A stretch of DNA of 64,000 nucleotides, taken from the sequence record MT446412.1. One strand, given 5' to 3'. The stretch comes from Escherichia virus TH41. The position numbers were made by a program, and so were the translations under genes. The notes below the pieces were generated by a model. The model ran no database searches. It was not told the DNA's origin and saw only the letters and a list, made by a program, of their open reading frames with translations. Shown here in pieces: positions 1-64,000 of this stretch; positions within the stretch are counted from its first letter, which is position 1; each line of letters begins with the position of its first letter.

Positions 1-1
1 A

Positions 2-1078
2 GTTTTCGAAGAATTAACAGAAAAGCAATTATCATTCTTCTGGCGACCTGAGGAAGTCAACCTGATGATGGATGGAGCTCAATTTAATAAGCTTCCTGAA
101 CATCAACAAAATATTTTTACCAACAACCTGAAATACCAATCACTTCTGGATAGTATCCAGGGTCGTGCTCCAGCTGCAGCATTAGCCGCATTAGTTTCTG
201 ACCCGAGTCTTGATACATGGATTCAGACCTGGACATTCAGCGAGACAATTCACTCTCGTTCTTATACGCACATCATGCGAAATCTCTATACGGACCCGGC
301 GAAGGTATTCGACGAAATCCTGTTAGATGATGCAATCATGAAGCGCGCAGAATCCATTGGTCATTACTATGATGATGTTCTGAATAAAACTCGTCAATGG
401 CAAAACCAGATTGCTTTTGTTGAACTGGCCAAAGAAACTCCCGAAGCGGACGAACGTTTGGAACGAGCTATCAAACAAGAAGCTATCGCCAAACGAGCAT
501 TGATGAAGTCTCTTTATCTCTGCCTGCATGTTATTAACGCCCTGGAAGCTATTCGTTTTTATGTATCTTTTGCATGTACTTTCAACTTCCATAAGAACAT
601 GGAAATCATGGAAGGTAATGCGAAGATAATGAAGTTCATCGCCCGTGATGAACAGCTCCACCTTAAGGGGACCCAATATATTCTTCGTCAGCTGCAAACT
701 GGTGTTGACGGTGACGAATGGGTTAAAATCGCACACGAATGTGAAGCAGAAGCCGCAGCCATTTTCATGGAAGTTAATCGCCAGGAAAAAGAATGGGCCG
801 TGCATCTGTTTAAAGATGGTGGGCTCCCTGGGTTGAGCGTCGAGATTCTTAACCGGTTCATCGATTACCTGACGGTTTCTCGTATGAAGCAATGTGGTCT
901 CCCTTGTGAAATCGTGTTAGAATCTACTAAGCACCCGATTCCATGGATTCGCGAATATCTTAACTCTGATAATGTGCAATCTGCACCACAAGAAGTTGAG
1001 TTGTCTGCTTACCTGGTAGCCCAGATTGACAATGACGTCGATGAGAATGTTCTTGCTGGTTTCCGTAAATATCTATAA
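2..1078 (+). CDS. nrdB: Ribonucleotide reductase beta subunit NrdB (5' end lies outside window)
   Basis: Frame open from nt 2; translation matches class Ia R2 sequences (FFWRPEEV, SETIHSRSYTHI, LEAIRFYVSFAC, NAKIMKFIARDEQLHL). Continuous ORF, no intron interruption visible. Confidence 0.9.
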   Translation, partial: VFEELTEKQLSFFWRPEEVNLMMDGAQFNKLPEHQQNIFTNNLKYQSLLDSIQGRAPAAALAALVSDPSLDTWIQTWTFSETIHSRSYTHIMRNLYTDPAKVFDEILLDDAIMKRAESIGHYYDDVLNKTRQWQNQIAFVELAKETPEADERLERAIKQEAIAKRALMKSLYLCLHVINALEAIRFYVSFACTFNFHKNMEIMEGNAKIMKFIARDEQLHLKGTQYILRQLQTGVDGDEWVKIAHECEAEAAAIFMEVNRQEKEWAVHLFKDGGLPGLSVEILNRFIDYLTVSRMKQCGLPCEIVLESTKHPIPWIREYLNSDNVQSAPQEVELSAYLVAQIDNDVDENVLAGFRKYL

Positions 1079-1082
1079 GGAA

Positions 1083-1100
1083 AGGGCTTCGGCCCTTTTT
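1083..1100 (+). terminator. Intrinsic terminator after nrdB
   Basis: GC hairpin agggcTTCGgccct followed by T-run, directly after the nrdB stop. Confidence 0.6.
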
Positions 1101-1104
1101 GCCC

Positions 1105-1515
1105 ATGAAACAAATCGCTGATGAATACAGTTTTATAAAATACGCGGAGTTAGAGTTAGTCGATGGTAAAATCCCTATTCTTACTCTCGCGAACAAGAAA
1201 AATGTTATCTATGCTATTTCAGTTGATGATGAACTAGTGTATATTGGTAAGACGAACAACCTTAAGAAGCGTATCAACTATTACCGGACTGCGATTAACC
1301 GAATCGACCAGACGAGCGATTCAAACAAATCCCGGATGATACATGAAGCTTTACAAGAAGGTAAAAAGGTGGTATTCTATGCACGACAATGTTTCAATCT
1401 GTCAATGACCAATGAACTTGGCACAATGTCAGTCGAAACGATGTCTCTGGAAGAGCCGATGTTCATCAAGCTTTTTAATCCCCCGTGGAATTACCAACAT
1501 AAGGTGAAGAAATGA
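1105..1515 (+). CDS. denA: Endonuclease II (GIY-YIG-type nuclease)
   Basis: MKQIADEYSFIKY...VIYAISVDDELVYIGKTNNLKKRINYY closely matches recalled T4 EndoII; the ORF track start at 1099 is a TTG, first ATG is 1105. Confidence 0.85.
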   Translation: MKQIADEYSFIKYAELELVDGKIPILTLANKKNVIYAISVDDELVYIGKTNNLKKRINYYRTAINRIDQTSDSNKSRMIHEALQEGKKVVFYARQCFNLSMTNELGTMSVETMSLEEPMFIKLFNPPWNYQHKVKK

Positions 1516-2648
1516 TTGAATTATATGATAACTTAATGAAGCTTTGCGCCGAATCCGATAAAGGTAAGTTTTTCTATACGGATTTTGTTTCTCCATTTGA
1601 AACTAAGTTCCGCATCTTTAGCTATAACTATGCTTCCTATAGTGATTGGCTTCTTGATGATGCGCTGGAGTGTCGTGGCATTATGTTTGAAATGGATGAC
1701 AATGGTCCAGTTCGCATTGCCGCCCGTCCTATGGAAAAATTCTTTAATCTGGGTGAGAATCCAATGACCATGGACCTTAACCTTGATGAGGTTGTCCTGG
1801 TTACTGCAAAAGCTGATGGTAGCTTGGTTTCTACTTATATGGACCAGACTAATATCGCCTTTAAATCCAAAGGGTCAATCAAAAGCTCCCAAGCTGCTGA
1901 ATCCTTGCAGGTGTTTAAACAAGAGCATCGCAGTGCATTCAGGGCTCGCGTAACTGAAATCACTGAAGCTGGTTATACATGCAATATGGAATATGTTGCA
2001 CCAACCAACCGCATTGTTTTGCCTTACCAGGAACGTGACCTGATTTTACTGAACGTTCGCCATAATGAAACTGGTGAATATATTCCTTATCAGGAACTGT
2101 TCAAAGATGCTGCGCTCCGTCCTTTCCTGGTTGAAGCATATGACCCGGCGAGCATTGAGAATGTTCGTGGTATGAAAGAGATTGAAGGCTTCGTCTATGA
2201 GCTGGCAAGTGGTCAGAAGTTCAAGATGAAAACAGAATGGTATTGTGCTCTGCATCATACTAAAGACTCCATTAATAATAATGAGCGACTGTTTGAAGTT
2301 GTTGTTGCTGGCGGGGCAGATGATGTTATTGCCATGTTTACTGGCGATACTTATGCTCGCGAAAAAGTTAATGCCTTTACTGTAACGCATCTGGATTATC
2401 TGTCCAATACATTGGGATTGTTGCTTGATGCTCAGAAACAACTGGCAGGAAAAGACCGACGCGAGTTTGCGATTAAAGGTCAAGAGTTGTGCAAACCATA
2501 CCCGGGATTGTTCTCCGTATTAATGAACACCTATCAACGCCCACAGGAAACTGAACAAACGATTGCTCAAATCAATAAAGTTTTCCTTAAAAATCATAAA
2601 CTTTACATTCCGTCGGACTACCAAGCGGAAGTAATCCTTCCTGAATAA
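1512..2648 (+). CDS. rnlA: RNA ligase 1 (gene 63)
   Basis: FRIFSYNYASYSDWLL, ECRGIMFEMD, nucleotidyltransferase lysine motif TAKADGSLVSTY; 378 aa vs T4 Rnl1 374 aa; start overlaps denA stop (ATGA). Confidence 0.85.
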   Translation: MIELYDNLMKLCAESDKGKFFYTDFVSPFETKFRIFSYNYASYSDWLLDDALECRGIMFEMDDNGPVRIAARPMEKFFNLGENPMTMDLNLDEVVLVTAKADGSLVSTYMDQTNIAFKSKGSIKSSQAAESLQVFKQEHRSAFRARVTEITEAGYTCNMEYVAPTNRIVLPYQERDLILLNVRHNETGEYIPYQELFKDAALRPFLVEAYDPASIENVRGMKEIEGFVYELASGQKFKMKTEWYCALHHTKDSINNNERLFEVVVAGGADDVIAMFTGDTYAREKVNAFTVTHLDYLSNTLGLLLDAQKQLAGKDRREFAIKGQELCKPYPGLFSVLMNTYQRPQETEQTIAQINKVFLKNHKLYIPSDYQAEVILPE

Positions 2649-2658
2649 TAAAAAAGGG

Positions 2659-2688
2659 GTGTACAAGCCCCTCCTTTCTATACATAAT
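2659..2688 (+). promoter_or_regulatory. Early-type sigma70-like promoter (GTGTAC -35, CATAAT -10) overlapping a short hairpin
   Basis: -35/-10 hexamers with about 17-18 nt spacing upstream of ORF 2720; hairpin aggggTGTACAAGcccct encloses the -35. Confidence 0.4.
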
Positions 2689-2719
2689 GGTTCCATCAAC
2701 TACTGATGAGGACTAAAAC

Positions 2720-2953
2720 ATGTTAAACTTAATTACAAATGAAAGAGTTACACAGGCATATGGTGACAGTAATGACGGAATCTATGTCTACAAGGGAGAC
2801 CGCCGGATTGGTTTCATTACTGACCTGAAGGCCAAATTGTTAAAAGAACTGAAAGCTCAAACAGGTGATTCTGGGTTTAGAGCAAGAGCCAAAAAGAAAG
2901 ATGAACGCCTGGGTGCCAACTCTTTTGGTCCCCGGGGTTACAACCGCTACTAA
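2720..2953 (+). CDS. Hypothetical protein, paralog of the N-terminal region of the downstream ORF
   Basis: 77 aa; RBS GAGGA upstream; N-terminus ...YGDSNDGIYVYKGDRRIGFITDLKAKL parallels ...YGDRHDGIYVYKGTKKIGLMTDLRKKL of ORF 2967-3470. Confidence 0.4.
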   Translation: MLNLITNERVTQAYGDSNDGIYVYKGDRRIGFITDLKAKLLKELKAQTGDSGFRARAKKKDERLGANSFGPRGYNRY

Positions 2954-2966
2954 TGAGGAAAATATT

Positions 2967-3470
2967 ATGGATATGCAACTGATTTCAAATGAAATGATTG
3001 TCAATGAATATGGTGACCGTCATGACGGAATTTATGTCTATAAAGGGACCAAGAAAATTGGTCTCATGACTGACTTGCGGAAAAAACTCGCCTCCGATAA
3101 AAAGTTGAAGGCGAAACAAAAAGAATATCGTGATAAAAAATCAGAAGAGCGGAAAGAAGCACTGCATGAATCTGTTCCTGAAATGGTTGACTTCTTAAAG
3201 AACCATTTGGTTAAATATGATGCAGAAGTGTTCATCAATCAGACCCAACCTAATGTGCATATCAATGGATGTGTTTGTTATGTTGTGGTTGAACCCCTGA
3301 CACTTCAACACCGTCTGGGAATTAAACACCCAGTGTTGACCCAGGATGATATGGCGGATGAAGTTGGTAATCAGTTCCGCATTTCAGCATCTGACAGTAC
3401 AAATCACATCCTCCTGAATGGTTTATCCCAGGATGATATTGTTGAGGTAATCATCAAGTTATGCAAATAA
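2967..3470 (+). CDS. Hypothetical protein in the position of T4 alc (assignment by size and synteny only)
   Basis: 168 aa between rnlA and the spanin genes where T4 carries alc (167 aa); RBS GAGGAA 7 nt upstream of ATG 2967. The ORF track start at 2865 overlaps the previous ORF and is rejected. Confidence 0.35.
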   Translation: MDMQLISNEMIVNEYGDRHDGIYVYKGTKKIGLMTDLRKKLASDKKLKAKQKEYRDKKSEERKEALHESVPEMVDFLKNHLVKYDAEVFINQTQPNVHINGCVCYVVVEPLTLQHRLGIKHPVLTQDDMADEVGNQFRISASDSTNHILLNGLSQDDIVEVIIKLCK

Positions 3471-3814
3471 GTAATCTCACTGCAGGGCTTATGCTCGCCC
3501 TGGTAGTAACTGCTGGTAGTGGTTTCTATCTAAAAGCAAAAGTGGATAATCTCAAGACAGCGGTGGCGGAAGTCACCAAAGTCGCAGAAGATAATGCGAA
3601 AAATCTACAATCAGTAAAAGACCAGGTTAATCAAATTAATCTCCTTGACCAACAGCGCCAGGAATATGTTGAACACCTGCAGAAGGAAAATGATAAACTT
3701 CGCGCAGATGCAAAACGTACTAAGGTTGTGGCAGCGAAGCCTAAATTAGTTGAAAAACAGATTAATCAGTCTTTTGATAAGTTCGCCCAGGACTTCCAGG
3801 AGCTCACCAAATGA
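3461..3814 (+). CDS. i-spanin (Rz-like inner-membrane spanin subunit, pseT.3-like)
   Basis: 117 aa with N-terminal hydrophobic helix LTAGLMLALVVTAGSGFYL followed by a charged coiled-coil-like region; position matches T4 pseT.3. Confidence 0.6.
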   Translation: MQISNLTAGLMLALVVTAGSGFYLKAKVDNLKTAVAEVTKVAEDNAKNLQSVKDQVNQINLLDQQRQEYVEHLQKENDKLRADAKRTKVVAAKPKLVEKQINQSFDKFAQDFQELTK

Positions 3815-4101
3815 TGAAATCTATCATGGCAGTATGTTTGGCTATTGGACTCGTTTCATGTGCCCAGAAGCCCGTTGTGGAGCCCACAATCCAAGTTCAT
3901 CCTAATTGGCCTGTTGCATTGGCTGATTACAAACAGCAATGGGAAGTTAAGGTAATTGAGGGTCAAGCCTGGGTTGGCATGCCTTTTGAAGCATCGCAAG
4001 AATTCAGGATTTGGATGAATGATGTAAAAAGGTATGTACATGACCAAAAAGGTATGTTATGTTATTATCGTTCTGAACTAAAAGAGGAACGTTGCAAATG
4101 A
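3811..4101 (+). CDS. o-spanin (Rz1-like outer-membrane lipoprotein, pseT.2-like)
   Basis: Signal peptide with lipobox (AIGLVSC), 96 aa, separate gene immediately after the i-spanin as in T4. Confidence 0.6.
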   Translation: MMKSIMAVCLAIGLVSCAQKPVVEPTIQVHPNWPVALADYKQQWEVKVIEGQAWVGMPFEASQEFRIWMNDVKRYVHDQKGMLCYYRSELKEERCK

Positions 4102-4201
4102 TAGAGTGTAGCCTTGGTTGGGATATTGTTAGATTTGGTGCATTCTGTTTTTGTTTTGGAATTGCGGCCACTTTATGTGTTCAAGGTCTTTTTGGAAAGT
4201 A

Positions 4202-4230
4202 GTGTACAAACTCTTGGGAGCATTATACTC
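4202..4230 (+). promoter_or_regulatory. Early-type promoter-like element with its -10 inside a 7-bp inverted repeat
   Basis: GTGTAC, 17 nt, TATACT; inverted repeat tgggagc/gctccca (about 4215-4238) brackets the -10; upstream of ORF 4266. Confidence 0.35.
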
Positions 4231-4265
4231 TGCTCCCACGGATTATAAAATTTGAGGAAATTATT

Positions 4266-5487
<1,222 letters not shown>

Positions 5488-5488
<1 letters not shown>

Positions 5489-5685
5489 TGAATAATATCG
5501 AAAAGATTTTTCGTACAATCGAAGAAATTGAAAAACGTAAATGCTTTTTCTTCGGCGTATGGCCTTTAACCGATGGACGTATTGGCCTGGATGTAATGGA
5601 CTATAAAGATGAAGACAAGGTCGATGGCGGTATCTTTAAATCCGCTCCAGAACTCTTGACCTTCTTGGAAGAACATTATGTATAA
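5488..5685 (+). CDS. Hypothetical small protein (cd.x-type cluster)
   Basis: 65 aa ORF with start overlapping the pseT stop; no recognisable domain. Confidence 0.4.
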
Positions 5686-5893
5686 CAAACACCATGAAGT
5701 TGAAGAAGAAGCTTATAAAGAGCTTCAGAAACTGGTAGGGCAGAATATGTCTCCTGCTCTTATCAACAACCTGGCTGCACTGCGTAATGACCTCAATGAA
5801 CGGTACAAGGGCGAATATTATGTTGAATTCGTTCCGCTGACTGAAGTCATTGACCGATTTATTGTTAATGTCAAGGTGCATACCGTCCATTAA
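5678..5893 (+). CDS. Hypothetical small protein
   Basis: 71 aa ORF overlapping the previous ORF by 8 nt. Confidence 0.4.
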   Translation: MYNKHHEVEEEAYKELQKLVGQNMSPALINNLAALRNDLNERYKGEYYVEFVPLTEVIDRFIVNVKVHTVH

Positions 5894-5918
5894 CGCTTTA
5901 AAAATTTTATGTTATAAT
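5892..5918 (+). promoter_or_regulatory. Middle-type (MotA-box-like) promoter
   Basis: aaCGCTTTA box, 12 nt, TATAAT; followed by GGGGTCTAGGTCC, related to the repeat at 24392, 29651 and 39817. Confidence 0.35.
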
Positions 5919-5964
5919 GGGGTCTAGGTCCTTTGGATACCCCAATAACTAAGCGAGAAAAGAA

Positions 5965-6243
5965 ATGTTTCCTACATATTCTGAAATTGTTAAAGTAGTT
6001 TTTAGTCAGATTGTATCTGATTATCTATACGAAAGCGTCGACGTGTCGACTGAACTAAAGGTGCATGGTCGTTTGTCTGCTATTCTGGAAATCATGTTCC
6101 CAGATGCAGTTGATGCAATCACTGTTCAACTCACACCTGGTGCAGCATTTGCAATTGTTCCGTTTAAAATTGATAACCACATTTTGGCTATTTCATGCAA
6201 AATGGACTTCCAGAAACAAACGGTAGTTGTCGAAGCAATTTAA
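5965..6243 (+). CDS. Hypothetical protein
   Basis: 92 aa ORF preceded by AAGCGAGAAAAGAA RBS-like sequence. Confidence 0.4.
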   Translation: MFPTYSEIVKVVFSQIVSDYLYESVDVSTELKVHGRLSAILEIMFPDAVDAITVQLTPGAAFAIVPFKIDNHILAISCKMDFQKQTVVVEAI

Positions 6244-6245
6244 GT

Positions 6246-6274
6246 GTTTACTTTCACCACGGATGGTGTATAAT
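6246..6274 (+). promoter_or_regulatory. Early-type promoter (GTTTAC-17-TATAAT)
   Basis: Consensus-like hexamers with 17-nt spacer; leader cacatgaggaaaacaaaATG is repeated at 16799-16818. Confidence 0.5.
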
Positions 6275-6303
6275 GAATTTCATCAACACATGAGGAAAAC
6301 AAA

Positions 6304-6846
6304 ATGAGTAATTTCTTTGAAGAAGGCAAGTTTTACAAGTTCGCATCTGAAAATGCCAAAAAACAGTTTATTGCCGGAGGCTGGGCAGCTAATTACCAAA
6401 TTGCCAAATACATCGGTATGACTCCGTTTGAAGTTAAGATTGTCCCTGATACTGCTAGCGGTGGAAGAAAAGTTTGTGAGATTCGTTTGATTGATGAAAA
6501 GAATTTTGTGGATTTGGCAAAAATATCTGGTGCAGAAAACAGGCATCATGGGGCAATGTTTGTTTCTGCTGGTCCATTGTCTGATGAATTTGATTATTTC
6601 ATCCAAGCGGAAGTTGGCGTTAAGCCAGAAGTTGAACCTGTGCCAGTAAAACTTGCATCAGTTTGGAAATTGCTTGTGGTTAAAAATGGCAAGATTGAGA
6701 TTAACTCTCGTCATGTGTCAAAAGAATATGCGGAAGGCGAAGCAGAGCGTCTGTTAAACCATGGTACTGCAGAAGATTGCTATATTATCAAAGGCGATAT
6801 CACAAAAGCTTCTATCATTAAACAAGTAAAACAGGAGACAATCTGA
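6304..6846 (+). CDS. Hypothetical protein
   Basis: 180 aa ORF, strong RBS GAGGAAAA 6 nt upstream. Confidence 0.5.
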   Translation: MSNFFEEGKFYKFASENAKKQFIAGGWAANYQIAKYIGMTPFEVKIVPDTASGGRKVCEIRLIDEKNFVDLAKISGAENRHHGAMFVSAGPLSDEFDYFIQAEVGVKPEVEPVPVKLASVWKLLVVKNGKIEINSRHVSKEYAEGEAERLLNHGTAEDCYIIKGDITKASIIKQVKQETI

Positions 6847-7091
6847 TGCTTAGCGAAACCCCAATTACTGTTGAAGAGTTCCACGAAAAAGTGAAAGCAT
6901 TCGCTCAAGCGATGATTAACCGTGTATCAGAGCGATTCCCTAATGCGACTTTGCAAGTTATTCAGGAATCTGCACGCAGTTTTATGATTGTCATTAATCC
7001 GAAAATTACTCTAAAAGGTGGTGACCAATTGACCCAACTGAAATTGGGTTCTGATGGTCTGGTTGAAGCGCAGCGAGTGTATATTCAATGA
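6846..7091 (+). CDS. Hypothetical protein
   Basis: 81 aa ORF with start overlapping upstream stop. Confidence 0.45.
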   Translation: MLSETPITVEEFHEKVKAFAQAMINRVSERFPNATLQVIQESARSFMIVINPKITLKGGDQLTQLKLGSDGLVEAQRVYIQ

Positions 7092-7423
7092 TGAATTTAA
7101 TGGATATTTTCCAGGAAGCACTTAAAAATGATTTGGGTGACCATCGTAAGTTGGACCCGGAGACAGCCGCATTTATCAAAGTAACGCTTGCGAATGATGC
7201 TCTGTTTAAAAGTATTCACCCAAGTAATTATGATGCGGTTGTTATTACAGAAGCTCCTGTAGAAATTGGTGAGCGAATGTTTGGGGTGATTTTTGGCGAT
7301 AAGAAAAAACGCTTCAGCGACGGTGATAGTATAATTACAACACATGTTAAGAGCATTACTAAATTGCGACATGAATTATATCGTGTTGAAACTATTAAAA
7401 CCAATTATCTCGTGGTGATGTAA
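7088..7423 (+). CDS. Hypothetical protein
   Basis: 111 aa ORF with start overlapping upstream stop. Confidence 0.45.
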   Translation: MMNLMDIFQEALKNDLGDHRKLDPETAAFIKVTLANDALFKSIHPSNYDAVVITEAPVEIGERMFGVIFGDKKKRFSDGDSIITTHVKSITKLRHELYRVETIKTNYLVVM

Positions 7424-8005
7424 ATGAAACCAACTACTGTTCTGCAAATCGCATACCTTGTATCTCAAGAATCCAAATGTTGCTCCTGGAAAGTGGGAGC
7501 TGTTATTGAAAAGAATGGCCGCATTATTTCTACAGGGTATAATGGTTCCCCTGCGGGTGGGGTTAACTGTTGCGAGCATGCGGAAGAGCAAGGTTGGTTA
7601 CTGAATAAACCTAAACCTGTTCTCGTCCCTGGTCATAAGCCAGAATGTGTGAGATTCAGTAAGGTTGACCGTTTTGTATTGGCGAAAGCCCATCGCGAAG
7701 AACATTCTGCATGGTCAAAGAACAACGAAATTCATGCCGAGCTTAATGCGATTCTGTTCGCAGCCAGAATGGGTTCATCAATTGAAGGCGCTACTATGTA
7801 TGTGACGCTTTCTCCTTGCCCTGATTGTGCAAAGGCAATTTCTCAATCAGGAATCAAGAAATTGGTTTACTGTGAAACGTATGATAAGAATATTCCTGGT
7901 TGGGATGATATCCTGAAGAACGCGGGAATTGAGGTGTTCAATGTGCCTAAGCGTAGTTTAGACAAATTGAACTGGGAAAACATTAACGAATTTTGTGGTG
8001 AATAA
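7424..8005 (+). CDS. cd: dCMP deaminase
   Basis: Zinc-binding deaminase motifs HAE...PCxxC (CCEHAEEQ; LSPCPDCAKAI); 193 aa as in T4 Cd. Confidence 0.9.
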   Translation: MKPTTVLQIAYLVSQESKCCSWKVGAVIEKNGRIISTGYNGSPAGGVNCCEHAEEQGWLLNKPKPVLVPGHKPECVRFSKVDRFVLAKAHREEHSAWSKNNEIHAELNAILFAARMGSSIEGATMYVTLSPCPDCAKAISQSGIKKLVYCETYDKNIPGWDDILKNAGIEVFNVPKRSLDKLNWENINEFCGE

Positions 8006-8238
8006 TGAAATTTCGTCTAGTTAAGTTTTCAGGTCTGAACTCAAAAGGTGAAAACCTGGTAGCCTTTTCAGTAGAATATAAAAAGTACTTTTTCTCTCGT
8101 TGGAAATCGTACTATAAATCTGAGTGGGTTCGCGCCGAAATGAAATATAAAACGGTGCCTATTCTTGATAATTGTCATAGCCTATTAAGAGCTCTAAAAG
8201 AGCGTAATGCAACAACCATTAAAACTGTTTTGGAATAA
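8005..8238 (+). CDS. Hypothetical protein (31.2 position)
   Basis: 77 aa ORF immediately after cd. Confidence 0.4.
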   Translation: MKFRLVKFSGLNSKGENLVAFSVEYKKYFFSRWKSYYKSEWVRAEMKYKTVPILDNCHSLLRALKERNATTIKTVLE

Positions 8239-8240
8239 TT

Positions 8241-8540
8241 ATGATTTTAACTGAACAAGAAACAATTCGTCTCCGTGAAAAAGTCAAGACTATTTTGTCT
8301 GTTGGTTTTCACGAAGTTCTGTTTGAAAAAGCAGATGGTAGCATCCGTCGTATGACTTGTACTCGCGACCTGGACCTGCTGCCGTATAAAGAAATCCAGA
8401 CCCCTGGACCAGAAGCTCATAAAGAACCAGTTAGCTATATCCGGGTATTTGATACCAAGCTTAATGAATGGCGTTCATTCTGTTTCAATAAATTGATTTC
8501 CGTGAATGGACTACAGACCGAGACACTGCTTGTCCTTTAA
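8241..8540 (+). CDS. Hypothetical protein (31.1 position)
   Basis: 99 aa ORF. Confidence 0.45.
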   Translation: MILTEQETIRLREKVKTILSVGFHEVLFEKADGSIRRMTCTRDLDLLPYKEIQTPGPEAHKEPVSYIRVFDTKLNEWRSFCFNKLISVNGLQTETLLVL

Positions 8541-8571
8541 TGCTTCAAACGGTGCGTGTTATTATTAATAC

Positions 8572-8919
8572 ATGACCAAACAACATGGATTAAATATGGA
8601 ATTACCAATTAAAGCAGTAGGTGAATATATTATTTTGGTTTCTGAGCCAAAGCAAGCTGGTGATGAAGAAACTACGGCATCAGGTATCGTTATCGGAAAA
8701 CTCCATCAGGGTGAAATCCCAGAGATGTGTGAAGTATTTTCGATTGGTCCGGATGTTCCTGAAGGTTTCTGTGAAGTGGGTGATTTGACTCCTCTTCCGG
8801 TTGGCAAGATTGCAAACGTTCCACATCCTCTGGTTGCTCTGGGACTTAAGCAGGCTAAAGAAGTTAAGCAGAAATTTGTGACCTGTCATTATAAAGCTGT
8901 TCCTTGTCTTTATAAGTAA
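8572..8919 (+). CDS. 31: Co-chaperonin for GroEL (GroES analogue) gp31
   Basis: [23 protein letters not shown]...[12 protein letters not shown]...[13 protein letters not shown]...[17 protein letters not shown] closely matches recalled T4 gp31; start could instead be the internal ATG at 8596. Confidence 0.85.
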
Positions 8920-8928
8920 AATTAGCGT

Positions 8929-8936
8929 TATAAATA
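8929..8936 (+). promoter_or_regulatory. Late promoter (TATAAATA)
   Basis: Exact T4 late-promoter octamer upstream of rIII. Confidence 0.45.
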
Positions 8937-9076
8937 ATAATATGGATTGGCTGCCGGACCCGTTAGTTAACCGGAGAATCCTAAACGGTGGACTACAACT
9001 GAGAGACTTGCCGAAAGGAAGTGAAATTCAGAAGAACGTGTCCACCAAATATTCACCTCGTATTGAGGCTTCTAAA

Positions 9077-9331
9077 ATGTCTTTAAATAAACAATTACAA
9101 CACGCTCTTGAACTGCAACGCACTGCATGGAATAACGGTCACGAAAACTACGGCGCATCTATTGATGTTGAAGCCGAAGCACTGGAAATTCTGCAGTATT
9201 TCAAACATCTTAACCCGATTCAAACCGACCTTCGCGCAGTGCTCGAAGCAAAAGATGAACTGAAATTTGCTAAGCCGCTGGCATCTGCTGCGCGTAAAGC
9301 TGTTCGTCATTTTGTCGTAACCCTGAAGTAA
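9077..9331 (+). CDS. rIII: rIII lysis-inhibition accessory protein
   Basis: 84 aa from ATG 9077 (RBS GAGG 8 nt upstream); ENYGASIDVEAEALEILQYFKHLNPIQTDLRAVLEAKDELKFAKPLASAARKAVRHFVVTLK resembles recalled T4 rIII; the track ORF from 8942 is treated as an unlikely N-terminal extension. Confidence 0.6.
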   Translation: MSLNKQLQHALELQRTAWNNGHENYGASIDVEAEALEILQYFKHLNPIQTDLRAVLEAKDELKFAKPLASAARKAVRHFVVTLK

Positions 9332-9728
9332 GCTGTAGGTGATTCGCTACCTTAGTGCGGCTAGAAAATCGAGGAGCCGCCGAATTATCTGATTAATGAT
9401 TTGCGAATCATTATAGTTTTAGACCCCGATAATTTTGTGGTGTACCTCTTGAATGTTATTCTTATAGCGGCAAGTGCATGCTACCCCGAGGTGATGGCCA
9501 ATCGGGAGTACGCCTCAAGGCCTATATATCCATCAGTATATATCTTATCCTCGAGAAATCGAACCCGGAACCTTTAAGCTAACGGTGTGCAACAGATAAG
9601 AGCTATAAGGTATGATGACGAGGTTTATGGTTATCCTGTCGTTAAATATCCGAAACCTAATGTTCCCTTCGAGGGCTTGCGCAGGCAATGCCAATAAGTC
9701 CTGCATTCTATTTTAAAGAGAATTTAAT

Positions 9729-9890
9729 ATGGCTAAGAAAGAAGTTAAAGTTGTTGATGGCTCCTCCAAACGCGCTGGTTACAAGCGTGCGTCCAACAAG
9801 CGAATCAATCAGGTAACTGATAAACTTCAGGCTCGTGCTCGTGCGGTATTGCGTGCCGATGCAGCTTGCTTTGGTAAGCCGAAAGCATAA
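9729..9890 (+). CDS. Small basic hypothetical protein (53 aa; not in ORF track)
   Basis: ATG with RBS AAAGAG 8 nt upstream, Lys/Arg-rich product, followed directly by a strong terminator. Confidence 0.35.
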   Translation: MAKKEVKVVDGSSKRAGYKRASNKRINQVTDKLQARARAVLRADAACFGKPKA

Positions 9891-9895
9891 GTTCA

Positions 9896-9919
9896 GGGAC
9901 TCTTCGGAGTCCCTTTTTT
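9896..9919 (+). terminator. Intrinsic terminator
   Basis: Hairpin gggactcTTCGgagtccc followed by TTTTTT. Confidence 0.7.
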
Positions 9920-9934
9920 ATTTTCCATAAAGGG

Positions 9935-9964
9935 GTTTACAACAGGGTTGGTCCAGTGCATAAT
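9935..9964 (+). promoter_or_regulatory. Early-type promoter (GTTTAC ... CATAAT) with conserved leader
   Basis: Leader cataatgattccatactgagtta is identical to the one at 33432-33454. Confidence 0.5.
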
Positions 9965-10005
9965 GATTCCATACTGAGTTACACAATAAAACACTGGAGA
10001 ATAAA

Positions 10006-10374
10006 ATGAAAATCAATCTTAACTCATACATCAAAGGTAAAGACCACGACGGTTACAAAGCCATTGAAACTAAAGAAATGCAATGGCACTTGTATAAAGA
10101 ACAATTTGAATTCGTTTCTTGCATGACTCCAGAAGGTCCTTCTGATGACTTCTCCTGGAAAATTATGGTAACAAACTTTTTTACTGGTGATACCTACGAA
10201 CTGAAAACTTTGATTCTTGGTAAGATTCGTTGTAAGACCTATGAAGATGAAGAAACTGGTTATTCTGAAGATGTTACATGGTATCAAAATGGTCGCACCA
10301 CTGCTGATGATTTGATTGAAAAAATGAAAGCTAAGGGTGAATTAAATTTAGATAATTGGATTAAAGTCGCATAA
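10006..10374 (+). CDS. Hypothetical protein (30.x-type cluster)
   Basis: 122 aa ORF; RBS GGAGAA. Confidence 0.5.
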   Translation: MKINLNSYIKGKDHDGYKAIETKEMQWHLYKEQFEFVSCMTPEGPSDDFSWKIMVTNFFTGDTYELKTLILGKIRCKTYEDEETGYSEDVTWYQNGRTTADDLIEKMKAKGELNLDNWIKVA

Positions 10375-10378
10375 AACA

Positions 10379-10407
10379 GTTTACTTTGGTACAGGTTATG
10401 ATATTAT
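10379..10407 (+). promoter_or_regulatory. Early-type promoter (GTTTAC-17-TATTAT) inside a 9-bp perfect inverted repeat
   Basis: ggtacaggt ... acctgtacc (about 10388-10418) flanks the -10 hexamer. Confidence 0.45.
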
Positions 10408-10445
10408 AGACCTGTACCAACAAATGAAAACAACTGGAGAATAAA

Positions 10446-10811
10446 ATGAACTACATCAACTTTGAACGCAAATATGTTTCTAACTGCATCCCAGGTTCTT
10501 CTGAAGTTATTTGCTTGTGGAAACATAAAAATGGTTCAGTGTGCGAAATTGAGCAGTATATGACTCCTAACTACGTTTATATGCGATTTGAAAATGGTAT
10601 CACTCTTTCAATCACTATGACTGGTTCAACTTTTAAAATTGCTTTAGATGATGATTTCCGTGAACGTGATTTAGGGACTCATCCTTGCTGGAATGGTGTT
10701 AATCGCAAGCTGTTGGTTAAAACTTGGATTCGTCATATCCTGGGTAACAAAGCAAAACCTGAACACCTGGAAGCAATCTTTGATGTAGTTCTTAATGAAT
10801 TTGATATCTAA
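10446..10811 (+). CDS. Hypothetical protein
   Basis: 121 aa ORF; leader ACTGGAGAATAAAATG shared with ORF 10006. Confidence 0.5.
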   Translation: MNYINFERKYVSNCIPGSSEVICLWKHKNGSVCEIEQYMTPNYVYMRFENGITLSITMTGSTFKIALDDDFRERDLGTHPCWNGVNRKLLVKTWIRHILGNKAKPEHLEAIFDVVLNEFDI

Positions 10812-10848
10812 TCTTAAATGGGGGCGAAAGCCCCTTGAGGAAAATACT

Positions 10849-11136
10849 ATGTTTATGACTACTTACTTTGATACACGTAAAAATTTCTGTGAAGTTGTTT
10901 TCTCTAAAAAAGGCCCTAATGTTCCTGCTGGGTGTGAACCAACACGCGATTCCATTAAGAACTATGTTGATGTAGTTTGCCCAGTTGAATTCAGGACTGT
11001 TAATGGACGTGATACTCTGGCAATCACCAAGCTTAGACGCGACATTGATATTGACCCAATTGCGGCGCGGGAAATTAATTCATCTGATATTAATGGCGGT
11101 AATGTTAAATCGCGCGGTTTCCTGACGAGGTTCTAA
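10849..11136 (+). CDS. Hypothetical protein
   Basis: 95 aa from ATG 10849 with RBS GAGGA 7 nt upstream; the track start at 10795 is a non-ATG upstream extension. Confidence 0.45.
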   Translation: MFMTTYFDTRKNFCEVVFSKKGPNVPAGCEPTRDSIKNYVDVVCPVEFRTVNGRDTLAITKLRRDIDIDPIAAREINSSDINGGNVKSRGFLTRF

Positions 11137-11330
11137 TGCAACTATTCTTATCACAAACAGTTCAGTTAAAAGGTGTGGGTATTCCTGGAATGATTTCTAA
11201 GGTCTTACCTGCTTTTAAATTGGGTAATAACCAAATTAAAGAAGCCTATGTAGTCCTGTGGGTTGATGGAACTGAAGATGTTCGCATGGACGGTGAACTG
11301 TCTGTAATCAAATGTTTAAGGCGAGGATAA
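11136..11330 (+). CDS. Hypothetical small protein
   Basis: 64 aa; RBS GAGG; start overlaps upstream stop (TAATG). Confidence 0.45.
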   Translation: MQLFLSQTVQLKGVGIPGMISKVLPAFKLGNNQIKEAYVVLWVDGTEDVRMDGELSVIKCLRRG

Positions 11331-11331
11331 T

Positions 11332-11544
11332 ATGTTTAAGAAACTGATTCAGAAAATTTTGGGCACAGAAATGGTTGAAGTTACTTATCGCGTAACTGAC
11401 GTGAGTCCATGGGCCCGAAATATTGAACCATATACTAAAACAATTAAAATGCTGAAATCTGACGGTGGATTATCTATTAAAGACCGTCTACCTGGTTATG
11501 GTCATTGGGCTGATGTAGATATTATCAGTGTCAAAGATGTCTGA
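11332..11544 (+). CDS. Hypothetical small protein
   Basis: 70 aa; RBS GAGGA. Confidence 0.45.
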   Translation: MFKKLIQKILGTEMVEVTYRVTDVSPWARNIEPYTKTIKMLKSDGGLSIKDRLPGYGHWADVDIISVKDV

Positions 11545-11995
11545 GTTAGAAATCAGAAGCAATTTCCCATGGCCATCATGTGCATTAAGTAACTTTGCTA
11601 AATGGCCTTTTGTTATGGATGGCATCCAGTTTGGAGGTCTTGAAGGCTTCCTCCAAGGGTGTAAGGTGAGAAATCATGAACAACAAAAACGTATATTTGG
11701 GATGTCCGGTCTGGCCGCACAACAAACTGGAAGAGCTTATGCTAGAGCTGCGGACCGTGGGACGCTTTTCTGGCTTGGAATTCCCTTTTCAAGATACTCT
11801 GCATCATGGAAAGAGTTGTATACAAATGCTTATTTTGAAGCAGCGCTTCAAAACAAAGGATTCCGCGACGCATTACAAGCTACAAAGGGCAAAGTTTTAA
11901 AGCATTCGATGGCGAGCCACCTTACTGTTCATGATACAATATTGACTGAACAAGAATTTATTGACATACTTAACCAATTGAGAGATGCATTATGA
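11537..11995 (+). CDS. NADAR-like (YbiA/DUF1768-like) domain protein
   Basis: N-terminal pattern SNF..WP....DG..F...E...Q..K (LSNFAKWPFVMDGIQFGGLEGFLQGCKV) resembles the NADAR family; the track start at 11528 is a GTG, first ATG is 11537. Confidence 0.45.
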   Translation: MSELEIRSNFPWPSCALSNFAKWPFVMDGIQFGGLEGFLQGCKVRNHEQQKRIFGMSGLAAQQTGRAYARAADRGTLFWLGIPFSRYSASWKELYTNAYFEAALQNKGFRDALQATKGKVLKHSMASHLTVHDTILTEQEFIDILNQLRDAL

Positions 11996-12810
11996 AACCC
12001 GTTATTTTAACAGATATTGATGGCGTATGTTTGTCATGGCAGTCTGGCTTGCCTTATTTCGCCCAAAAATATAATTTACCCCTGGAACATATCCTTAAGA
12101 TGATTCAGGATGAAAAATTTGTGACCCCTGGTAAACTGTTCAATTGTGATGAAGAGTTGGGAGCACAGTTGATTGAGAAATATAACTGTTCAGATTTTAT
12201 TCGCTATTTGTCTCCTTACGCAGATGCATTAGGGGTTATTAATAACCTCAAAGAGCAATATGATTTTGTGGCTGTTACGGCTCTGGGTGATTCCATTGAT
12301 GCCCGTCTGAATCGTCAATTCAACCTGAATGCTTTGTTCCCTGGCGCATTTAAAGAAGTGATGATGTGCGGCCATACAGCCTCTAAAGAAGAGTTATTTC
12401 AGAAAGCGAAGACCAAATATAATGTCGTTTGTTATATTGATGACCTTGCACACCATTGCGACCATGCGAGTGAAATCCTTGAAGTCCCGGTTTATTGGAT
12501 GGCTCGTGGCGAACGTGATGCTATTCCTAAAACAGCTTCCAAAGTTTTTAATTGGGACGATGTTGCTGGACAGCTTAAGTTGAAACACAAAGATGAACCG
12601 GTCAAACCCGAATTCACCCCAGATGAACTCCGTAAACTGGAAGAGTTGTTTCGTGAAAGTCGACGTCTTCAACAACAAATGCAGCAAGGATGGCAACCAG
12701 GTCAACCATGGACCCCTGGATATAATCCAGCATATCCATATCAATATGGCCAGCGCGTAGGTACTGGTATTGAATACTGGTACAATCAACCGACTGGCGG
12801 AAGGGGTTAA
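11992..12810 (+). CDS. HAD-superfamily hydrolase-like protein with Q/P/Y-rich C-terminal tail
   Basis: Motif-I-like ILTDIDGV at the N-terminus (HAD DxDG[VT] signature); 272 aa; C-terminus QQQMQQGWQPGQPWTPGYNPAYPYQYGQ is low complexity. Confidence 0.5.
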   Translation: MKPVILTDIDGVCLSWQSGLPYFAQKYNLPLEHILKMIQDEKFVTPGKLFNCDEELGAQLIEKYNCSDFIRYLSPYADALGVINNLKEQYDFVAVTALGDSIDARLNRQFNLNALFPGAFKEVMMCGHTASKEELFQKAKTKYNVVCYIDDLAHHCDHASEILEVPVYWMARGERDAIPKTASKVFNWDDVAGQLKLKHKDEPVKPEFTPDELRKLEELFRESRRLQQQMQQGWQPGQPWTPGYNPAYPYQYGQRVGTGIEYWYNQPTGGRG

Positions 12811-12811
12811 T

Positions 12812-13090
12812 ATGTTTGTCGTTCATACTATTTCAGACCGTGGTCCAGTCACCACGATGGATTACGGCCATGTTAACCAGTTTATTCGTCATGTGAATCA
12901 TAATTACTCGTTTGATATTAATCCGGTCAAGGATAACCCAATCTGGCGGGAATGTGTTGAACAAGGATTTATCTATGTTCACTTCCTGACTAAAATGAAA
13001 CCAGATGGTGCAACTAAATTTGTGCTCACTTATCATAAGCGGTTGGATTTGCTTTTGGAAGACGTGGCATATAATAGAGTCAACGACTAA
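12812..13090 (+). CDS. Hypothetical protein (30.1 position)
   Basis: 92 aa from ATG 12812 with RBS GGAAGGGG upstream; the track start at 12770 overlaps the HAD gene. Confidence 0.45.
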   Translation: MFVVHTISDRGPVTTMDYGHVNQFIRHVNHNYSFDINPVKDNPIWRECVEQGFIYVHFLTKMKPDGATKFVLTYHKRLDLLLEDVAYNRVND

Positions 13091-13100
13091 GAGGTGATTA

Positions 13101-14633
13101 ATGATTTTAGATATTTTAAATGAAATTGCTGCAACCGATTCCACTAAAGAGAAACAAGCTATTCTGGAATCGTATTCTGACAATGAAACCCTCAAACGTG
13201 TGTATCGTTTGACATATTCCAAAGGCATCCAGTTCTATATTAAGAAATGGCCAAAACCTGGGGCAACGACTCAAAGCTTTGGCATGTTGAATATCGATGA
13301 TATGCTTGACTTTATCGAATTCACATTGGCCTCTCGTAAATTAACAGGTAATGCTGCAATCGAGGAATTATCTGGCTATATTGCTGATGGTAAAAAAGCA
13401 GATGTTGAAGTCCTGCGCCGTGTGATGATGCGTGACCTGGAATGCGGGGCATCCGTATCAATTGCAAATAAGGTTTGGAAAGGTTTAATTCCTGAACAAC
13501 CGCAGATGCTCGCTTCTTCCTATGATGAAGCCGGTATTGCCAAGAACATTAAGTTCCCGGCCTTTGCGCAATTGAAAGCCGACGGCGCCCGGTGTTTTGC
13601 AGAAGTTCGTGGCGATGAGTTGGATGATGTTCGATTGTTATCCCGAGCTGGCAACGAATACCTAAAGCTTGACCTCCTTAAAAAGGAATTGATTGAAGCT
13701 ACTCGTGAAGCGCGTGAGAGACATCCTGAGGGCGTTTTGATTGACGGTGAGTTAGTATACCATGAACAGAAAATAGCTCCCCAGAATGATGGTTTGGGCT
13801 TCCTTTTTGACGATTCAGATGAGATTGCCCCTGCACAAGAAACTGCGGAATCAAGAACCTTTTCAAATGGTCTGGCAAACAAATCATTGAAAGGAACTAT
13901 TTCTGCAACAGAAGCTGCTTGTATGAAATTCCAGGTTTGGGATTATGTTCCACTGATTGAAGTCTATTCTGATGTTAAGATTCTCAATCCGTTGAAATAC
14001 GATGTGCGTTTTGCTGTTCTGGAAAAGATGATTGCAGATAACGTGGTGCTGCATGGTTTCGACCGCATGATTCTGATTGAAAACCATGTTGTTAACAATC
14101 TCGATGAAGCGAAGGTTATCTATAAGAAATACGTGGATGAAGGTCTTGAAGGTATTATCCTTAAGAACATGGCATCGATTTGGGAAAACAAGCGCTCAAA
14201 GAACCTGTATAAGTTCAAAGAAGTAATTGACATTGCAATGGAAATCATTGGATATTACGAGCACGATAAAGACCCGAATAAGATTGGCGGTGTTGTGCTT
14301 CGTTCTTCTTGTGGTAAGATTACGAATAACTGTGGTTCTGGGTTTAAAGACACAACTCAAGTTAAAGATAAGAAAACCAAAAAATGGGTTACTATTCCGA
14401 TTGAGGAGCGTCATAAAATGGATCGTGAAGCCTTAATGGTTAAAGCCCGTAAAGGTGAATTGGTTGGAATGATTGCCGACTGTGAATGTAATGGTTGGTT
14501 GACTTCCGAGACTCGTAAAGATAATACGGTTGCATTGTTCCTGCCGATTATCAAAGGGTTCCGTTTCGATAAAGACCATGCAGACACATTCGAAGATGTA
14601 TTTGGCGACTGGTCAAAGACTGGGTTAAAATAA
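13101..14633 (+). CDS. 30: ATP-dependent DNA ligase
   Basis: Adenylation motif KADG (FAQLKADGARCF), 510 aa, RBS GAGGTGA; position next to alt as in T4. Confidence 0.9.
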   Translation: MILDILNEIAATDSTKEKQAILESYSDNETLKRVYRLTYSKGIQFYIKKWPKPGATTQSFGMLNIDDMLDFIEFTLASRKLTGNAAIEELSGYIADGKKADVEVLRRVMMRDLECGASVSIANKVWKGLIPEQPQMLASSYDEAGIAKNIKFPAFAQLKADGARCFAEVRGDELDDVRLLSRAGNEYLKLDLLKKELIEATREARERHPEGVLIDGELVYHEQKIAPQNDGLGFLFDDSDEIAPAQETAESRTFSNGLANKSLKGTISATEAACMKFQVWDYVPLIEVYSDVKILNPLKYDVRFAVLEKMIADNVVLHGFDRMILIENHVVNNLDEAKVIYKKYVDEGLEGIILKNMASIWENKRSKNLYKFKEVIDIAMEIIGYYEHDKDPNKIGGVVLRSSCGKITNNCGSGFKDTTQVKDKKTKKWVTIPIEERHKMDREALMVKARKGELVGMIADCECNGWLTSETRKDNTVALFLPIIKGFRFDKDHADTFEDVFGDWSKTGLK

Positions 14634-14634
14634 C

Positions 14635-14656
14635 AAAAGGGCTTCGGCCCTTTTTT
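14635..14656 (+). terminator. Intrinsic terminator after gene 30
   Basis: aaagggcTTCGgcccttt followed by T-run. Confidence 0.7.
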
Positions 14657-14658
14657 AG

Positions 14659-14666
14659 TATAAATA
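14659..14666 (+). promoter_or_regulatory. Late promoter (TATAAATA) upstream of alt
   Basis: Exact octamer about 26 nt upstream of the alt ATG. Confidence 0.55.
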
Positions 14667-14691
14667 CATCATATTTTATAAGGAACCTATT

Positions 14692-16752
14692 ATGTCTGAA
14701 CAATTAAATGAACTCTTTGACAAATATATCGAAGCCTTCGGTTATCCTGTCATTAATATGAATCCGAAATACAAGGTCCCACAGGTTTGGCAATTCGGTG
14801 TTCCTGGGACCAATTCTCTTATGGCCCGTTTGATGCAATTCACGGGCAAAGAAACAGTTAAACAATATAAACGCGGCGATGCAATTGCCGAGGTATTCCT
14901 GCTCTCCGGGACTTCACATGGCCATGCTGTTCCTCTGAAGGGTGGTCTAGGTGAAAAACCTCTTGATGCAATTAACCTGATTTTTGTTACAGTATGGGAA
15001 AGCATTAAACTAGGCAAACCTGATGTAGTCTTGTTCCGTTTCCCATCCAAAAAGATGAAAGGGCAAGACCAAGCTGTTATTCGTATTATGAATCGACTGA
15101 TTCAAATGAAAACCAGCGGACGTTATCATGTTCTTCCGAATGCTTCTGGCCTCGGCAAAAAGAACGCATACGTAATTATGTACAAAAAGGGTGTTGACCT
15201 GCTTTCAGTTGATGGTATGCCACCGGTCCCTGAGAAATATCAAAAAGTTGAAACTAAAGTTGGCGATGTATTCACCAATAAAGATACAGGTGCACAAGTC
15301 TCCAAACAAGAAATCGCAGCCGAAGTTCTGATTGATGCAGCAAACAAAAAGACCGATGCTGCTGTTGCCCAGAAAACTAAAATCAGTCGCCGAGCTATTG
15401 CACAAGCCCAGTACGCTCCAAGTGATTCCGTGCCCGATGGCTGGGACGAAATTGATGCAGAAGCTGCTAAGTTTAGTCGACCGGCTACGGCAGAACTTAT
15501 CGATGATTATGAAGAACTGGAAATTTTTGTTCGACCTTCCGAAACGAATACTATGGCTCGTATGCGCGCAGCAGATGCGGCTATGCGAGCAAATGGTGTT
15601 TGGAAAGAAGAAATTCGTGTTGAAGACTCTGACCCAATTTTTAACCGTATGCATCGTGAACTTAAACGTGCCCCAGTTGGTAGCATGAAGCAGATGCAGA
15701 TTTTTGCCGAATCATGCGCAGAGATTCTTAACCTTCGCAAAGCCGCATTTATCGAAAGAAAAATGAATGATGCTCCTCCTAACCTGGATGCAGCCACTTA
15801 TGCAGCTTCGCTCTGGGAAAAAGAATACACAAGCGCCATTCGTGTTGCAGTTAAAGACTTTGCCGAAGAAGCATCAGAAAATACTCTTAATTTCACAGCA
15901 GGGTATACTGACAACCGTTTCCATTATGGCCAGCGAGAAGCAATTGCAGATTATTGTGGAGCAAACTATGCCGATATTAATAATTATTTGATGGGCAAAT
16001 ATTATGAAGAAGAAGCTGAATTCCTAAATCTAGACAGAGTTGTCGAAACAATTAAGGAATTGGATTCGGCCTTTGAAATTGGACATAAGTTGCCGCCTAA
16101 TACAACTCTTTGGCGTGGTCAATATTTAAACGTTCCTACATTTGATAAAATTAAGAAATCTAAATTATTTTATTTCAGGAACTATGTATCAACGTCGTTT
16201 AAACCGATTATCTTTGGTGGCTGGGTGGCGAACGTTGCTATGGCTGCAGTTCATCAGGACTATCGTGATGGGACATCTTTCCAGGCTGATGACGAAATTG
16301 TTTTACCAGATATGCCGGATGCACGCCGCGACCACGTAATGATGCATGTTGGTTGGAAAATTTCTGGGGCGGACTTAATTAACGTAATTGTTCCTGGGGA
16401 ATTGTCAAGCAACCCGTCCGAGCAGGAAGTTATTCTTCCTCGTGGGACTGTAGTTAAGATTACCAAAATTACTGATGCTTCGTATCAAGGAAACGCGAAC
16501 GTCAAAATGCTGGAAGCTGATATCCAGACTACGGACCAACTGGATGAAAATGCAGTTATCTATGATGGCGATGTGTTGATGGAAACTGGTGAGCTTGTCG
16601 TTTATCAGGGCGAGGAAACAGAAGAGCCAGTAGAATCTGTTGACTTTGCATCGTTTGCATCCTCTGGTGTAACGAAGAAAGTCAATCAAGGTCTTGGTAT
16701 TCTTGCTAGTTGTATTAATTTGGAAGCTATTCCTCCTAAATTCCTTTCGTAG
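14692..16752 (+). CDS. alt: Alt-like ADP-ribosyltransferase (virion-packaged)
   Basis: 686 aa (T4 Alt about 682 aa), located between gene 30 and gene 54 as in T4, preceded by a late promoter. Confidence 0.75.
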   Translation: MSEQLNELFDKYIEAFGYPVINMNPKYKVPQVWQFGVPGTNSLMARLMQFTGKETVKQYKRGDAIAEVFLLSGTSHGHAVPLKGGLGEKPLDAINLIFVTVWESIKLGKPDVVLFRFPSKKMKGQDQAVIRIMNRLIQMKTSGRYHVLPNASGLGKKNAYVIMYKKGVDLLSVDGMPPVPEKYQKVETKVGDVFTNKDTGAQVSKQEIAAEVLIDAANKKTDAAVAQKTKISRRAIAQAQYAPSDSVPDGWDEIDAEAAKFSRPATAELIDDYEELEIFVRPSETNTMARMRAADAAMRANGVWKEEIRVEDSDPIFNRMHRELKRAPVGSMKQMQIFAESCAEILNLRKAAFIERKMNDAPPNLDAATYAASLWEKEYTSAIRVAVKDFAEEASENTLNFTAGYTDNRFHYGQREAIADYCGANYADINNYLMGKYYEEEAEFLNLDRVVETIKELDSAFEIGHKLPPNTTLWRGQYLNVPTFDKIKKSKLFYFRNYVSTSFKPIIFGGWVANVAMAAVHQDYRDGTSFQADDEIVLPDMPDARRDHVMMHVGWKISGADLINVIVPGELSSNPSEQEVILPRGTVVKITKITDASYQGNANVKMLEADIQTTDQLDENAVIYDGDVLMETGELVVYQGEETEEPVESVDFASFASSGVTKKVNQGLGILASCINLEAIPPKFLS

Positions 16753-16754
16753 GG

Positions 16755-16783
16755 GTTTACAAGCACAAGGAAGTGCGATACAA
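16755..16783 (+). promoter_or_regulatory. Early-type promoter (GTTTAC-17-TACAAT)
   Basis: Hexamers with 17-nt spacer; downstream leader shared with the promoter at 6246. Confidence 0.45.
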
Positions 16784-16815
16784 TGTTCATATCAATTGCA
16801 CATGAGGAAAACAAA

Positions 16816-17106
16816 ATGAAATCATCTTTTCGCTTTAATGGTCAGGAACTGGTAGTTGAGAATGTTATCCCGGCTTCAGAAGAGTTTGACAGCGCGGTGG
16901 GTAATGAACTGCGGCGTGTGTTTGGCGAAGATAAGAAGTTTGACCTTCGCCCTGTTGAAAACTTTGTAAATTCTGAACAAACAGAAAATATTTTTAATGG
17001 TGTAGTAACTGGGCAACTTGAATCTGAAGCACCAATTGCAATTACAGTCTTTGCTAAGAAAGAAGTTGTAATGACTGCAGCAGGTTTCATTTCATTCCGC
17101 AAATAA
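16816..17106 (+). CDS. Hypothetical protein
   Basis: 96 aa from ATG 16816 with RBS GAGGAAAA; the track start at 16783 lies inside the promoter -10. Confidence 0.45.
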   Translation: MKSSFRFNGQELVVENVIPASEEFDSAVGNELRRVFGEDKKFDLRPVENFVNSEQTENIFNGVVTGQLESEAPIAITVFAKKEVVMTAAGFISFRK

Positions 17107-17133
17107 AAAAGGGACCTTCGGGTCCCTTTCTTT
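17107..17133. terminator. Bidirectional intrinsic terminator between convergent genes
   Basis: gggaccTTCGggtccc flanked by A-run on one side and T-run on the other. Confidence 0.7.
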
Positions 17134-18093
17134 TTATAATATACGTTGACTTCCACCAGAGACTGTTCTCCCAGAACCAGTGAACGTATTGTACAGACTT
17201 GTTAATCCAGATTGAGCACCAGACAAGCGGCTCAATTTGGCAACTTCTGAGTTCAAGTTGTTATCTGAACTAATACCAGATACACCTTTAATAACCTTAT
17301 CTTCCAACCATTCCAATGCCGCAGCTCTTCCCACCGCACCAGTTGACATAACGCGATAAGCAAAAGTCACATCAAATGTAGCTATCTGATTATCCCCTTC
17401 ATAACTCAATTCAGGTGCAGATACACTTACAGGAACACAACCAGTTAACATAACAACCGTATGCGGTAACCCATTACGCGAATGAAGGTTAACCTGAATA
17501 TCAGCTTCAACGTCTTCAGGCAAGGCCCTTAGCTGGGTAACTGGGTCCTGTACAGAGTTGACCCAATCGTTAAATGCTCTAAAGTTCCCTGCCTCTGAAT
17601 CCATTCTAAAGCTCAATACCAACGGAGAATATTCTCTCCCGGTTATCTTGATATTTGGTGCATTATGGTTAAGGTCCATTTCGTAGTTCAATGTGTTATC
17701 CGGAAGCTTAACAGAGTGAACTAATAGACCAGCCGTTGGATAAGCCATATTAAAGAAATCAAGCAGGTAAGTACCAACCTCAAATTCCCCTAGTAACGAT
17801 TGCACAACACGGTTACTCATTGCCCCGATAAGATATTTGCTTATCCCTGATTTGCGAATAAGCTTTTGTGTCCCGGCAGTAACAAGAGTTGTTATCCCCT
17901 GAGTTAAGTCACCTTGTGTTAATCCGAACCAATCTGAGTTAACAGGAAGGTTACTGAATAATGCGCCACCGAACTGGTCCAGAAGATTCTGAGATTTGGA
18001 GGAAGGCGTGGTCGCGAAGACCACACTAAAAAGGTTATTCCTCTGCAAGTCGATATTAATCGCTTGTGTTTGAAATTCTTGTAAAGTAAACAT
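17134..18093 (-). CDS. 54: Baseplate tail-tube initiator gp54
   Basis: 319 aa, N-terminus MFTLQEFQTQAINIDLQRNNLFS resembles T4 gp54; synteny 54-48-29. Confidence 0.8.
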   Translation of the reverse strand: MFTLQEFQTQAINIDLQRNNLFSVVFATTPSSKSQNLLDQFGGALFSNLPVNSDWFGLTQGDLTQGITTLVTAGTQKLIRKSGISKYLIGAMSNRVVQSLLGEFEVGTYLLDFFNMAYPTAGLLVHSVKLPDNTLNYEMDLNHNAPNIKITGREYSPLVLSFRMDSEAGNFRAFNDWVNSVQDPVTQLRALPEDVEADIQVNLHSRNGLPHTVVMLTGCVPVSVSAPELSYEGDNQIATFDVTFAYRVMSTGAVGRAAALEWLEDKVIKGVSGISSDNNLNSEVAKLSRLSGAQSGLTSLYNTFTGSGRTVSGGSQRIL

Positions 18094-19187
18094 TAGAAAC
18101 CTTCCGCATATAGTGAGCCACGGTTAAGCGTAATGATTTCACGGAAAGTGATTTCAAGTACAAAAGTCGATGGCAGGTTAGGAGCAATAGCTAATCCACC
18201 GAAATGACCATCCGGAGATTTATCGAATCTTATGCTCTGAATCTGACATGGCCCAAATAGCTCCCCACGGCCATCGTACGAGCTTGTATCACCGAAGTTG
18301 CGGATATACCAGATAGTAGGGTTAGAGACCACCAGAACGTTCGTTAGGAAGCTTGTTATCTCTTCACCGAGCAACTTGCCGTCAAAGTTATCGATTGCTT
18401 CCTTTTTGAAGGTGGATTTATACCATGTATCGATTTTATCTTTCAGCTCGGAAGCAAACGAACTTTTACCGGTTTCCCCATAGGAGTAATAGTTAAAAAT
18501 CTCGTATATCTTCACTATCTGGATTAAGTCCTGGGCCGAACGTGGAGTCATTTCCCAGGTGTAAACTTTTGTCCTGTTATCAGGACCAGCATACATGCTT
18601 CGCGCGGTTGTGTAAATCTGTTCGCCGTGGTCGGCCATTACACCATTTGTAACTGATTCGAGGGCGCCGAAAACTGCAGTCGATGCGATGTTACTAAGAA
18701 TACCTGTAGCTGAGCCGCCACCTTTCGTAATAAGAGATTCACCAACATCGTTGAATCGGTGCGATACGGATTCTACATCAGACTTCGAACGAGGCAACAG
18801 GATATTTGCAACAGCGTTTGAATCAAAACTTTTACCTGTTGAGCCAGCGCCGGTTAATTTCGATTTAGCAAAAGATGTTAAACTTTTAACCGGGTTAAAT
18901 GAAGCACCATTGGAAACTTTCTTTAATGAAGTCAATTGGCTTGACCTGTCTGAGCGTAATTCCGGAGATGTTCTTGAACTGAAATTGTATGCCGTGAATA
19001 ACAGACCATTTTTATAAAGGTCATTAACTCGCATATCATCTGAAGAATCATTACCGGAAGCTCGTTCTGCTGGATATTGCGCCACAATAGTAGCTTGAGT
19101 CTGGGCAGCTTTTGACTGCCCAGCGGAGGTCTTAGAACCTCCGTTAAATAAACCCGCAATATCAATATCGAGTTCTTTTACTTTCAT
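18093..19187 (-). CDS. 48: Baseplate tail-tube cap gp48
   Basis: 364 aa (T4 gp48 364 aa); synteny. Confidence 0.8.
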   Translation of the reverse strand: MKVKELDIDIAGLFNGGSKTSAGQSKAAQTQATIVAQYPAERASGNDSSDDMRVNDLYKNGLLFTAYNFSSRTSPELRSDRSSQLTSLKKVSNGASFNPVKSLTSFAKSKLTGAGSTGKSFDSNAVANILLPRSKSDVESVSHRFNDVGESLITKGGGSATGILSNIASTAVFGALESVTNGVMADHGEQIYTTARSMYAGPDNRTKVYTWEMTPRSAQDLIQIVKIYEIFNYYSYGETGKSSFASELKDKIDTWYKSTFKKEAIDNFDGKLLGEEITSFLTNVLVVSNPTIWYIRNFGDTSSYDGRGELFGPCQIQSIRFDKSPDGHFGGLAIAPNLPSTFVLEITFREIITLNRGSLYAEGF

Positions 19188-19195
19188 GTTATTCC

Positions 19196-20941
19196 TTAGT
19201 TAATTCTCGTGGCCTGTCTCATGCCAGGGGCAGGGGTTGAACTTTGAGGAGGCATATTGTATTGCGTCCTGGAAGTCTTCTGAATATTATTGACCGTGTT
19301 AATTTGTGCCTGAGCTGGTACATCCTTGTATTTATTTTCTTTGGCCTTCATGCCTTCGTCAACCTTCGCAGCTTGTTGTGCATCCGGAGAAGTCTTAACA
19401 TCCGGCGGTTTAACTTTCGGTTCGTCTTTGAACTTCTCGAGAGACTTATCAAGTTTTTCCAACAGGGCGCGCATATTCAGGTCTTTCGGAGCCCCACCTT
19501 TTGCCATAGCTGGGTCAGCTAATTGTTTTTCAATTTTAGCTCTCATTTCCATCGCATTCTTTTTATCGGTTGCGTCTGGCTTCATTAGGTTGTCAGCAGT
19601 TTGGGTCAAACGAATAATATCAGCCTGTGCTTTGTCACGCTTCTTGAAATAGTCCAGACGTTCTTCTTCTGGAAGGTCTCTGAAGCTTGTGTCAATACCA
19701 CCCGCGCGAAGCTGGTCAGCTTGTTCCTTGGTAAGGTTACCATATTTTTCGGCTTGATTAATTAGTTCAGGTTTATCCTTATACTTCTTATTCATCTTCT
19801 CTGCAGCTTCCATTGCTTCGGCCGAACGTTTGTCATGATATTTTGCTATCTTGGTTTGGTCTTCATCATCCAGAGTTGCCCCTGTATTTTGCTGATAAGA
19901 CATCAAAGCTGAGGCTTCCACATTATCTGCTAAATCGCCCATCCCAGGGATTTTGCTTAAGATAGCTGAAATCAGTTTCGAAATACCAAGCATAAGAAGT
20001 TGAGCCATGTTCTTCGTTAAGTTGACCATTCCGCGAATAATCGCTTCGGCTAATCCTAACCAGTTCCTTTCACTAAACATCGCTTCGGCGTTCTTAGCCC
20101 AAGTCATTAGTCCTTCAAGCAACGGTCCCCATTCTTTGAACTTATCATTAAATTCGGCCCAGCCTTTTTCGAATTGCTTCATGAAATATTGGAAGTAAAC
20201 TCGTATTGCATCGATACCGAATACCAACAACAATAATCCACCAATAAGCTTGGCTGCTTCGGCTGCTGCCGTAATTGTATATTTGAATAGCATCCCGGAG
20301 ATTCGGTCAGCTACAGAAATCGATGCCTTAAATCCTTTTTCGGTTATCTTCGAAAGGGTATCAAGCTTATCACCAAGTGACCAGGTATTAGTCTCTTTAC
20401 CTTCTGCATCGTTTTTTGGCTGTTCTGGTTCCGGAATGAAGTCTGCATCGGGCTTTTTTTCTTCTGGCGGTATGAGCGCTGGAACGCTCGCTGTGGGCTT
20501 ATTCTCTTCAGGCTCTGGTAGTGCATCCTCCACAGGTTTAAGGCTTTCAGAACCAGCCACAGGAGACGTGACGCCTATTTTACCGCTTATCATTGCACTG
20601 AGTTTGTCGAGCTTATCCGAGAGAATATCCGTGAGGTTTTTAATCCCTTGTTGAGTCTTCTCGGTGGCTTCGGCCGTTAGTTCGACCCCAGCACTGATAT
20701 CCTGGAGGACCCCATTGTTGGTCTGGATATTCTCAATAATCTGATTACCCTTATCCTCAATAGCTTCCGATACAAGTTCGGTTGCAGCTTGAGTATTTGT
20801 AAGAGTTGTATTCAGATTCGATAATTCATCATTCTGTTCAGCAGAGAGGGCTTCCGCCCTCCTTTGTGGTGCTAATTCTTCGATAAGCTTTTTATTAGGT
20901 CCACCGCGTCTGAAGCTCGTTTGTTCGGAGTTTTTATTCAT
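19196..20941 (-). CDS. 29: Tail-length tape-measure / baseplate hub protein gp29
   Basis: 581 aa, extended helical low-complexity protein in the gp29 position. Confidence 0.75.
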   Translation of the reverse strand: MNKNSEQTSFRRGGPNKKLIEELAPQRRAEALSAEQNDELSNLNTTLTNTQAATELVSEAIEDKGNQIIENIQTNNGVLQDISAGVELTAEATEKTQQGIKNLTDILSDKLDKLSAMISGKIGVTSPVAGSESLKPVEDALPEPEENKPTASVPALIPPEEKKPDADFIPEPEQPKNDAEGKETNTWSLGDKLDTLSKITEKGFKASISVADRISGMLFKYTITAAAEAAKLIGGLLLLVFGIDAIRVYFQYFMKQFEKGWAEFNDKFKEWGPLLEGLMTWAKNAEAMFSERNWLGLAEAIIRGMVNLTKNMAQLLMLGISKLISAILSKIPGMGDLADNVEASALMSYQQNTGATLDDEDQTKIAKYHDKRSAEAMEAAEKMNKKYKDKPELINQAEKYGNLTKEQADQLRAGGIDTSFRDLPEEERLDYFKKRDKAQADIIRLTQTADNLMKPDATDKKNAMEMRAKIEKQLADPAMAKGGAPKDLNMRALLEKLDKSLEKFKDEPKVKPPDVKTSPDAQQAAKVDEGMKAKENKYKDVPAQAQINTVNNIQKTSRTQYNMPPQSSTPAPGMRQATRIN

Positions 20942-21452
20942 TTAGGAGTTCCATTATTTTCAGTAACCCCTTAACAGGACCATTCGGGCCCGGGATTGCT
21001 AATGTGCTTGTTATATCGTCTGCCCACTTAGCAACAAAAGCAGGCATATCCAGAAAGTCTGGAACATCTTCCCCGAGATAAAGGGTCTCCAGGAGATTGT
21101 CAACTGGTCCGAATTCTTCATACGGTTTATTGGAGCGGAATTTAAATGTCTTTCCTTGATAAGAGAATTCAAGGCGCTGACAGATATAAACATCATCCAG
21201 CTTATATGTAAACCCATCAATCTCACGTTTGTCTTTTAGCTTACCATTAAATTCCAGAAGATGTAAAGATACAAAGTCGGATTCGGCTGCTGTAAGATTA
21301 GGGAATATCGATTGCATAATCTTTCTTAATGCAACATAAGGATTAGGTTCGTTTTTAATCAGATTGTGATGCTTGAGTCCAAGCTTGGGAACGTGAATCT
21401 CTTTATCACCCAGCTGTATTTTCTTCGTCGGCAGAATCAGTTTTAAGTTCAT
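20934..21452 (-). CDS. 28: Baseplate hub distal subunit gp28
   Basis: 172 aa from ATG 21452 with RBS GAAGG 7 nt upstream; synteny. The track ORF extends to 21494. Confidence 0.6.
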
Positions 21453-22575
21453 TTTTAACCTTCGGTGGTTCTTCAACTTCGATAGGCTTACCATTGGTAA
21501 ACATATAGAGGTTTGTAATTGATGTATTGTTACTCACTTCATGAATAACTTCGTCTACGTAAAAATCATATTTGAATTGGTTCTTAGGGTCAAAGAAATT
21601 TATCTTATCACCCGGGGTCAGTTCAAAGTTCCCGTATGTTTTGCAATGTGCGTAACCGTCATATTGTGACATGGTTATTAATCGCTGAGCTTCCTCGAAA
21701 CCATTTCGGTATGTGTAATCTGCATAGCCCCCGGAACGAGATACCAGAATACTGTTTTGTCCTTCCCCAAAAGTTATTCTGGTTGCGTTCTTATCAAGGA
21801 ATGAATGCGCATACACGGTTGCGTTTTCATATGGTTTTCTTGTATGTTGGTTCGCCTTTGTTAACCATTCAAAATCGAAGGCTAAAGGAGTAGTCAGGTT
21901 TTGTACAAATTGCCCAACCAATCGAGGTTCCCCCACCACAAAATTAATTGGCTCTTGTGATGTTAGCCATTCATAATCCTGGATACTTATTCCATCAATA
22001 TCTTCCCATACAAAAACAAATTTATCAGTTTCTACCGACAGGCCAACTTCCCTTATGAATTCCATATATTGGTTCATCGAATCACACCATGGAACGTTAG
22101 GAGCATAAACGTTTATGCCGTTTATTGGTGGGGAAAGTAATGGTCTATCTTGATAAATTACCCCGGTCATTTCGACTAATGTTTCCTGTACGCTCGGGTA
22201 AAACATACGACTAAATTTCAAGTCTTCAATTTCGTGAATAGGAGCCAGCTGAATTGTAATTATGTTATCACCCTTTGAATCCACGGAAACAGCAAAGTGT
22301 TTACTTCCATATATTCTGGATTGGGTTCGGTCGGAGTTAGCATTCTTAACAGAAATCTGAATAACCTGTTCACCATTCATTTTTGTATGCAGGTTTTTCG
22401 TATCATAGAATTGCAAGAGCCCCTCGTTTCTTCCATAAAGGGAATCACGCATGGTTAACGTTGTAAAGGTGGCAGCTAGTTCCACAAAACGGTGTTCAAG
22501 CCATGCATCATAATCTTCGTAAAGGCGGATGCTGATATTAGGAAAGCCTTCACGCTGCATAGATTTAACTGTCAT
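21406..22575 (-). CDS. 27: Baseplate hub subunit gp27
   Basis: 389 aa; [20 protein letters not shown] and MFTNGKPIE regions resemble recalled T4 gp27. Confidence 0.85.
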
Positions 22576-23324
22576 TTTTTCAAGTCCTTCTCAACTAGTG
22601 ATAAAGCAATACCTCGTTCAATAGGAATCATATGCATGATGCTATCTAGCGAATATTGATTCTTTACCAGCAAGTGGTTAATTTGATAAAATATAAAGAC
22701 TTCATCCGGGTTAAGGATAAGCTTAAAGACGTCAAGCAGGTCAGTATATTCGGTTTTGTGCTTTTCACAACAGCCATATGTAAATGGAAGATAAACCGAA
22801 TGCATTTTCTTAAGGAGTGCTTCGAGGCTCTCTATATCAATTGCATCGATAACCTGCATCTTTGTTTCTTCAGGGAGGTCTTCCCAATTGTATTTTTGTT
22901 CCGAGTCTTCGACGGTCTGGATGGTATTCAATACAAGCTCTGACTTATCTTTATATTCCACTTCAGGGAACTTAAACTGTATTTTTATCCCGGCGGTTTC
23001 CATCGTTGGATTTACTAATGGACCCTGATTCATGTTAAACAAAGTCTGCTTTGTCTTTTTACATTTTTGACATTCAAACGCTACCGGGACTTTTGTCTTA
23101 CCGATAGAGGAAGTGAATACCTTCAGGAATATGTAAGGCCTCCATGCTTTTGGATATTCTCCAAAATAATCTTCCAACAGTTCGTCTAATAATTGTTTTT
23201 GTTCTTCGACGGGTTTGTTGTTCATGTCGTTTCGCACAAGCAGTAAATCACGGTAATCAGCGACTGTAAACGGTTTGAAACGATGAACTCCGTCTGGCAT
23301 TTCACATCTTACGATATTGGCCAT
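22572..23324 (-). CDS. 51: Baseplate hub assembly catalyst gp51
   Basis: 250 aa with Cys-rich region (CQKCKK...CCEKH); synteny. Confidence 0.7.
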
Positions 23325-23348
23325 AGAATCCCCTTTTATCTTTATTGA

Positions 23349-23360
23349 TATTTATAAATA
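23349..23360. promoter_or_regulatory. Divergent overlapping late promoters (TATTTATAAATA)
   Basis: TATAAATA on + (23353-23360, gene 26) and on - (23349-23356, gene 51) within one 12-nt element. Confidence 0.6.
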
Positions 23361-23377
23361 CAGTAAAGGAGCAAATT

Positions 23378-24001
23378 ATGACTTATGAATTTATTGTCCA
23401 AATTAAAAATAAAACTATAAATTGTAGGGCTTTTACCTTGCGCGAATACAAAGATTTGCTTCAGGCAAAATTAGAAAAGCGTATGGAACCTGCAATAATT
23501 GAACTGCTTAATAAATGCACTGATGCTAAAGGGCTAAACAAACAGGAAGCCGAGCTGCTTCTTATTAATCTCTGGGCAAATAGTCTCGGAGCTGTTAACG
23601 TCGAGCATACATGGGTATGTGAGTGCGGAAAGGAACAAGATATTCCTGTGACTATAAGTCGCGCAAACATCGTGGATGAGTCTGAAGTTATTCGTGATTT
23701 CGGGGCGTTTAAAATTAAATTCCGTTATCCTGGGCTATTTGAAGACGGTGATAAAGGAAAAATGATTGCTTGCTGTATCGAATATATTATCACGGAAGGC
23801 GGTGAGCGCATCGTTGTTGATGACTTAAATGAAGCCGAAATCGAGGACCTGTACAATGCAATTACCCTCGATGATATAAATGCACTAACAGAAGAACTTC
23901 TCAAGCCACAGGTCCAAATGGCTATTCCTATCTCTTGCGAGTGTGGAGCACATTCTGTCCATGTAATTAAGGGGCTTAAAGAATTCTTTAAGTTTATGTA
24001 A
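23378..24001 (+). CDS. 26: Baseplate hub subunit gp26
   Basis: 208 aa from ATG 23378 with RBS AAGGAG; synteny and size match T4 gp26. Confidence 0.7.
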   Translation: MTYEFIVQIKNKTINCRAFTLREYKDLLQAKLEKRMEPAIIELLNKCTDAKGLNKQEAELLLINLWANSLGAVNVEHTWVCECGKEQDIPVTISRANIVDESEVIRDFGAFKIKFRYPGLFEDGDKGKMIACCIEYIITEGGERIVVDDLNEAEIEDLYNAITLDDINALTEELLKPQVQMAIPISCECGAHSVHVIKGLKEFFKFM

Positions 24002-24391
24002 ATGAATATAAACAAAATGTATAGCGATGTGTCTCCCGACTTATCTACAAGTTGGGATAAAGACGTTGCTAAAGTAACCGGTGCAAGGTCTGTTAAGAAC
24101 AGTCTTCTGGGAATAATCACCACAAGAAAAGGGTCAAGGCCTTTTATGCCTGAATTTGGATGTGATATAAGTAATCAGCTTTTTGAGAATATCACTCCAT
24201 TAATCACAGATACCATTAAACGCAACATCGTCTCCGCTGTGCGGAACTTTGAACCAAGGATAAGCAATCTACAGGTTGCAGTTGTCCCTATGTATGATGA
24301 TAACTCCATTATCGTAACGGTTCAGTTCAGCATTGTTGATGACCCTGATACCCTCGAACAAATCAGGATTCAGCTAAGTCAAAACGGTTAA
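24002..24391 (+). CDS. 25: Baseplate wedge subunit gp25
   Basis: SLLGIITTRKGSRPFMPEFGCDISNQLFEN closely matches recalled T4 gp25. Confidence 0.8.
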   Translation: MNINKMYSDVSPDLSTSWDKDVAKVTGARSVKNSLLGIITTRKGSRPFMPEFGCDISNQLFENITPLITDTIKRNIVSAVRNFEPRISNLQVAVVPMYDDNSIIVTVQFSIVDDPDTLEQIRIQLSQNG

Positions 24392-24416
24392 TGCTTTAAT
24401 TTTATGGCTGTATAAT
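24392..24416 (+). promoter_or_regulatory. Middle promoter (MotA box aaTGCTTTA, 12 nt, TATAAT) for uvsY
   Basis: MotA-box consensus at about -30 plus -10 hexamer; followed by conserved GGTTCTAGACCC. Confidence 0.55.
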
Positions 24417-24444
24417 GGTTCTAGACCCTTACATTGGATACATT

Positions 24445-24879
24445 ATGAAAACAGAGATTGAATATAAGTTGGAAGTCTTTCAGGACGAGTTAGATGCAGA
24501 TTTAAAAATTGATGGTACACAACTTCAATATGAAACACAAAACAACGTTTTGTTGCATAGCAAATGGTTGAGATTGTATACCAACTGCAAGAAAGAAATA
24601 ATGCGTCTTGAGATTCAGAAGAAAACTGCACTGAAAAAACGACTAGACCATTATACGGGAAGGGGTGACCCAGGGGAAGAAGTATGCATGGATGTGTACG
24701 AGAAGTCAGAATTGAAAACAGTCATGGCCGCAGATTCAAGCGTGTTGAAGATTGATACTTCAATTCAATATTGGGCACTGCTCCAGGACTTCTGTAGCGC
24801 TGCATTAGATGGTGTTAAGTCACGAAGTTTCGCACTTAAACATATGTTAGAAATAAGACAATTTGAGGCGGGCAAGTAA
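24445..24879 (+). CDS. uvsY: Recombination mediator UvsY
   Basis: LQYETQNNVLLHSKWLRLY...KSELKTVMAADSSVLKIDTSIQYWALLQDFCSAALDGVKSRSFALKHMLEIRQFEAGK closely matches recalled T4 UvsY; start taken at the internal ATG 24445. Confidence 0.85.
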   Translation: MKTEIEYKLEVFQDELDADLKIDGTQLQYETQNNVLLHSKWLRLYTNCKKEIMRLEIQKKTALKKRLDHYTGRGDPGEEVCMDVYEKSELKTVMAADSSVLKIDTSIQYWALLQDFCSAALDGVKSRSFALKHMLEIRQFEAGK

Positions 24880-25112
24880 TGCGATATTCTATCGACGATG
24901 CGTTTAACCAAGACGAAGAGTTCGAAGAAGAAATTAAGTATATGATGAAGGAATGGAAATTGAATCGTGCAGATATTCGTATCTGCGCTGACCACCCTTG
25001 TGGTGAAGATGTTATCTATGTTAAAGGTAAATTTGCGGGATACATCGATGATGCGTTCTATTCTCACAATATGGGAATAGATACTGGTATGAGATACTTT
25101 AAGGAAAATTAA
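24879..25112 (+). CDS. Hypothetical protein (uvsY.-2 position)
   Basis: 77 aa ORF overlapping the uvsY stop. Confidence 0.5.
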   Translation: MRYSIDDAFNQDEEFEEEIKYMMKEWKLNRADIRICADHPCGEDVIYVKGKFAGYIDDAFYSHNMGIDTGMRYFKEN

Positions 25113-25223
25113 ATGAAAAATATTAGTAAGATTCTCGACGAGATGGTTATCTCTGCAAACCGAATAACCGAAATTGTTAATGAGATGAAAGCTCGTGCTG
25201 CTATTATGAAGAGCACTAAATAG
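25113..25223 (+). CDS. Small hypothetical protein (36 aa; not in ORF track)
   Basis: ATG with RBS AAGGAAAA; start adjacent to upstream stop. Confidence 0.3.
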   Translation: MKNISKILDEMVISANRITEIVNEMKARAAIMKSTK

Positions 25224-25251
25224 ATATGTAAGTTTAACTGAGGAGACAATC

Positions 25252-25419
25252 ATGTCAGATAAGATTTGTGTTGTCTGTAAAACTCCAATCGATTCTGCAT
25301 TGGTTGTGGATACAGACCAAGGTCCGGTGCATCCGGGCGCCTGTTATAATTATGTTCAGAGTTTGCCAGTTACGGAAAATACAGAAGAGCAACTGAACGA
25401 GACCCAACTTTTAATTTAG
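25252..25419 (+). CDS. Small Cys-containing hypothetical protein (55 aa; not in ORF track)
   Basis: RBS GAGGAG 6 nt upstream; CVVC...C pattern suggests a possible zinc ribbon. Confidence 0.3.
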   Translation: MSDKICVVCKTPIDSALVVDTDQGPVHPGACYNYVQSLPVTENTEEQLNETQLLI

Positions 25420-25445
25420 CTAGTGTTGTTAACCATTTTTGGTTT

Positions 25446-25478
25446 TGCCCCTTCCTTTTGGTTGGGGCCTTTTTATTT
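25446..25478 (+). terminator. Intrinsic terminator between convergent transcription units
   Basis: gcccc...ggggc hairpin followed by CTTTTTATTT. Confidence 0.5.
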
Positions 25479-25704
25479 AGAAATCTTCGTCTTCGTCTTC
25501 GTCCATATCCTCAAGCTCGGCACGTTTACCGGCAAGAGCGTCACGAACACTGATATCATCGGAATCTTTCAGTTCAGCTTCTTTGCTGCGTTTCTTATAA
25601 TAGCCTTCCAACTCCTTCAGACCGTCCATGGTCTGACAGGAACCAATCTTAGCCATAAAGCCTTCAATTGATGCTTCGTACATAATTTCTTCGAAGGATT
25701 TCAT
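25477..25704 (-). CDS. UvsW.1 small acidic protein
   Basis: 75 aa with acidic C-terminus (EDMDEDEDEDF), directly downstream of uvsW as in T4. Confidence 0.6.
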   Translation of the reverse strand: MKSFEEIMYEASIEGFMAKIGSCQTMDGLKELEGYYKKRSKEAELKDSDDISVRDALAGKRAELEDMDEDEDEDF

Positions 25705-27203
25705 TATATTTCCACCTGTTTAATTACATAATTGAATTTTTCGTCTGCATACCGCTGAATACGTTCTAGTGCATGTTTAAGCGCAAAGTTAATATGAACA
25801 TATTTCTTTTTAGCGTTTGCTGATTTTGGTTTGACCCCCATATCATCCACGATGTCCCACACGTTTGCGGTCGATTTGGATTCATGTTTTCGAAGCACGC
25901 GTCCAATTGTCTGGAGTACAATTACCTTTGACTTGACCGGGTGAGCGAAAATAATATGATGGAGGTTTTTAACGGAAATCCCCGTTGAGAATACACCATA
26001 TGAAGCTACAACAATAATTCCCTTTCCATTCTCTGCCATGACCTTCAGAGCATTACGAGTTTCGGTATCGACTTCCCCAGAAACATAATACACTTTTTCA
26101 TGACCAGCTTCCTTAAGCATTTCAAACATCGATTTACCATGCTCGATATTCTTAAACATCAAAAAGACGTTTTCATCTTTTTTAGAAAGCTTGAGTGCAA
26201 GGTTTGTTACCCATTTATTTCGGCGTGCAGCTTTTGTAATTACCTTGATTTCATCCTGATAAGTTTTACCTTTCATTTTAACGGTGAATTCATCAGGGTA
26301 ACGAAGGAAAATACTATTTATTTTAAGGTCAGTAACCTGACCATCTTCCATTAATTTAGATGTTGATACTGGTTTAAAGATATCACCAAACAGACCCATA
26401 TATTGCATAAGGTTGGCTTTGCCATCACGGAGTGAACCTGACAGACCAAATTTAAACATGCAATTCGTAAGGCCTTCGATAACCGTCGAAATCGATTTAC
26501 CTGTAGCCATATGACATTCGTCATTCATAAACTGACCGAACTGTTCAAACCATTCTTTAGGTTGTTTTACAGCCGTCTGATAAGTCGATACATAAATCAT
26601 CGCATCAGAATCGCGTTTAGTCCCGGAACGAATACCCAGACAAGCTGCACGAGGGAAAAGCCGATAATCAACAAAGTCATTAATCATCTGGTCAACAAGG
26701 GCCGTTGTAGGAACAAGGATAAGTACCTTGCCTTCATAGTTCTCGAGATAATATCGCGCCAGAAGCGCCTGGATGAGGCTTTTACCTGCAGACGTAGGTA
26801 AGTTCAGAATCTTTCTTCTGTTGACCAGACCATCATATACGGCGTCAGATTGATACCAATGGGGCGTTATCTTGGTATTGCCTGAATAGATTTCTTTTGA
26901 CTCGACCCATTTGTCGAATTCTTCGCGAGAGATTTCTTCTTTCTCGGTGATTTGCGGGTCAATCCAGAATGAATAACCAAACTGGTCAGCGAACTTTTTA
27001 ATTTGATTAACCAAACCGTATGGTAATTTACGATTGTAATCCAGGAGGCGGATTCGTCCGTCCCAAACTCCCTGCTTGAACTTTGGATTGAAGCGATAGT
27101 TTTCAGCTTCGAAGCTGAAGTAATCACGGAGTTCGTAGAAGATTCCATCTTCACATTCAACATGCACGTGACTAAAATTTAGAAAGTTGATTTTAATATC
27201 CAT
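25704..27203 (-). CDS. uvsW: UvsW DNA/RNA helicase
   Basis: N-terminus MDIKINFLNFSHVHVECEDG resembles T4 UvsW; SF2 helicase motifs (NLPTSAGKS, DECH); start taken at internal ATG 27203. Confidence 0.85.
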   Translation of the reverse strand: MDIKINFLNFSHVHVECEDGIFYELRDYFSFEAENYRFNPKFKQGVWDGRIRLLDYNRKLPYGLVNQIKKFADQFGYSFWIDPQITEKEEISREEFDKWVESKEIYSGNTKITPHWYQSDAVYDGLVNRRKILNLPTSAGKSLIQALLARYYLENYEGKVLILVPTTALVDQMINDFVDYRLFPRAACLGIRSGTKRDSDAMIYVSTYQTAVKQPKEWFEQFGQFMNDECHMATGKSISTVIEGLTNCMFKFGLSGSLRDGKANLMQYMGLFGDIFKPVSTSKLMEDGQVTDLKINSIFLRYPDEFTVKMKGKTYQDEIKVITKAARRNKWVTNLALKLSKKDENVFLMFKNIEHGKSMFEMLKEAGHEKVYYVSGEVDTETRNALKVMAENGKGIIVVASYGVFSTGISVKNLHHIIFAHPVKSKVIVLQTIGRVLRKHESKSTANVWDIVDDMGVKPKSANAKKKYVHINFALKHALERIQRYADEKFNYVIKQVEI

Positions 27204-27231
27204 GATGATTCCAAGGTAATAAATATATCTA

Positions 27232-27239
27232 TATTTATA
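27232..27239 (-). promoter_or_regulatory. Late promoter (TATAAATA on minus strand) for uvsW
   Basis: Reverse complement of tatttata, about 29 nt upstream of the uvsW ATG. Confidence 0.5.
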
Positions 27240-27257
27240 CACTAACCGAGGTTCATC

Positions 27258-27923
27258 ATGATTGACAAGAACTACATTGAGGAAATTCGTGTCCTCGAGA
27301 AAAAAGAAGCCAAAGAAAAATTAGCCGAATACGCAGCATCACTTGGTGTTGATGTTAAGAAAACAAAAACCTTTGATAATATGTTGGCCGACCTGGAAGC
27401 AGGACTTAAAGCATTTGCTGACATGCCTATGCCTGATGATAATGAAGGCCTGAGCATCACTGACCTTATCGACGCCGATGATGAATTGTCAGGTGCTAAA
27501 TTTGATGGCGACGAGTCAGCTAAAGAAGAAGCTAAACTCTTATTTGATGCTCCAACCGAAGCAAAGGTTGAAGTTGTTGAAATCGAAGAACCAGTTGTTG
27601 TGGTTGAAGAAGATGTTCCTTTTGTCGAAGAAAAGTTCGAAGCGGCTGTTGCTAAGGTTATCGAATCTGAAAAACCTGTATTTGCTCTGCCAAAAAACTT
27701 TAGCCCGAATTTAATGCTTATTGGTAAGAACCCTGGATTCTGTACTGTTCCATGGTGGATTTATCAGTGGATTGCCGAGACTCCAGATTGGAAAGAACGT
27801 CCAACTGCTTTCCCACATCCCACCGCGCACCAAACTCTATTCAGTTTGATTTATTACATCAATCGTAATGGGTCTGTTCTAGTACGAGAAACTCGTAACT
27901 CATCTTTTGTCACTTTAAAATAA
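27258..27923 (+). CDS. Hypothetical protein in the position of T4 inh (prohead protease inhibitor); synteny only
   Basis: 221 aa (T4 Inh about 226 aa), directly upstream of hoc; acidic Ala/Glu-rich middle region. Confidence 0.4.
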   Translation: MIDKNYIEEIRVLEKKEAKEKLAEYAASLGVDVKKTKTFDNMLADLEAGLKAFADMPMPDDNEGLSITDLIDADDELSGAKFDGDESAKEEAKLLFDAPTEAKVEVVEIEEPVVVVEEDVPFVEEKFEAAVAKVIESEKPVFALPKNFSPNLMLIGKNPGFCTVPWWIYQWIAETPDWKERPTAFPHPTAHQTLFSLIYYINRNGSVLVRETRNSSFVTLK

Positions 27924-27932
27924 GGGTTTATT

Positions 27933-29066
27933 ATGGCTTATACCGTAACTATTGCTCCTTTGGCGGCTACGGCCGTTATTGGAGCAACAACCAATTTCAC
28001 TGCGACCGGTTCCGGTGCTGCAGCTGAAGGTACCGAATCATTTGTCTGGACCGTTGATGGCGTTCCTCAATCTTCTGTGACTGCTGCAATGGATTATGTT
28101 GCTGTTGGTCCAGCAGGCAGTAAGACTATTAAAGTTGTTGCAACAACTACACCAGCGGACGGCGAACCAGAAACAGCTGAAGCCGAAACAACTTTAACTA
28201 TCCAGAATAAAACAATGCCTGCTATTACATTGACTTTAGACCCGGCCTCTGTTACTAAAGAAGTGGGGCAATCTCAAGTTGTTACTGCTAACGTGACAGG
28301 CGCTCCTTCTGGTGCAACAATCGCTTATGTTTGGAAACGAAATGCCGACGTAATCCCAGGACAAACTGGTAAAACAATCACCGTCACCGAATCAGCTGAA
28401 GCAAATTATACATTGAACTGTGAAGTTACTGTTTCAGCAGCAGATTATGATAATGGCACAGCAACTGAAGGTGCTGCTGTTATCTTTGTTAAGAAAACTA
28501 TGTCAGGTGTTTCTGTAACATTAACCCCAGAATCAATTAATGTTCCGGAAGACACCCCAGCCTCTTTTAAAGCGGATGTAGTCGGCGCACCGAGTGGAGC
28601 TACTTTTGCCTATTCTTGGAAGAAAGACGGTTCTCCTGTGGTTGGCAACACGGATACTCTAGCAATCGATACAAGCGCTGAAGGTTCACAGGTTATTGAA
28701 GTTTCTGTTGTGGTTTCGGCGACTGATTATAACCCGGCGACTGTCACAAAAACTGGTAATGTAACAGTCACGGCTAAAGTCGCACCAGTTCCAGATGGTG
28801 AACTACCTTACGTTCATCCGCTGCCAGTTCGTAATTCAGCTTATATCTGGTGTGGTTGGTGGGTTATGGACGAAATTCAGAAAATGACTCTTGCTGGGCA
28901 AGACTGGAAAACTGATGCTCCAGATAGCCCGTATTATTTGCACCGATATACCCTTCAAAAAATGATTACCGACTATCCAGAGGTTGATGTACAGGAATCT
29001 CGTAATGGTCGAATTATTCATCGCACCGCTTTAGAAACTGGTATTATATACGATTACGTTTATTAA
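27933..29066 (+). CDS. hoc: Hoc-like outer capsid decoration protein with Ig-like repeats
   Basis: 377 aa (T4 Hoc 376 aa); repeated Thr/Val-rich beta-type segments (VTANVTGAPSGATIAY / KADVVGAPSGATFAY). Confidence 0.7.
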   Translation: MAYTVTIAPLAATAVIGATTNFTATGSGAAAEGTESFVWTVDGVPQSSVTAAMDYVAVGPAGSKTIKVVATTTPADGEPETAEAETTLTIQNKTMPAITLTLDPASVTKEVGQSQVVTANVTGAPSGATIAYVWKRNADVIPGQTGKTITVTESAEANYTLNCEVTVSAADYDNGTATEGAAVIFVKKTMSGVSVTLTPESINVPEDTPASFKADVVGAPSGATFAYSWKKDGSPVVGNTDTLAIDTSAEGSQVIEVSVVVSATDYNPATVTKTGNVTVTAKVAPVPDGELPYVHPLPVRNSAYIWCGWWVMDEIQKMTLAGQDWKTDAPDSPYYLHRYTLQKMITDYPEVDVQESRNGRIIHRTALETGIIYDYVY

Positions 29067-29072
29067 TTAAAA

Positions 29073-29099
29073 AGGGACCTTCGGGTCCCTTTGTTTTTA
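29073..29099 (+). terminator. Intrinsic terminator after hoc
   Basis: agggaccTTCGggtccct followed by T-run. Confidence 0.7.
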
Positions 29100-29182
29100 T
29101 GGTACTGGGCAAATGTTGCCTGGCATAAAACTCCTGTTTACAAGTTAAAAATTCTATGATAGGATAGCTTCACTAACTCAAC

Positions 29183-29386
29183 ATGAGAATCATTATGGAT
29201 AAGGTTAAAGTACATTTTCTGCATGAATCTGGTATGACATTTATTGAAATCGCCAAGGTATTAGGCGGGACTGCTAAAGAAATGGCAAAGGCCTGGGTTG
29301 ATGTAGAACAGGCCAAAGCTAAATTTAAAGCAAAAGAAAAGATTGTTTATCGTAAACGTTTGAATAACAAAAAGGTGAAGAAATGA
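29183..29386 (+). CDS. Hypothetical small protein
   Basis: 67 aa ORF; start may be the second ATG at 29195. Confidence 0.4.
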   Translation: MRIIMDKVKVHFLHESGMTFIEIAKVLGGTAKEMAKAWVDVEQAKAKFKAKEKIVYRKRLNNKKVKK

Positions 29387-29646
29387 CATTCGCAGAAGAA
29401 CTACGTCAAATCGCAAAAGAATCCCAAGATAAAGTTGCAAATGATTTTATTGCTATATTTCGCAAAGTGGCTATTGCCGCCGCCGAGAATGGCAAAGATG
29501 TTGTTAATATGGCAGTTTCTGAAAAAGAGTATGAAGAAGGAAACCGCGCAAAGATATCTGAATTTCTGCGAGCAGAAAAATTTACATCATTTACCTGGAA
29601 TTATGACTGGCAAGAAAACAAGCCAACATTGTATGTAAAATTCTGA
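29383..29646 (+). CDS. Hypothetical protein
   Basis: 87 aa ORF with start overlapping upstream stop. Confidence 0.4.
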   Translation: MTFAEELRQIAKESQDKVANDFIAIFRKVAIAAAENGKDVVNMAVSEKEYEEGNRAKISEFLRAEKFTSFTWNYDWQENKPTLYVKF

Positions 29647-29650
29647 CCTT

Positions 29651-29678
29651 TTTGCTTCAAATAAAATTGTGGTATAAT
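29651..29678 (+). promoter_or_regulatory. Middle promoter (MotA box TTTGCTTCA, 13 nt, TATAAT) upstream of rnlB
   Basis: MotA-box consensus plus -10; followed by GGTTCTAGACCCC as at 24417. Confidence 0.5.
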
Positions 29679-29776
29679 GGTTCTAGACCCCTTTGCGACT
29701 ATTAATTCCTTTCAGAGAAAGAAAGTATAGTGGGTCTAATTTATAATGATATTTATAACATCAAAAGTGAGAGATT

Positions 29777-30784
29777 ATGTTTAAGAAATACAACAGCCTT
29801 GAAAATCACTATAACAACAAGTTCATTGAAAAGATTCGCCTGCAAGGCTTCACCAGCGGTGAATGGGTAGCGCGTGAAAAGATTCATGGCACCAACTTTT
29901 CATTAATCATTGAACAAGACAATGTAACATGTGCGAAACGCACTGGACCTATCTTGCCTGCAGAAGATTTCTATGGTTATGAAATTGTATTAAAGAACTA
30001 TGCAGATTCTATTAAATCTGTGCAGAAACTTTTGCAGGATATTAATTACCAGGCATACCAGATTTATGGTGAGTTTGCCGGGGCAGGTATCCAGAAGAAT
30101 GTGGATTACGGTGATAAAGATTTTTATGTATTTGATATCCGCGTTACTAAAGAAGATGGTTTTGAATCCGTCCTGACTGATACCTTGATGGAAGCCTTCT
30201 GTATTATCCACAAGTTTAAGGTTGCTCCGCGGCTGGCTACTGGAAGTTTTGAAGACTTGATTAAGCTCCCTAATGACCTGGATTCTGTTGTCCCTGATTA
30301 CAATTTTACAGTGGATAACGCGGGTTTGACTACAGCAAATACCACTGATTTTGATGCAAAGGTGGAAGGTAAAGTATTCACTGCTGAAGGATTTGTATTA
30401 AAACCTGATGTTCCTGCATGGTTACCTAACGGTGAGCGCGTAGCGATTAAATGCAAGAACTCTAAATTCAGTGAAAAGAAAAAGTCCGATAAGCCTATTA
30501 AGGCTGCAGTGGTTCTGAGCCAAGATGATATGGATTTGCTGTGGAATTTCACTGATTATGTGACTGTTAACCGTATCAACAATGTTATCAGTAAAATTGG
30601 GGAAGTAACACCTAAGGATTTTGGAAAGGTAATGGGGTTAACAGTCCAAGATATTCTAGAAGAAGCGGGTCGTGAAGGTCTTGAATTATCCCTGACGGAA
30701 AATCCTGTTGAAGTTAAAAAGCAACTCATCGCAAATGTAAGAGAAACATTAAGACATGTTTGGATTGCATTAATTAGTGAATAA
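29777..30784 (+). CDS. rnlB: RNA ligase 2 (gp24.1)
   Basis: [20 protein letters not shown]...[11 protein letters not shown] (nucleotidyltransferase KxHG)...[21 protein letters not shown] closely matches recalled T4 Rnl2. Confidence 0.9.
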
Positions 30785-30786
30785 AA

Positions 30787-30812
30787 AAGGGCCGTAAGGC
30801 CCTTATTCTTTT
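30787..30812. terminator. Bidirectional terminator between rnlB and gene 24 paralog
   Basis: gggccGTAAggccc with A-run upstream and T-run downstream. Confidence 0.65.
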
Positions 30813-32086
30813 TCCAGTGGCGGAAGTTTAACACCAAGATAAGAACTCAATTGGCTTTGGTTGGCCATCTTATCCATATCAGCACCATCAATAATGCGAG
30901 CTTCTTTATCGTCTTTAGCAACGGTGTAAGGGTTCGCAGTCAATGCATAACGAGCTAATAACGCAACAGTAGGCTGCAAGCTTTCAGGGTCAACAATAAC
31001 CTTGAATTCCCCTACCGAGGTATCACCCTCATCATCAACTTCGCTAAGACCTTCCGTATAAGGCGCATAATACAAAGATGCGACCGTCTGACCTTCACCC
31101 ATATCAGCATTTACACCAACAATAACATAATCACATGGACTATTCATATCTGCATAAAGAGGCAAACCGTTCTTCAGAACGCCATAGGCTAATTCATCCT
31201 GGTCTTCCTTTTTCTCAACCCAGCCAGAAGCTGCTAAAATAGCTGCACAGCGAGAAGAAGCGACTGCATATGTACCAGCAAACGAAGTCTGACGTTGAAC
31301 TGCAGAATTCATTTCACACATATAATAATACAGGGTTCGCGCCCGGTCCTGGGCGTTATCATATTTCGGGTCAGTTAGATTCAATACACCTTTTTCAGAA
31401 ACACCTTGCACCTTGAAGCGAGAACTGACAGTAATAAGGGATTGCAGTACATCCTTATTAATTTCCTCTGCCATTTGAATGCCGAGAATATTATCAATGA
31501 AATCCGTTGCATCGAAACCGTTTGCTTCCAGGTCTTGAGCAAGCTCGACAGTTAAAGAAGTTTTCAGCTTTCTGGATTTAACTTCAGTCTGCCATTTATC
31601 AATACGAAAACCAGCTTCAGCAATTTCGGGATGACCTTTTTCAAATTTATCAGTGAAAGCTGCATCTGACATCATTCTTATATGGCCCGCCGCAATGGCT
31701 TCAGAAATAACTTCGCCCAAATCAGTTTCGAGAGTCCCGGCGAATGGTGATGCTTCCAAAACTTTGAACACAACACTTTCAAACTGGAACATATCGCCGA
31801 CTGCATAAGCTTCGTCTTTGTTCGTAAATTCTGGGATATTCTTACGCTCGAACATACCAATCTGACCTGCAAATGTTGCTCCACCAAGATAAGTCATTTT
31901 ATCATCTGGGTTCAGAACACGAACACCATACAGCGCAGCAACAGGCTGAGTAGTTTTCTGTTCAGCCACGAGTGCTTTAAAAATTCGTTTATTCGTGGCC
32001 TGAGTATAAGAAAGCAAATTAGGACGGGCGACCTGGTTGGCCGCCGTTAATGTTGATTCGTGAATTAGTGCGTTAATCTTTTGCAT
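30803..32086 (-). CDS. 24: Head vertex protein gp24, divergent second copy
   Basis: 427 aa; QPVAALYGV, KSRKLKT.LTVELAQDLEANGF, EINKDVLQSLITVS, ANPYTVAKDDKEARIID shared with the adjacent copy and T4 gp24; start abuts the upstream copy's stop (TAAATG). Confidence 0.8.
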   Translation of the reverse strand: MQKINALIHESTLTAANQVARPNLLSYTQATNKRIFKALVAEQKTTQPVAALYGVRVLNPDDKMTYLGGATFAGQIGMFERKNIPEFTNKDEAYAVGDMFQFESVVFKVLEASPFAGTLETDLGEVISEAIAAGHIRMMSDAAFTDKFEKGHPEIAEAGFRIDKWQTEVKSRKLKTSLTVELAQDLEANGFDATDFIDNILGIQMAEEINKDVLQSLITVSSRFKVQGVSEKGVLNLTDPKYDNAQDRARTLYYYMCEMNSAVQRQTSFAGTYAVASSRCAAILAASGWVEKKEDQDELAYGVLKNGLPLYADMNSPCDYVIVGVNADMGEGQTVASLYYAPYTEGLSEVDDEGDTSVGEFKVIVDPESLQPTVALLARYALTANPYTVAKDDKEARIIDGADMDKMANQSQLSSYLGVKLPPLEKE

Positions 32087-33367
32087 TTACGCCTCATAAA
32101 TGATTGGCGGAAGTTTAACACCGAGCAGATAAGACATATTGCTCTGACCGGCCATTAAATCCATATTGGTTGCATCGATAATACGAGCTTCTTTATCGTC
32201 TTTAGCAACGGTGTACGGGTTAGCTGAAAGTGCATAACGAACCATCAGAGAGATAGCCGGTTGCAAACTGTCAGGGTCCACAATGACCTTAAACGCGCCC
32301 ACGTGTTCTTCATCATCTAAGTCCAGGCCTTCGGTATAAGGAGCATAGAAGATTGAGCCTACGACTTCATTTCCGCCATAATTTTCTTTAACGCCAACGG
32401 TTACATAATCTAATGGACTGTTAACATCACAGAATACAGGAAGACCATTAATCAAATAACCGTATGCTGTTTCAGGAAGCCATTGTTCATCTTCAGGTTT
32501 ATGCTTCAGCCAACCAGAACCGGCCAGCATAGCAGCAACACGGCTAGAGGCAACAACAAAGGTACCGGAATAAGATGTAGTTTTCTGAATCTCGGAGTTC
32601 ATTTCGCAAACCAGTTCGTACAGTTTACGTGCGCCTTCTGGAGCTGCATCATATGTTAAATCGATGACGCCATTGTCAGAAACCCCAGTTACTTTATAAC
32701 GCTTGGAAACGGTAATAAGAGACTGAAGAACATCTTTGTTAATTTCATCTGCCATAATAGTGGCAAGCAAGTCTTCCAGGAAAGCAGGAGCATTAAACCC
32801 ATTTGCTTCCATATCCTGAGCAAGCTCAACAGTTAATGCAGTTTTCAATTTACGTGTTTTAACCGGAGCATTCCATTTGTTAACCTGGAATACGGCATTG
32901 CTAATTTCAACATCACCGGCTTCAAATTTCTCGGTGTGCGCCGCATCAGGAACCAAACGAATGGTTAATGCAATAAGACCTTCTTGCAGAACATCGGATA
33001 ATACAGTTTCGGTAGTCGATGCAAACGGATTATCAACCAGAGCTTTATAAACGGTATTCTGAAATTTAATGTATCCGCCTTTAGCTACGGCCTGAGTTGG
33101 AGTTGTAAATTCCGGAATTGTTTCACGGTCTTTTGAACCAACTTCACCACCGTAAACGGCACCGGTTTGGAAACTGAATTCATTATCAGGAGTAAGATAT
33201 TTAACACCGTACAGAGCCGCAACTGGCTGGTTCGTACGTTGTTCAGCGATAATATCGCGGTAAATCAATTTGGTTGTAGCGCGGGTCAAAGCAACAAGAT
33301 TCGGGCGGCCCAATGAGTTGCTGGTAGTAGTAGTTGACTCGCGCAGTAATTTGTTAATCTTTGCCAT
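32087..33367 (-). CDS. 24: Head vertex protein gp24, T4-like copy
   Basis: 426 aa; N-terminus MAKINKLLRESTTTTSNSLGRPNLVALTRATTKLIY matches recalled T4 gp24 closely. Confidence 0.85.
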   Translation of the reverse strand: MAKINKLLRESTTTTSNSLGRPNLVALTRATTKLIYRDIIAEQRTNQPVAALYGVKYLTPDNEFSFQTGAVYGGEVGSKDRETIPEFTTPTQAVAKGGYIKFQNTVYKALVDNPFASTTETVLSDVLQEGLIALTIRLVPDAAHTEKFEAGDVEISNAVFQVNKWNAPVKTRKLKTALTVELAQDMEANGFNAPAFLEDLLATIMADEINKDVLQSLITVSKRYKVTGVSDNGVIDLTYDAAPEGARKLYELVCEMNSEIQKTTSYSGTFVVASSRVAAMLAGSGWLKHKPEDEQWLPETAYGYLINGLPVFCDVNSPLDYVTVGVKENYGGNEVVGSIFYAPYTEGLDLDDEEHVGAFKVIVDPDSLQPAISLMVRYALSANPYTVAKDDKEARIIDATNMDLMAGQSNMSYLLGVKLPPIIYEA

Positions 33368-33393
33368 TTGCGCTTTCCTTTTGTGATATACTT

Positions 33394-33401
33394 TATTTAT
33401 A
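33394..33401 (-). promoter_or_regulatory. Late promoter (TATAAATA on minus strand) for gene 24
   Basis: Reverse complement of tatttata, about 27 nt upstream of ATG 33367. Confidence 0.5.
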
Positions 33402-33407
33402 AAAGTT

Positions 33408-33437
33408 GTTTACAACCAGATTAAGATAAGACATAAT
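33408..33437 (+). promoter_or_regulatory. Early-type promoter (GTTTAC ... CATAAT) with duplicated leader
   Basis: Promoter plus leader cataatgattccatactgagtta, identical to 9959-9981. Confidence 0.5.
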
Positions 33438-33478
33438 GATTCCATACTGAGTTAACAAACAAAACCCTGGGGTCCAAA

Positions 33479-33760
33479 ATGAACAAAGCAACTTTCCTTC
33501 TGAACACCTTTAAAAATCTGGAAATTGAAGTTATTGCATTGGTCAACAAATACCCGAATGGTGTTAATGGTAATGCTCTGAACAAACTAGTTAAAAAATA
33601 TGAAAACTTAGCATATGACACTGATTTCTGGTGGAATGGTAATTATTCTACTCACACTAAAGATAAAAATGGTAACTGGTTGAAACTTCAAGAAAACAAT
33701 GTTAACTTCAGAGACCTCATCAAGCGCCGGGTAGAAGTTCATTTAAATGGTATGGTATGA
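33479..33760 (+). CDS. Hypothetical protein inserted between genes 24 and 23
   Basis: 93 aa ORF on the strand opposite the head genes, flanked by an early promoter and a terminator. Confidence 0.45.
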   Translation: MNKATFLLNTFKNLEIEVIALVNKYPNGVNGNALNKLVKKYENLAYDTDFWWNGNYSTHTKDKNGNWLKLQENNVNFRDLIKRRVEVHLNGMV

Positions 33761-33770
33761 AAACAAGAAA

Positions 33771-33795
33771 GGGACCTCAAGGGTCCCTTTTTATT
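33771..33795. terminator. Intrinsic terminator (hairpin plus T-run)
   Basis: gggaccTCAAgggtccc followed by TTTTTATTT. Confidence 0.65.
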
Positions 33796-33810
33796 TAACT
33801 TAATCTAGGA

Positions 33811-35370
33811 TTAAATTCCTTTAACATATACGCGGCGGAAGTAACCGTTCAAGCCGAGGCTATTAACGATGTCCGGCATACCATTCTGAATGCGCTTGGT
33901 CGGAGCCTGAGCAGCAGGGTCAGCAAACGGGTTGATACCGATACCGTAACGGGTTTTGAAGCCCATAACCGGCTGGAAGTTTTTCGGGTCAGAGCCACGC
34001 AGCGGGGTCAGTGCAACATATGGTGCGTAGTAGATACCAGCATCCATTTCGTTAGCGCCTTTGTAACCGATGGTGAAGTAATCTGCACGAGCATACTGGT
34101 CGATATAGACACGGTATTTGCCACCCAGAACACCAGCGAACACAGCTTTAGTGGTGTCAACGTTGAAACCTTTACCCAGACCCTGAGCAGCATAACTTAC
34201 AGAAGTATCAACAGCAGCCAGTACGTTAACTACGTTACGGGAAGCGATGATGAAGTTACCTGCACCACGACCGGTCTGACGAGCGATTTCAGCGGCTTCT
34301 TTATCAATCTGGAACAGTAAAGCTTTGAAGCTTTCACCAGCCCAACGAGCACCACGGATATCAATCGGGTCCTGGAAGTCAAACACACCAGCTTTAGCGC
34401 CAACGGTGTTGGTCATACCAGATTTACCAACCTGTGCGGAGTAGTTAATCCAATCGATAACTTCGCGGTTGATTTCCAGCATAATTTCGGTAGCCAGAAT
34501 ACCACTCAATTCGGCATCAGCATCCATACCGTGAACAGCGCGCAGGTCCTGTGCCAGTTCGATGGAGTAGCTTGCTTTCAGCTGACGGGATTTAGCTTCG
34601 ATAACTTGTTTGTCGATGCGGAAGCCCATTTCGTTCCACGGGTTATCAGAGGAACCGTTAAAACCTTCTTGCAGTTCGGCGATGGAGGTAGCCATACCTT
34701 CAGCCAGTTCAGCCAGCTGACCAGCTTCAACCAGAGCGGTAACAGCAGCGTCAAGTTTAGCAGCGTCAGTAGCAGCAGCATCAACAGTTACAGCTTCAAC
34801 AGCCTGGAAGTGTGCAGAACCAGTTGCTTCGAAGAAGTGAGAATAAATTTTACCAACTTCCAGAACTTTGCTTGCAGCCAGTGCTTCAAAAGTCTGAGCA
34901 GCGCCCTGACCAGAGAACATAGCGTTCGGAGCATACATCGGGTGGAAAGCTTCTTTAGCACCAGCAGCGACAGGGTCTTTACCGTAAACTGCACGCAGGG
35001 CAAATACCTGGCCAGTCGGGTTGTTCAGAGGCTGTACGCCACAAATATCAAACGCAATCAGATGCGGGATAGCACGACGAACCATACCCATAACTGCCGG
35101 CCCAATCTGAGTTACTGCACCAGAGGTCTGGCCAGCGGCGATATTGGTAGCATCATAACCATGGTCACCACCGATTTCAGCTTCGGTCAGGAAAGAACCA
35201 AATGCTTCGGAGATTTTTTCATCACGGTATTCAGGAGCGGTCAGGATATCTTGTTCCTGGTTTTCAAAGATTTTAGCGATGATAGCTTGTTTAGAAGCAC
35301 CAACGATTTCAGGAAGAGCTTCGTTTTCCAGCAGAGCGGACCATTTTTGAACTAATGCATTCTTTTTCAT
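33811..35370 (-). CDS. 23: Major capsid protein gp23
   Basis: 519 aa (T4 gp23 521 aa); N-terminal propeptide-like region and strong overall resemblance to recalled gp23. Confidence 0.9.
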   Translation of the reverse strand: MKKNALVQKWSALLENEALPEIVGASKQAIIAKIFENQEQDILTAPEYRDEKISEAFGSFLTEAEIGGDHGYDATNIAAGQTSGAVTQIGPAVMGMVRRAIPHLIAFDICGVQPLNNPTGQVFALRAVYGKDPVAAGAKEAFHPMYAPNAMFSGQGAAQTFEALAASKVLEVGKIYSHFFEATGSAHFQAVEAVTVDAAATDAAKLDAAVTALVEAGQLAELAEGMATSIAELQEGFNGSSDNPWNEMGFRIDKQVIEAKSRQLKASYSIELAQDLRAVHGMDADAELSGILATEIMLEINREVIDWINYSAQVGKSGMTNTVGAKAGVFDFQDPIDIRGARWAGESFKALLFQIDKEAAEIARQTGRGAGNFIIASRNVVNVLAAVDTSVSYAAQGLGKGFNVDTTKAVFAGVLGGKYRVYIDQYARADYFTIGYKGANEMDAGIYYAPYVALTPLRGSDPKNFQPVMGFKTRYGIGINPFADPAAQAPTKRIQNGMPDIVNSLGLNGYFRRVYVKGI

Positions 35371-35391
35371 GTGTTGTATAACCTTATTAAA

Positions 35392-36210
35392 TTAAGAAAT
35401 TCGTGATGCTGCGAGAGCAGACAAGTCCGCGAAGGACAGGGTAGGCTTGGCGCCTTTTTCTTCAACTGCTTCTGAAATGTAATTCAGTGCCGCAGCATCG
35501 TCTACATTTTTATTTATAGCGGCTTCGGTGATTGGTTTGTTGGTGGGTTCTACCTGACCTTTAACCATTTCAACGATAGCGCCAATTTTGGTACCGAATG
35601 CATCAGAGTATTCCATGCCTTCTACCAGAGAACCAACTTTTTCTTTTTGGGATTCAGTCAGGTCTTTAGTTGCTTCAGTCAACGCAACTTCACGTTGGAC
35701 ATAATTGATATAAGCATCACGCTTAGAAACTTCTTCGAACAGGCTAGCGGTTTCTTCTTTCTGTTCAGCCAGTTCTTCCTGCATTTCTGCGACAACATCG
35801 ACAGATTCTTCCGGAACAACAACGTTGTGCTCAACGAACAGTTCTTTCATGCCGGTGAACATGGATTCGAACAGGTCAGCTTTAATGCCACGGTCGACAG
35901 CCAGTTTATTTTCAGCAAGCCATTCTTTAGCAACGTGGTCCAGGAATTTAGCTGCAGATTCTTTCAGTTTTTTCTCTGCTTTTTCGTCGGATTCTTCTTT
36001 ATTCTTTTCGACTTCTTCTTCAGCTTTTTCAGCGATGGCGTGAATGTGAGATTCTGCCAGTTTGATGGCGTGTTGCTTGACGGTAGCTTCGAATACAGTG
36101 CCGAAGGTAGCTTTCGCTTCCGGGGACAAATTAACTGATTCGAAAATACTATCGAGAGCAACGGAAGCATCGATATTCTGAGCTTCAGAAATGAGTTGTT
36201 CTTTAAGCAT
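35392..36210 (-). CDS. 22: Prohead core scaffold protein gp22
   Basis: 272 aa acidic helical protein (E/K-rich) in the gp22 position. Confidence 0.75.
   Translation of the reverse strand: MLKEQLISEAQNIDASVALDSIFESVNLSPEAKATFGTVFEATVKQHAIKLAESHIHAIAEKAEEEVEKNKEESDEKAEKKLKESAAKFLDHVAKEWLAENKLAVDRGIKADLFESMFTGMKELFVEHNVVVPEESVDVVAEMQEELAEQKEETASLFEEVSKRDAYINYVQREVALTEATKDLTESQKEKVGSLVEGMEYSDAFGTKIGAIVEMVKGQVEPTNKPITEAAINKNVDDAAALNYISEAVEEKGAKPTLSFADLSALAASRIS
35511..35518 (-). promoter_or_regulatory. Late promoter for gene 23 located inside gene 22
   Basis: TATAAATA on minus strand about 140 nt upstream of the gene 23 start, as described for T4. Confidence 0.45.
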
Positions 36211-36239
36211 TTTGTAGTCCTGTTGTTAAGATATACATT

Positions 36240-36247
36240 TATTTATA
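36240..36247 (-). promoter_or_regulatory. Late promoter (minus strand) for gene 22
   Basis: TATAAATA about 30 nt upstream of ATG 36210. Confidence 0.45.
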
Positions 36248-36881
36248 ACGTCTTTAAAGCCTCTGCGAGAGCCATAAAGGCGTCATCGGCACTGGTATCG
36301 GCAACAGCCGTTTGTGATTCTGTAATCTGCTTTGGTTTGACCCAAGCGTCCGGAGCACTTGGCCCCCATACTGCGTCTACTCCAACCGTCAATTTAAAAC
36401 CTTCATTAACGATGCTATAACCTTTTGCTGATTTAGTCAGGGAACCGAGTCCACGACTAGATACGCCAGGAATCCAACCTGCTCTTATATTCGCAGCAAG
36501 TTTATCACCTGGACCATGGTCGCCTTCGATAATACGCGCGCGGCCATATACATCATTCCCTTTCCACCACATTTCCTCGATAATAATTGCTGCCTGCATA
36601 GGGTCAACGTTTGCGCGAGGTGGATGGTTTAATTCTCCAAGAGACTGCTTGGTTTCAACCTGTTCGGCGATATAGTCCGCAACGGCTTTTTCCAAAATAT
36701 GTTTAGGATAAAGTCGTTTATTACGGTTAACAACTTCAGCTTGTAGGAAAATACCTTCAATATAAAGTCCTGGCTTTAAACCGCTGCTGGAACCATCATG
36801 AGATTCCAACATCGGTACACCATCTTTAATTTCGCCCGGTTGACCCCAGTGTTCGATTAGTAACTCTGGTTTCTGTTCCAT
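36243..36881 (-). CDS. 21: Prohead core protease gp21
   Basis: 212 aa, same length as T4 gp21; conserved serine-protease-like core (NHPP, GWIPGVSSRGLGS). Confidence 0.85.
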   Translation of the reverse strand: MEQKPELLIEHWGQPGEIKDGVPMLESHDGSSSGLKPGLYIEGIFLQAEVVNRNKRLYPKHILEKAVADYIAEQVETKQSLGELNHPPRANVDPMQAAIIIEEMWWKGNDVYGRARIIEGDHGPGDKLAANIRAGWIPGVSSRGLGSLTKSAKGYSIVNEGFKLTVGVDAVWGPSAPDAWVKPKQITESQTAVADTSADDAFMALAEALKTL

Positions 36882-37309
36882 TAATCAAGTCCGAATGCTT
36901 TACGCTTAGCTCGAGCTTTTTTGCGCTTGCGCTCTGCTCTGATTTGCGTAGATGGGTTTGCTCTTTTCGTTTTAGTAGCCAGACGGGCAATTTGACGACG
37001 TTTAGCTTTAGAAAGACCAGTTGTTTGGAAAGCATTACGCTTACGAGTAGCTAGGTCTTTTGTGCGGGTTAACTCACCGCGAGACGATACATGTTTAACG
37101 ATAAATTCGTTAAGCTGAACACCTTCATTCAGAGCGCCGATAACCGTTGCTTTTTCGTATTCACCGGCTGCAAACATGTTTTCTACAATAATATTTATAT
37201 CGTCTTTTTCTAAGGCTTCAGATAATGAATCAAATTGTCCCTGAGCTTCTTCGGAAACACTTTCGATGTTTTCAAGAGTTAATTCGTAATCATCAGGGAT
37301 AATAAACAT
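36881..37309 (-). CDS. 68: Prohead core protein gp68
   Basis: 142 aa with basic C-terminus; synteny. Confidence 0.6.
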
Positions 37310-37560
37310 TATTCATCGTCCTCATCATCGTCGTCGCCTTCGTCAGCGTCATCAGATTCTTTTTTGTCTTTCTTTTCTGCTTTACCGTCGTCCTTGTCTT
37401 CATCTTCTTTAGGCTCTTCGCCTTCAATCATGATGGAACGTGCAATTTCAATCTTACGTTCTTCAATCAAACTACCGCATACTGGGCCAATGTTTTCAGC
37501 AAAATATTTGCGAACGGCTACGAGGTCGTTTGATTTAATGGCTTCAAATAAATCATCCAT
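37309..37560 (-). CDS. 67: Prohead core protein gp67
   Basis: 83 aa with highly acidic C-terminus; synteny. Confidence 0.6.
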
Positions 37561-39134
37561 TAGAAATCCTCTTCTTCTTCTTCAGGGTTTTGGAAACGAG
37601 CCTCTTTGGACTCCAATTCAATTTGCTTAGCTTCTTGATTAATTTCTTCATCAGACATCTGGAGGAAATCCTTCATCGCCGTTTGATGCGAAATATATTT
37701 ACCGATAAACGGTTCAGCCATCGTTAGCATATTGATTCTGCGTTCCATGATTTCTGCATCTTTCATTTCGGTGAAATAGCTATCACGGTTGAACGTAACT
37801 TTAATATTATTTAGTTCCTTTTCCCATTCCTCTTCTGAAATAATTTTTTTCAGGATAAGGTTGGTTTTAAGCGGGTCGAGGAAAACTTCTTCAAATTTAT
37901 TCTGTAGCTGTCGAATCCATTTAGAGAAATTCAATTCATCGCGAGTAATTGTCGCGCCCGCATCAAACATAACGCCACTGTTTTGGTCATTAGGGATACG
38001 AGATAATGGAATTCGGAGAGCCTGATATAGGTTGTTCTTAAACCAGCGAACATCGTCCATATCCGACATGCCTTGTGCACCCGGGAGTGTATCAACTTCG
38101 GTGACTGCTTTACCATCACGACGTTGCAACCAATAGTCTTCTGTCATTGACATGTTGTGCTGTTGGTTTTTGATTTTACCCGTAGTTGCATCATATACGA
38201 CACGGTTTTTCATCGTGTTCATAATATGTTGCATGTGTGCTGCTGCTTTACGAGACGGCATATTCCCGGTATCGATATAAAAGACTCGGCGGTCTGGGGC
38301 ACGAGTTATACGATAAATGACTAAAGCATCTTCTAATAGTTTTAATTGGTTTGCAGGTTTAATTGCTCGTTGCAAGTATCCGATGATATTCTTGCCACAG
38401 CAATCAAGTAATCCAGAATGCGCATATACAATCGCCGCACGAGGAATTTTTATTTTAGTACCTGCTTCATATATACGACCATCGGCACAATAACTTTCAT
38501 GACCAGTATCGTATACAAAATATTCTCTGTAACCGTCGACAATTTTTGTACCGTTTTCCATGCGTGTAACGATTTCACGGATGAACTGGATTTGTCTTGG
38601 GTCAAGGCGACGAAGTTCTTGAACACCATCTTTAAGTTTTGATGGGTTGATAATTTTGTGGAAGAAAATTCGAGAATCCACATACCAACGTTTAAAATGG
38701 TCAGAACCTTTACGCTCGAAATTAAGGAGGTTATTGACTTCCAAAAATTCTTCGAGGATTCGGTCTTTAATTTTCTGACTAAATTCGGTAGCATCAAGGT
38801 TAAGAGCTACAACATCTTTACCGTCTTCAAAAACGATAGCATCAGACACAATTTCTTGCACTGCGTTATCAACTTCATAATTATTTAGTAAGTTGCGGTA
38901 GGTGTCAATTAATTCCCTGGTATTTTTTACTTCAGGTTCATTGCTCCCGAACATCTGTTGCATCAATGCATTATACGGGACGTTTTGTTCTTGTGACTCA
39001 ATTTCACGAGCCCCATCATCAAACTTCGGCCCGGTCATTGACTCTAAATTATTTTTTTCTTGTTGCTTATATTCTTGTTCATCTTCTTTAGCCCAAGGCT
39101 TAAGAAAATTTAGTATTGTGTTAAAACCTGCCAT
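37560..39134 (-). CDS. 20: Portal vertex protein gp20
   Basis: 524 aa, same length as T4 gp20; synteny between 67 and 19. Confidence 0.9.
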
Positions 39135-39182
39135 TAGAGTCTCCGAAGTTTGGGAAATGAGGCCGAAGCCTCATAATAACTT

Positions 39183-39190
39183 TATTTATA
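39183..39190 (-). promoter_or_regulatory. Late promoter (minus strand) for gene 20
   Basis: TATAAATA followed by a GC hairpin (about 39156-39173) in the 5' leader. Confidence 0.45.
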
Positions 39191-39191
39191 C

Positions 39192-39683
39192 TTATTCCCA
39201 CCAGTCAATTGCGAACGTTGCTTCGAACGTTTCAATTTCGTTATTACTGTCCCAATCCATCTGGACTTCCCCAACGTTGGTTGGCCACATGCCGGTAATA
39301 ACAACTTCTTTCGTAACAGTTTTGCCATCACGATGGAACTGGCGGACAGTAGCAGTTTTCTTATAATCAGCAGGAGCTGCACCGGTAATTTCGTTAGTCA
39401 TACCGTGACACAGATTTTGCCAATCAACAATTGCTTGACGAACTTTATGAGCATCGTCGTTATAAATCGTAATAGTCCAGTCATCAAATGTACGGTCACC
39501 CGCTACGTTGATTTTACGGTTCATGTAACCGACCGGAACTTTTTCTACAATGCCTGCTGGCATCGGGGCTGCTTTACAATGGAAAGCAAAGTTTTTACCC
39601 AGGAATGGGATTTCGACTTCGAACAGGTTAGGGCGAGCAAAGTCGCCGGATTCGAAAGCGCGTGTGATATCGGTCAACTCCAT
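39192..39683 (-). CDS. 19: Tail tube protein gp19
   Basis: TRAFESGDFARPNLFEVEI...GIVEKVPVGYMNRKINVAGDRTFDDW...GMWPTNVGEVQMDWDSNNEIETFEATFAIDWWE closely matches recalled T4 gp19; start at internal ATG 39683 with RBS GGAG. Confidence 0.9.
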   Translation of the reverse strand: MELTDITRAFESGDFARPNLFEVEIPFLGKNFAFHCKAAPMPAGIVEKVPVGYMNRKINVAGDRTFDDWTITIYNDDAHKVRQAIVDWQNLCHGMTNEITGAAPADYKKTATVRQFHRDGKTVTKEVVITGMWPTNVGEVQMDWDSNNEIETFEATFAIDWWE

Positions 39684-39735
39684 TAAGGAATCCTCTTTAT
39701 AGACACAGGTCGCGCGAACGCGTCCCTGATGCATG

Positions 39736-39743
39736 TATTTATA
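39736..39743 (-). promoter_or_regulatory. Late promoter (minus strand) for gene 19
   Basis: TATAAATA about 50 nt upstream of ATG 39683. Confidence 0.45.
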
Positions 39744-39816
39744 CTAGGTAATATGATTCATCATCTCAAGATAATGGCTTCCCAGAATCAACCACAGGAG
39801 TCCGTAGAACCGATTA

Positions 39817-39842
39817 TGCTTTTATTTATAACACTGTATAAT
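39817..39842 (+). promoter_or_regulatory. Middle-promoter-like element oriented antisense to genes 18/19, inside a 10-bp inverted repeat
   Basis: taTGCTTTT box, 13 nt, TATAAT, GGTTCTACGG; ccgtagaacc (39802-39811) and ggttctacgg (39843-39852) form a perfect inverted repeat; a minus-strand TATAAATA (39823-39830) overlaps it. Confidence 0.35.
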
Positions 39843-39883
39843 GGTTCTACGGTTTCTAACTGATTAATTCTAAGCGATGATAA

Positions 39884-41863
39884 TTATTGTGGTCCAATCA
39901 GCTCATCGAAATTAGCACCGGTGCTTGTTGCTACGAAATTAAGCGTGATGTAGTTGATGCTGCGCGCAGGTTTGAAATAAATGCTAGCAACAAACTCATT
40001 TCGGTCTATGACCGACGGGGTGTTGTTAGTAGTATCACAAACCACACGACCTTCATAAATGCCACCGAGCGCACGAATACCATCCAAGTATTGAGAAGTT
40101 TCCATACGGAATGATGCACGAGTGAAGTTATCGTTAAGCTCAAACAGTTTATATTTGGATGCGTCACCGATATTTTTCTTCAGCATATTCGTAAGACGGC
40201 GAACGTTGATATGGTCCATCGGAGATGGAACTTTAGTTGCAGTCTTATCACCATACAGAACAAAACCATCACCACCTGCGAAACCAACAACCGGGTTGAT
40301 AGCTTCCTGATACATGCGGTCACGTTGGGTCTGACGTGGTTCAACAGCCAATTTCAGAACGTTCAGAATCTGGCCACGGTTATAACCTGCCGGAGACATC
40401 CAAGGCTGAGAAACATCATCAGTACGAGCACACAGTCCAGCCATGTCAGCTGCCAGAGGAACCCAACGGTTAACGTCGTTATATTTATCATACTGATATT
40501 TATAGTTGCCATCAATCGCTGCATAAGTCGTGCTGATATTCATATTATCAGTATCAAATGCACCAGCACCTGTACGCCAGTCAATCAGGTTATCCACTGC
40601 ACGGGTCAGAGGAACGTTAACCAACAGACCTTTCGGCGGGGAAATGAATGCCAAGCAATCCTGACGTTCGTCAGCAATAGAAACCACGTGCTTCTGAACA
40701 GTGGAAGCGGTCGCATCACCTTCACCAGCACAAGCACCAGCGATAAGCAGGTTGATATGCAGAGCTTCACGGTCAGCGAACAGGTCCCAACCTTGCATCA
40801 AATCACCAGCGGTAATCTTATCGTTTGCAGAAATACCACCAGACAGATTGATGATACCACTGAAGCCTACAGGCCAGTTGCGAGATGTTGCATAGATGTA
40901 GTTGGAAGTACCTTTTGCAAAGTAGTCATCCAGGTAAATGTTATTACCATAAACATCTTTTTCGCCCTGCTTAGTAGACAAAACAACGTTTTCGACGATT
41001 GCACCATCGCGGCGAACGATAATTGCATATTGGTTTTCGGTCTGAGGACCATAGTTAAACACTGCACGAGCTATAGAAGCGCGGGAACCACCACCGGGGA
41101 AAATATCCAGATTTGCAGTTGCGCCTTTTTCAAATTCAGCTTTGGATACGATTTCAACTTCAAGAGTCGAACCAATTTCACCAGGATAAAGAGCAACAAC
41201 ACCCGGCATTGCATATTTTGCCAATGATGCCTGGAATTCCAGAGAAGTAATTGCTTCTTCACTGTTTTCTGCTTCAGTCAACAGAATGCCAGAATCGGTA
41301 ACAATTTTCCCGACAGTGATGGTACCAGATACACCGGAAGAAGTGGTCGTAACTTCTGCAGTCCATGCACTGCCCAAATTAGGATACTGATTAATAGTTT
41401 TAGCAAATGCAATAATCTTATTGGTAGGAATAAAGATTGCCAGAATTTTACCATCAACATCGACCTTGGTCACACGGCCAGCCGGTTCAACAACAGTCTG
41501 GTTGTGTTTAACTTGAATAACATCACCGACAGCATAGTTTGTACCAGCAGTTACGATGGTAGTTTCAATATTGCCAGCAATAGGGGATGCGTTTTTAGCT
41601 TCGTCACGGTTAACAACACGTACAGTACGGAGGTCGTTACCATATTGCAGGAAGTTCATCCCACTCATAAAGTAATCTGCTGTTTCATTATTCGGACCAC
41701 CAAACAAATCAACAAGTTCAACTTCGTTTGTAATCTGAGTTACCTGGAAAGCTGGGCCCCACTGGAATTTACCAACCAGCGCCGCACGACCCGTCGCGTT
41801 ACGAACAACAGTGCTTTGGACCGTTGTTTCTTTGAGCTCAATGCCCGGAGATAATAAAGCCAT
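39884..41863 (-). CDS. 18: Tail sheath protein gp18
   Basis: 659 aa, identical length to T4 gp18, N-terminus MALLSPGIELKETTVQSTVV. Confidence 0.9.
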   Translation of the reverse strand: MALLSPGIELKETTVQSTVVRNATGRAALVGKFQWGPAFQVTQITNEVELVDLFGGPNNETADYFMSGMNFLQYGNDLRTVRVVNRDEAKNASPIAGNIETTIVTAGTNYAVGDVIQVKHNQTVVEPAGRVTKVDVDGKILAIFIPTNKIIAFAKTINQYPNLGSAWTAEVTTTSSGVSGTITVGKIVTDSGILLTEAENSEEAITSLEFQASLAKYAMPGVVALYPGEIGSTLEVEIVSKAEFEKGATANLDIFPGGGSRASIARAVFNYGPQTENQYAIIVRRDGAIVENVVLSTKQGEKDVYGNNIYLDDYFAKGTSNYIYATSRNWPVGFSGIINLSGGISANDKITAGDLMQGWDLFADREALHINLLIAGACAGEGDATASTVQKHVVSIADERQDCLAFISPPKGLLVNVPLTRAVDNLIDWRTGAGAFDTDNMNISTTYAAIDGNYKYQYDKYNDVNRWVPLAADMAGLCARTDDVSQPWMSPAGYNRGQILNVLKLAVEPRQTQRDRMYQEAINPVVGFAGGDGFVLYGDKTATKVPSPMDHINVRRLTNMLKKNIGDASKYKLFELNDNFTRASFRMETSQYLDGIRALGGIYEGRVVCDTTNNTPSVIDRNEFVASIYFKPARSINYITLNFVATSTGANFDELIGPQ

Positions 41864-41892
41864 TTTGAGTCCTCTAATAGTTTGCTTTACTT

Positions 41893-44199
<2,307 letters not shown>

Positions 44200-44203
<4 letters not shown>

Positions 44204-45075
44204 AATGGTACCCTATTTTTTCGCGGTGCTGGTGGTGTTGGGTCAACCGGTACAGGAATATCCTGCGAGTAGGTTTGAACAGATTCACCTTGCCAGTCTT
44301 CTTGGTCGACGTCTCGTGGAACGGCTTCCGAGTCAACAGATTCGAAATTACCTTCCGGTGCAAGCTCTCTGGAATTCGCAAAGAAGTCAAGATAGATAGT
44401 ACGGATTTCCCCGGCTACTTCCTTGACCGGTGGATATAACCAACCGTTGACTTCGAACATAATGGACCATTCGAGTCTACGACGAGTCATTGCATCACCT
44501 TCAATTTGCTCATCCATAGCAATGGACTGGAGCACGATTCTTATATCACGTTCGAACGTAATTTCATTCGTATAAAGTTCAGTGATGGTTGTATTAAAAT
44601 GTGGCTGGAAGTAAGGCATGATTTGTTCGATAATCTGGAACATATCATCTTGATGCCTTGTATATATTCCAAGCTCGAAAATCATTTTGACCGGTACAGG
44701 AGAATATTGTGATATCTGCTTGCGAGGGTCGTTATTAGCAAATCGCGCCTGTGTGTGATTCTGGAGAGCCGTTTTATATTGCCCGTTATACATCAAGTCA
44801 ACCATATGCAGGTTCATACGGGGCAATACGGTCTCGATTTTAGCCTTCTGAGCAGCACGTTCTTGTGGTGACATGTCAGGAGTCGGTGTATTCTGAATAG
44901 CGGTCCATTTTCCAAGCTGCATCATGAATTTTTCTTTTGAAGCATAAGAAATAGGGACCTTAATATATTTAAGTCCAGTGTCTTCTCTGGTTCTGGCCAC
45001 TTGTACATGGGAAAATAAATCGCCCATTAAAACGATATAGCGACGCAGAGACGAATTATAAAAATGCCCAAACAA
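44200..45075 (-). CDS. 15: Tail sheath stabiliser / tail completion protein gp15
   Basis: 291 aa; synteny between 16 and 14. Confidence 0.7.
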
Positions 45076-45118
45076 AGTAACCTCCAGGCGCCCAATTCGG
45101 GCGCATTAATAAATGTAT

Positions 45119-45904
45119 TTATTCATCAAAGAAACTATCGTCAAAGCTATCCTGTTTTGCCTTCGGAGGAGCCTCAAGTCCACGGCCATTCTGCACAAAA
45201 TATGGTTTAACATATTCAGCTGCTTCTGCGTTAATCTCATCAGATTCTGCATAAGGGATATCGCTGATATCTGTAAGGCCATCGATATTGTGGATTGGTT
45301 GTAAATCGAGCTCGCTGAATTCTGAAATATTAATACCTTCATTCCGTTGCAATTCAGGTTTAAGTTCTTCCCCGGAGTAAATGTATTTGCTCGCGGTGAT
45401 TTTACGAATGGCGTTTTGACCTACCTGATAGAATGGGTCGTAAGGTTGCACCCATGTAATTTCGAACAGGCTGTTATCAAGAGGGAAATAAATCAAATCC
45501 CCTGCAATAGGTTCGGTTCCGTTGCATTGATGTTTAAACAGATTAGGGTTAATCGATATTGTGATTTCGTCGTTCACAGTCATACCGAATTTACTAAAGA
45601 TAGAACCATCACCCTGATAAGCGTCAAACGTATCCAGATAACCTGCAAATTTCCATGCTTTATCAAATTTACTCTGGAGGTCTTCACCGAATAACAAATC
45701 CGGTTTAACGAATTGTCTTGGGATATAATAGAGAGACATTCCGCGCATCTGAATACTTTCGGCAACAATAGCATCAGCTAAAGTCTGGGTATTTTCATGA
45801 TGCATAAAGTTTACATAAGGGTTCAATATCTCTGTAGCATTAGTATTGTCATACCCGGTCCCGTCTTCGAGCCGGGCGAATAATCTTGAGTCATAAGTAG
45901 CCAT
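45119..45904 (-). CDS. 14: Neck protein gp14
   Basis: 261 aa; synteny. Confidence 0.7.
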
Positions 45905-46842
45905 TAGCCCACCAATATAGGAGTCGGTGCATCCAGCAGGTCAAGTTCTTCGCGAAGACGTTCTTTTTCCATACGAGCTTCTTCGATTAAACGAACACCA
46001 TCAACTGTGACGCCACCTGGCATCATCATTCCCTGGTGTTTAGCCAATACGTTGCCGTTAACTTCCTTAACGAGCGCCGTGGCATAGTCTTTCACCCAAC
46101 GGTTGTTGTATGCACCATCTTGAAGTCCAAGGTCCTCGCCAGCTCTCATACCGCTTATTCTGCGCGCTGGGTTATCCCACTGTGCACCAGCATTCCACGG
46201 ATTATCACAATCTGCCGAAGCAAAACCATAGCCAGCTGTATTGCCTACCATTGAATCCACACCGTTATATGATTTGGTATAAACTTCAATTACAATCACA
46301 TCTCCCTGACGGAAGTTGCCCATAATTTTAAGTTGTTCAGTATCGTCATTATACCAGTAATCTGGCAGCGGAACCATCAGGTCTTGCATCATTGAACGGT
46401 ATTGCATAAGCTGTGTAAAATAACCAAGGTCTGCACCAAAAGCATTTGGGCCAAAGCTGTTACATGAGCTACCCATTCCACCGTTAATACCAGCCAGCCC
46501 CAGAACGAAATCTGTGAACCACGGATATGTAGCTTGACCATCCATCGAAGTTAATGAACCGACATTAGTACGAATAATCTGCGTTACTGCAAAAATATTA
46601 CGTCCTTTTAAATCGAAAACGCCATCGCGGAATTTCTGCTGTGAAACTTCATCATGGCCAATATAAAAAGCCTGATAACCTTTGTTATAACCATTATAGT
46701 GATATTCGCCATATAATTCTAATGCGCGCTGGATGCAATCATAAACCTGTTCGGTCGTAACTTCGATATTCGTGATTGGAGCACCAAGACGACGAAGGAT
46801 TGCATCTTTTAATTGTTTCGGGTTGTATGATTCAGTTGCCAT
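45904..46842 (-). CDS. 13: Neck protein gp13
   Basis: 312 aa; synteny; RBS AAGAGG and upstream late promoter. Confidence 0.7.
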
Positions 46843-46860
46843 ATGTTTTCCTCTTTACTG

Positions 46861-46868
46861 TATTTATA
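46861..46868 (-). promoter_or_regulatory. Late promoter (minus strand) for gene 13
   Basis: TATAAATA immediately downstream of the wac terminator. Confidence 0.5.
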
Positions 46869-46871
46869 CGA

Positions 46872-46893
46872 AAAAAGGGCCGAAGCCCTTTTA
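46872..46893 (-). terminator. Intrinsic terminator after wac
   Basis: gggcTTCGgccc hairpin followed by TTTTTT on the minus strand. Confidence 0.65.
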
Positions 46894-48525
46894 TTATGGT
46901 GCTGGATTTAATGTCACGAATGTTGACAAAAGAACCCATGCATTATCAACTAGAACATACGGGAGACCATCGGCCACAGGAGCGACAGGAGGCCTTTTGG
47001 CGAGCTCTGTTTCTAAGGCTGATACTTTACCTTCTAAAGTAGTTATCTTCTCCTCGGCCTCATCCAGGCGACCAGGGAGCGGAGTTACTGTACCTTCAAG
47101 GGTTGTCACACGAGTGGTTAATGGTGCAATTTTTGCAGTATCAAGTTTAATTGCATCAATCTCGGTTTCAGCATCGATAATTTCAGCCCAGGTTCCTTGC
47201 TTGCGACCATATAACTTATTGTCCAATGGTGCATCGTTCAGCTTGGACGCCATCAGCATATCCAAGTTAATTACAACCGGAAGAACACCACGTTCAGCCA
47301 CAGTAGCACCGTTAGGGTTTGTACCATTCATCTGGCTAGTTAAAGTCAAAATAGAACCTTTCATTCCAGTGCTATTTGTACCAATTTCAGCTTGTACATC
47401 CTGGAGACCTGATGCAGTTTCGTTAGCCAGCGTAGTGGTTGCATTCAACTTATACGTGATAGTGTTTGGCTCTGGAGATTGCTCTGTACCGATTCTCTGA
47501 GAAAGCCATGCAGTGGTACCACGCAAACCGGAACTTGAATCCTGGCCAACAACAACCTGTAATCCATTGACATCCGCTCGTAAAGCACTGATTCGGCCAT
47601 TAATTGTCAATGGCTCCAGCGCTGTTCCAATATCGGTTTCAACCTTCGCGAGTCTTGGTCTGATATTCGCAATATCTGTTTCATTGACTGAAACACGCCC
47701 ACCAAGATTTTCAACGCGGGTTGTAATTGCAATCCCTGTACCAAAACCAATAGCTTCTTGAATGTTGGCAATATCTTCGTCAATTTCGACTGCTTTATTA
47801 TCAAGAGTATTCAGTCGAACAAATACAGCCGGTTTACCTATTGCTAAAGTAGACTCACCTAATTCTTCGCGAATTTTAATTACTTTTACGTTAAGAGAAC
47901 CGACATCAGAATCATGGTAATTGTCCTCAAGAGTCTTAATACGAACTCCATGAGCAACAATAGCCGAACTGTTATCGATGATGCGGCGTTTCATGCCTTT
48001 TGATGGATTGCCAATAACCTGAAGACCATTTATATCTTGGTCAACATACTGGCCTAATTCATTTTTAATCCATACAAGGTCATTACGAACTGTGCGATAA
48101 TATGAATCGGTTAACGGGTCATAAGCGCCAACATCTTCTTTTAACGTTTTAAGGCCTTCGGATGTTTCGCTTGACAGTAATTCGGTATTAAATTGACGTT
48201 CATCAAGGTCAAGAATATCCGTACGGTTTTTTTCAATTTGTTTAACAACTTCTGTGTTAGTTGTTATATCCAAAGCTTCCTGGATATTATTGACGTTATC
48301 AATAATTTCGTTGATTTTTTCTTTAGATGTATTTGAGTTGTCGTCGAGTGTATCTACGTTTATTTGAACGCCGACCGCAGCGGCGTTCAAATTACCATCA
48401 TGACCATATTTGGTACTGGCCGCAGTCATACAATCGCCGTTTTGTATCCAACGAATTCTCTGTTGACCTTCGTCTGGAATACCGATGCTATACGGCAGTT
48501 CTTTGAGACTGAGTTTATTAATCAT
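46894..48525 (-). CDS. wac: Fibritin (whisker/neck fibre) with C-terminal foldon-like motif
   Basis: Long heptad-type coiled coil; C-terminus YVLVDNAWVLLSTF resembles the T4 fibritin foldon; start at internal ATG 48525 with RBS AAGGA. Confidence 0.75.
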   Translation of the reverse strand: MINKLSLKELPYSIGIPDEGQQRIRWIQNGDCMTAASTKYGHDGNLNAAAVGVQINVDTLDDNSNTSKEKINEIIDNVNNIQEALDITTNTEVVKQIEKNRTDILDLDERQFNTELLSSETSEGLKTLKEDVGAYDPLTDSYYRTVRNDLVWIKNELGQYVDQDINGLQVIGNPSKGMKRRIIDNSSAIVAHGVRIKTLEDNYHDSDVGSLNVKVIKIREELGESTLAIGKPAVFVRLNTLDNKAVEIDEDIANIQEAIGFGTGIAITTRVENLGGRVSVNETDIANIRPRLAKVETDIGTALEPLTINGRISALRADVNGLQVVVGQDSSSGLRGTTAWLSQRIGTEQSPEPNTITYKLNATTTLANETASGLQDVQAEIGTNSTGMKGSILTLTSQMNGTNPNGATVAERGVLPVVINLDMLMASKLNDAPLDNKLYGRKQGTWAEIIDAETEIDAIKLDTAKIAPLTTRVTTLEGTVTPLPGRLDEAEEKITTLEGKVSALETELAKRPPVAPVADGLPYVLVDNAWVLLSTFVTLNPAP

Positions 48526-48533
48526 TTTGGTCC

Positions 48534-50084
48534 TTAGTAATGAATTTTGATAATATAGTTTAAAGACATATTCCATGGGCGAGTTTCATAACCAATAAGA
48601 CCTTCGCGGTTTAATGTACCTAAAGCATCTCTGCCGCCACCGAGTTCAAATCCATCGTTAGTAAAATATGAAGCGTTATCCCAGTCTGCATATTTTCTTG
48701 TGCCCAGATAACCCTGATAAACTGATGCACCAAATGGAGCTTCGTTGCGTTGGTATTCACCCCAACCACCCGCGTGTTTATGATATGACATTTGCTGAGC
48801 TTGTACACCACCGACCCATGAACCATCACAACCAACACCCAAACGGTCTTTGCCATAACCATCTTGACCGCGGTTATTCAGAATATGTCCACCGGTACCA
48901 GCACCACGAACAAACAAACCACGCATATCAGGAATACCGACGTTGGTCCAATCGCCACCGAAACGAGTTCCAACAGTATTTCGATAGTCAGGGAATTGGT
49001 CACCATTAACGGTGCCACCATGACACATAATCCAACCAGGAGGAGCACTATCACCTGCAAACATCATCACGGTTCCGACAGGAACACGTTCAGAAGCATA
49101 ACGCTGTGTGGAAAGTAATTGGCCACCCATGTGAGCTGTATTGGAATCAAAATTGCCGGTGGAAATATAATCTAAAGAAAGACTTCCATTAATTCGTTGA
49201 CCGCCGCGAGTGTTGATTACATCAGCGTTCCAAGCCAGCGCCCCGGCCCCGTCACCCCCGGGAGCAACTCCTGCCTGAGTAGTTAATCTAACAACACCGC
49301 GAATATCGGTTGTAGCACCACGACCATTAAGAGTTGCTCCGGTTACCGCAACACCATCAGCACTGTTATTAATCTCTGACTGAGTACCAAGACGAATAAT
49401 CCCCGCGCGGTCTTGTGCTGCTGTACGAGCATTTAAACCAGCCGGAGAAATTGCTACACCATCACCCAAAGTTCCTGCTTGTACTTCAGCATTTGTAGCA
49501 ATTCGTACTAAACCGGAAACAGTTTGTGTGGCAGTTGAATAAGTCGGAAGAGCTGCAGTTGCCTTACCAATTGCCAGAGCAACTTTCAATGGAGACATAG
49601 CTGTTGTGTCGTCTGTACCAGCTAAAGCCGCATCCTCGGTACTAATACGAAGAACACCCAAATTATTTTCGGTACCGACACGAACAGTAAAAACATCATC
49701 AATTGTTGCTTTTAATGAAGATGGAACAATAGCCGCATCGGTTACTGTTCCGGCAATTGCTTCAGCATTGGTTGCATAACGGGTAATACCTACATAAGTT
49801 TCTGTGGCTTGCGTAGGGATGTCTAAACGAGCTTTTAAGGTCGCTGGAGTAACTGCAGAGTCTGGACTAATACCATCAATAACTTCTTGTGTGGTGGCTA
49901 GTCTGATGAGTCCTGCAGTCGTTTCGGAAGAGGCTGGGATATATCCATCTAACGCAATTTTATTAAGAGACCCTAAAGCCTCTTGTACGTTGGTAACAGT
50001 CGACGGGAAGGCTGTCCCCGTCGGGTCGAACGTTTTATATTCGGATTTATCGCTAATGTGTTTTAGCGTGTTAGTCGTTGTCAT
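48534..50084 (-). CDS. 12: Short tail fibre protein gp12
   Basis: 516 aa; FDPTGTAFP, repeated ATQEVIDG/ATNAEAIAG segments and C-terminus RPWNMSLNYIIKIHY match recalled T4 gp12. Confidence 0.85.
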   Translation of the reverse strand: MTTTNTLKHISDKSEYKTFDPTGTAFPSTVTNVQEALGSLNKIALDGYIPASSETTAGLIRLATTQEVIDGISPDSAVTPATLKARLDIPTQATETYVGITRYATNAEAIAGTVTDAAIVPSSLKATIDDVFTVRVGTENNLGVLRISTEDAALAGTDDTTAMSPLKVALAIGKATAALPTYSTATQTVSGLVRIATNAEVQAGTLGDGVAISPAGLNARTAAQDRAGIIRLGTQSEINNSADGVAVTGATLNGRGATTDIRGVVRLTTQAGVAPGGDGAGALAWNADVINTRGGQRINGSLSLDYISTGNFDSNTAHMGGQLLSTQRYASERVPVGTVMMFAGDSAPPGWIMCHGGTVNGDQFPDYRNTVGTRFGGDWTNVGIPDMRGLFVRGAGTGGHILNNRGQDGYGKDRLGVGCDGSWVGGVQAQQMSYHKHAGGWGEYQRNEAPFGASVYQGYLGTRKYADWDNASYFTNDGFELGGGRDALGTLNREGLIGYETRPWNMSLNYIIKIHY

Positions 50085-50749
50085 TACGATACTCGCTTAT
50101 AATGGTAAAGTGAAATTGCGCCATTTGCTGTGCCACCTGATAATGTCTGGGTTGAAGTTCCAAGATATTCCCATGAACCATAACCACCGCGCGGTTGCTG
50201 TGTAATAGTCTGGCTAAGCGTACAACCATATTGAGTGAAAGGTACAAAATTATGGTTTTGGTAGTCGTTATATGTAATATTTAATATAGACTGGTCCACA
50301 CTATCAATTGCAGAGCTTGACACAATTAAACTATCAGCAACAGCCGTCAGCAAAGCATCGTTAACCTTGGAAGCAACCAATACAGCTGAATCCCCGACAA
50401 TAACCTCAACCGGAATACCAAAAATGAAAAACAAAACAGTATCACCGACCCCTGCACCAGAAATAGACCCGGTGAATTTAATTTTATCCGACTGGCTAAT
50501 TGCCGCGGGAGAAAGGTTATTCGTATTAGTAATTACACTGCCAACCGGAAGCTCATATCGAAACGCAATATCATCTATTGCGCTCTGAACTGTTGGATAA
50601 AAAATACCCTCAGTTGTTTGTGTTGCGGATGGGCCGCCGATTGCTCGTTGACCCATGACAGCCGTAATATTTTTTGATGTATTTTGAAATTCTAAGTGAC
50701 TAGCAAGGCGGGAAATTACTCCAGCCTTTTTATTCGTTAATGTTTTCAT
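50084..50749 (-). CDS. 11: Baseplate wedge / short tail fibre attachment protein gp11
   Basis: 221 aa; synteny. Confidence 0.75.
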   Translation of the reverse strand: MKTLTNKKAGVISRLASHLEFQNTSKNITAVMGQRAIGGPSATQTTEGIFYPTVQSAIDDIAFRYELPVGSVITNTNNLSPAAISQSDKIKFTGSISGAGVGDTVLFFIFGIPVEVIVGDSAVLVASKVNDALLTAVADSLIVSSSAIDSVDQSILNITYNDYQNHNFVPFTQYGCTLSQTITQQPRGGYGSWEYLGTSTQTLSGGTANGAISLYHYKRVS

Positions 50750-52560
50750 TAAGCAATCCTTACCCAGCGATGAGCAATCAAATATGGAGGCATTGTATAA
50801 ACCGGTTGAGCTTGAGGGTCTTGCGCCTGATTAATGGTGGCTTTATCTTCTCTGTATTTGGTATAAGCTGGACCTTGTGCATCCGGGTCTACCTGACAAC
50901 CGCCAACAACAATCGGACCATTATCATCAACAACCAAAACTTTCTCGTCGGTTTCAAGTTTAGGTACGTTTATATCTTTAATATGAACTTCAACACTACC
51001 ACCTGTGCCACCCGCCGTCGCTTGTGGGTTACCACCAGAATCCAGGTCATTATTGTTTGTATGGAAGTTTGAGGCAGGGTCATCAGACCAGGCAACGATT
51101 ACACGTTCTTTCAAACGTTTCCATGAACCGAATCCCATATAAGTAACCGGGTTATTCGGGTTAACCGTATTTTCGTAAATTGTACCAACCGGATAGAATA
51201 ATTCAAAGATAGCACCAACAGAAGATGGAACAACTTCCTGAAGACCGACTGGTTCAACGTTTGGTGCAAACGGATTATCAAAATCTGTAATACGTACACG
51301 ACCAGTTAGGCTCAATGTATTTCCCTGAGAAACATAAAGAGTGTCAGTCTCATCACGGATTTCATCCATGGTCATAGTTGTGCCGATATCGTTATTGTAC
51401 CAAATGACCGACAGAATATCACCGTCTTCAAATTCACGATAAATGCTAATACCTTCGATGCGGTTGTCATCATCAAATTGCAGCAAATAATCCTGGGTCG
51501 ATTCAGACCAGCTACCACCATTTGCACTACATTCTGCAGCAGTAGAACCTTGTGCGCCTTCGCAATAAAATACTGGAGTTCCTGCAGTCCCGGCTTGGTG
51601 TTGTAAAATACTGTTAATGAATACCTGACATGCGTTTGGGTTAATTGGACTACCCGGAGAAATACCAAGTTCTTCAATTGTAAAGGTGTGTTTGGTTGTC
51701 AAATCCGTAACAATCAAAGAACCATTAATTGTTGTTTCTTTGGTCCTGTCTTGACTACGAACAAGTATATCACGACGATTATACGAACTACGCCATTGAG
51801 CAATACCATCATTAAATGTTCGGATGATAACAGTATCACCTTCAGCGCATGGCATTTTCAAACGGATACTTTTGCCGTCAAGCGCAACAATTTCACCAGG
51901 GTTTGCACCAGGGGAACCAAATTCAGCATTCACCGGGTCGAAAATATCATCTTTACCATAAAACAGGTCGTTACCACGATGTTTGACTTCTAAGTTCGAT
52001 ACGCTATACGGAATAGCACCAAACACATTGATAAAGTCAGTTTGTCCTTCGGTAGCAATAAACTGTTGGGATGCAACTGTAGCAACGTCGTTATTTGAAA
52101 TTTTATCGACTTGTTTATTATCGATATATTCCCAACGACCTGGTGAACAATATACAAGTTCAAGGTCAGCTAAGTTGCGTTTAATTTCTACTGGATTTGG
52201 TGAGCCTTTAATCGTATCCCCGACTGCAGGAACAATTGTCACCGGGTTGATTTGCCAAGTAGCAAACACGTCACGCAAGCGAATTACATAATTGTATTCT
52301 TGAGTTGTTCCTTTCGGGAGGACGACTCGAACTGCACCGGCTGATGTATCGATGGTATAGCTTCGACCCATAACAGCAGACAACTCGGTGCCTTCTTGTG
52401 TAGTCCAAGTTTTCCATGCACCAGCCGCATGAGGATTTTCACCGTCACCCAGCTGATAATAAAGGTCGTCAAAGTTATTGTTTATTTTTTGACCGCCGAG
52501 ACGAAGGTAATCACCAGTACCATCATCAACCATATTGCCAATTTTTAAATTCTGTTTCAT
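50749..52560 (-). CDS. 10: Baseplate wedge protein gp10
   Basis: 603 aa (T4 gp10 602 aa); synteny. Confidence 0.8.
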   Translation of the reverse strand: MKQNLKIGNMVDDGTGDYLRLGGQKINNNFDDLYYQLGDGENPHAAGAWKTWTTQEGTELSAVMGRSYTIDTSAGAVRVVLPKGTTQEYNYVIRLRDVFATWQINPVTIVPAVGDTIKGSPNPVEIKRNLADLELVYCSPGRWEYIDNKQVDKISNNDVATVASQQFIATEGQTDFINVFGAIPYSVSNLEVKHRGNDLFYGKDDIFDPVNAEFGSPGANPGEIVALDGKSIRLKMPCAEGDTVIIRTFNDGIAQWRSSYNRRDILVRSQDRTKETTINGSLIVTDLTTKHTFTIEELGISPGSPINPNACQVFINSILQHQAGTAGTPVFYCEGAQGSTAAECSANGGSWSESTQDYLLQFDDDNRIEGISIYREFEDGDILSVIWYNNDIGTTMTMDEIRDETDTLYVSQGNTLSLTGRVRITDFDNPFAPNVEPVGLQEVVPSSVGAIFELFYPVGTIYENTVNPNNPVTYMGFGSWKRLKERVIVAWSDDPASNFHTNNNDLDSGGNPQATAGGTGGSVEVHIKDINVPKLETDEKVLVVDDNGPIVVGGCQVDPDAQGPAYTKYREDKATINQAQDPQAQPVYTMPPYLIAHRWVRIA

Positions 52561-53429
52561 TATACCGGTACTCCGATTGTTTGGGCGGAAATTACTTTAA
52601 TAGCGAGCTTCATGGCAGTGGGTGAGCTTATAGCCGCCTGAATGATATCCTGGTTATCAATTCTAAAATCGATGGCATATATCTCATCTTCTTCATTAGT
52701 TTGTCCACGTCTGATTACAGCGTATTCTGTGCTATATACCTTGCGGTCCTTAAGGTCGATGTAAAGTAATATTTCTGATGCTTTGTATTTAGTTTCGTCT
52801 GTTGAAATAGCCGTCAGCATCAATTTGATAGTTTTATAATCTGCACGGAAAGCAAGTGGAATATCACGAACAACCGAGCTCATATTGTATGTTTTGTCGA
52901 GCAATACAGATTGGTTGCCAAACATACTTTCAATTTTGTAGTCCCATGTCCCTACGCCGTTAGCATCGTCAATACACCACAATGTAATTTTTGTATAAGG
53001 CTGAGTAAATTTCATTTTGTTCGTTGCAGCAGTCAGGAATGAATCCGTGCCTTGTAGTTCAACTTCCAGAGGCAACGAGGTGGATAATGAACCATTGGAG
53101 TTAATAAAGATAACACCTTCGCCTGCTTTACCTTTTGCAATTCTTGCAGTGATAACACCTTCGGCAGTATTGACATCCCGCATAGAACCGAGAGCAACAG
53201 TTGAGTTCCATTCAATGATATTTGTGGCTTTTTGATAGTAGCCGGTCGCATGAAGTACCTGGGAGTTTTCTCCATTATTCACAGAGTACAGACGCTGGTC
53301 GCCGAATGTATTATACAAACTGTCTAAATCCACGTTCAGTTTACGACCGCCTTCATATAGAATATCACCGGTGCTGGCGTTACCAATCTCGCCGATGTCT
53401 ACTAATAATTTTGGGGTTTGATTAATCAT
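52560..53429 (-). CDS. 9: Baseplate wedge long-tail-fibre connector gp9
   Basis: 289 aa (T4 gp9 288 aa); synteny. Confidence 0.75.
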   Translation of the reverse strand: MINQTPKLLVDIGEIGNASTGDILYEGGRKLNVDLDSLYNTFGDQRLYSVNNGENSQVLHATGYYQKATNIIEWNSTVALGSMRDVNTAEGVITARIAKGKAGEGVIFINSNGSLSTSLPLEVELQGTDSFLTAATNKMKFTQPYTKITLWCIDDANGVGTWDYKIESMFGNQSVLLDKTYNMSSVVRDIPLAFRADYKTIKLMLTAISTDETKYKASEILLYIDLKDRKVYSTEYAVIRRGQTNEEDEIYAIDFRIDNQDIIQAAISSPTAMKLAIKVISAQTIGVPV

Positions 53430-53456
53430 AGGTAAGCCTCGTTATTGATATAGCTA

Positions 53457-53464
53457 TATTTATA
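53457..53464 (-). promoter_or_regulatory. Late promoter (minus strand) for gene 9
   Basis: TATAAATA between the gene 8 terminator and the gene 9 start. Confidence 0.5.
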
Positions 53465-53469
53465 GAATA

Positions 53470-53491
53470 AAAAAGGGACCCGAAGGTCCCT
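53470..53491 (-). terminator. Intrinsic terminator after gene 8
   Basis: gggaccTTCGggtccc followed by TTTTTT on the minus strand. Confidence 0.65.
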
Positions 53492-53493
53492 TG

Positions 53494-54498
53494 CTAGAAT
53501 TCAAAAATAATGTTAACTTCTTCTGTCTGGTCCATTGCACGAATAATCGGTGGGCGGTTTTCCATATAAATCATTTCCCCGGAATGACGGTCCAAATCAA
53601 TTGCATCGTAGTATTCTTTGATTGCTTTGATATTTGGGTCATTAGGATGTACTTTAACTTCAAGTGGGTTGGATATAATCGACAGCTGGCGGAAGCCTTT
53701 GTTCCCCGGGAGACTGAACTCTGGGAAATAAATGGAATCCATAAATGCTTTAAATCTGATTGTATATCCTTTGATTCTGTATATTAAACCGAAATCATCT
53801 TGTTGCCAGCTGATATTGTCTTTGTAGCCCCAACGTGATGGGTCTTCTTCGATTTCTTCAGGCCATGGAACAACAATATATTCGTTAGTACAACGGTTGA
53901 TGGATACATCAGGTGGAATCTCATACAAATATTCCCAGAGATAACCATCGCCCATATCGACTCGTCCTTCTGTATCACCAGTCCCAGCTGGAGCTCTCGT
54001 CGAGTTATATTCTGCAGTCCATTTACCACCGAGTTTTAAACACTCTTCTTTATTGATAATAGAATAAATGGAGCAAGTCCCAACATCAGGAACGTCTACA
54101 CAACGATAAACCATCCAACCTTTACCAACATCAGTTCGGTTATACGGAGCACTGTTAGCTACAACAATTTCCCCTACCTGGAAGTTAAGCGGATTGGGAT
54201 ATCTGATATCGCCCCAGTCTTTACGTGGGACAACACAATCAAGCATTGACTTATAAACTTTGACTGCACCCATCATATTTGTCCAAGTATCTTCAACACC
54301 TTGCGCTGTGTCAACCGGATAAGGAGGGGCGAACCCCGGGTCATTCTCATTCGAAGCCCAGGGTTCAGCGCGACCGAATGTTACATACATCGTATTCTGG
54401 TCGGGCTCGTTACCAATCATTTTATAAAAGTTATACATTTTTTCAGTTCGAAATTTCGAGGTAATTATCGAACGATAAACTACAGATGAATTATTCAT
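53494..54498 (-). CDS. 8: Baseplate wedge protein gp8
   Basis: 334 aa, same length as T4 gp8; synteny. Confidence 0.8.
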   Translation of the reverse strand: MNNSSVVYRSIITSKFRTEKMYNFYKMIGNEPDQNTMYVTFGRAEPWASNENDPGFAPPYPVDTAQGVEDTWTNMMGAVKVYKSMLDCVVPRKDWGDIRYPNPLNFQVGEIVVANSAPYNRTDVGKGWMVYRCVDVPDVGTCSIYSIINKEECLKLGGKWTAEYNSTRAPAGTGDTEGRVDMGDGYLWEYLYEIPPDVSINRCTNEYIVVPWPEEIEEDPSRWGYKDNISWQQDDFGLIYRIKGYTIRFKAFMDSIYFPEFSLPGNKGFRQLSIISNPLEVKVHPNDPNIKAIKEYYDAIDLDRHSGEMIYMENRPPIIRAMDQTEEVNIIFEF

Positions 54499-57400
54499 TT
54501 ACCTTTACCTGTGTTGGGTCTTTCGTGTCGCGTGGATTACCAATATCATCCTTAAGACGTTGATTAACCAAATTGCGCCAGTTAGCAAAAGTCACGGCGG
54601 ACTGGTCAAACAATGGACTGTATTTTTTACGACGTTCAGACGGGAGAGTCCCATGAAAATCTGAAAAATCGTTTTCGGCATCATAATCTGCCGGTAATGG
54701 GAACGGTAAACCTGCGTTAGGAGCAATATTATATACTGCTTCACCTGTAACAGGGTTATGCTCAATGTTTCCATCAGCTCCAATAACTGCAATACGGTCA
54801 CACCATTCTGACGGAATACCCGACGACCAACGATAGTTGTTCAGTTTATTGATAATGGTTTCTGTATGTTTTAATGACAGACCAGCATTAACAAACATTG
54901 TCAATAATGTAATTCCAACAAATCCAAATCCAACCGGATGAACAAATCGCAATACGTCATTACGATAACGAGATGTAGGGAGACTTGATTTAATGGTCAT
55001 TACATAGTAAGAACGATTTCGGTTGATATAATCGATGTTATTGCTAAGTAATTCTTTCCCGCGAACACCCTGAACAATCATGCCTTCAAAGGAAGTCCTT
55101 TCGGATTTAATTTCTTGCCCAACAATAAAGCGACCAAGCAAGTTATGAATCGTGATACGCCATCTCAATTTACCCTGTTTGTAGTCACGCTCCATATAGG
55201 TAACGTTACTGCGGCCAGTTGGTGTGTAAATTGTTTGTCCAACAATATCTTCGCTGATATTATCAGATTCGACGATTATGTCATACTCGGTTCCGTTCTT
55301 GGATTCAATATCGATTTCAACGTCTTCATTATATAACAATTTGAATAAAAACTTATAGGATGCTTCAGTCCCCTTGGTTGCCCAAAAATCAGACTGTCTT
55401 GCTTCAAAGAAACGAACTACTTCGTCACGCTTGGTCTTTGACAAATATATATTTCTTTTGTACATTTCACTCCAAAGGTATTCCCATGCATCTTCCTCGC
55501 GTGGGTACTGGTTGCGAATCAAGTTCAAAAGGTTGTTATAATATGTGCCAGAGCCATCACTGATAAACTGCAAATAATATTCACAGAATTTTTCGAAGTT
55601 GCTATCCTGGAGCAAATAACTATCCGGAACCATCTTTGTTAAAAGAGGACGCAAGTCCGGGTCTTTCTCTTGTTCATCATTATCCGGGGTCCATGGAATA
55701 TCATGTTCCTGGTTCTGTAATTCTGCAGTGAACATAACTTCTTTCGGTTTCCAGATTAATCTAACTTCATCACGCATACGATAGTCAAATTCAAAATAAC
55801 CAATAAGCTCACCAGTATTTTTATGTAACATAATACCCGAGGCATATTTTTTAAAGCCATTGAATTCGATGTTAGGAGAAGTAACTTTTACTTGACCTTT
55901 ATTCCAGTATTCGTGTACAATACGTTCAGGGGATGAACCACCAAAGGTATCGATAATCTTTTGATACAGCATGTCATTATATACAACCAGAGCTCTGTCT
56001 GATGTGGTAATCCAACAACGAGTATCATCACGGCGAGACCAGTTAAAGAACGGTTCAGCGTAATATGACATACGTCCAGGTTTAAACTCTTCCCAACCTG
56101 AATCTTTATTCGACCTAAAACTCATCATCAAATAATGCTTGTCATGTATCCATTGTTCATCATACACATATTTGACTGCTTCGTTAACTTCTTCAGGATA
56201 CTTAGCGGGGAGTTCGGTATCTGGCTCAATGGAATAACGGAAGTTACTTGAACTGATAAAAAGTTCAATTCCATCAGTTGACATGCTTGTGTAACCATGT
56301 TCAATACGGCGACGTTCATCCTCTGTATTACCAAAAACTCGTGTCCATGTATCGGTATCGGTATTTAATTTATAAACGCCCTTTGATAATGAATCGACAA
56401 CGTTTTCAGGCTTAGTCGGGTCTTGGCGTTCTTCCTTTACTTCACCCGTGATTAATGCAAACACTTCACCGTCAATTGAATCCATCTTGTAACAAACAGC
56501 TTTTGGGTTGCCGCTTATTGTGCTATATCCAGCTTCAAATAATTTTTCACCGAATGTTGGAGAGTTAGGGTCATTATCAATTGGAGCATCAGAGGATTTA
56601 GCTTTGTATACACGGTCGCGGCCAGCAACGTAAATCATGGAATCGGTCGTAGTAATTGCTTCGGCAATTGTTGAGATATATGCCGGGAGTCTTGCGTATG
56701 TGCCAAATATTTCAATATCAAATCCGAGATTGATATCCGAACCAATTTTTGCAAATGTTATATCCTGGGAACTGAATCGAACATCATCAGCAGACCATCT
56801 TATGTCACTTGATTTGCGACCGTAAAAAATTCGGTCATACCCGAGTACGTAAGTTGTCGTATCTGATTGATAATAAATTGTGCGCGATACCGGGTTACCG
56901 ATACGGTCATTAAACAATTTTACATAATACCAGTTCTGCCCTTTATCATTGGAGACTTTGACAGTTGTCTGGAATCGTTCAAACAAATACAGTACACCAC
57001 CGAGTTCAGCAATCATCGTACGATTAACATCGTTACACACTGGCTGAATACTGCCCTGAATTTCGTGATATTGGTCTTCTTTTAATACATAGTTTGAAAT
57101 TGAAGACAAATGAGAATAAGCAGGAGTAAAGCTAAAATCTTCGGACATCAACGATGCCATAATTGCATCATTATTAAAGTTGATATAGGCCTGGTTATTG
57201 TTTGTGAATTTTTCTTCGATGAATTTATTTGTTAATGTAAACTCACGCATGTGTTCAAATGTGTATGCGTTAGTTGCAAAGGTTTCAAATTCTTCGGTAT
57301 AAACCCAATCAGATTGTTCAAAACCCATTGCTGCAACAGCAACACGCATTTTGTAAAATGATACTGGACGAATAAAATCTTGTTCGAACCATTCATTGTC

Positions 57401-57586
57401 TGGAGTATAACCTAAATTCCTCCATAACAGATTTTCTTCTGGAATAGCAACACCATTTTCTTTTGTCGGAGCAATCTCAACAAAATAATAAAAGTTGGCG
57501 CCAACATTATCCCATTTTATGCTAACCTGGTTAGCAGATAGTTTATCAATCCGTAAGCTGGTTACATAAGGGGCTTTAACACTCAT
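54491..57586 (-). CDS. 7: Baseplate wedge initiator gp7
   Basis: SVKAPYVTSLRIDKLSANQVSIKWDNVGANFYYFVEIA matches the recalled T4 gp7 N-terminus; start at internal ATG 57586 (or 57589) after RBS AAGGAA. Confidence 0.8.
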   Translation of the reverse strand: MSVKAPYVTSLRIDKLSANQVSIKWDNVGANFYYFVEIAPTKENGVAIPEENLLWRNLGYTPDNEWFEQDFIRPVSFYKMRVAVAAMGFEQSDWVYTEEFETFATNAYTFEHMREFTLTNKFIEEKFTNNNQAYINFNNDAIMASLMSEDFSFTPAYSHLSSISNYVLKEDQYHEIQGSIQPVCNDVNRTMIAELGGVLYLFERFQTTVKVSNDKGQNWYYVKLFNDRIGNPVSRTIYYQSDTTTYVLGYDRIFYGRKSSDIRWSADDVRFSSQDITFAKIGSDINLGFDIEIFGTYARLPAYISTIAEAITTTDSMIYVAGRDRVYKAKSSDAPIDNDPNSPTFGEKLFEAGYSTISGNPKAVCYKMDSIDGEVFALITGEVKEERQDPTKPENVVDSLSKGVYKLNTDTDTWTRVFGNTEDERRRIEHGYTSMSTDGIELFISSSNFRYSIEPDTELPAKYPEEVNEAVKYVYDEQWIHDKHYLMMSFRSNKDSGWEEFKPGRMSYYAEPFFNWSRRDDTRCWITTSDRALVVYNDMLYQKIIDTFGGSSPERIVHEYWNKGQVKVTSPNIEFNGFKKYASGIMLHKNTGELIGYFEFDYRMRDEVRLIWKPKEVMFTAELQNQEHDIPWTPDNDEQEKDPDLRPLLTKMVPDSYLLQDSNFEKFCEYYLQFISDGSGTYYNNLLNLIRNQYPREEDAWEYLWSEMYKRNIYLSKTKRDEVVRFFEARQSDFWATKGTEASYKFLFKLLYNEDVEIDIESKNGTEYDIIVESDNISEDIVGQTIYTPTGRSNVTYMERDYKQGKLRWRITIHNLLGRFIVGQEIKSERTSFEGMIVQGVRGKELLSNNIDYINRNRSYYVMTIKSSLPTSRYRNDVLRFVHPVGFGFVGITLLTMFVNAGLSLKHTETIINKLNNYRWSSGIPSEWCDRIAVIGADGNIEHNPVTGEAVYNIAPNAGLPFPLPADYDAENDFSDFHGTLPSERRKKYSPLFDQSAVTFANWRNLVNQRLKDDIGNPRDTKDPTQVKVNE

Positions 57587-57597
57587 CATGGTTTCCT

Positions 57598-57617
57598 TAA
57601 AAAGCCTCCGAAGAGGC
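57598..57617 (-). terminator. Hairpin plus T-run between gene 6 and gene 7 (possible partial terminator)
   Basis: gcctcTTCGgaggc followed by TTTTT on the minus strand, just upstream of the gene 7 RBS. Confidence 0.4.
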
Positions 57618-59564
57618 TTATAGTGTAATTGGTTCAAGGTCAATCTTTGTATATTGCGGACGAAGGTCATTCTCAAATACAATCAGTGAACCATCTTGCG
57701 TGTATATATTATCTTGGTTAGGACTTGCATAAAGTTCGATTGATTGAACTTCAAAGCGCTCGGAGGTTAATCCAATCGCGGCGATATCCCAAAAAATATA
57801 ATCAGAGTAATAGTCAATTTCGCCAATTGCGTAATAAACTGTTTGGTCAGCCGGAGCTTCCATTTTATTAAAGTCATCTTGTAGGTAAGGCTGGATGTTT
57901 ACGTTTTCAATAACATCGCCTGGACGGAATGGACCAATTACCATTTTACCATCACCACGAGAATCTTTATCAGTTGCAACAATGCGAACGTTATAGGCTT
58001 CACCTGTGGTCGGAACAAATTCAAATTCACTTGATTCGACTGAACGGTTGCCATACTGGTTATAGTATTTAATGCCGGATTCTGGAGTCTTAAAGAAGTT
58101 CAGGACTTCACGCACCATCGAAATGGTTGCAGATGAACCAAGAATACTATGGTCAGTATTATCCACATACGTAAGCATTTTTGACTTAGCAAAACTTCTG
58201 TTAAAGATTTCAACTTCATCGATATAATAACGGTCAATCTGATTAATGATTTGTGCTTGCAACCATTGTTCAGATTCTTGTAATTTGTTCAGCGCATAAG
58301 ATACTTTGATATTATGTTTAAGGAACAAATAATCCGGAGAAATTACCGATGGTGTAATTGTTGATACGTTGAACTCACTAAGGTAGTTCTGGATGTCCTC
58401 ACGCTGCACTGCAGTGAGATACAAGCCCGATTTAGGCTTAACTGATATAAACGCATACCCAGGCTTATTTGCGTCTGTAAACGTCTGTACGGCTTGCACG
58501 ATTGAACCAAATCTTTCAGATACGAAGGTATCATAATCTGTTCCGGTGACAGCACGCATCTGCGCTTCACGTTTAACAACAGCCAGTTCACGGATACGTT
58601 CGATATCTTCTGGGTCACCCCCGCCATCGGCACCGACATAATCAGGGTCGTCATTGTAGTTTTCAGTAATTTTATCCACTGTGATATATGACAAAGTATC
58701 GGCATAACTGAAATCAACAGCACCGTTTGCATCTGCCCCTGAGGTACGAAGATATTCAATAACAATTGTCGAATCTTGCACCGGTTTGAGACCACCAATA
58801 TAGTTGGCTTCCATAACGCCGCCGGCTACAGATTTGGTGGATTCACCTTCACCGAAGAAAAATTCAGTATAGCCATCGATTGTTTCACGCATATAAAATA
58901 TGGTGGAAGTCGAACCAGCATGGACCATTGATTTGTTCGTCCAGTCAACCCACTCAACACCGTTCACATATAACTTAACTTCTTTGCGGTCGATATCCGG
59001 GTCGCGAATAAGAATAGGTTGTTTCGGGTCATATAAAAGTTCTGTACGAATAATACGGCCCTGGGCTAGAGATACAATCGGAAGGTATTGGTTGTTAATA
59101 TCTTTAACTGCAATAACGTTTTCCGTGGTAACAAAAACATAAGGGTCAGCTGATGTATCACGAGCATATGCCAGGAATTTAGTTCCTCGTGGGATTTCAA
59201 TATTCGATGGTTGCAGAGCATGAGAACATGTCAACATAACCGAAGTCTTTGCGGCCGAACGTGAAGATGGAAGATATCCATTATCCTGTGCTGCCTGAAC
59301 AACCGAAGACCTTAAGTTTGCAGTTCCGATAAATGATTCATAAACTGCTGTATTAGCAAACTGCTGCATATAAAGTGTATTATACGCAAGCATGTCAATC
59401 AGGATATTCATTCGCGAACCTACGAAATCATAATCCTTAAATTCATCCTGGCTTGATAACCAGTCGATGATATTCTTTTTAATTTCTTCAAACGTAGCTC
59501 CCACAAATACTTTTGGGATAGCGTTAACGGTTCTTGTTAATTGGTAATTCGTAGGAGTAGCCAT
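57618..59564 (-). CDS. 6: Baseplate wedge protein gp6
   Basis: 648 aa (T4 gp6 about 660 aa); synteny. Confidence 0.8.
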   Translation of the reverse strand: MATPTNYQLTRTVNAIPKVFVGATFEEIKKNIIDWLSSQDEFKDYDFVGSRMNILIDMLAYNTLYMQQFANTAVYESFIGTANLRSSVVQAAQDNGYLPSSRSAAKTSVMLTCSHALQPSNIEIPRGTKFLAYARDTSADPYVFVTTENVIAVKDINNQYLPIVSLAQGRIIRTELLYDPKQPILIRDPDIDRKEVKLYVNGVEWVDWTNKSMVHAGSTSTIFYMRETIDGYTEFFFGEGESTKSVAGGVMEANYIGGLKPVQDSTIVIEYLRTSGADANGAVDFSYADTLSYITVDKITENYNDDPDYVGADGGGDPEDIERIRELAVVKREAQMRAVTGTDYDTFVSERFGSIVQAVQTFTDANKPGYAFISVKPKSGLYLTAVQREDIQNYLSEFNVSTITPSVISPDYLFLKHNIKVSYALNKLQESEQWLQAQIINQIDRYYIDEVEIFNRSFAKSKMLTYVDNTDHSILGSSATISMVREVLNFFKTPESGIKYYNQYGNRSVESSEFEFVPTTGEAYNVRIVATDKDSRGDGKMVIGPFRPGDVIENVNIQPYLQDDFNKMEAPADQTVYYAIGEIDYYSDYIFWDIAAIGLTSERFEVQSIELYASPNQDNIYTQDGSLIVFENDLRPQYTKIDLEPITL

Positions 59565-59572
59565 TTTATTTC

Positions 59573-59866
59573 CTATTTTATAAAGACTTTTGATGAGGCT
59601 TGAGCCACAGTATCACCACATGAAATCGGGTCTGCCATTTGAACAGCTTTCTTACCGGTAACAAATACTTTTGATGTGCGCGGTTGTGTTACTCCACCGT
59701 GAGTTTCATATGGTTTTTTAATTTCGGTATGCTCGGTAATAGGGTCTCCGGCAACTAACACCGGAATTCCCCCGGTGAATACTTTACCTTGAGTTGCATT
59801 AATTACAGTCGGTGGCCATGCTTCGTGGCCTGCTGTAACACATTGATTGAAACTTAATCCAGCCAT
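59573..59866 (-). CDS. Baseplate spike tip protein gp5.4 (PAAR-like)
   Basis: 97 aa, same length as T4 gp5.4, small Gly/Val/Thr-rich beta protein. Confidence 0.65.
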
Positions 59867-60363
59867 TAATCCCTCGCGTATACGTATGAACGCAATTTAT
59901 CTGCCCATCTTGACCAGTTACCAACGATAGTTTTTGTGTAAACTTTTGTCATTGTCTTTCTTACTGGAGCAGGAGGTGGGTCGGTCTCATTACCTGCACG
60001 GCTATTACTGCCGCCAGAGCTCCCTGTGTCTCCACCAGAGCTCTCTTCTTGAAAGTCATAGGTTAGGGTTACCGTGTATGAAAAGACCTTCTGGAGGCTC
60101 GCTGGGGCCCTCCAGAGATACAATTGAGTACTCTTATCGGTAGGAAGGTCTTCCCATGAACCGGCAGTTTTGAATTCATCATTAAGCCGATATTTAAGTG
60201 CATCATCTGCGAATCCGAACACGGATTCATAAACACCATAAAGATGATTACCCTCAACATTAACGCCAGGGGTGGCCTCATATTCAGTTATATTTATTTC
60301 GACTAATGTTTCGTTTGTTTCTAATTGAGCTGTAAACGTAACATCGATTGAGGCTCCTTCCAT
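59866..60363 (-). CDS. Hypothetical protein (gp5.1 position)
   Basis: 165 aa from ATG 60363 with RBS GGAG 5 nt upstream; the track ORF extends to 60447 and would overlap gene 5. Confidence 0.5.
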
Positions 60364-60397
60364 GGAGTCTCCTAGGTCAGTGCTCATTGGAAGTATA

Positions 60398-62140
60398 TTA
60401 GCCAATGTCAATCCTCGAACCATCAATAGTATATTGACCAGATGCAATAGAACTCATTGTTGACATTGTTTCGGACCAATTGCCAGCCACGGTCATATCA
60501 ACGTTTCCATTAACGGACCATTTGACATTACCATTTACCGTATAATCATGGTTACCTTCGACAAGAGTTTTTGCGTCACCTTTAACAGTTATTTCAGCAT
60601 TACCTTCGACCAGAATACTTACATTACCTTTGACGATAATTGTACCGTCACCTTCGATAGTTTTGGTTTCATTCCCACGAATATGAATGCTTTCGTTTCC
60701 ATCGGTCTGACGACGAACGTTAGCCATATTATAATAGGTTTCATCACCACCAACGTTGACTTTATTATTACCACCAACGTAAGTACTCGAATCGCCCTGG
60801 GTCATATAATAACCATCAGCTACTGTCTTCGAAGTCTTACGACCATCTGGTGCAACTTCCTCATAGGAACCGGTTGGATGAATCAGTCGATAACGTTCTT
60901 GTCCAGGGGTATTATCGAATTCCTGAATATGACCGCCTTCAGTTTGCATTGTCTGCACGTAAGGATATTCGCCCTTGTAACTTGATTCTGGCTCTTTAAA
61001 TAGAATCCTTGTATCTTCTGGGGTCCACGGGTCGGCTGGGTCAGAATTTGCAGGGGCTGCAAAGGTTTGAATCATCCTATATGAACGCCCTTTAAATGAC
61101 CTTTCTTTAGGGGCCATAATACCATATGATTCCATATTACCGGTAAGGATAATCATTGATACCCTTGATGCACGTCCTTTAGTTTGGTTAAACCATACTG
61201 AATTACGAGCTTCCTCAAATGCCTTTTTATAATCACCTACTAACATTGCGCTAAGCATACCACGGAATTTAGCCAATCCACCCAATCCCATTTGGAAAGC
61301 CATGTTTTCAAGAGCCATTTGTCTCGAACGGTTTTCTTTATTGTAAACTGGACCCACAACACTATGCCGGCCTATATCGTTTTGGACTTTTTTAAGGTCT
61401 TCTTGGAATAATTTAGAGGCCTCGTCCATTGATATTGCACCAGGGTTGCCTTTAACTTCACGGCCTATTTGATTAGATAATATTTTGTTTATTTGATTCA
61501 TATCTCTAATAGGTTGTGGCGTAATTAAGTGTCCTATACCTATAGTAGGATAACCTTCGGTGTCCCAATATACTTTCAAACGAAGACCTTCATCACGGTG
61601 AAGCATATTTTCAATTGTGAAATTAGGATTATCATCTGGCTTAACTTGACTCAAATCAAGGCCATCGGGGTTAATACCAAGGTCAAGGTTTGCATCCTGA
61701 ATTACGTTCGAAGTTGCATCGTAACCGACCTCACCGCCTCGGTTGAGCGCAGCAGCATCATTACCTACATAAAGTGGATATTGTCCTGTGGGGTCAGAGA
61801 AGCCTTCGTTGGGATTTGCTTTTTGTCTTGAGGCTGAACCATACGTACCAATAACAAGTCCGTTGAGTTTCCACTTGTCTAAAAAGTGACCATATACCTG
61901 AGTCCCTGGCACCATACCAGTCATTGCAGTTTGAATACCAGAAACTGATGCAGATGATGTTGGCATCAGTACAGACATCCATGGCAGGTCTTCAGTTCTG
62001 ATACCTTTTACAGGTCCTTGCGATTTCTCATATGGATGCATACCCCATACACGGACACGGACTCGACCTTGTTGAAGTGGGTCCATTCGGTCTTCGACAA
62101 CACCGACGAACCAACTTACATTATCTGACATATTAATCAT
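60398..62140 (-). CDS. 5: Baseplate central spike with tail lysozyme domain gp5
   Basis: 580 aa; N-terminus NVSWFVGVVEDRMDP; lysozyme-like segment LRLKVYWDTEGYPTIGIGHLI; C-terminal repeats VGGNNKVNVGGDE.../GNETKTIEGDG.. typical of the gp5 beta-helix. Confidence 0.85.
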   Translation of the reverse strand: MINMSDNVSWFVGVVEDRMDPLQQGRVRVRVWGMHPYEKSQGPVKGIRTEDLPWMSVLMPTSSASVSGIQTAMTGMVPGTQVYGHFLDKWKLNGLVIGTYGSASRQKANPNEGFSDPTGQYPLYVGNDAAALNRGGEVGYDATSNVIQDANLDLGINPDGLDLSQVKPDDNPNFTIENMLHRDEGLRLKVYWDTEGYPTIGIGHLITPQPIRDMNQINKILSNQIGREVKGNPGAISMDEASKLFQEDLKKVQNDIGRHSVVGPVYNKENRSRQMALENMAFQMGLGGLAKFRGMLSAMLVGDYKKAFEEARNSVWFNQTKGRASRVSMIILTGNMESYGIMAPKERSFKGRSYRMIQTFAAPANSDPADPWTPEDTRILFKEPESSYKGEYPYVQTMQTEGGHIQEFDNTPGQERYRLIHPTGSYEEVAPDGRKTSKTVADGYYMTQGDSSTYVGGNNKVNVGGDETYYNMANVRRQTDGNESIHIRGNETKTIEGDGTIIVKGNVSILVEGNAEITVKGDAKTLVEGNHDYTVNGNVKWSVNGNVDMTVAGNWSETMSTMSSIASGQYTIDGSRIDIG

Positions 62141-62739
62141 AATGACTTCTCCATCTCACGGATTAATGCCGAAATAAATGATTCGATATCATTAGGGTCG
62201 ATTATCTTTATTTCTCGTTTATATTCATTTTTGCGAATAGCGTCTTCATAGATATCTACTGCAGCTAATGGACCTTCATATTGTGGGTACAATTTATTCT
62301 TATCACCTTTATCATACCAGGTGTACGGATTATCAGGATAAGAAACAAGATTCCAGAATTTTTCACCATCTTCATTTACATGATAAAGAACCTGATTACC
62401 ACCTATATTCGAATAGCGTTGAATTGATGCCTGATACGATGATTCTTGTGAACATATCCAACCATAATAAGGGTCATAGATATTATTAAGCATAAGGAGA
62501 ACCCAATAGAGTTGCGTGTTTCCATAGAGCTGGTATGCAAGTTCTTCAGGTCTCGGAGCTCCGGCGATGTAATGCGTTTTCGGTGTATAATTAACCGCAA
62601 CCTTATCAAAATAGGCACGATAGTTTCTGAAGATGTCAGTCATCGGGATGCTTAAGACGTCTTCTTTCGTTAATGATGCCGAGTTTTTTCTGATTGTTTT
62701 AGCATCATAATCAATTGGGTTAAAAAATGAAAAAAGCAT
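62137..62739 (-). CDS. 53: Baseplate wedge protein gp53
   Basis: 201 aa from internal ATG 62739 (MLFSFFNPIDYDAKT) with RBS GGAGG; synteny upstream of gene 5. Confidence 0.65.
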   Translation of the reverse strand: MLFSFFNPIDYDAKTIRKNSASLTKEDVLSIPMTDIFRNYRAYFDKVAVNYTPKTHYIAGAPRPEELAYQLYGNTQLYWVLLMLNNIYDPYYGWICSQESSYQASIQRYSNIGGNQVLYHVNEDGEKFWNLVSYPDNPYTWYDKGDKNKLYPQYEGPLAAVDIYEDAIRKNEYKREIKIIDPNDIESFISALIREMEKSL

Positions 62740-62751
62740 AAAGCCTCCATT

Positions 62752-62759
62752 TATAAATA
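62752..62759 (+). promoter_or_regulatory. Late promoter (TATAAATA) for gene 4, in a divergent promoter region
   Basis: Octamer about 29 nt upstream of ATG 62788; both flanking genes have GGAGG ribosome-binding sites. Confidence 0.5.
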
Positions 62760-62787
62760 AGTATATCAATATTTATTAGGAGGCTAT

Positions 62788-63237
62788 ATGGCATACTCCG
62801 GGAAATTTAAGCCCACCAATATAGAAAAATATAAGGGCGACTGGAAGAAAATACAATACCGGTCAAGTTGGGAGGCTTGGCTGATGAGATGGCTCGACAA
62901 CCATCCGAACGTTGTTCAATGGGGTTCTGAGACTGTGATTATTCCATACTTCTGCAACGCGGAAGGGAAAAAGCGCAGATATTATATGGATTTCTGGGTT
63001 AAGTTCGATACGGGGCAACAGTTCTTTTTCGAAGTTAAACCATTAAAAGAAACAAGACCCCCAACCAAACCGGCCAATAATACCACTGCGAGTAAAAAGA
63101 GATTTATTAATGAGATGTACACCTGGAGCGTTAACTCTGACAAATGGAAAGCTGCGCAAGCTACCGCGGATAAGATGGGTATAACGTTCAGGATAATCAC
63201 TGAAAACTCACTGAAAAAATTAGGATGGAAAGGATGA
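62788..63237 (+). CDS. 4: Head completion protein gp4
   Basis: 149 aa (T4 gp4 150 aa); divergent from gene 53 as in T4. Confidence 0.65.
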
Positions 63238-64000
63238 GTATTTTTACATTTATCAATGAATCTGCAGATAAACCAGGTCCGAAACCCAGTAAATCAGAAC
63301 AACAATGGGTTGAAATAGGGGTTGAATTTTATACAGCAAAAGAAAAGGGAATGACCTCGAAGAAGTTTGCTGAAGAGAAAGGAATCAACTATTCGACCTT
63401 TACCAAAAGCATGTCGAGATATCATTCGAGAATTCAGACTGCTTATAAAGTATCCAAGCTCAAAAAGAAACCCGCCGGTAAACTTACGAAGGCTGAACGT
63501 CAGCTGATAATGGTGAATAGCTTTAGAAAGAGCATAAGAGATAAGATTGCTAACGAAGGCGCTGCAAGCAACACCAAATCTGCCAGATGGTTCGCTGAGA
63601 CAATTAAGAAATCAGTTCGTGGTCACGTAACGGCTAAACCTCAACCGGGTAAGATTTATGCTTATATCTATGATGCAAAGCATAAGGATACTCTTCCGTA
63701 TTGGGACAAATATCCGTTAATCATTTATCTTGGGCTAGGTAAGCACAATTTGATGTATGGTTTGAACTTGCACTATATTCCACCGAAGGCACGTCAAGAG
63801 TTCCTTGAGGAACTTCTTAAGCAATATGCTAATACTCCTACGATTACGAACAAGACTCATCTGAAGATTGATTGGTCAAAGGTGAAGGGATTTAAAGGGG
63901 CTGACCAGATGATTAAAGCATATATACCTGGCAATATAAAAGGTACTATTACTGAAATCAAGCCCAGCGACTGGGCAAACGTTGTTATGCTTCCGTTGCA
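63234..64000 (+). CDS. 2: DNA end-protector protein gp2 (3' end lies outside window)
   Basis: ORF opens at ATG 63234 overlapping the gene 4 stop and runs to the window end; position matches T4 gene 2. Confidence 0.6.

Follow-up and report, generated by a model that had tools for sequence, protein, structure and literature searches.

Results

Genes and features of the window

The DNA analysed here, a stretch of 64,000 nucleotides (the window), carries prereplicative genes on the + strand (rnlA, alc, pseT, cd, 31, rIII, 30, alt, uvsY and rnlB) and late genes, such as 18, 19 and 23, on the - strand. Positions 22000-27000 share 99.3% identity with Escherichia phage UPEC01 and 98.4% with phage vB_EcoM_RZ (RZ), both of which are classified in Straboviridae, Tevenvirinae, genus Gaprivervirus; judged by its sequence, the window belongs to a T4-like phage of this genus. 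A MotA-like activator and an anti-sigma factor are annotated in the same-genus RZ genome, outside the window, and the RZ anti-sigma factor gene adjoins the holin gene, which is the position of asiA in T4. In UPEC01, a ~690-bp insertion with an annotated group I intron endonuclease (23705-24304) splits uvsW; it is absent from the window (~25.7 kb). Three identical UUCG-loop terminator hairpins (AAAGGGCTTCGGCCCTTTTT) are located at 1084 (+), 14639 (+) and 46888 (-), two of which are directly followed by a late-promoter-like sequence, TATAAATA.

Four sites on the + strand (S1 to S4) share a promoter-like anatomy, and all four were found where the initial annotation had placed them. S1 (5891..5934) consists of a MotA-like box, TAACGCTTTA, at 5891-5900 (CGCTTTA at 5894-5900), a 12-nt spacer, TATAAT at 5913-5918 and a downstream extension, GGGGTCTAGGTCCTTT, at 5919-5934; its predicted +1, by orthology with mapped T4 starts, is A5926. 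It is situated in the pseT-cd hyperplastic region, flanked by a small ORF whose end is at 5893 and a 92-aa ORF that begins at 5965, and has a counterpart in RZ at 142372. S2 (24389..24431) is PuvsY, the positional orthologue of the T4 PuvsY/oriF promoter (T4 rep_origin at 115321). Its box, TAATGCTTTA, at 24389-24398 (TGCTTTA at 24392-24398) overlaps the gene 25 stop codon and is followed by a 12-nt spacer, TATAAT at 24411-24416 and the extension GGTTCTAGACCCTTA at 24417-24431, with a predicted +1 at A24423 and the uvsY ATG at 24445. S3, the rnlB promoter (29650..29693), has the box TTTTGCTTCA at 29650-29659 (TGCTTCA at 29653-29659), a 13-nt spacer, TATAAT at 29673-29678 and the extension GGTTCTAGACCCCTT at 29679-29693; the predicted +1 is A29685, and the rnlB ATG lies 92 nt downstream at 29777. 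S4, which spans 39802..39855 with its enclosing inverted repeat, is an orphan located between genes 19 and 18 and directed antisense into gene 18. Its box, ATGCTTTTA, occupies 39816-39824 (TGCTTTT at 39817-39823; longer form TTATGCTTTT) and is followed by a 13-nt spacer, TATAAT at 39837-39842 and GGTTCTACGGTTT, in which GGTTCTA is succeeded by CGGTTT. The predicted S4 start is A39849; the gene 18 stop codon (39884) lies 35 nt past it, and no ORF follows. The sense copies thus precede uvsY (S2), rnlB (S3) and a small ORF (S1).

The -10 hexamer is a perfect TATAAT in all four copies, with spacers of 12, 12, 13 and 13 nt, and a MotA box of the form (a/t)(a/t)(a/t)TGCTT(t/c)A centred near -30 was recognised at S1-S4, the CGCTT variant of the S1 box being present in the mapped T4 promoter PnrdC.7 as well. 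The earlier reading of the sites as MotA box plus -10 promoters is supported, and the genus encodes both MotA and AsiA; we infer from sequence that S1-S4 are MotA-dependent.

Predicted start sites and the transcribed portion

The transcription starts of two T4 promoters with the same extension have been mapped, PuvsY at 115371 and PnrdC.7 at 53325 (PMC2988021 Table 1), and both transcripts begin at the seventh base past the -10, which is the A of TCT[A]. By orthology with these starts, the A of TCT[A] is the predicted +1 in S1-S4. With +1 at this base, GGTTCT would be untranscribed discriminator DNA and the RNA would receive only AGACCC. The proposal that the transcripts begin with the conserved segment is therefore retained for AGACCC but not for GGTTCT.

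UPEC01 and RZ annotate uvsY from an ATG inside the -10 hexamer (TATA-ATG-G; window 24415), whereas the ATG at 24445 is favoured by alignment with T4 UvsY and by the predicted transcription start at 24423. The 10 extra N-terminal residues annotated for UvsY in UPEC01 and RZ are probably wrong.

A half-copy of the element, TATAGTGGGTCTA, is located inside the rnlB leader at 29726-29738 (+). Within it, GGGTCT (29732-29737) is complementary to the AGACCC(C) with which the S3 transcript begins, and the two pair in a 5'-terminal hairpin (29685-29737) with an MFE of -13.1 kcal/mol (z = -2.2). On this folding prediction, the half-copy is more likely the 3' arm of the hairpin than a second promoter. 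The rnlB hairpin is a possible mRNA-stabilising structure.

Strength of the repeat

The 18-mer TATAATGGTTCTAGACCC occurs exactly only at S2 (uvsY) and S3 (rnlB), and a search allowing up to three mismatches returned these 2 matches in the window against 0.02 expected. S1 differs from the 18-mer by a 1-nt insertion (an extra G) and two changes, and S4 shares only TATAATGGTTCTA, diverging after TCTA. The four-copy repeat described in the initial annotation is thus real but looser than its title implied, the exact 18-mer being present in two of four copies. With up to one mismatch, TATAATGGKTCTA had 5 matches in the window (0.14 expected), and TCTAG[AG][CT]CC, present three times in the window, directly follows TATAATGG each time.

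A weight matrix was built from only the 15 nt after the -10, with a training set that included the window copies and so made the test partly circular; by this matrix S1-S3 ranked at the top of the window (18.1-19.9 bits, compared with 15.5 for the best shuffle), and S4, at 12.8 bits, fell inside the background. The top matches in RZ and T4 were likewise all promoter-adjacent. A chance origin of the repeat was ruled out by the shuffles and the weight-matrix census. Two partial look-alikes may be chance matches: TATAATGGTCTAG on the minus strand at 24637-24649, inside uvsY, and TATAGTTTTAGACCCC at 9412-9430 (+), which has no MotA-box geometry.

A subclass of middle promoters

In the accessible literature, a middle promoter is defined by a MotA box, a spacer and a -10, with TGn in about half of the promoters (PMC2988021, PMC1524935, PMC6755090), and the accessible literature on middle promoters makes no mention of the downstream block or of the two opposite-strand T4 copies described below. 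The published start sites (PMC2988021 Table 1) served as the anchor for an alignment of the 58 mapped T4 middle promoters. Only PuvsY and PnrdC.7 have the extension, PnrdD and P55 bear a partial resemblance to it, and nearly all of the 58 have A+T-rich discriminators. In the window, the extension is absent from the MotA-box promoters at 5181, 7310, 8541 and 13050. These four promoters and most of the 58 in T4 rule out the extension as a general middle-promoter feature; since most of the 58 work without it, it is dispensable for MotA-dependent transcription. The same comparison bears out the initial claim that the conserved sequence goes beyond the accepted definition of middle promoters.

Conservation among related phages

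A census of the complete RZ genome yielded seven copies, namely counterparts of the window's four, one upstream of the gene in the nrdC.7 position, one at srd/modA (22232, +) and one at gene 3/gene 2 (83676, +), the last two being on the opposite strand from the other five. T4 (AF158101) has four copies, at the same map positions as in RZ; those at srd/modA (11885, +, TATAATGAATCTAAGTCC) and gene 3/gene 2 (75988, +, TATAATGGGTCTAAGTCC) are not among the 58 tabulated promoters with mapped starts. In the RZ and T4 censuses, all strong matches to the downstream 15-mer directly follow a TATAAT with a MotA box. The motif search in a complete genome and in related phages, which the initial annotation had named as its own refutation test, thus found the extension enriched at promoters.

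Orthologous loci were fetched from IMG/VR via the UvsY, gp3, Srd, gp19 and RnlB proteins. Several genera have counterparts of the uvsY, rnlB, 3/2, srd and 18/19 copies, in which the spacers have diverged and the extension has been kept (examples from other genera are TATAATGGTTCTAGTCCTTCC, TATAATGGTTTTAGGTCCTTCC, TATAATGGTCCTAGGTCTGTTCC and TATAATGGTTCTGAGGTTCTACC). In distant A+T-rich relatives, the uvsY upstream region (3 loci) showed neither the element nor a visible MotA-type box. Mean pairwise identity within orthologous sets was 0.64-0.83 for -6..-1 and 0.46-0.67 for +1..+9, and 0.33-0.60 for the spacer and 0.35-0.46 for +10..+27; because the discriminator varies in length by 1 nt, this ungapped comparison understates the identity of +1..+9.

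Column by column, 30 representative copies conserve G-5 (26/30), T-3 (26/30), Y-2 (29/30), T-1 (23/30) and A+1 (22/30), together with R+2, G+3 and pyrimidines at +5..+9 (27-28/30 at +5..+7). Information is at background level past +9, and therefore the module extends from about -35 to +9, with the extension proper covering -6 to about +9 and a module consensus of TATAAT-GGTTCT-A-GGTCCTTT. Copies that share a genome resemble one another no more closely than orthologues from different genera do, and concerted evolution of the copies inside one genome was not seen. On these comparative grounds, the extension is real and selected, and represents an evolutionarily constrained refinement of the middle-promoter class.

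Orphan copies and inverted repeats

Three orphan copies point antisense into modA, gene 2 and gene 18 and are kept across genera, and no ORF was found behind any of the three. The srd/modA and 3/2 orphans of T4 and RZ are consensus MotA-type promoters on the strand opposite all neighbouring genes; like them, S4 would yield an untranslated antisense transcript. The T4 18/19 intergenic region contains no copy, and S4 is therefore lineage-restricted, though shared with two other genera.

The S4 promoter is enclosed by a perfect 10-bp inverted repeat (CCGTAGAACC at 39802-39811 and GGTTCTACGG at 39843-39852), because of which its downstream sequence (TCTACGG) departs from that of the other copies. 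At the same position, the 18/19 orphans of the two other genera carry inverted repeats of different sequence (ATCCCAGGCT and ACCTGAAG). The sequences suggest additional selection for a hairpin that lies in the late 18-19 transcript and shares sequence with the antisense promoter. Inverted repeats were rejected as a general property of these promoters: they are significant only at the 18/19 orphans and some rnlB copies, and weakly at 3/2, and are absent from S1-S3.

Homology between the window and RZ breaks after S4 +9 (~39855), where RZ has an extra 201-aa ORF, gp19.1, and homology among close relatives also breaks after +12 of the srd copy. Since these breaks fall a few bases past the module, variable DNA abuts the S4 and srd promoters.

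Early promoters

The early promoters of RZ and T4 also favour C-T-A at the start, and this start context is thus general in these phages. Their long downstream consensus is CCCATCAACTACTGAGGAG in RZ and ACAACTATCAACTACTGA in T4. An early-type promoter in the window at 10380-10435 (+), TTTACT-ttGGTACAGGTtatga-TATTAT-agACCTGTACCaac, has an 11-bp inverted repeat flanking its -10, and many RZ and T4 early promoters have a like arrangement, in which a spacer arm is complementary to about -4..+3.

Discussion

With moderate confidence, we propose that the four sites form a conserved MotA/AsiA-dependent subclass of middle promoters in which the extra bases are most likely part of the core promoter. 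From the observed anatomy, conservation, enrichment and orthology to mapped T4 promoters, we infer a kinetic role for the extension. Members of the subclass share a MotA box, a spacer of 12-13 nt whose end usually supplies the TGn of an extended -10, a perfect TATAAT and a fixed 6-7 nt discriminator that starts with GG and ends with TCT; predicted initiation is at A, with G or A next, and the first 9 transcribed bases are pyrimidine-rich (A-R-G-N-Y-C-T-T-T). Most copies have TGn or GTG ahead of the -10 and G at -6/-5. Region 1.2 of sigma70 prefers G two bases after the -10, and the favoured start and core-recognition-element context is a pyrimidine at -1, a purine at +1 and G at +2. The G at -6/-5 may therefore make the discriminator contact of sigma70 region 1.2, and T(-1)A(+1)G(+2) may provide the preferred start context together with a core-recognition-element contact. 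Combined with an extended -10, these contacts would make open complexes very stable, fix the start site and leave the promoter largely independent of a -35. The strong promoter context of lambda PR, GATAAT-GGTTGC-A, likewise has GGTT after its -10. Because copies within a genome are no more alike than orthologues in different genera, their reader is expected to be a common and slowly evolving one, such as the host RNAP, and a co-evolving phage factor or gene conversion is disfavoured.

Several observations stand outside this core-promoter reading. S4 matches the subclass only as far as TCTA, which counts against it. T-3, Y-2, G+3 and the +4..+9 pyrimidine run (YCCTTT) are beyond known RNAP contacts, and the conserved orphans suggest that the transcript, or the act of transcription, has a function that a purely kinetic role does not cover. 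It is these conserved positions with no known contact, and the three cross-genus orphans, that keep our confidence in a purely kinetic reading moderate.

An operator at -6..+9 could accommodate the unexplained positions: a phage or host DNA-binding protein sitting over the start would co-regulate the set, for instance in late shut-off. About 15 bp are conserved past the known RNAP contacts and centred on +1, the element is limited to a subset of middle promoters, and TCTAGA is palindromic in S2 and S3. However, the palindromic core emphasised in the initial annotation is confined to S2 and S3 among the four copies. Elsewhere the core is not kept, the corresponding bases being TCTAAG in T4 and TTTAGG, TCTGAG or TTCAGG in other genera. 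The consensus, GGTTCTAGGTCCTTT, has no dyad symmetry, which is thus not the selected feature, and a palindromic TCTAGA operator is ruled out. Moreover, the copies of one genome show no genus-specific co-variation that would hint at a co-evolving phage factor, and we know of no sequence-specific repressor of T4 middle promoters. We consider an operator of any kind unlikely.

A broader proposal, to which we assign a similarly low likelihood, is that -6..+9 marks a dedicated middle-time regulon whose reader goes beyond basal polymerase contacts, being either a phage factor or a property of the nascent RNA or DNA, for instance R-loops or open complexes that persist. The orphans would be the purest members of such a regulon, and their antisense RNAs or priming R-loops might time early shut-off, restrain late genes or seed replication.

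Antisense transcription has long been reported in T4. The published T4 dRNA-seq start sites include 22 antisense TSSs; a literature search on anti-late RNA found nothing usable. The three conserved gene-less promoters are candidate sources of T4 antisense transcription, or possibly extra R-loop sites.

The transcribed half of the block might alternatively act as a linear 5'-terminal RNA tag, 5'-A-R-G-N-Y-C-U-U-U, that sets stability, NAD capping or processing. Positions +1..+9 are better conserved than +10..+27, and the RNA itself may matter where orphans have no ORF, but -6..-1, which makes up half of the conserved block, stays outside the transcript. NAD capping requires an initial A, which every copy has; NAD initiation, however, prefers R-2/R-1, which C-2/T-1 does not fit. 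A shared RNA structure or known RNA family was rejected, given that the four leaders fold differently (z-scores 0.0, +1.2, -2.2 and -0.1) and Rfam has no matches in the window. The main text of a preprint describes T4 RNAs that are NAD-capped from canonical start sites, yet contains 0 occurrences each of uvsY and nrdC (bioRxiv 10.1101/2024.04.04.588121). We regard an RNA tag as very unlikely.

The copies might also be oriF-type origin modules, in which a middle-promoter transcript forms a persistent R-loop in downstream A+T-rich DNA and primes the leading strand, the orphans being origins. S2 is the positional orthologue of T4 PuvsY, which is oriF; oriF and oriG require no more than a middle promoter and an unwinding element downstream of it (PMC3016281); oriG, inside gene 34, is an antisense orphan too; and the three conserved orphans have no ORF. 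The T4 copies (11.9, 53.3, 76.0 and 115.4 kb) lie within ~3-6 kb of oriA, oriC, oriE and oriF, but such proximity has a chance probability of ~4% and origin mapping is coarse. Additionally, oriC is near rI.-1 and oriE depends on an early promoter (PMC3016281), both of which we count against this explanation. An origin-specific motif was rejected: the oriG promoter has TATAATGGTCCCAGAG rather than the element in T4 and RZ, the review of these origins describes scant homology of oriF to oriG, no motif common to origins and R-loop formation that is sequence-independent (PMC3016281), and A+T content at +1..+50 is unremarkable, at only 60-68% against a window mean of 58.7 ± 7.2. There is accordingly little chance that the element is an origin module.

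It is equally improbable that the copies are promoter cassettes serving mainly as dispersed homology for recombinational shuffling, in the manner of PeSLs and PmSLs but for middle promoters, with the extension as inherited cassette sequence. T4-like phages do have repeated promoter cassettes conserved beyond the RNAP elements, including PmSLs in vibriophage nt-1 (PMC4122927). The end of window-RZ homology after S4 +9, the similar break after srd +12 and the position of S1 in a hyperplastic region would fit such cassettes. Nevertheless, the defining PeSL feature, a stem-loop directly upstream, is missing from S1-S3, where the promoter directly adjoins the preceding ORF's stop codon and no hairpin is present, and the S4 inverted repeat encloses its promoter rather than preceding it. 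The copies occupy fixed orthologous core positions (uvsY, 3/2, 18/19) across genera, share only ~30 bp and are not homogenised within one genome. Finally, a second MotA box at +4..+10 (TCCTTT compared with TGCTTT) was discarded, as T4 PuvsY (GTCCATCC) does not fit it.

The textbook example of sigma appropriation is provided by T4 middle promoters, whose definition stops at the -10. A subclass that includes the much-used PuvsY/oriF has a further conserved block over the start site, which offers a testable handle on what else shapes initiation by the AsiA/MotA-modified polymerase. If the block is only an optimal discriminator and start context, it is a modest refinement of the consensus and a useful annotation aid, as at uvsY, where the annotated start codon falls inside the -10. 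Conserved cassettes of early promoters, and PmSLs in one vibriophage, were already known (PMC4122927).

Among known systems, the PeSLs and PmSLs (Arbiol 2010; Comeau 2014) resemble the present copies in being dispersed repeated promoters with conservation beyond the RNAP hexamers, some of them beside indels. PeSLs, however, are early promoters with an upstream stem-loop and a downstream SD, clustered in hyperplastic regions, whereas the window copies are MotA-type, mostly have no upstream stem-loop and occupy fixed orthologous core positions. The T4 origins oriF and oriG also have a middle promoter, which in the origins is followed by easily unwound DNA; S2 is the uvsY promoter, and oriG resembles S4 as an antisense orphan within late genes; in contrast, the oriG promoter is without the TCTARG-YCC element. 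The function of T4 R-loop origins is reportedly independent of the sequence downstream of the promoter, and S1, S3 and S4 are only putative origins.

The preferred core-promoter reading has its closest parallels in sigma70 promoters. Lambda PR (GATAATGGTTGCA) and GGG-discriminator promoters share GG(T)T after the -10, a 6-7 nt discriminator and a start at A preceded by a pyrimidine, but an optimal-discriminator model does not account for T-3, Y-2, G+3 and the +4..+9 pyrimidines seen here. With T4 middle promoters, the four sites have in common a MotA box near -30, a spacer of 12 ± 1 bp, a sigma70 TATAAT and often TGn, and T4 PuvsY (TATAATGAATCTAAGTCC) and PnrdC.7 (TATAATGGTTCTAAGCCC) carry the same extension. 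The published consensus stops at the -10; in the subclass described here, and only in that subclass, it continues for ~15 bp more, from -6 to +9.

What the first reader, a model, noticed from the sequence alone, without database searches (positions are those of the whole stretch)
30803..33367. Tandem pair of gene 24 head-vertex paralogs
Two adjacent minus-strand ORFs (427 and 426 aa) are both clear gp24 homologues. The upstream copy (32087-33367) is close to T4 gp24, while the downstream copy (30803-32086) is clearly more divergent but keeps the conserved blocks. The second copy starts immediately after the stop of the first (TAAATG), so both would be co-expressed from the late promoter at 33394. 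T4 itself has one gene 24; a second vertex paralog could mean specialised vertices or a capsid variant.
Basis: partly seen in the sequence, partly recalled or inferred. Interest (0 to 1): 0.6.

Follow-up and report, generated by a model that had tools for sequence, protein, structure and literature searches.

The report
Known tandem gp24 vertex-protein gene pair
This T4-like phage carries two adjacent, intact, co-transcribed genes for the capsid corner (vertex) protein; the pair is real, but it is already annotated in over 100 phage genomes from five genera, and what the second copy does is still unknown.

Summary
Two intact minus-strand ORFs (32087-33367, 426 aa; 30803-32086, 427 aa) abut as TAAATG. 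They are 56% identical and both match solved T4 gp24 over their full length.

The window comes from a Gaprivervirus (97% DNA identity to Escherichia phage P896).
- VR20 lists "capsid vertex protein I/II", VR7 "24(1)/24(2)" and JS98 "24a/24b".
- Orthologues of the second copy occur in 113 phage records.
- Representatives of Gaprivervirus, Dhakavirus, Gelderlandvirus, Kanagawavirus and Marfavirus all carry the pair.

What I add:
- It is not a recent duplication. Copy I is closer to T4's single gp24 (69%) than to its neighbour, and copy II forms its own deep clade.
- The two copies evolve at equal rates.
- Both are under strong purifying selection (dN/dS 0.005-0.15).
- In every locus examined, copy II sits directly behind copy I.
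- The unit has one late promoter, a ribosome-binding site (SD) inside the end of copy I, and one terminator.
- Fixed I/II differences cluster in the N-terminal segment and I-domain linker, which form pentamer contacts in T4.

The most likely reading is two co-expressed structural vertex proteins. How they share the eleven vertices cannot be tested here. Existence: already known. Function: open.

The parts
33394..33401 (-). T4-type late promoter motif TATAAATA, 26 nt upstream of the 24-I start codon
   Evidence: it is the only TATAAATA between 30803 and 33401; the same motif sits at the same distance upstream of 24-I in VR20, JS98, S16, Q7622, Kosakonia 305, Marfa and F48, and upstream of T4 gene 24. 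This is a motif match only; no transcript was observed.
33373..33380 (-). Ribosome-binding site AAGGAAAG of gene 24-I
   Evidence: Read from the sequence. AGGAAAGCGCA(A)ATG is conserved in all eight doublet phages examined.
32087..33367 (-). Gene 24-I (426 aa), the orthologue of T4 gp24 (capsid vertex protein I), with a Leu-Arg-Glu motif at residues 8-10
   Evidence: It is 69% identical to T4 gp24. It lies in a 93%-bootstrap clade with the T4, Mosigvirus, Karamvirus and PEi20 gp24. dN/dS is 0.01-0.15.
32092..32095 (-). GAGG ribosome-binding site for 24-II, inside the last codons of 24-I, 5 nt before the ATG
   Evidence: Read from the sequence. GAGG (GTGAG in Marfavirus) is conserved at the junction in all eight phages. 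The junction ranges from a 4-nt overlap to a 1-nt spacer.
30803..32086 (-). Gene 24-II (427 aa), an anciently diverged gp24 paralogue (capsid vertex protein II), with an Ile-His-Glu motif at residues 8-10
   Evidence: It is 56% identical to both 24-I and T4 gp24. It belongs to its own clade with 97% bootstrap. dN/dS is 0.005-0.07. Orthologues occur in 113 phage records.
30787..30804 (.). GC-rich hairpin AAGGGCCttacGGCCCTT followed by T-runs on both strands: a two-way intrinsic terminator shared by 24-II (-) and the convergent rnlB (+)
   Evidence: One search reports it on both strands. It overlaps the 24-II stop codon (30805-30803). Marfa has an annotated terminator at the same place.

Best explanation
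The region is the two-gene vertex-protein unit, 24-I and 24-II, that is a standard annotated feature of Gaprivervirus and related T4-like genera. 24-I is the orthologue of T4 gp24. 24-II is a second full-length gp24-fold protein whose lineage separated from 24-I before 24-I separated from the T4 gp24. It arose either by a very old duplication followed by losses in T4-like lineages, or by acquisition from a deep-branching T4-like phage.

Both genes are transcribed late as one bicistronic message, from the TATAAATA motif at 33394-33401 to the hairpin at 30787-30804. 24-II is translated from a Shine-Dalgarno site embedded in the end of 24-I, so the two are made together. Both keep the L/I-x-E motif at residues 8-10 where T4 prohead protease trims gp24. 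Both are therefore most likely assembled into proheads as pentameric vertex subunits.

The fixed differences between the paralogues fall on both sides of an intra-pentamer contact known from T4: residues 25-27 against I-domain linker residues 65-68. They also fall in the N-terminal arm that reaches onto neighbouring gp23 hexamers. From this I infer that the two proteins preferentially form separate homopentamers with somewhat different contacts to their surroundings, so that the eleven non-portal vertices are built from two kinds of pentamer.

Shown here: gene integrity, homology, conservation, operon architecture and the age of the split. Inferred: co-expression, cleavage, virion incorporation and homopentamer formation.
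For: Integrity and homology.

Already annotated and widespread: 77 records hold at least 80% of the 2.8-kb region; 113 records with a 24-II orthologue at 78% identity or more; annotation in five genera.

Always paired: all 16 IMG/VR loci with a 24-II orthologue have 24-I directly upstream. In the phage collection there are 1534 places in 1416 records, consistent with about 113 doublets.

Old split:
- The NJ tree puts 24-II in its own clade (97%) and puts 24-I, PEi20, T4, Mosigvirus and Karamvirus together to the exclusion of 24-II (93%).
- Quartet site counts are 8: 1: 2 in favour of (24-I, T4 group).
- Tajima relative-rate tests show equal rates for 24-I and 24-II against three outgroups: 51 v 63, 48 v 40 and 42 v 40 unique changes.
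- Synonymous sites between the paralogues are saturated (pS 0.71), with no recent conversion tract.

Selection: dN/dS is 0.005-0.15 for both copies, comparable to or lower than gene 23 in the same genome pairs.

Operon: there is a single TATAAATA and none inside the genes in all eight phages; the junction SD is conserved; the fraction of gene-23-preferred codons is similar (0.45-0.50 for 24-I, 0.45 for 24-II).

Interface differences: 46 fixed I/II differences, 14 of them in residues 8-68, including 25, 26, 27, 65, 66 and 68. In the T4 expanded head, gp24 residues 26-29 pair with an I-domain linker of the adjacent gp24 subunit, and residues 11-20 extend onto a neighbouring hexamer (PMC9546572).
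Against: No proteomic, genetic or structural data on either product could be found. None of the papers I could search or open discusses the doublet's function, and the JS98 genome paper is not held.

PEi20 (Kanagawavirus), Karamvirus and T4 manage with a 24-I-type gene alone, so 24-II is dispensable over evolutionary time.

The homopentamer inference rests on about six residues and on the T4 structure, not on a model of these proteins.

Deep nodes of the NJ tree are weakly supported (29-61%), so the exact origin of 24-II is unresolved.
Confidence: 0.65

Rival explanations
1. Both proteins are vertex subunits but mix freely, as heteropentamers or as a random choice of pentamer at each vertex. 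On this reading the second copy adds robustness or tunes capsid stability rather than marking particular vertices.
For: Tight translational coupling predicts similar amounts of both proteins. The core P and A domains are well conserved between the paralogues: 64-68% identity in residues 161-260 and 341-427. The JD18 single gene 24 appears to be a working I/II/I mosaic, so segments of the two types can function in one protein.
Against: Fixed differences sit on both partners of an intra-pentamer contact, residues 25-27 and 65-68 (PMC9546572). The two lineages have stayed distinct, with no detectable gene conversion despite being adjacent: pS is 0.71 overall and 0.49 or higher in every 30-codon window.
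Confidence: 0.25
2. 24-II is a recent local duplicate of 24-I that diverged quickly. It would be either neofunctionalising or on its way to decay, which is the simple 'tandem duplication' reading.
For: Tandem position, same length, same strand and same fold.
Against: 24-I is closer to T4 gp24 (69%) than to 24-II (56%), and 24-II is equally distant from 24-I and T4. Relative-rate tests show no acceleration in 24-II. 24-II orthologues are 78-100% identical across five genera, with dN/dS of 0.07 or less. No copy examined carries a stop or frameshift.
Confidence: 0.04
3. 24-II is not a vertex subunit of the finished capsid. It could act in assembly, for example as a transient prohead component or a nucleator of one special vertex. 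It could also be a decoy or variant that evades a host defence which senses capsid proteins.
For: Single-copy relatives show that one gp24 suffices to build a head. The 24-II N-terminal arm carries lineage-specific changes (8, 25-27, 32, 34, 36, 56, 57, 66, 68) at positions where all single-copy phages share the 24-I state.
Against: It retains the full length, the I domain, the C-terminus and the protease-site motif. Its constraint is as strong as that on 24-I and gene 23. No defence-related signal was examined or seen.
Confidence: 0.06

Closest known systems
T4 gp24 head vertex protein (PDB 1yue; in situ 7vs5, 5vf3, 8gmo)
   Same: There is a full-length sequence match for both copies: 648 and 498 bits. 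The genes lie downstream of gene 23 and upstream of the convergent rnlB. They have a TATAAATA late promoter motif and an L/I-x-E motif at residues 8-10, where T4 gp24 loses 10 residues (PMC9546572).
   Different: T4 has one gene 24; this phage has two. 24-II differs from T4 gp24 at 44% of positions. It carries lineage-specific residues in the N-terminal arm and I-domain linker.
Annotated gp24 doublets of Dhakavirus JS98 (24a/24b), Gaprivervirus VR7 (24(1)/24(2)) and VR20 (capsid vertex protein I/II), Gelderlandvirus S16 (gp108/gp109), Kanagawavirus Q7622 and Kosakonia 305, and Marfavirus Marfa and F48
   Same: They share the gene order, tight junction, promoter and terminator. 24-I is 73-99% identical and 24-II 78-100% identical to the window copies.
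   Different: Nothing of substance. The window is another member of this set. Its 24-II protein is 100% identical to those of phages TH54 and P896.
The gp23/gp24 pair itself: a major capsid protein and the vertex protein derived from it by duplication
   Same: It follows the same principle of an HK97-fold capsid gene duplicating and the copy specialising for a geometric position (stated in PMC9958956, and PMC10580926).
   Different: The gp23-gp24 split is far older (about 50 bits, roughly 21% identity) and its functional division between hexamers and pentamers is established. For 24-I and 24-II no division of labour has been shown.

Membership tests
gp24 capsid vertex protein family (T4-like phages; Pfam PF07068 Gp23 superfamily) | Full-length sequence homology to T4 gp24, clearly stronger than to gp23 | tested here: met
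   24-I: 648 bits to 1yue against 48 bits to T4 gp23. 24-II: 498 bits against 50 bits. Both hit PF07068 at about 1e-97 and phrog_138.
gp24 capsid vertex protein family | Position in the head-gene cluster directly downstream of gene 23, same strand | tested here: met
   Gene 23 is at 33811-35370 (-), 24-I at 32087-33367 (-) and 24-II at 30803-32086 (-). The order is the same as in T4.
gp24 capsid vertex protein family | Late expression from a T4-type late promoter | tested here: inconclusive
   The TATAAATA motif is present at 33394-33401 and conserved in eight phages and T4. This is a motif match only; there are no transcript data.
gp24 capsid vertex protein family | N-terminal 10-residue propeptide removed by the gp21 prohead protease | tested here: inconclusive
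   L-R-E (24-I) and I-x-E (24-II) at residues 8-10 are conserved in all orthologues. T4 cleavage of 10 residues is reported in PMC9546572. The L/I-x-E consensus comes from my own knowledge. Cleavage itself cannot be tested here.
gp24 capsid vertex protein family | [quoted passage not shown] | not testable with these tools
   This needs virion proteomics or cryo-EM. None of the papers I could search or open reports it for either paralogue.
Annotated 24-I/24-II doublet of Gaprivervirus, Dhakavirus, Gelderlandvirus, Kanagawavirus and Marfavirus | Two tandem gp24 genes, the upstream of I type and the downstream of II type, with junction between -4 and +1 nt | tested here: met
   The window copies fall inside the 24-I clade (97%) and the 24-II clade (97%). 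The TAAATG junction is identical to VR20. DNA identity is 95-97% to VR20 and P896.

The most novel reading that the evidence does not exclude
The two paralogues may occupy geometrically different vertex classes of the prolate head. For example, one could fill the five vertices of one cap ring, or the single apical vertex, and the other the remaining vertices. The capsid would then use three HK97-fold proteins for three kinds of lattice position. To my knowledge that would be the first tailed-phage capsid shown to have position-specific pentamers, and it would give a handle on how prolate heads define their ends.
Probability: 0.15. Interest if true: 0.7.

Novelty: already known. Interest (0 to 1): 0.25.

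Why it matters
As a gene arrangement this adds nothing new. The pair has been in GenBank annotation since JS98 (EF469154) and is present in 113 phage records.

What remains open is why about a hundred T4-like phages in five genera keep two vertex proteins under strong constraint when T4 needs one. T4 can even do without gp24 altogether if it carries bypass mutations in gene 23. In T4, gp24 contributes to capsid resistance to acid, heat and proteases (PMC10580926). A second vertex subunit could therefore matter for the stability of phages considered for therapy, since many Dhakavirus, Gaprivervirus and Gelderlandvirus isolates are therapy or detection candidates.

The analysis here narrows the question. 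The pair is old, has co-diverged as a unit, and differs most at the N-terminal arm and the I-domain linker.

Tried and rejected
- **Literature.** None of the papers I could search or open discusses the function or virion presence of the two gp24 copies. One search was wasted because the term '24a' matched chemistry papers. The JS98 genome paper (PMC2168658) is not held. The F48 and Kosakonia phage papers do not mention vertex proteins. The Jiaodavirus virion proteome (PMC13119998) concerns a single-copy genus.
- **NCBIfam.** There is no model for either protein.
- **Bootstrapping.** I replaced it with my own Kimura-corrected NJ tree with 300 replicates.
- **Structure prediction.** Not run. The match to solved T4 gp24 is already full-length at E 1e-148.
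- **Recent gene conversion between the copies.** Rejected: pS is 0.49 or higher in every 30-codon window.
- **Pseudogene or decay.** Rejected.
- **An internal late promoter for 24-II.** Rejected: no TATAAATA inside either gene in eight phages.
- **A 24-II-only lineage as possible donor.** Not found among sequenced phages or IMG/VR loci.
Full report
**1. Observation**

The upstream ORF is 32087..33367 on the minus strand, 426 aa. The downstream ORF is 30803..32086 on the minus strand, 427 aa. The sequence reads ...gag gcg TAA ATG caa..., so the stop of the first gene (32089-32087) directly abuts the start of the second (32086-32084). Neither ORF has an internal stop.

- The two proteins are 56% identical over their whole length (241/428, E 2e-174).
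- Both match Pfam PF07068 (Gp23 family) at about 1e-97 and PHROG 138.
- Against the PDB, the upstream protein matches T4 gp24 (1yue) over residues 1-424 with 648 bits. The downstream protein matches over 1-424 with 498 bits.
- T4 gp23 scores only about 50 bits with either.
- In a multiple alignment, identity to T4 gp24 is 69.0% for the upstream copy and 56.3% for the downstream copy.

I call the upstream gene 24-I and the downstream gene 24-II, following the VR20 annotation.

**2. Source, and whether this is new**

The 2.8-kb region is 97% identical to Escherichia phages P896 and PSD2001 and 95% identical to vB_EcoM_VR20. VR20 is classified in Tevenvirinae, genus Gaprivervirus.

The doublet is already annotated in the public records:
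- VR20, VR25 and VR26: "capsid vertex protein I" and "II".
- VR7: "24(1)" and "24(2)".
- JS98 and JS10: "24a" and "24b".

Seventy-seven phage records hold at least 80% of the region at the DNA level. A tblastn search with 24-II finds orthologues at 78% identity or more in 113 records.

I fetched representatives, and each has the two genes annotated side by side:
- JS98 (Dhakavirus)
- S16 (Gelderlandvirus)
- Q7622 and Kosakonia phage 305 (Kanagawavirus)
- Marfa and F48 (Marfavirus)

**3. Anatomy of the unit**

- A single T4-type late promoter motif, TATAAATA, lies at 33394-33401 (-), 26 nt upstream of the 24-I start.
- There is no other copy anywhere in or between the two genes.
- The motif is enriched in the window as a whole: 19 matches against 4.85 expected.
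- GAGG at 32095-32092, inside the last codons of 24-I, sits 5 nt before the 24-II ATG.
- A GC-rich hairpin at 30787-30804, overlapping the 24-II stop codon, is followed by T-runs on both strands. It also serves the convergent rnlB gene.

The same layout recurs in all eight doublet phages I examined:
- one TATAAATA at the same distance upstream of 24-I;
- none inside either gene;
- a GAGG or GTGAG before the 24-II start;
- a junction between a 4-nt overlap and a 1-nt spacer.

The fraction of codons matching the gene 23 preference is similar for the two genes: 0.45-0.50 for 24-I and 0.45 for 24-II. The simplest reading is one late bicistronic mRNA with coupled translation. That is an inference from motifs, not from transcripts.

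**4. Age and origin of the pair**

A neighbour-joining tree of 25 gp24 sequences was rooted with gp23 and bootstrapped 300 times.
- 24-II from all five genera forms one clade (97%).
- 24-I from the same genomes forms another clade (97%).
- 24-I groups with the single gp24 of PEi20, T4, Mosigvirus APCEc01 and Karamvirus Entb_43, to the exclusion of 24-II (93%).

Counting sites that are conserved within groups gives 8 sites for (24-I + T4 group | 24-II + outgroups), against 1 and 2 for the two alternative arrangements.

This placement is not a long-branch artefact.
- Tajima relative-rate tests show equal numbers of unique changes in 24-I and 24-II against Proteus phage phiP4-3 (51 v 63), ECD7 (48 v 40) and phiEap-3 (42 v 40).
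- Orthologous divergences between the same genome pairs are similar for the two genes: window to S16 is 84.0% and 84.3%, and window to Q7622 is 81.9% and 81.9%.
- With Acinetobacter phage Octan as reference, 24-II has significantly more unique changes than T4 gp24 (62 v 33, p = 0.003). This suggests the 24-II lineage is at least as deep as the Tevenvirinae/Twarogvirinae gp24 split.
- Synonymous sites between the two window genes are saturated (pS 0.71), and no 30-codon window falls below 0.49. There is thus no sign of recent gene conversion.

On a gene 23 tree, the doublet-bearing genera are interspersed with single-copy lineages (PEi20, JD18, Entb_43). The history therefore includes several losses, lateral transfer of the cassette, or both. 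I cannot decide between an ancient duplication with multiple losses and one acquisition of a deep-branching gp24 placed next to the resident gene. Deep nodes have only 29-61% support.

**5. Constraint**

Nei-Gojobori estimates for eight genome pairs give dN/dS of 0.01-0.15 for 24-I and 0.005-0.07 for 24-II. These values are similar to or lower than those for gene 23 in the same pairs. All sixteen copies examined are intact. All 16 IMG/VR loci with a 24-II orthologue have 24-I directly upstream, and no 24-II singleton was found. Both genes are therefore functional, and they are kept together.

**6. Where the paralogues differ**

Across six genomes there are 46 positions that are invariant within 24-I and invariant within 24-II but differ between them. 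They are concentrated in two regions:
- residues 8-68, with 14 positions;
- residues 261-340, with 14 positions.

At most N-terminal positions (8, 25, 26, 27, 32, 34, 36, 56, 57, 66, 68) all single-copy phages share the 24-I state. At these positions the 24-II state therefore sets that lineage apart.

The region of lowest identity between the two window proteins (32-43%) is residues 60-142. By the T4 description this corresponds to I-domain linker 1 and the I domain. It is the most variable part of 24-I (21% invariant) and is more conserved in 24-II (44% invariant).

The T4 head structures (PMC9546572) report that, in the expanded capsid:
- gp24 residues 26-29 form a parallel beta interaction with an I-domain linker of the adjacent gp24 subunit;
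- residues 11-20 extend onto the outer surface of a neighbouring gp23 hexamer;

Fixed differences at 25-27 and at 65, 66 and 68 therefore fall on both partners of an intra-pentamer contact. I take this as weak evidence that each paralogue prefers its own kind, forming homopentamers.

Both paralogues keep a Leu/Ile-x-Glu motif at residues 8-10 (LRE in 24-I, IHE in 24-II). This is where T4 gp24 loses its first ten residues (PMC9546572). That L/I-x-E is the gp21 protease consensus is from my own knowledge.

**7. Best explanation and rivals**

The most likely explanation is that both products are late, co-expressed, protease-processed structural subunits of the non-portal vertices. 24-I is the T4 gp24 orthologue, and 24-II is an old second vertex subunit with an altered N-terminal arm and linker.
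- I put 0.65 on both being structural vertex proteins.
- Within that, I lean modestly towards separate homopentamers over mixed pentamers.
- I put about 0.15 on the stronger idea that the two kinds of pentamer sit at defined vertex classes of the prolate head.
- A recent duplication with fast divergence, or decay, is contradicted by sections 4 and 5.
- A non-vertex role for 24-II, such as an assembly factor or decoy, cannot be excluded. It is disfavoured by the full-length conservation and the strength of constraint.
- PEi20, Karamvirus and T4 live with a 24-I-type gene only. This shows that 24-II is not indispensable in the long run.

**8. Comparison with what is known**

Both proteins meet the testable membership criteria of the gp24 vertex family: homology, synteny, promoter motif and cleavage motif. 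Pentamer formation and virion location cannot be tested here.

The arrangement is a member of the already annotated 24-I/24-II doublet of five genera, so the novelty class is "already known". T4 work shows that gp24 contributes to capsid stability at low pH, at 37 °C and against proteases (PMC10580926). It also proposes that gp24 itself arose from gene 23 by duplication (PMC9958956). None of the papers I could search or open says what a second gp24 does. The JS98, VR7 and S16 genome papers are not in the library.

**9. Verdict**

It is, however, a standard annotated feature of the source genus and its relatives. The function of the second copy is an open but modest question. Interest: 0.25.

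Noticed in passing
L009 3601-4881 (Klebsiella phage JD18, Jiaodavirus): The single gene 24 of JD18 looks like a mosaic of the two paralogue types. I compared it at sites where the 24-I/T4 consensus differs from the 24-II consensus. Residues ~108-286 match 24-II at 17 of 21 such sites, and the flanks match 24-I/T4 at 29 of 39. A two-breakpoint max-chi-square was reached in 1 of 500 permutations. In the middle segment JD18 shares 7 derived states with 24-II and none with 24-I. This suggests past recombination between the two lineages, perhaps collapse of a doublet into one hybrid gene.
   Followed up: partly
L012 3601-4881 (Edwardsiella phage PEi20) versus L004 and L005: Within the genus Kanagawavirus, PEi20 has only a 24-I-type gene (41 of 46 fixed sites match 24-I). 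Q7622 and Kosakonia phage 305 carry the doublet. The second copy has therefore been lost or gained within one genus.
   Followed up: partly
window 33479-33760 (+): A 93-aa ORF lies on the opposite strand, between gene 23 and 24-I. VR20 annotates it as hypothetical ('similar to VR7 gp190'). T4 has the segD homing endonuclease at this position, and JS98 and APCEc01 have other small ORFs there, so this is a variable slot.
   Followed up: no
window 30787-30804: The hairpin after 24-II overlaps its stop codon and is flanked by T-runs on both strands. It would therefore act as a shared two-way terminator for the convergent rnlB (29777-30784, +) and the gp24 pair.
   Followed up: partly
window, whole: TATAAATA occurs 19 times against 4.85 expected, 15 of them on the minus strand. 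This is consistent with a run of late promoters across the head and tail gene cluster.
   Followed up: no
window 27933-29066 (+): The Hoc-like head decoration gene (377 aa) contains visibly repeated Ig-like segments (e.g. ...VTANVTGAPSGATIAYVWK... and ...FKADVVGAPSGATFAYSWKK...). Hoc length varies widely among the relatives I fetched: 849 nt in JS98, 1464 nt in Q7622 and 1131 nt in T4.
   Followed up: no
window 32087-33367 residues 60-160 versus 30803-32086 residues 60-160: The linker and I-domain part of 24-I evolves about three to four times faster at non-synonymous sites than the rest of the protein. For the window-JS98 pair, pN is 0.125 there against 0.030 (residues 1-59) and 0.038 (residues 161-end). 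The same region of 24-II does not show this (0.029 against 0.022 and 0.034). The surface-exposed I domain of the T4-type copy seems freer to vary than that of the second copy.
   Followed up: partly

Follow-up and report, generated by a model that had tools for sequence, protein, structure and literature searches.

In Escherichia virus TH41 (MT446412.1), a small open reading frame, referred to here as ORF93, is located between the late head genes 24 and 23 on the strand opposite to both, which raises the question of how it came to lie in the head module and what it might do there. An earlier note, made from the sequence alone, had proposed that a promoter and its gene were transposed together into this module. 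We analysed the locus within a window of 64,000 nucleotides, which is the whole stretch of DNA under study. Gaprivervirus phages, such as P896 and TH44, match the region at 97-98% DNA identity; Gaprivervirus is a genus of the Tevenvirinae and corresponds to the VR7/SP18 group. The minus strand of the window carries genes 21, 22, 23, the slot, 24(1) and 24(2) in this order, followed by rnlB on the plus strand, and the early genes 31, rIII and 30.8 share the plus strand with ORF93 (Table 1). The tandem gp24 paralogues (30803-32086 and 32087-33367, minus strand) are 56.7% identical to each other, and copies 1 and 2 are 69% and 56% identical to T4 gp24, respectively. Such duplicates were previously annotated as 24(1)/24(2) in VR7 and 24a/24b in JS98, and gp24 is single-copy in Mosigvirus and T4.

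Table 1 Features of the slot between genes 24 and 23 and of the second promoter-leader copy in the window
Feature	Position	Strand	Details
Gene 24(1), head vertex protein	32087-33367	-	Left flank of the slot; Pfam Gp23 family, E 8.8e-97; VR7 annotation 24(1)
Candidate late promoter of gene 24(1)	33394-33401	-	TATAAATA, exact match to the T4 consensus
Predicted early (sigma-70-type) promoter	TTTACA 33409-33414; CATAAT 33432-33437	+	17-nt spacer; consensus scan
Putative 5' leader of ORF93	33444-33478	+	About 35 nt; start point placed 7 nt after the -10
Shine-Dalgarno of ORF93	33469-33472	+	GGGG, 6 nt before the ATG
ORF93	33479-33760	+	282 nt, 93 aa, start MNKATFLL; between 24(1) and 23
Predicted bidirectional intrinsic terminator	33766-33797	both	G+C-rich hairpin and T-run, common to ORF93 (+) and gene 23 (-)
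Gene 23, major capsid protein	33811-35370	-	Right flank of the slot; ORF list, Pfam, VR7 annotation
Second promoter-leader copy	9892-10005	+	PeSL-like; predicted to drive gene 30.8 (10006-10374; Pfam Phage_30_8, E 7e-44)

ORF93 was found to be a real protein-coding gene under purifying selection. The frame is present where it had been proposed, opposite to 24 and 23, and is covered over its full length by PHROG 6003, a family to which no function is assigned (residues 1-90 against profile positions 1-90/90, E 3.6e-47). The dN/dS values were 0.18 between the window and VR7, 0.12 between the window and TH44, and 0.12-0.20 overall, and ratios of about 0.1-0.2 mean that the protein is under purifying selection. 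Searches with tblastn located ORF93 in 237 phage records at a coverage of at least 80%, and members of the family have already been named VR7ORF190c (VR7), orf173 (JS98) and RB69ORF188c, with the PhAPEC2 copy annotated as 'similar to RB69ORF188c'. ORF93 is an ordinary gene, previously annotated as hypothetical in more than 200 deposited T-even-type genomes, and the slot it occupies is the known site of segD. Literature searches returned nothing specific on the family names, on transcriptomes of these genera or on a promoter analysis of VR7.

The family is tiny, comprising 23 clusters among 5.8 billion in word-indexed searches and nine representatives among 1.84 billion in an exhaustive HMM search. 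Its wider homologues were all phage or metagenomic, and several matches were spurious: two long repeat proteins (P0025 and P0026) were judged so from their many short-stretch matches, and a 160-aa protein with 30 family residues (P0023) looks like an assembly chimera. A 90-aa phage protein of the family (P0017) is labelled 'NADPH-dependent curcumin reductase CurA' in one source, which is evidently wrong. Neither the rest of the window nor the TH44 genome yielded a paralogue of ORF93, and every Rfam match in the ORF93 region was far below the gathering score.

Comparisons with related phages showed that ORF93 keeps its place. In VR7, JS98 and PhAPEC2 (Mosigvirus), the homologue is located between 23 and 24 on the strand opposite to both, and in two divergent metagenomic T4-like contigs it is found in the same 23/24 arrangement as in the window, with slot and orientation kept in at least five T4-like lineages (Gaprivervirus, Dhakavirus, Mosigvirus and the two metagenomic T4-likes). 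RB69ORF188c, JS98 orf173 and VR7ORF190c are like ORF93 in family, slot, strand, promoter position and terminator, with no essential difference; compared with the other RB69ORF188c-type members, the Gaprivervirus proteins have a C-terminus that is 4-5 residues longer, and their -10/leader segment is different. Amino acid identities to the window in VR7, JS98 and PhAPEC2 were 93.5%, 58% and 34% for ORF93, 94.6%, 89.9% and 69.1% for gp24, and 97.9%, 98.5% and 82.8% for gp23. The divergence of ORF93 ranks these relatives as gp24 and gp23 do, which is consistent with a long residence in the slot accompanied by fast divergence, and not with repeated acquisition. More distant homologues (about 30-35% identity) belong to arrays of small ORFs that share one strand in Vequintavirinae-type phages, away from head genes, and the presence of a homologue in a Vequintavirinae-type phage means that the family is common to two unrelated myovirus groups. 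One such homologue, 32% identical, lies among small hypothetical ORFs at 3501-3767 of MH533020.1 ('Acinetobacter phage ABPH49', Vequintavirinae).

The position of ORF93, between 23 and 24 and opposite to them, is no anomaly. The two genes had been taken to be adjacent in T4, but in T4 (NC_000866) segD, a 672-nt gene encoding a GIY-YIG homing endonuclease of 223 aa, is located between them on the opposite strand, and the insertion site of segD at 23/24 in antisense orientation is described in a review (PMC2988022). A gene on the opposite strand at this site is thus the normal state in T-even phages. Within Gaprivervirus, sampled as 33 records that share at least 95% identity with the window in gene 23, ORF93 was present at 90% amino acid identity or more in 31. 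In TH15, the slot is occupied by a 219-aa gene (piece L014, 320-979) that is 72% identical to T4 SegD and matches SegE_GIY-YIG; its orientation and -35 are as in the window, and its -10, leader and terminator hairpin are different. The presence of a segD homologue at the equivalent site of TH15 indicates that the endonuclease gene has moved between Tevenvirinae genera. In TH57, the slot is empty, leaving a gap of 80 nt that lacks the early promoter, has AATAAATA as its late box and carries the same terminator as TH15. In the Dhakaviruses dhaeg, dhabil and CLB_P2, ORF93 is deleted and an intact promoter abuts the terminator in a gap of 123 nt, with the junction near a short TATAG repeat. These phages without ORF93 were isolated and propagated, which means that the gene is dispensable on their isolation hosts.

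The slot is thus polymorphic, carrying ORF93, segD or nothing. The part of the earlier proposal that spoke of insertion into the head module holds in the sense that gain, loss or replacement at the slot is seen in TH15, TH57, dhaeg, dhabil and CLB_P2; a recent insertion of ORF93 is contradicted by its synteny and divergence. Comparison of the 24-23 region across relatives found ORF93 in place in several genera, and segD or an empty slot in other phages. The earlier note had named a conserved core gene of known function as a refutation of its proposal, and this applies by half, as the gene is conserved in place but is neither a core gene nor one of known function. ORF93 is probably a conserved yet dispensable accessory gene, with a small early transcription unit of its own, in a variable slot between 23 and 24.

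The hairpin in the slot of TH57 and TH15 matches the stem-loop of the PeSL-like element upstream of gene 30.8 at 31 consecutive nt (TTCAGGGACTCTTCGGAGTCCCTTTTTTATT), on the opposite transcriptional strand (TH57 piece L011, about 2600-2640, minus strand; window 9892-9922, plus strand), which hints that stem-loops may have been exchanged between loci.

The early-type promoter proposed for ORF93 was recovered by the consensus scan. It agrees with the consensus at 10 of 12 positions, a G at 33408 completes the T4 -35 GTTTAC, and AAAAG precedes it. Local shuffles yielded 2.6 +/- 1.7 promoter-like matches, and the single match at 33409-33437 is not above chance; the predicted promoter is credible because its -35 is conserved, not because of its scan score. 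GTTTACA is invariant at the slot across four genera, and the late promoter together with this -35 is kept in the window, VR7, JS98, PhAPEC2, TH15 (with segD) and dhaeg (empty). Alignment of the region from gene 24 to the slot gene showed that the alleles diverge from the promoter spacer onward. Upstream of T4 segD, ATTTACA, a 17-nt spacer and TATTAT align with the conserved -35 of the other genera. Judged from these alignments, the promoter -35 and the position of the terminator belong to the slot rather than to ORF93. The promoter-like sequence of T4 is located at 7234-7323 of T4 piece L005 on the minus strand; the 2010 review (PMC2988022) reported that no segD-specific promoter was identifiable.

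The candidate late promoter of gene 24(1), TATAAATA, is located 26 nt upstream of the start codon, back-to-back with the early -35. It is conserved in the window, VR7, JS98, PhAPEC2, TH15 and dhaeg, and T4 is one base off (TATAAATAGTA region); we infer its function from the T4 late-promoter consensus (PMC1524935). No TATAAATA was found on the plus strand upstream of ORF93. In the whole window, this motif occurs 19 times against 4.85 expected, with 15/19 on the minus strand, which agrees with the minus strand being the late-gene strand over most of the window.

The leader between the putative start point and the ATG of ORF93 appears to be unstructured. Its minimum free energy was -1.4 kcal/mol (z = +2.2), and 200/200 shuffles folded at least as well, as expected with an efficient translation start. 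A structured regulatory leader upstream of ORF93 was considered and rejected, as the folding was worse than that of every shuffle. The Shine-Dalgarno of ORF93 is GGGG in the window versus GGAG in TH44, VR7 and most other leader copies. GGAG is the cleavage motif of the T4 RegB endoribonuclease, and the GGGG copy of the window may escape RegB control.

The leader was also the ground on which the earlier note linked ORF93 to another locus, and the identity it reported is exact: the 23-mer CATAATGATTCCATACTGAGTTA occurs at 9959-9981 and 33432-33454, and in none of 100 shuffles. The first 6/23 nt of CATAATGATTCCATACTGAGTTA are the -10 hexamer, and a weaker similarity continues through the Shine-Dalgarno to the ATG. 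The two copies in the window are members of a larger family. BLAST placed the 77-nt promoter-leader at 4-10 sites per Gaprivervirus genome, and in the whole genome of TH44, assembled from four pieces for the repeat count, there were 13 copies of the core CCATACTGAGTTA and nine of the 22-mer ATAATGATTCCATACTGAGTTA, all on the early strand, with 0.01 expected by chance. The TH44 copies displayed lie between a -35 (GTGTACA or GTTTACA) and a ribosome-binding site of the ...CTGGAGAATAAAATG type, each before a different ORF, and several have a stem-loop and T-run ahead of them. The early promoters of Gaprivervirus (window 9932-10005 and 33405-33478; TH44) share the transcribed leader GATTCCATACTGAGTTAC.AA.AAAACACTGGAGAATAAAATG. 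In Dhakavirus and Mosigvirus, ORF93 is preceded by another -10 and by another leader of smaller length (TACTATAG...GAGGAG), which indicates that the -10/leader segment was exchanged in the Gaprivervirus lineage.

These comparisons bear directly on the view that the promoter and gene were recently transposed or copied into the head module as a cassette, with a promoter-leader derived from 9959-9981. The identity of the -10 and leader to those of the gene 30.8 promoter over 23 nt, the similarity up to the ATG and the exchange of the -10/leader segment in Gaprivervirus, where Dhakavirus and Mosigvirus differ, speak for such a transfer. However, the leader is a 13-copy genus-wide consensus, and 9959-9981 is therefore not a specific donor; at least five T4-like lineages carry ORF93, the -35 and the neighbouring late promoter in synteny; the divergence of ORF93 tracks that of the flanking genes; and the non-adjacency of 23 and 24 in T4 removes the premise of an interrupted gene pair. 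We consider the cassette unlikely, and for ORF93 itself transposition is largely refuted. What remains of it is that recombination among promoter copies may have homogenised the -10 and the leader, with which the exchange in Gaprivervirus agrees and which would not identify 9959-9981 as the donor.

The downstream end of the unit is also part of the slot. The hairpin and T-run proposed as the terminator of ORF93 are present, and they additionally score on the minus strand: the hairpin at 33766-33792 with its T-run folded at -17 kcal/mol (z = -3.25) on the plus strand and at -15.9 kcal/mol (z = -3.43) on the minus strand, indicating that the predicted terminator is bidirectional and common to ORF93 and gene 23. 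A G+C-rich hairpin was found just beyond the stop codon of gene 23 in every genus compared, including T4 (VR7, JS98, PhAPEC2, T4). The T-run is good only in the gene 23 direction in JS98, PhAPEC2 and T4, and in both directions in Gaprivervirus. In a previous comparison of T4-like genomes, 6/6 had a predicted terminator after gene 23 (PMC1524935).

A promoter and terminator that belong to the slot could suggest that early transcription through it is what matters, by interference with or antisense control of 23 and 24, and that ORF93 is incidental. The promoter and terminator persist in dhaeg-type phages without ORF93, and the -35 is conserved even upstream of T4 segD. Against this, the dN/dS of 0.1-0.2 and the conserved predicted fold of ORF93 point to the protein, TH57, which retains nothing of the promoter, is a viable isolate, and the terminator precedes gene 23 and would allow little antisense RNA to be made. 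This explanation is decidedly improbable.

The protein itself is small, hydrophilic and basic (10.9 kDa, GRAVY -0.6, pI 9.4). The pI was 9.4-9.6 in 5/5 family members computed, the length is 87-93 aa across genera, and residues M1, K3, F6, N30, G31, N32, A45 and Q71 are invariant in an alignment of 19 sequences. An AlphaFold2 model built from this family alignment (pLDDT 93.7, pTM 0.80) contains a helix at 3-24, a helix at 31-48, a beta-hairpin at 52-61/67-71 and a helix at 77-91, and a three-helix bundle with a beta-hairpin is confidently predicted. The earlier note had recognised no domain in the product, and our searches agree with this, as Pfam, NCBIfam, PADLOC, PDB and Foldseek gave no function-bearing match. 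No match to Pfam, NCBIfam or PADLOC was usable; PHROGs yielded family 6003 alone; the best profile match among PDB sequences was to de novo helical peptides (E 0.12); the best Foldseek match of the model in the PDB had an E of 2.9, with no significant winged-helix or HTH match; and the structure search of BFVD matched a family member alone. The family thus has a confident predicted fold and no relative of known function in sequence or in fold. No catalytic motif was found in ORF93, which is too small for an obvious enzyme, and its basic pI is poor support for nucleic-acid binding.

A role of ORF93 as a head-assembly chaperone or a regulator of gp23 and gp24 would be suggested by its position between 23 and 24, kept across genera. 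However, the gene runs opposite to 23 and 24 from an early-type promoter, and its own strand has no TATAAATA upstream; it is absent from T4 and from the viable TH15, TH57, dhaeg, dhabil and CLB_P2; its homologues in Vequintavirinae-type phages are located within small-ORF arrays away from head genes; and its presence is independent of the gp24 duplication, as Mosigvirus has one gp24 together with ORF93. Such a role is very unlikely. Descent from a decayed segD, as a remnant or accessory domain of a homing endonuclease, is least probable of all, for although ORF93 has the slot, orientation and promoter in common with segD of T4 and TH15, it shows no similarity to SegD (BLASTP E 3.2), no GIY-YIG or other Pfam match and no profile-profile or structural match to the C-terminal DNA-binding region of Seg proteins, and it has a compact, confidently predicted fold, purifying selection and a length of 87-93 aa across genera.

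We therefore return to the reading of ORF93 as an accessory gene with its own early unit, which can be outlined as follows. Host sigma-70 RNA polymerase would start at the T4-type early promoter right after infection and produce a monocistronic transcript consisting of the unstructured, A-rich leader and ORF93. This transcript would end at the hairpin that also stops the converging late transcript of gene 23. Late in infection, the gene 23 unit and the gene 24 promoter abutting the early -35 would supply transcripts that run the other way across the region. The early timing and the start point are deduced from the promoter type, the strand and membership in the promoter-leader family. The product would be soluble and basic, its two long helices being followed by a beta-hairpin and another helix. 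Among possible roles, the binding of a nucleic acid or an acidic protein of the host, for takeover or counter-defence, would be the most likely. Size, charge, dispensability and the patchy spread over unrelated coliphage groups weakly suggest such a host-binding role, and the role would be conditional, because natural isolates lack the gene. The slot would serve as an exchange site bounded by promoter and terminator, and its alleles differ from the promoter spacer through to the terminator hairpin. This allele pattern would be expected from recombination in repeated early-promoter/stem-loop motifs, as in the PeSL model, together with the spread of a homing endonuclease.

A stronger form of this reading is doubtful but deserves mention. 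ORF93 could found a structurally unclassified family of basic early proteins that neutralise a host factor or defence, and its mutual exclusivity with segD could reflect competition between cargo and a selfish gene. If that were true, a useful cargo gene and a selfish endonuclease gene would compete for one expression site bounded by a promoter and a terminator. The idea that modules are exchanged at early promoter and terminator motifs is already established, and the finding of ORF93 matters little alone. Nevertheless, the slot is a clean case from nature in which one resident promoter stands before a cargo gene in some phages and before a homing endonuclease gene in others, and near-isogenic variants with ORF93 (TH44), without it (TH57) and with it replaced (TH15) make a functional test cheap.

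Three known systems can be compared with the locus. T-even phages carry small early proteins for host takeover or anti-defence, and ORF93 is like them in its early promoter, size, dispensability, patchy distribution and rapid divergence; on these traits it may belong to this class. T4 segD is like ORF93 in slot, antisense orientation, a homologous -35/promoter-like sequence and the gene 23 terminator hairpin at its end, and the two are alternative alleles inside one genus, as seen in TH15 and the window. They differ in length (223 versus 93 aa), and ORF93 has no SegD similarity, nuclease motif or evidence of mobility of its own.

The closest comparison for the promoter region is with PeSLs (Arbiol et al. 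2010, PMC2839356; Comeau et al. 2014, PMC4122927). The copy upstream of gene 30.8 is a canonical PeSL-like element, with a stem-loop terminator (9895-9914, 8-bp stem) before the promoter. At ORF93, in contrast, no inverted repeat of at least 6 nt was found in 33368-33478 besides two trivial 6-nt palindromes, so the full PeSL definition does not apply to its promoter, and the sole hairpin is the downstream terminator that ORF93 shares with gene 23, unlike the PeSLs described in the passages concerned. The conserved transcribed leader of the Gaprivervirus repeat (GATTCCATACTGAGTTA...) finds no mention in the PeSL passages of PMC2839356 and PMC4122927, and its strong conservation among the early promoters of this genus is a modest point of value. 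The likenesses, as far as those passages describe PeSLs, are a strong sigma-70-like repeated promoter, an AT-rich upstream region, a Shine-Dalgarno and ATG at the 3' end, small genes of unknown function, an occasional location in a virion module, and coincidence with gene insertion, deletion or replacement among close relatives; where PeSLs occur within virion modules, they are described as almost always adjoining genes of unknown function (PMC2839356). By analogy with these elements, recombination at such motifs may have caused the insertions, deletions and replacements at the slot between 23 and 24.

Follow-up and report, generated by a model that had tools for sequence, protein, structure and literature searches.

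We favor, with slightly better than even confidence, the reading that the space between tail genes 18 and 19 holds a composite intercistronic module specific to Gaprivervirus and Dhakavirus, in which a hairpin at the 3' end of gene 18, an internal late promoter, and a divergent middle promoter are nested instead of standing in tandem. Its parts appear to be familiar T4 devices, and it is the nested layout that, in the genomes compared, is specific to one small phage group. The anatomy of the element, its family relationships, and its conservation are read directly from those genomes. An earlier note on this DNA had offered an antisense promoter, the relic of a promoter cassette, and a stem-loop acting on the late transcript as three alternatives; the evidence partly supports a combination of the three rather than any single one.

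By sequence, the phage of the window (the whole 64-kb stretch of DNA that was analyzed) is a T4-type coliphage of the genus Gaprivervirus (Tevenvirinae), similar to VR20 and P479. The region from 39100 to 40500 is 98% identical to Escherichia phages VR20, P479, and CJ20 by megablast. Genes 17 to 20 are all on the - strand, which is therefore the late strand, and the gene 18/19 intergenic region (197 bp, 39687-39883) contains the whole element. The motA and asiA genes lie outside the window, and their presence is taken from VR20, which is 98% identical across the locus and is annotated with motA, asiA, gp55, gp33, and gp45. The features of the locus, and two related promoter copies elsewhere in the window, are as follows.

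24392-24423, + strand: paralogous promoter copy upstream of uvsY, orthologue of T4 PuvsY/oriF
29653-29685, + strand: paralogous promoter copy upstream of a 335-aa ORF (29777-30784), the T4 PrnlB orthologue by position
37560-39134, - strand: gene 20, portal
39192-39686, - strand: gene 19, tail tube, 164 aa (ATG at 39686-39684)
39743 to 39736, - strand: predicted proximal late promoter TATAAATA, ~50 nt upstream of the gene 19 ATG
39781-39794, - strand: outer helix, 3' arm
39796-39801, - strand: conserved CAGGAG
39802-39811: left arm, CCGTAGAACC, of the 10-bp perfect inverted repeat
39814-39823, + strand: MotA box TTATGCTTTT (core TGCTT at 39817-39821), 9/10 against the consensus
39830 to 39823, - strand: predicted distal late promoter TATAAATA, inside the spacer of the + strand promoter, with a predicted start at ~39817
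39837-39842, + strand: -10 element TATAAT, perfect, 13 bp downstream of the MotA box
39843-39852: right arm, GGTTCTACGG, of the 10-bp perfect inverted repeat
39861-39874, - strand: outer helix, 5' arm on the late RNA, beginning 9 nt past the gene 18 stop
39884-41863, - strand: gene 18, tail sheath, 659 aa (stop codon at 39884-39886)
41896-43728, - strand: gene 17

The consensus of the MotA box, (a/t)(a/t)(a/t)TGCTTtA, is centered at -30 and is spaced 12 +/- 1 bp from a -10 element, TAtaaT (PMC2988021). The box, the -10 element, and the spacing of a T4-type middle promoter are all present at the locus, and MotA and AsiA are encoded in VR20. The earlier note had described a middle-promoter-like repeat on the + strand, antisense to genes 18 and 19, and this description is borne out by TGCTT at 39817-39821 and TATAAT at 39837-39842. 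An antisense promoter is supported, at the level of sequence, by the 9/10 MotA box, the 13-bp spacer, the perfect -10 element, conservation in two genera, and the MotA and AsiA of VR20. Transcription is predicted to start at ~39849 (A), and the right arm of the inverted repeat (39843-39852) is the discriminator and start region. The pattern TGCTT-N13-17-TATAAT has 4 matches in the window, compared with 0.33 expected. The promoter is oriented antisense to the late genes, toward the 3' end of gene 18. Antisense start sites account for 22 of the 150 found by dRNA-seq in T4, and none of the 58 listed T4 middle promoters lies between 75,393 and 109,763, the late structural block.

No credible ORF was found downstream of the + strand promoter. 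Three ORFs of the locus were also rejected: a 44-aa ORF (39729-39863) that is broken in VR7, a 15-aa ORF starting from the ATG of the MotA box, whose spacing to AGGAG is not conserved, and a 338-aa antisense ORF within gene 18, which is a by-product of codon bias.

On the - strand, the late promoter that had been reported to overlap the repeat is confirmed as TATAAATA at 39830 to 39823. This motif has 19 matches in the window, compared with 4.85 expected, and the features of a T4-type late promoter are found here, with TATAAATA at -13 to -6 and gp55, gp33, and gp45 in VR20. The T4 gene 18/19 region likewise carries two late promoters. The distal copy is invariant across eight Gaprivervirus sequences, and in VR26 it is the sole copy upstream of 19.1-19. 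The MotA box and the distal TATAAATA abut, and the predicted polymerase footprints of the two promoters share ~18 bp.

Both promoters are enclosed by the arms CCGTAGAACC and GGTTCTACGG, which are 100% complementary and separated by 31 nt. The earlier note had recognized this perfect 10-bp inverted repeat, which lies at 39802-39811 and 39843-39852, but the stem extends in both directions and is larger than noted. On its own, a 10-bp perfect inverted repeat with a loop of <=40 nt is within chance expectation for the window (7 seeds at 4 loci, compared with 3.1 +/- 2.3 in shuffles). Inward, the stem continues with ATTAT (39813-39817) paired to ATAAT (39838-39842), the last five bases of the -10 TATAAT, with G39812 bulged. 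Outward, 39781-39794 pairs with 39861-39874. The full hairpin is thus ~95 nt long (39781-39874), with the 10-bp repeat as its inner helix and a loop of 16 to 31 nt. Folding of the - strand RNA, which had been suggested as a check on the stem-loop, yields this hairpin with a local z of -4.5 (-6.4 on the + strand), and 0 of 200 shuffles were equally stable.

Overall folding energy is similar for the + and - strands and does not separate them. The 14 pairs of the outer helix are 96% paired across 6 variants, and the - strand pairs in 97% of cells among six window-type variants. G.U pairs occupy 25 of 84 outer-helix cells, at which the + strand, or DNA, would have C.A mismatches; the pattern favors a role of the hairpin in the late - strand RNA, although it is a weak test. 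One column pair of the hairpin varies as CG, UG, and UA, and covariation among these 6 closely related sequences falls short of significance (398 of 500 shuffles score at least as high). An intrinsic terminator was rejected, as the - strand stem is followed by ACUCCUG without a U tract and the + strand stem only by UUUCU. Rfam covariance models gave no match at E <= 1 between 39500 and 40100.

Position provides a further indication of what the hairpin is. All 10 T4-like 18/19 intergenic regions compared have a stem-loop that starts <=16 nt past the gene 18 stop and usually abuts TATAAATA. The window hairpin starts 9 nt past the stop and is therefore the positional equivalent of the other T4-like post-gene-18 stem-loops. 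This position, the differing outer helices of VR7 and Dhakavirus, and the G.U pairs of the - strand together support the earlier proposal of a stem-loop on the late transcript.

The element was detected by blastn in 33 records, all of them Gaprivervirus. In an alignment of eight Gaprivervirus sequences, the arms, MotA box, TATAAATA, and -10 element are identical in seven, which upholds conservation of the inverted repeat in related phages; VR26 lacks the arms. Only 1 of 23 motif columns varies, compared with 4 of 13 in the neighboring core (eight Gaprivervirus sequences; Fisher p = 0.047), and apart from that motif column, variation is confined to the flanks and to the part of the spacer outside TATAAATA. 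VR26 has an alignment gap of 12-13 nt at the left arm, three differences in the right arm, and unrelated flanks. Despite the missing arms it retains 34 of 36 core bases, and it has a separate GC hairpin, GGGGAUGAAAGUCCCC, immediately after gene 18. In VR7, the outer helix that encloses the same core differs in sequence (CAGUAAAUGUA/UACAUUUAUUG), and in Dhakavirus the core is enclosed by AUCCCAGGC/GCCUGGGAU plus a GUAAU/AUUGC helix. The VR7 and Dhakavirus sequences indicate that the hairpin architecture is maintained while the outer sequence changes.

Four Dhakavirus sequences were aligned (IME281, JS98, VR5, and Bp7), and 51 Dhakavirus records match this intergenic region at >=93% identity. 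The four aligned sequences have GGTATAATGGTTTTAGG at the same position and a degenerate CGCTG box, TACGCTGTAA, at the same spacing; the in-loop TATAAATA is absent, and the rest of the intergenic region is unrelated to the window. As Dhakavirus keeps the -10 element and the box but neither the in-loop TATAAATA nor the stem sequence, the + strand promoter is the feature conserved across genera.

The antisense TGCTT..TATAAT arrangement is absent from the 18/19 regions of T4, Mosigvirus, Kanagawavirus, Gelderlandvirus, Jiaodavirus, Karamvirus, and Slopekvirus, and in T4 the inverted repeat is missing as well. Because T4 and six other genera lack it, the antisense promoter is dispensable for the 18-19 unit. 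The comparison with T4 and relatives that the earlier note had proposed thus finds a stem-loop in 10/10 regions and the antisense promoter in Gaprivervirus and Dhakavirus only. Searches for more divergent copies yielded VR20, VR25, and VR26 only in IMG/VR and no match in the JGI metagenomes, and an exact-protein look-up of gp19 returned one contig, which is without the intergenic region.

From this arrangement we infer promoter activity, a role for the hairpin, and any regulatory effect that the antisense RNA may have. Before the late switch, the MotA/AsiA-dependent promoter would fire rightward from ~39849, entering gene 18 at its 3' end; its product in the middle period would be a non-coding antisense (“anti-late”) RNA. 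Since the footprints overlap, only one of the two promoters could be occupied at a time, which would create a toggle from antisense (middle) to sense (late) transcription; the switch would occur as gp55 replaces sigma-70/AsiA/MotA. Gene 19 late mRNA would then be initiated from the TATAAATA copies at 39830 to 39823 and 39743 to 39736.

Late read-through RNA from gene 18 is predicted to fold into the ~95-nt imperfect hairpin, from 39874 to 39781. With starts at ~39849 (+) and ~39817 (-), neither promoter's RNA holds both arms, so that gene 18 read-through alone can fold; the RNA of the inner late promoter is without the 5' arm and does not form the hairpin. The most likely role of the hairpin is to protect or form the gene 18 mRNA's 3' end and to insulate the gene 19 promoters, as suggested by its position and the general behavior of stem-loops. 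The antisense RNA may silence premature late RNA, prime replication, or do nothing at all.

The + strand promoter is one of a family. The extended sequence TATAATGGTTCTA occurs exactly three times in the window, at 24411, 29673, and 39837, and 39808-39849 is 74% identical to 24382-24423, which justifies the term “repeat” used in the earlier note. In the VR20 genome, a family copy lies in sense orientation upstream of nrdC.6, the copy in the srd/modA intergenic region is directed against both neighbors, and the copy between g3 and g2 is also directed against its neighbors. The P34i homologue inside gene 34 has TATAATGGTCCCA and is opposed to its host gene; the T4 record annotates the P34i site as oriG, with “primer RNA opposite direction of gene 34.” At least six family copies were counted, and the GGTTCTA extension is absent from ordinary VR20 middle promoters. 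The nearest paralogues of the 18/19 copy are those at srd/modA (37/49) and PuvsY (37/51). The other six copies have no bracketing fold like that at 18/19 (z of -2.3 to +1.2 with mononucleotide shuffles), and only the g3/g2 copy approaches one, by way of another repeat, which overlaps the -10 element of that copy. The hairpin was therefore rejected as part of a mobile cassette.

Comparison with Jiaodavirus, in which the left half of the intergenic region aligns clearly, identifies the promoter-bearing ~80-95 nt as extra DNA, with the ancestral GC hairpin (CCCCAG..CTGGGG) on one side and the gene 18 stop on the other. CCCAG (39781-39785) and CAGGAG (39796-39801) are probably a relic of a Jiaodavirus-type post-gene-18 hairpin. 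The same junction is the insertion site of the 19.1 gene in PST and VR7, both of which have 19.1 between gene 18 and the hairpin. This gene encodes an HNH-like putative homing endonuclease and is found in 236 phage records, typically at this locus where checked. In VR26 and Bp7, the element has 19.1 homologues (35-41% identity) on its opposite flank, and homing-endonuclease genes also flank the g3/g2 promoter copy. Delivery of the promoter by 19.1 itself was rejected, because in PST (Tequatrovirus) 19.1 stands beside a T4-type hairpin without the TGCTT..TATAAT core. The junction is an insertion hotspot, and the 18/19 element may itself have arrived through ectopic recombination of the promoter repeat, as in the PeSL/PmSL proposals.

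The same history lends itself to another explanation, which we rate as possible though rather unlikely: that the locus is a functionless orphan copy of a repeated promoter cassette, left by recombination or homing-endonuclease traffic and either silent or the source of harmless antisense RNA. The inverted repeat would then be secondary, for example, a quasi-palindrome templated mutation that restored the gene 18 hairpin. Paralogues do exist, the closest being those at srd/modA and PuvsY, and the srd/modA and g3/g2 copies oppose their neighbors too. The promoter DNA is extra relative to Jiaodavirus and sits at the 19.1 insertion site, with homing-endonuclease genes on either side in VR7, VR26, and Bp7 and around the g3/g2 copy as well. 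Furthermore, no ORF lies downstream of the promoter, T4 lacks it, and the PeSL/PmSL literature ties promoter repeats to indels. Nevertheless, the motifs are kept in 33/33 Gaprivervirus records and in the four aligned Dhakavirus sequences, whereas flanks and spacer vary, and the 19.1 gene of PST does not carry the core. The promoter-cassette relic of the earlier note therefore stands as a plausible origin, given the paralogues, the extra DNA, and the homing-endonuclease site, although the conservation argues against mere debris.

Priming of replication deserves separate consideration. T4 oriF and oriG each require only ~100 bp, comprising a MotA-dependent promoter and an A+T-rich unwinding element (PMC3016281). 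At an R-loop origin of this type, the middle-promoter RNA would stay annealed in A+T-rich DNA and prime the leading strand. The locus has a middle-mode promoter and a non-coding predicted transcript, the T4 oriG primer RNA is likewise opposed to a late gene (gene 34), and the PuvsY (oriF) orthologue is among the two closest paralogues. In addition, the stretch from +1 to +50 is 68% A+T and, with a dG of -59.5 kcal/mol, ranks among the least-stable 11% of 50-bp windows, compared with the least-stable 5% for the T4 oriF region and the least-stable 2% for the oriG unwinding region. This value is, however, ordinary for an intergenic region; the A+T stretch would suit an unwinding element but is not distinctive. 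The family members PrnlB and PnrdC.6 are plain gene promoters, and no T4 origin has been mapped near genes 18-19. A GC-skew signal is also absent, though none is expected in T4-type genomes. We consider an origin here unlikely. The broader proposal that the TATAATGGTTCTA sub-family (PuvsY/oriF, 18/19, srd/modA, and g3/g2) is dedicated to priming or antisense non-coding RNA in the Gaprivervirus/Dhakavirus clade, with 18/19 as an additional R-loop origin amid the late tail genes, seems to us equally doubtful.

Arms placed symmetrically about two divergent promoters could also belong to an element that acts as DNA (the site of a dimeric regulator, a cruciform, an invertible promoter switch, or a miniature transposon), and the perfect 10-bp repeat and the equally good folding of the + and - strands would suit such an element. 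We regard this as very improbable. The outer helix depends on G.U pairs, which are an RNA property, and no such repeat accompanies the other family copies. Recombinase-mediated inversion needs a spacer longer than 31 bp, which argues against a switch. The invertible switch and the miniature transposon were rejected, as the core has the same orientation in 33/33 records and VR26 is missing just one arm, not the whole 51 bp; no “empty site” was found. Least credible of all is a translational timing hairpin of the e/soc/I-TevI type, in which the ribosome-binding site is hidden on read-through RNA and freed on late-initiated RNA: a late promoter does lie inside the hairpin and its RNA is without the 5' arm, but the 3' arm (GGUUCUACGG) and the sequence downstream contain no Shine-Dalgarno sequence or start codon, and the ribosome-binding site of gene 19, which follows at a distance of ~110 nt and does not pair with the hairpin, is neither in nor beside the 3' arm, so that the sequence contradicts control by sequestration.

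If the promoter of the nested module is active, the locus would produce a programmed antisense RNA over the tail-sheath gene, and the site of origin of this RNA would turn to sense transcription at the late switch. Two overlapping promoters of different classes would make the locus a compact case of temporal control, and it would offer a way into the long-standing puzzle of the “anti-late RNA” of T-even phages. With an inactive promoter, the locus would be an ordinary intercistronic hairpin with late promoters and a promoter relic. The locus also shows how a promoter repeat can come to lie within a pre-existing RNA hairpin at a homing-endonuclease insertion hotspot, which bears on how T4-type genomes diversify within otherwise conserved structural modules.

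Among known systems, the T4 middle promoters (PuvsY, PrnlB, and others) resemble the 18/19 promoter in their MotA box at -30, their spacer, and their sigma-70 -10 TATAAT, and the PuvsY and PrnlB orthologues of the window phage share the extended TATAATGGTTCTA with it. Unlike them, the 18/19 promoter has no downstream gene and is opposed to late genes. It also resembles T4 P34i/oriG (ori34), a middle promoter in the late region whose RNA is non-coding and opposed to a late gene and whose -10 context, gTATAATGGT, is similar. However, T4 oriG lies inside a coding sequence and its origin activity is proven, whereas the 18/19 promoter lies between genes, within a hairpin and overlapping a late promoter, and would be no more than a candidate origin.

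The PeSL and PmSL elements of T4-like phages (Arbiol 2010; Comeau 2014), of which PmSL is known in phage nt-1, are likewise repeated combinations of a promoter and a stem-loop near indels. In PeSL, the stem-loop lies just upstream of the promoter, which is followed by a Shine-Dalgarno sequence and a gene, whereas at 18/19 the stem encloses the promoter and no gene follows. Furthermore, the 18/19 element lies in a conserved structural block, and its family copies are without a stem. Membership in PeSL/PmSL was rejected, because the arms enclose the promoter and there is no gene after it, even though the repetition and the association with indels are shared.

The T4 e, soc, I-TevI, and segB transcripts likewise have a late promoter in a hairpin, so that the late-initiated RNA cannot form the structure; they differ in that the 18/19 hairpin sequesters no ribosome-binding site. 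The other T4-like post-gene-18 stem-loops show the same position and the same pairing with TATAAATA, and T4 also has two late promoters there. Elsewhere, this stem-loop is a short GC-rich hairpin abutting the promoter, whereas in the window it is ~95 nt long and rich in A/U and G.U pairs, with the promoter in its apical part.

Two further copies of the TATAATGGTTCTA promoter family, which includes the predicted middle promoter between genes 18 and 19, are likewise "orphans" in VR20, each opposed to both of its adjoining genes:

L019 (VR20), about 10990-11040, + strand: copy in the srd/modA intergenic region
L021 (VR20), about 25130-25180 (record 75130-75180), + strand: copy in the gene 3/gene 2 intergenic region

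The position of the latter in VR20 is about 50 nt past the right end of the window. In VR7, an endonuclease gene (MobB-like, checked here) adjoins the gene 3/gene 2 copy, which is directed at the 3' end of that gene, the same geometry as at the 18/19 locus of VR7. An endonuclease gene also adjoins this copy in VR25 and some Dhakaviruses, according to annotation only.

The gene found at the 18/19 locus of several relatives is that for gp19.1:

VR7 (L001), 1280-1885: gp19.1 gene
VR26 (L009), 359-1042: gp19.1 gene
Bp7 (L025), 482-1153: gp19.1 gene
PST (L031), 451-1056: gp19.1 gene

The protein matches phrog_5104, shows weak matches to endonuclease VII and homing endonuclease families, and carries the motif ...GAYQLDHKVSI...NL..WE.N..K; by sequence it is a putative HNH-like homing endonuclease. 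It occurs in 236 phage records, with coordinates that, where checked, typically correspond to the 18/19 intergenic region, and its gene flanks the promoter/hairpin element on one side in some phages and on the other side in others.

Inverted repeats accompany other members of the promoter family:

L021 (VR20), record about 75150-75210: inverted repeat TCAGTGTTAT / ATAACACTGA of the gene 3/gene 2 copy
Window 29653-29757: PrnlB-type copy with an inverted repeat 3' of the promoter

The left arm of the former overlaps the -10 of its promoter, and a 9-mer of the same copy, ATAACACTG, is shared with the 18/19 copy, where it falls in the spacer (window 39828-36). Through the repeat that follows it (TAGACCC, 29684-90; GGGTCTA, 29732-38), the PrnlB-type promoter would give a transcript with a stem-loop at the 5' end; beyond the repeat, the - strand has the late-promoter motif TATAAATA (29750-57).

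Elsewhere in the window, the palindrome TATTTATAAATA (23349-23360) creates overlapping TATAAATA motifs on both strands, by motif candidate back-to-back late promoters. Near-identical GC stem-loops form a further family:

17102-37, 29065-100, 30780-815, 33762-97 and 53466-501: AAAAAGGGACCTTCGGGTCCCTTT... stem-loops
14630-68 and 46859-97: also listed with this family

Bordered by A- and T-runs, these look like bidirectional terminators. Two copies abut TATAAATA, and a stem-loop followed directly by TATAAATA is frequent in the T4-like 18/19 regions examined.

Two adjacent ORFs look like tandem paralogues in the gene 24 position, sharing a 198-nt stretch of 74% identity (30818-31015 and 32105-32302):

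30803-32086, - strand: ORF, 427 aa
32087-33367, - strand: ORF, 426 aa

Two other ORFs concern the 18/19 region itself:

39729-39863, + strand: 44-aa ORF across the 18/19 element
40211-41227, + strand: 338-aa ORF, antisense within gene 18

In the pEC-M719-6WT.2 record (checked here) the former carries the annotation "hypothetical protein", and a hypothetical protein is also listed over this stretch for UPEC07 and P8. Lacking a Shine-Dalgarno sequence and shortened to 12 codons in VR7, it is almost certainly spurious. The 338-aa ORF seems to be a consequence of codon bias, and gene 23 has a similar antisense ORF (274 aa, 34531-35355). Gene 18 of the window contains only 4 TTA/CTA/TCA codons and its codon-aligned antisense frame is open over 370 codons, whereas T4 gene 18 contains 37 such codons and is open in antisense for 75 codons at most.
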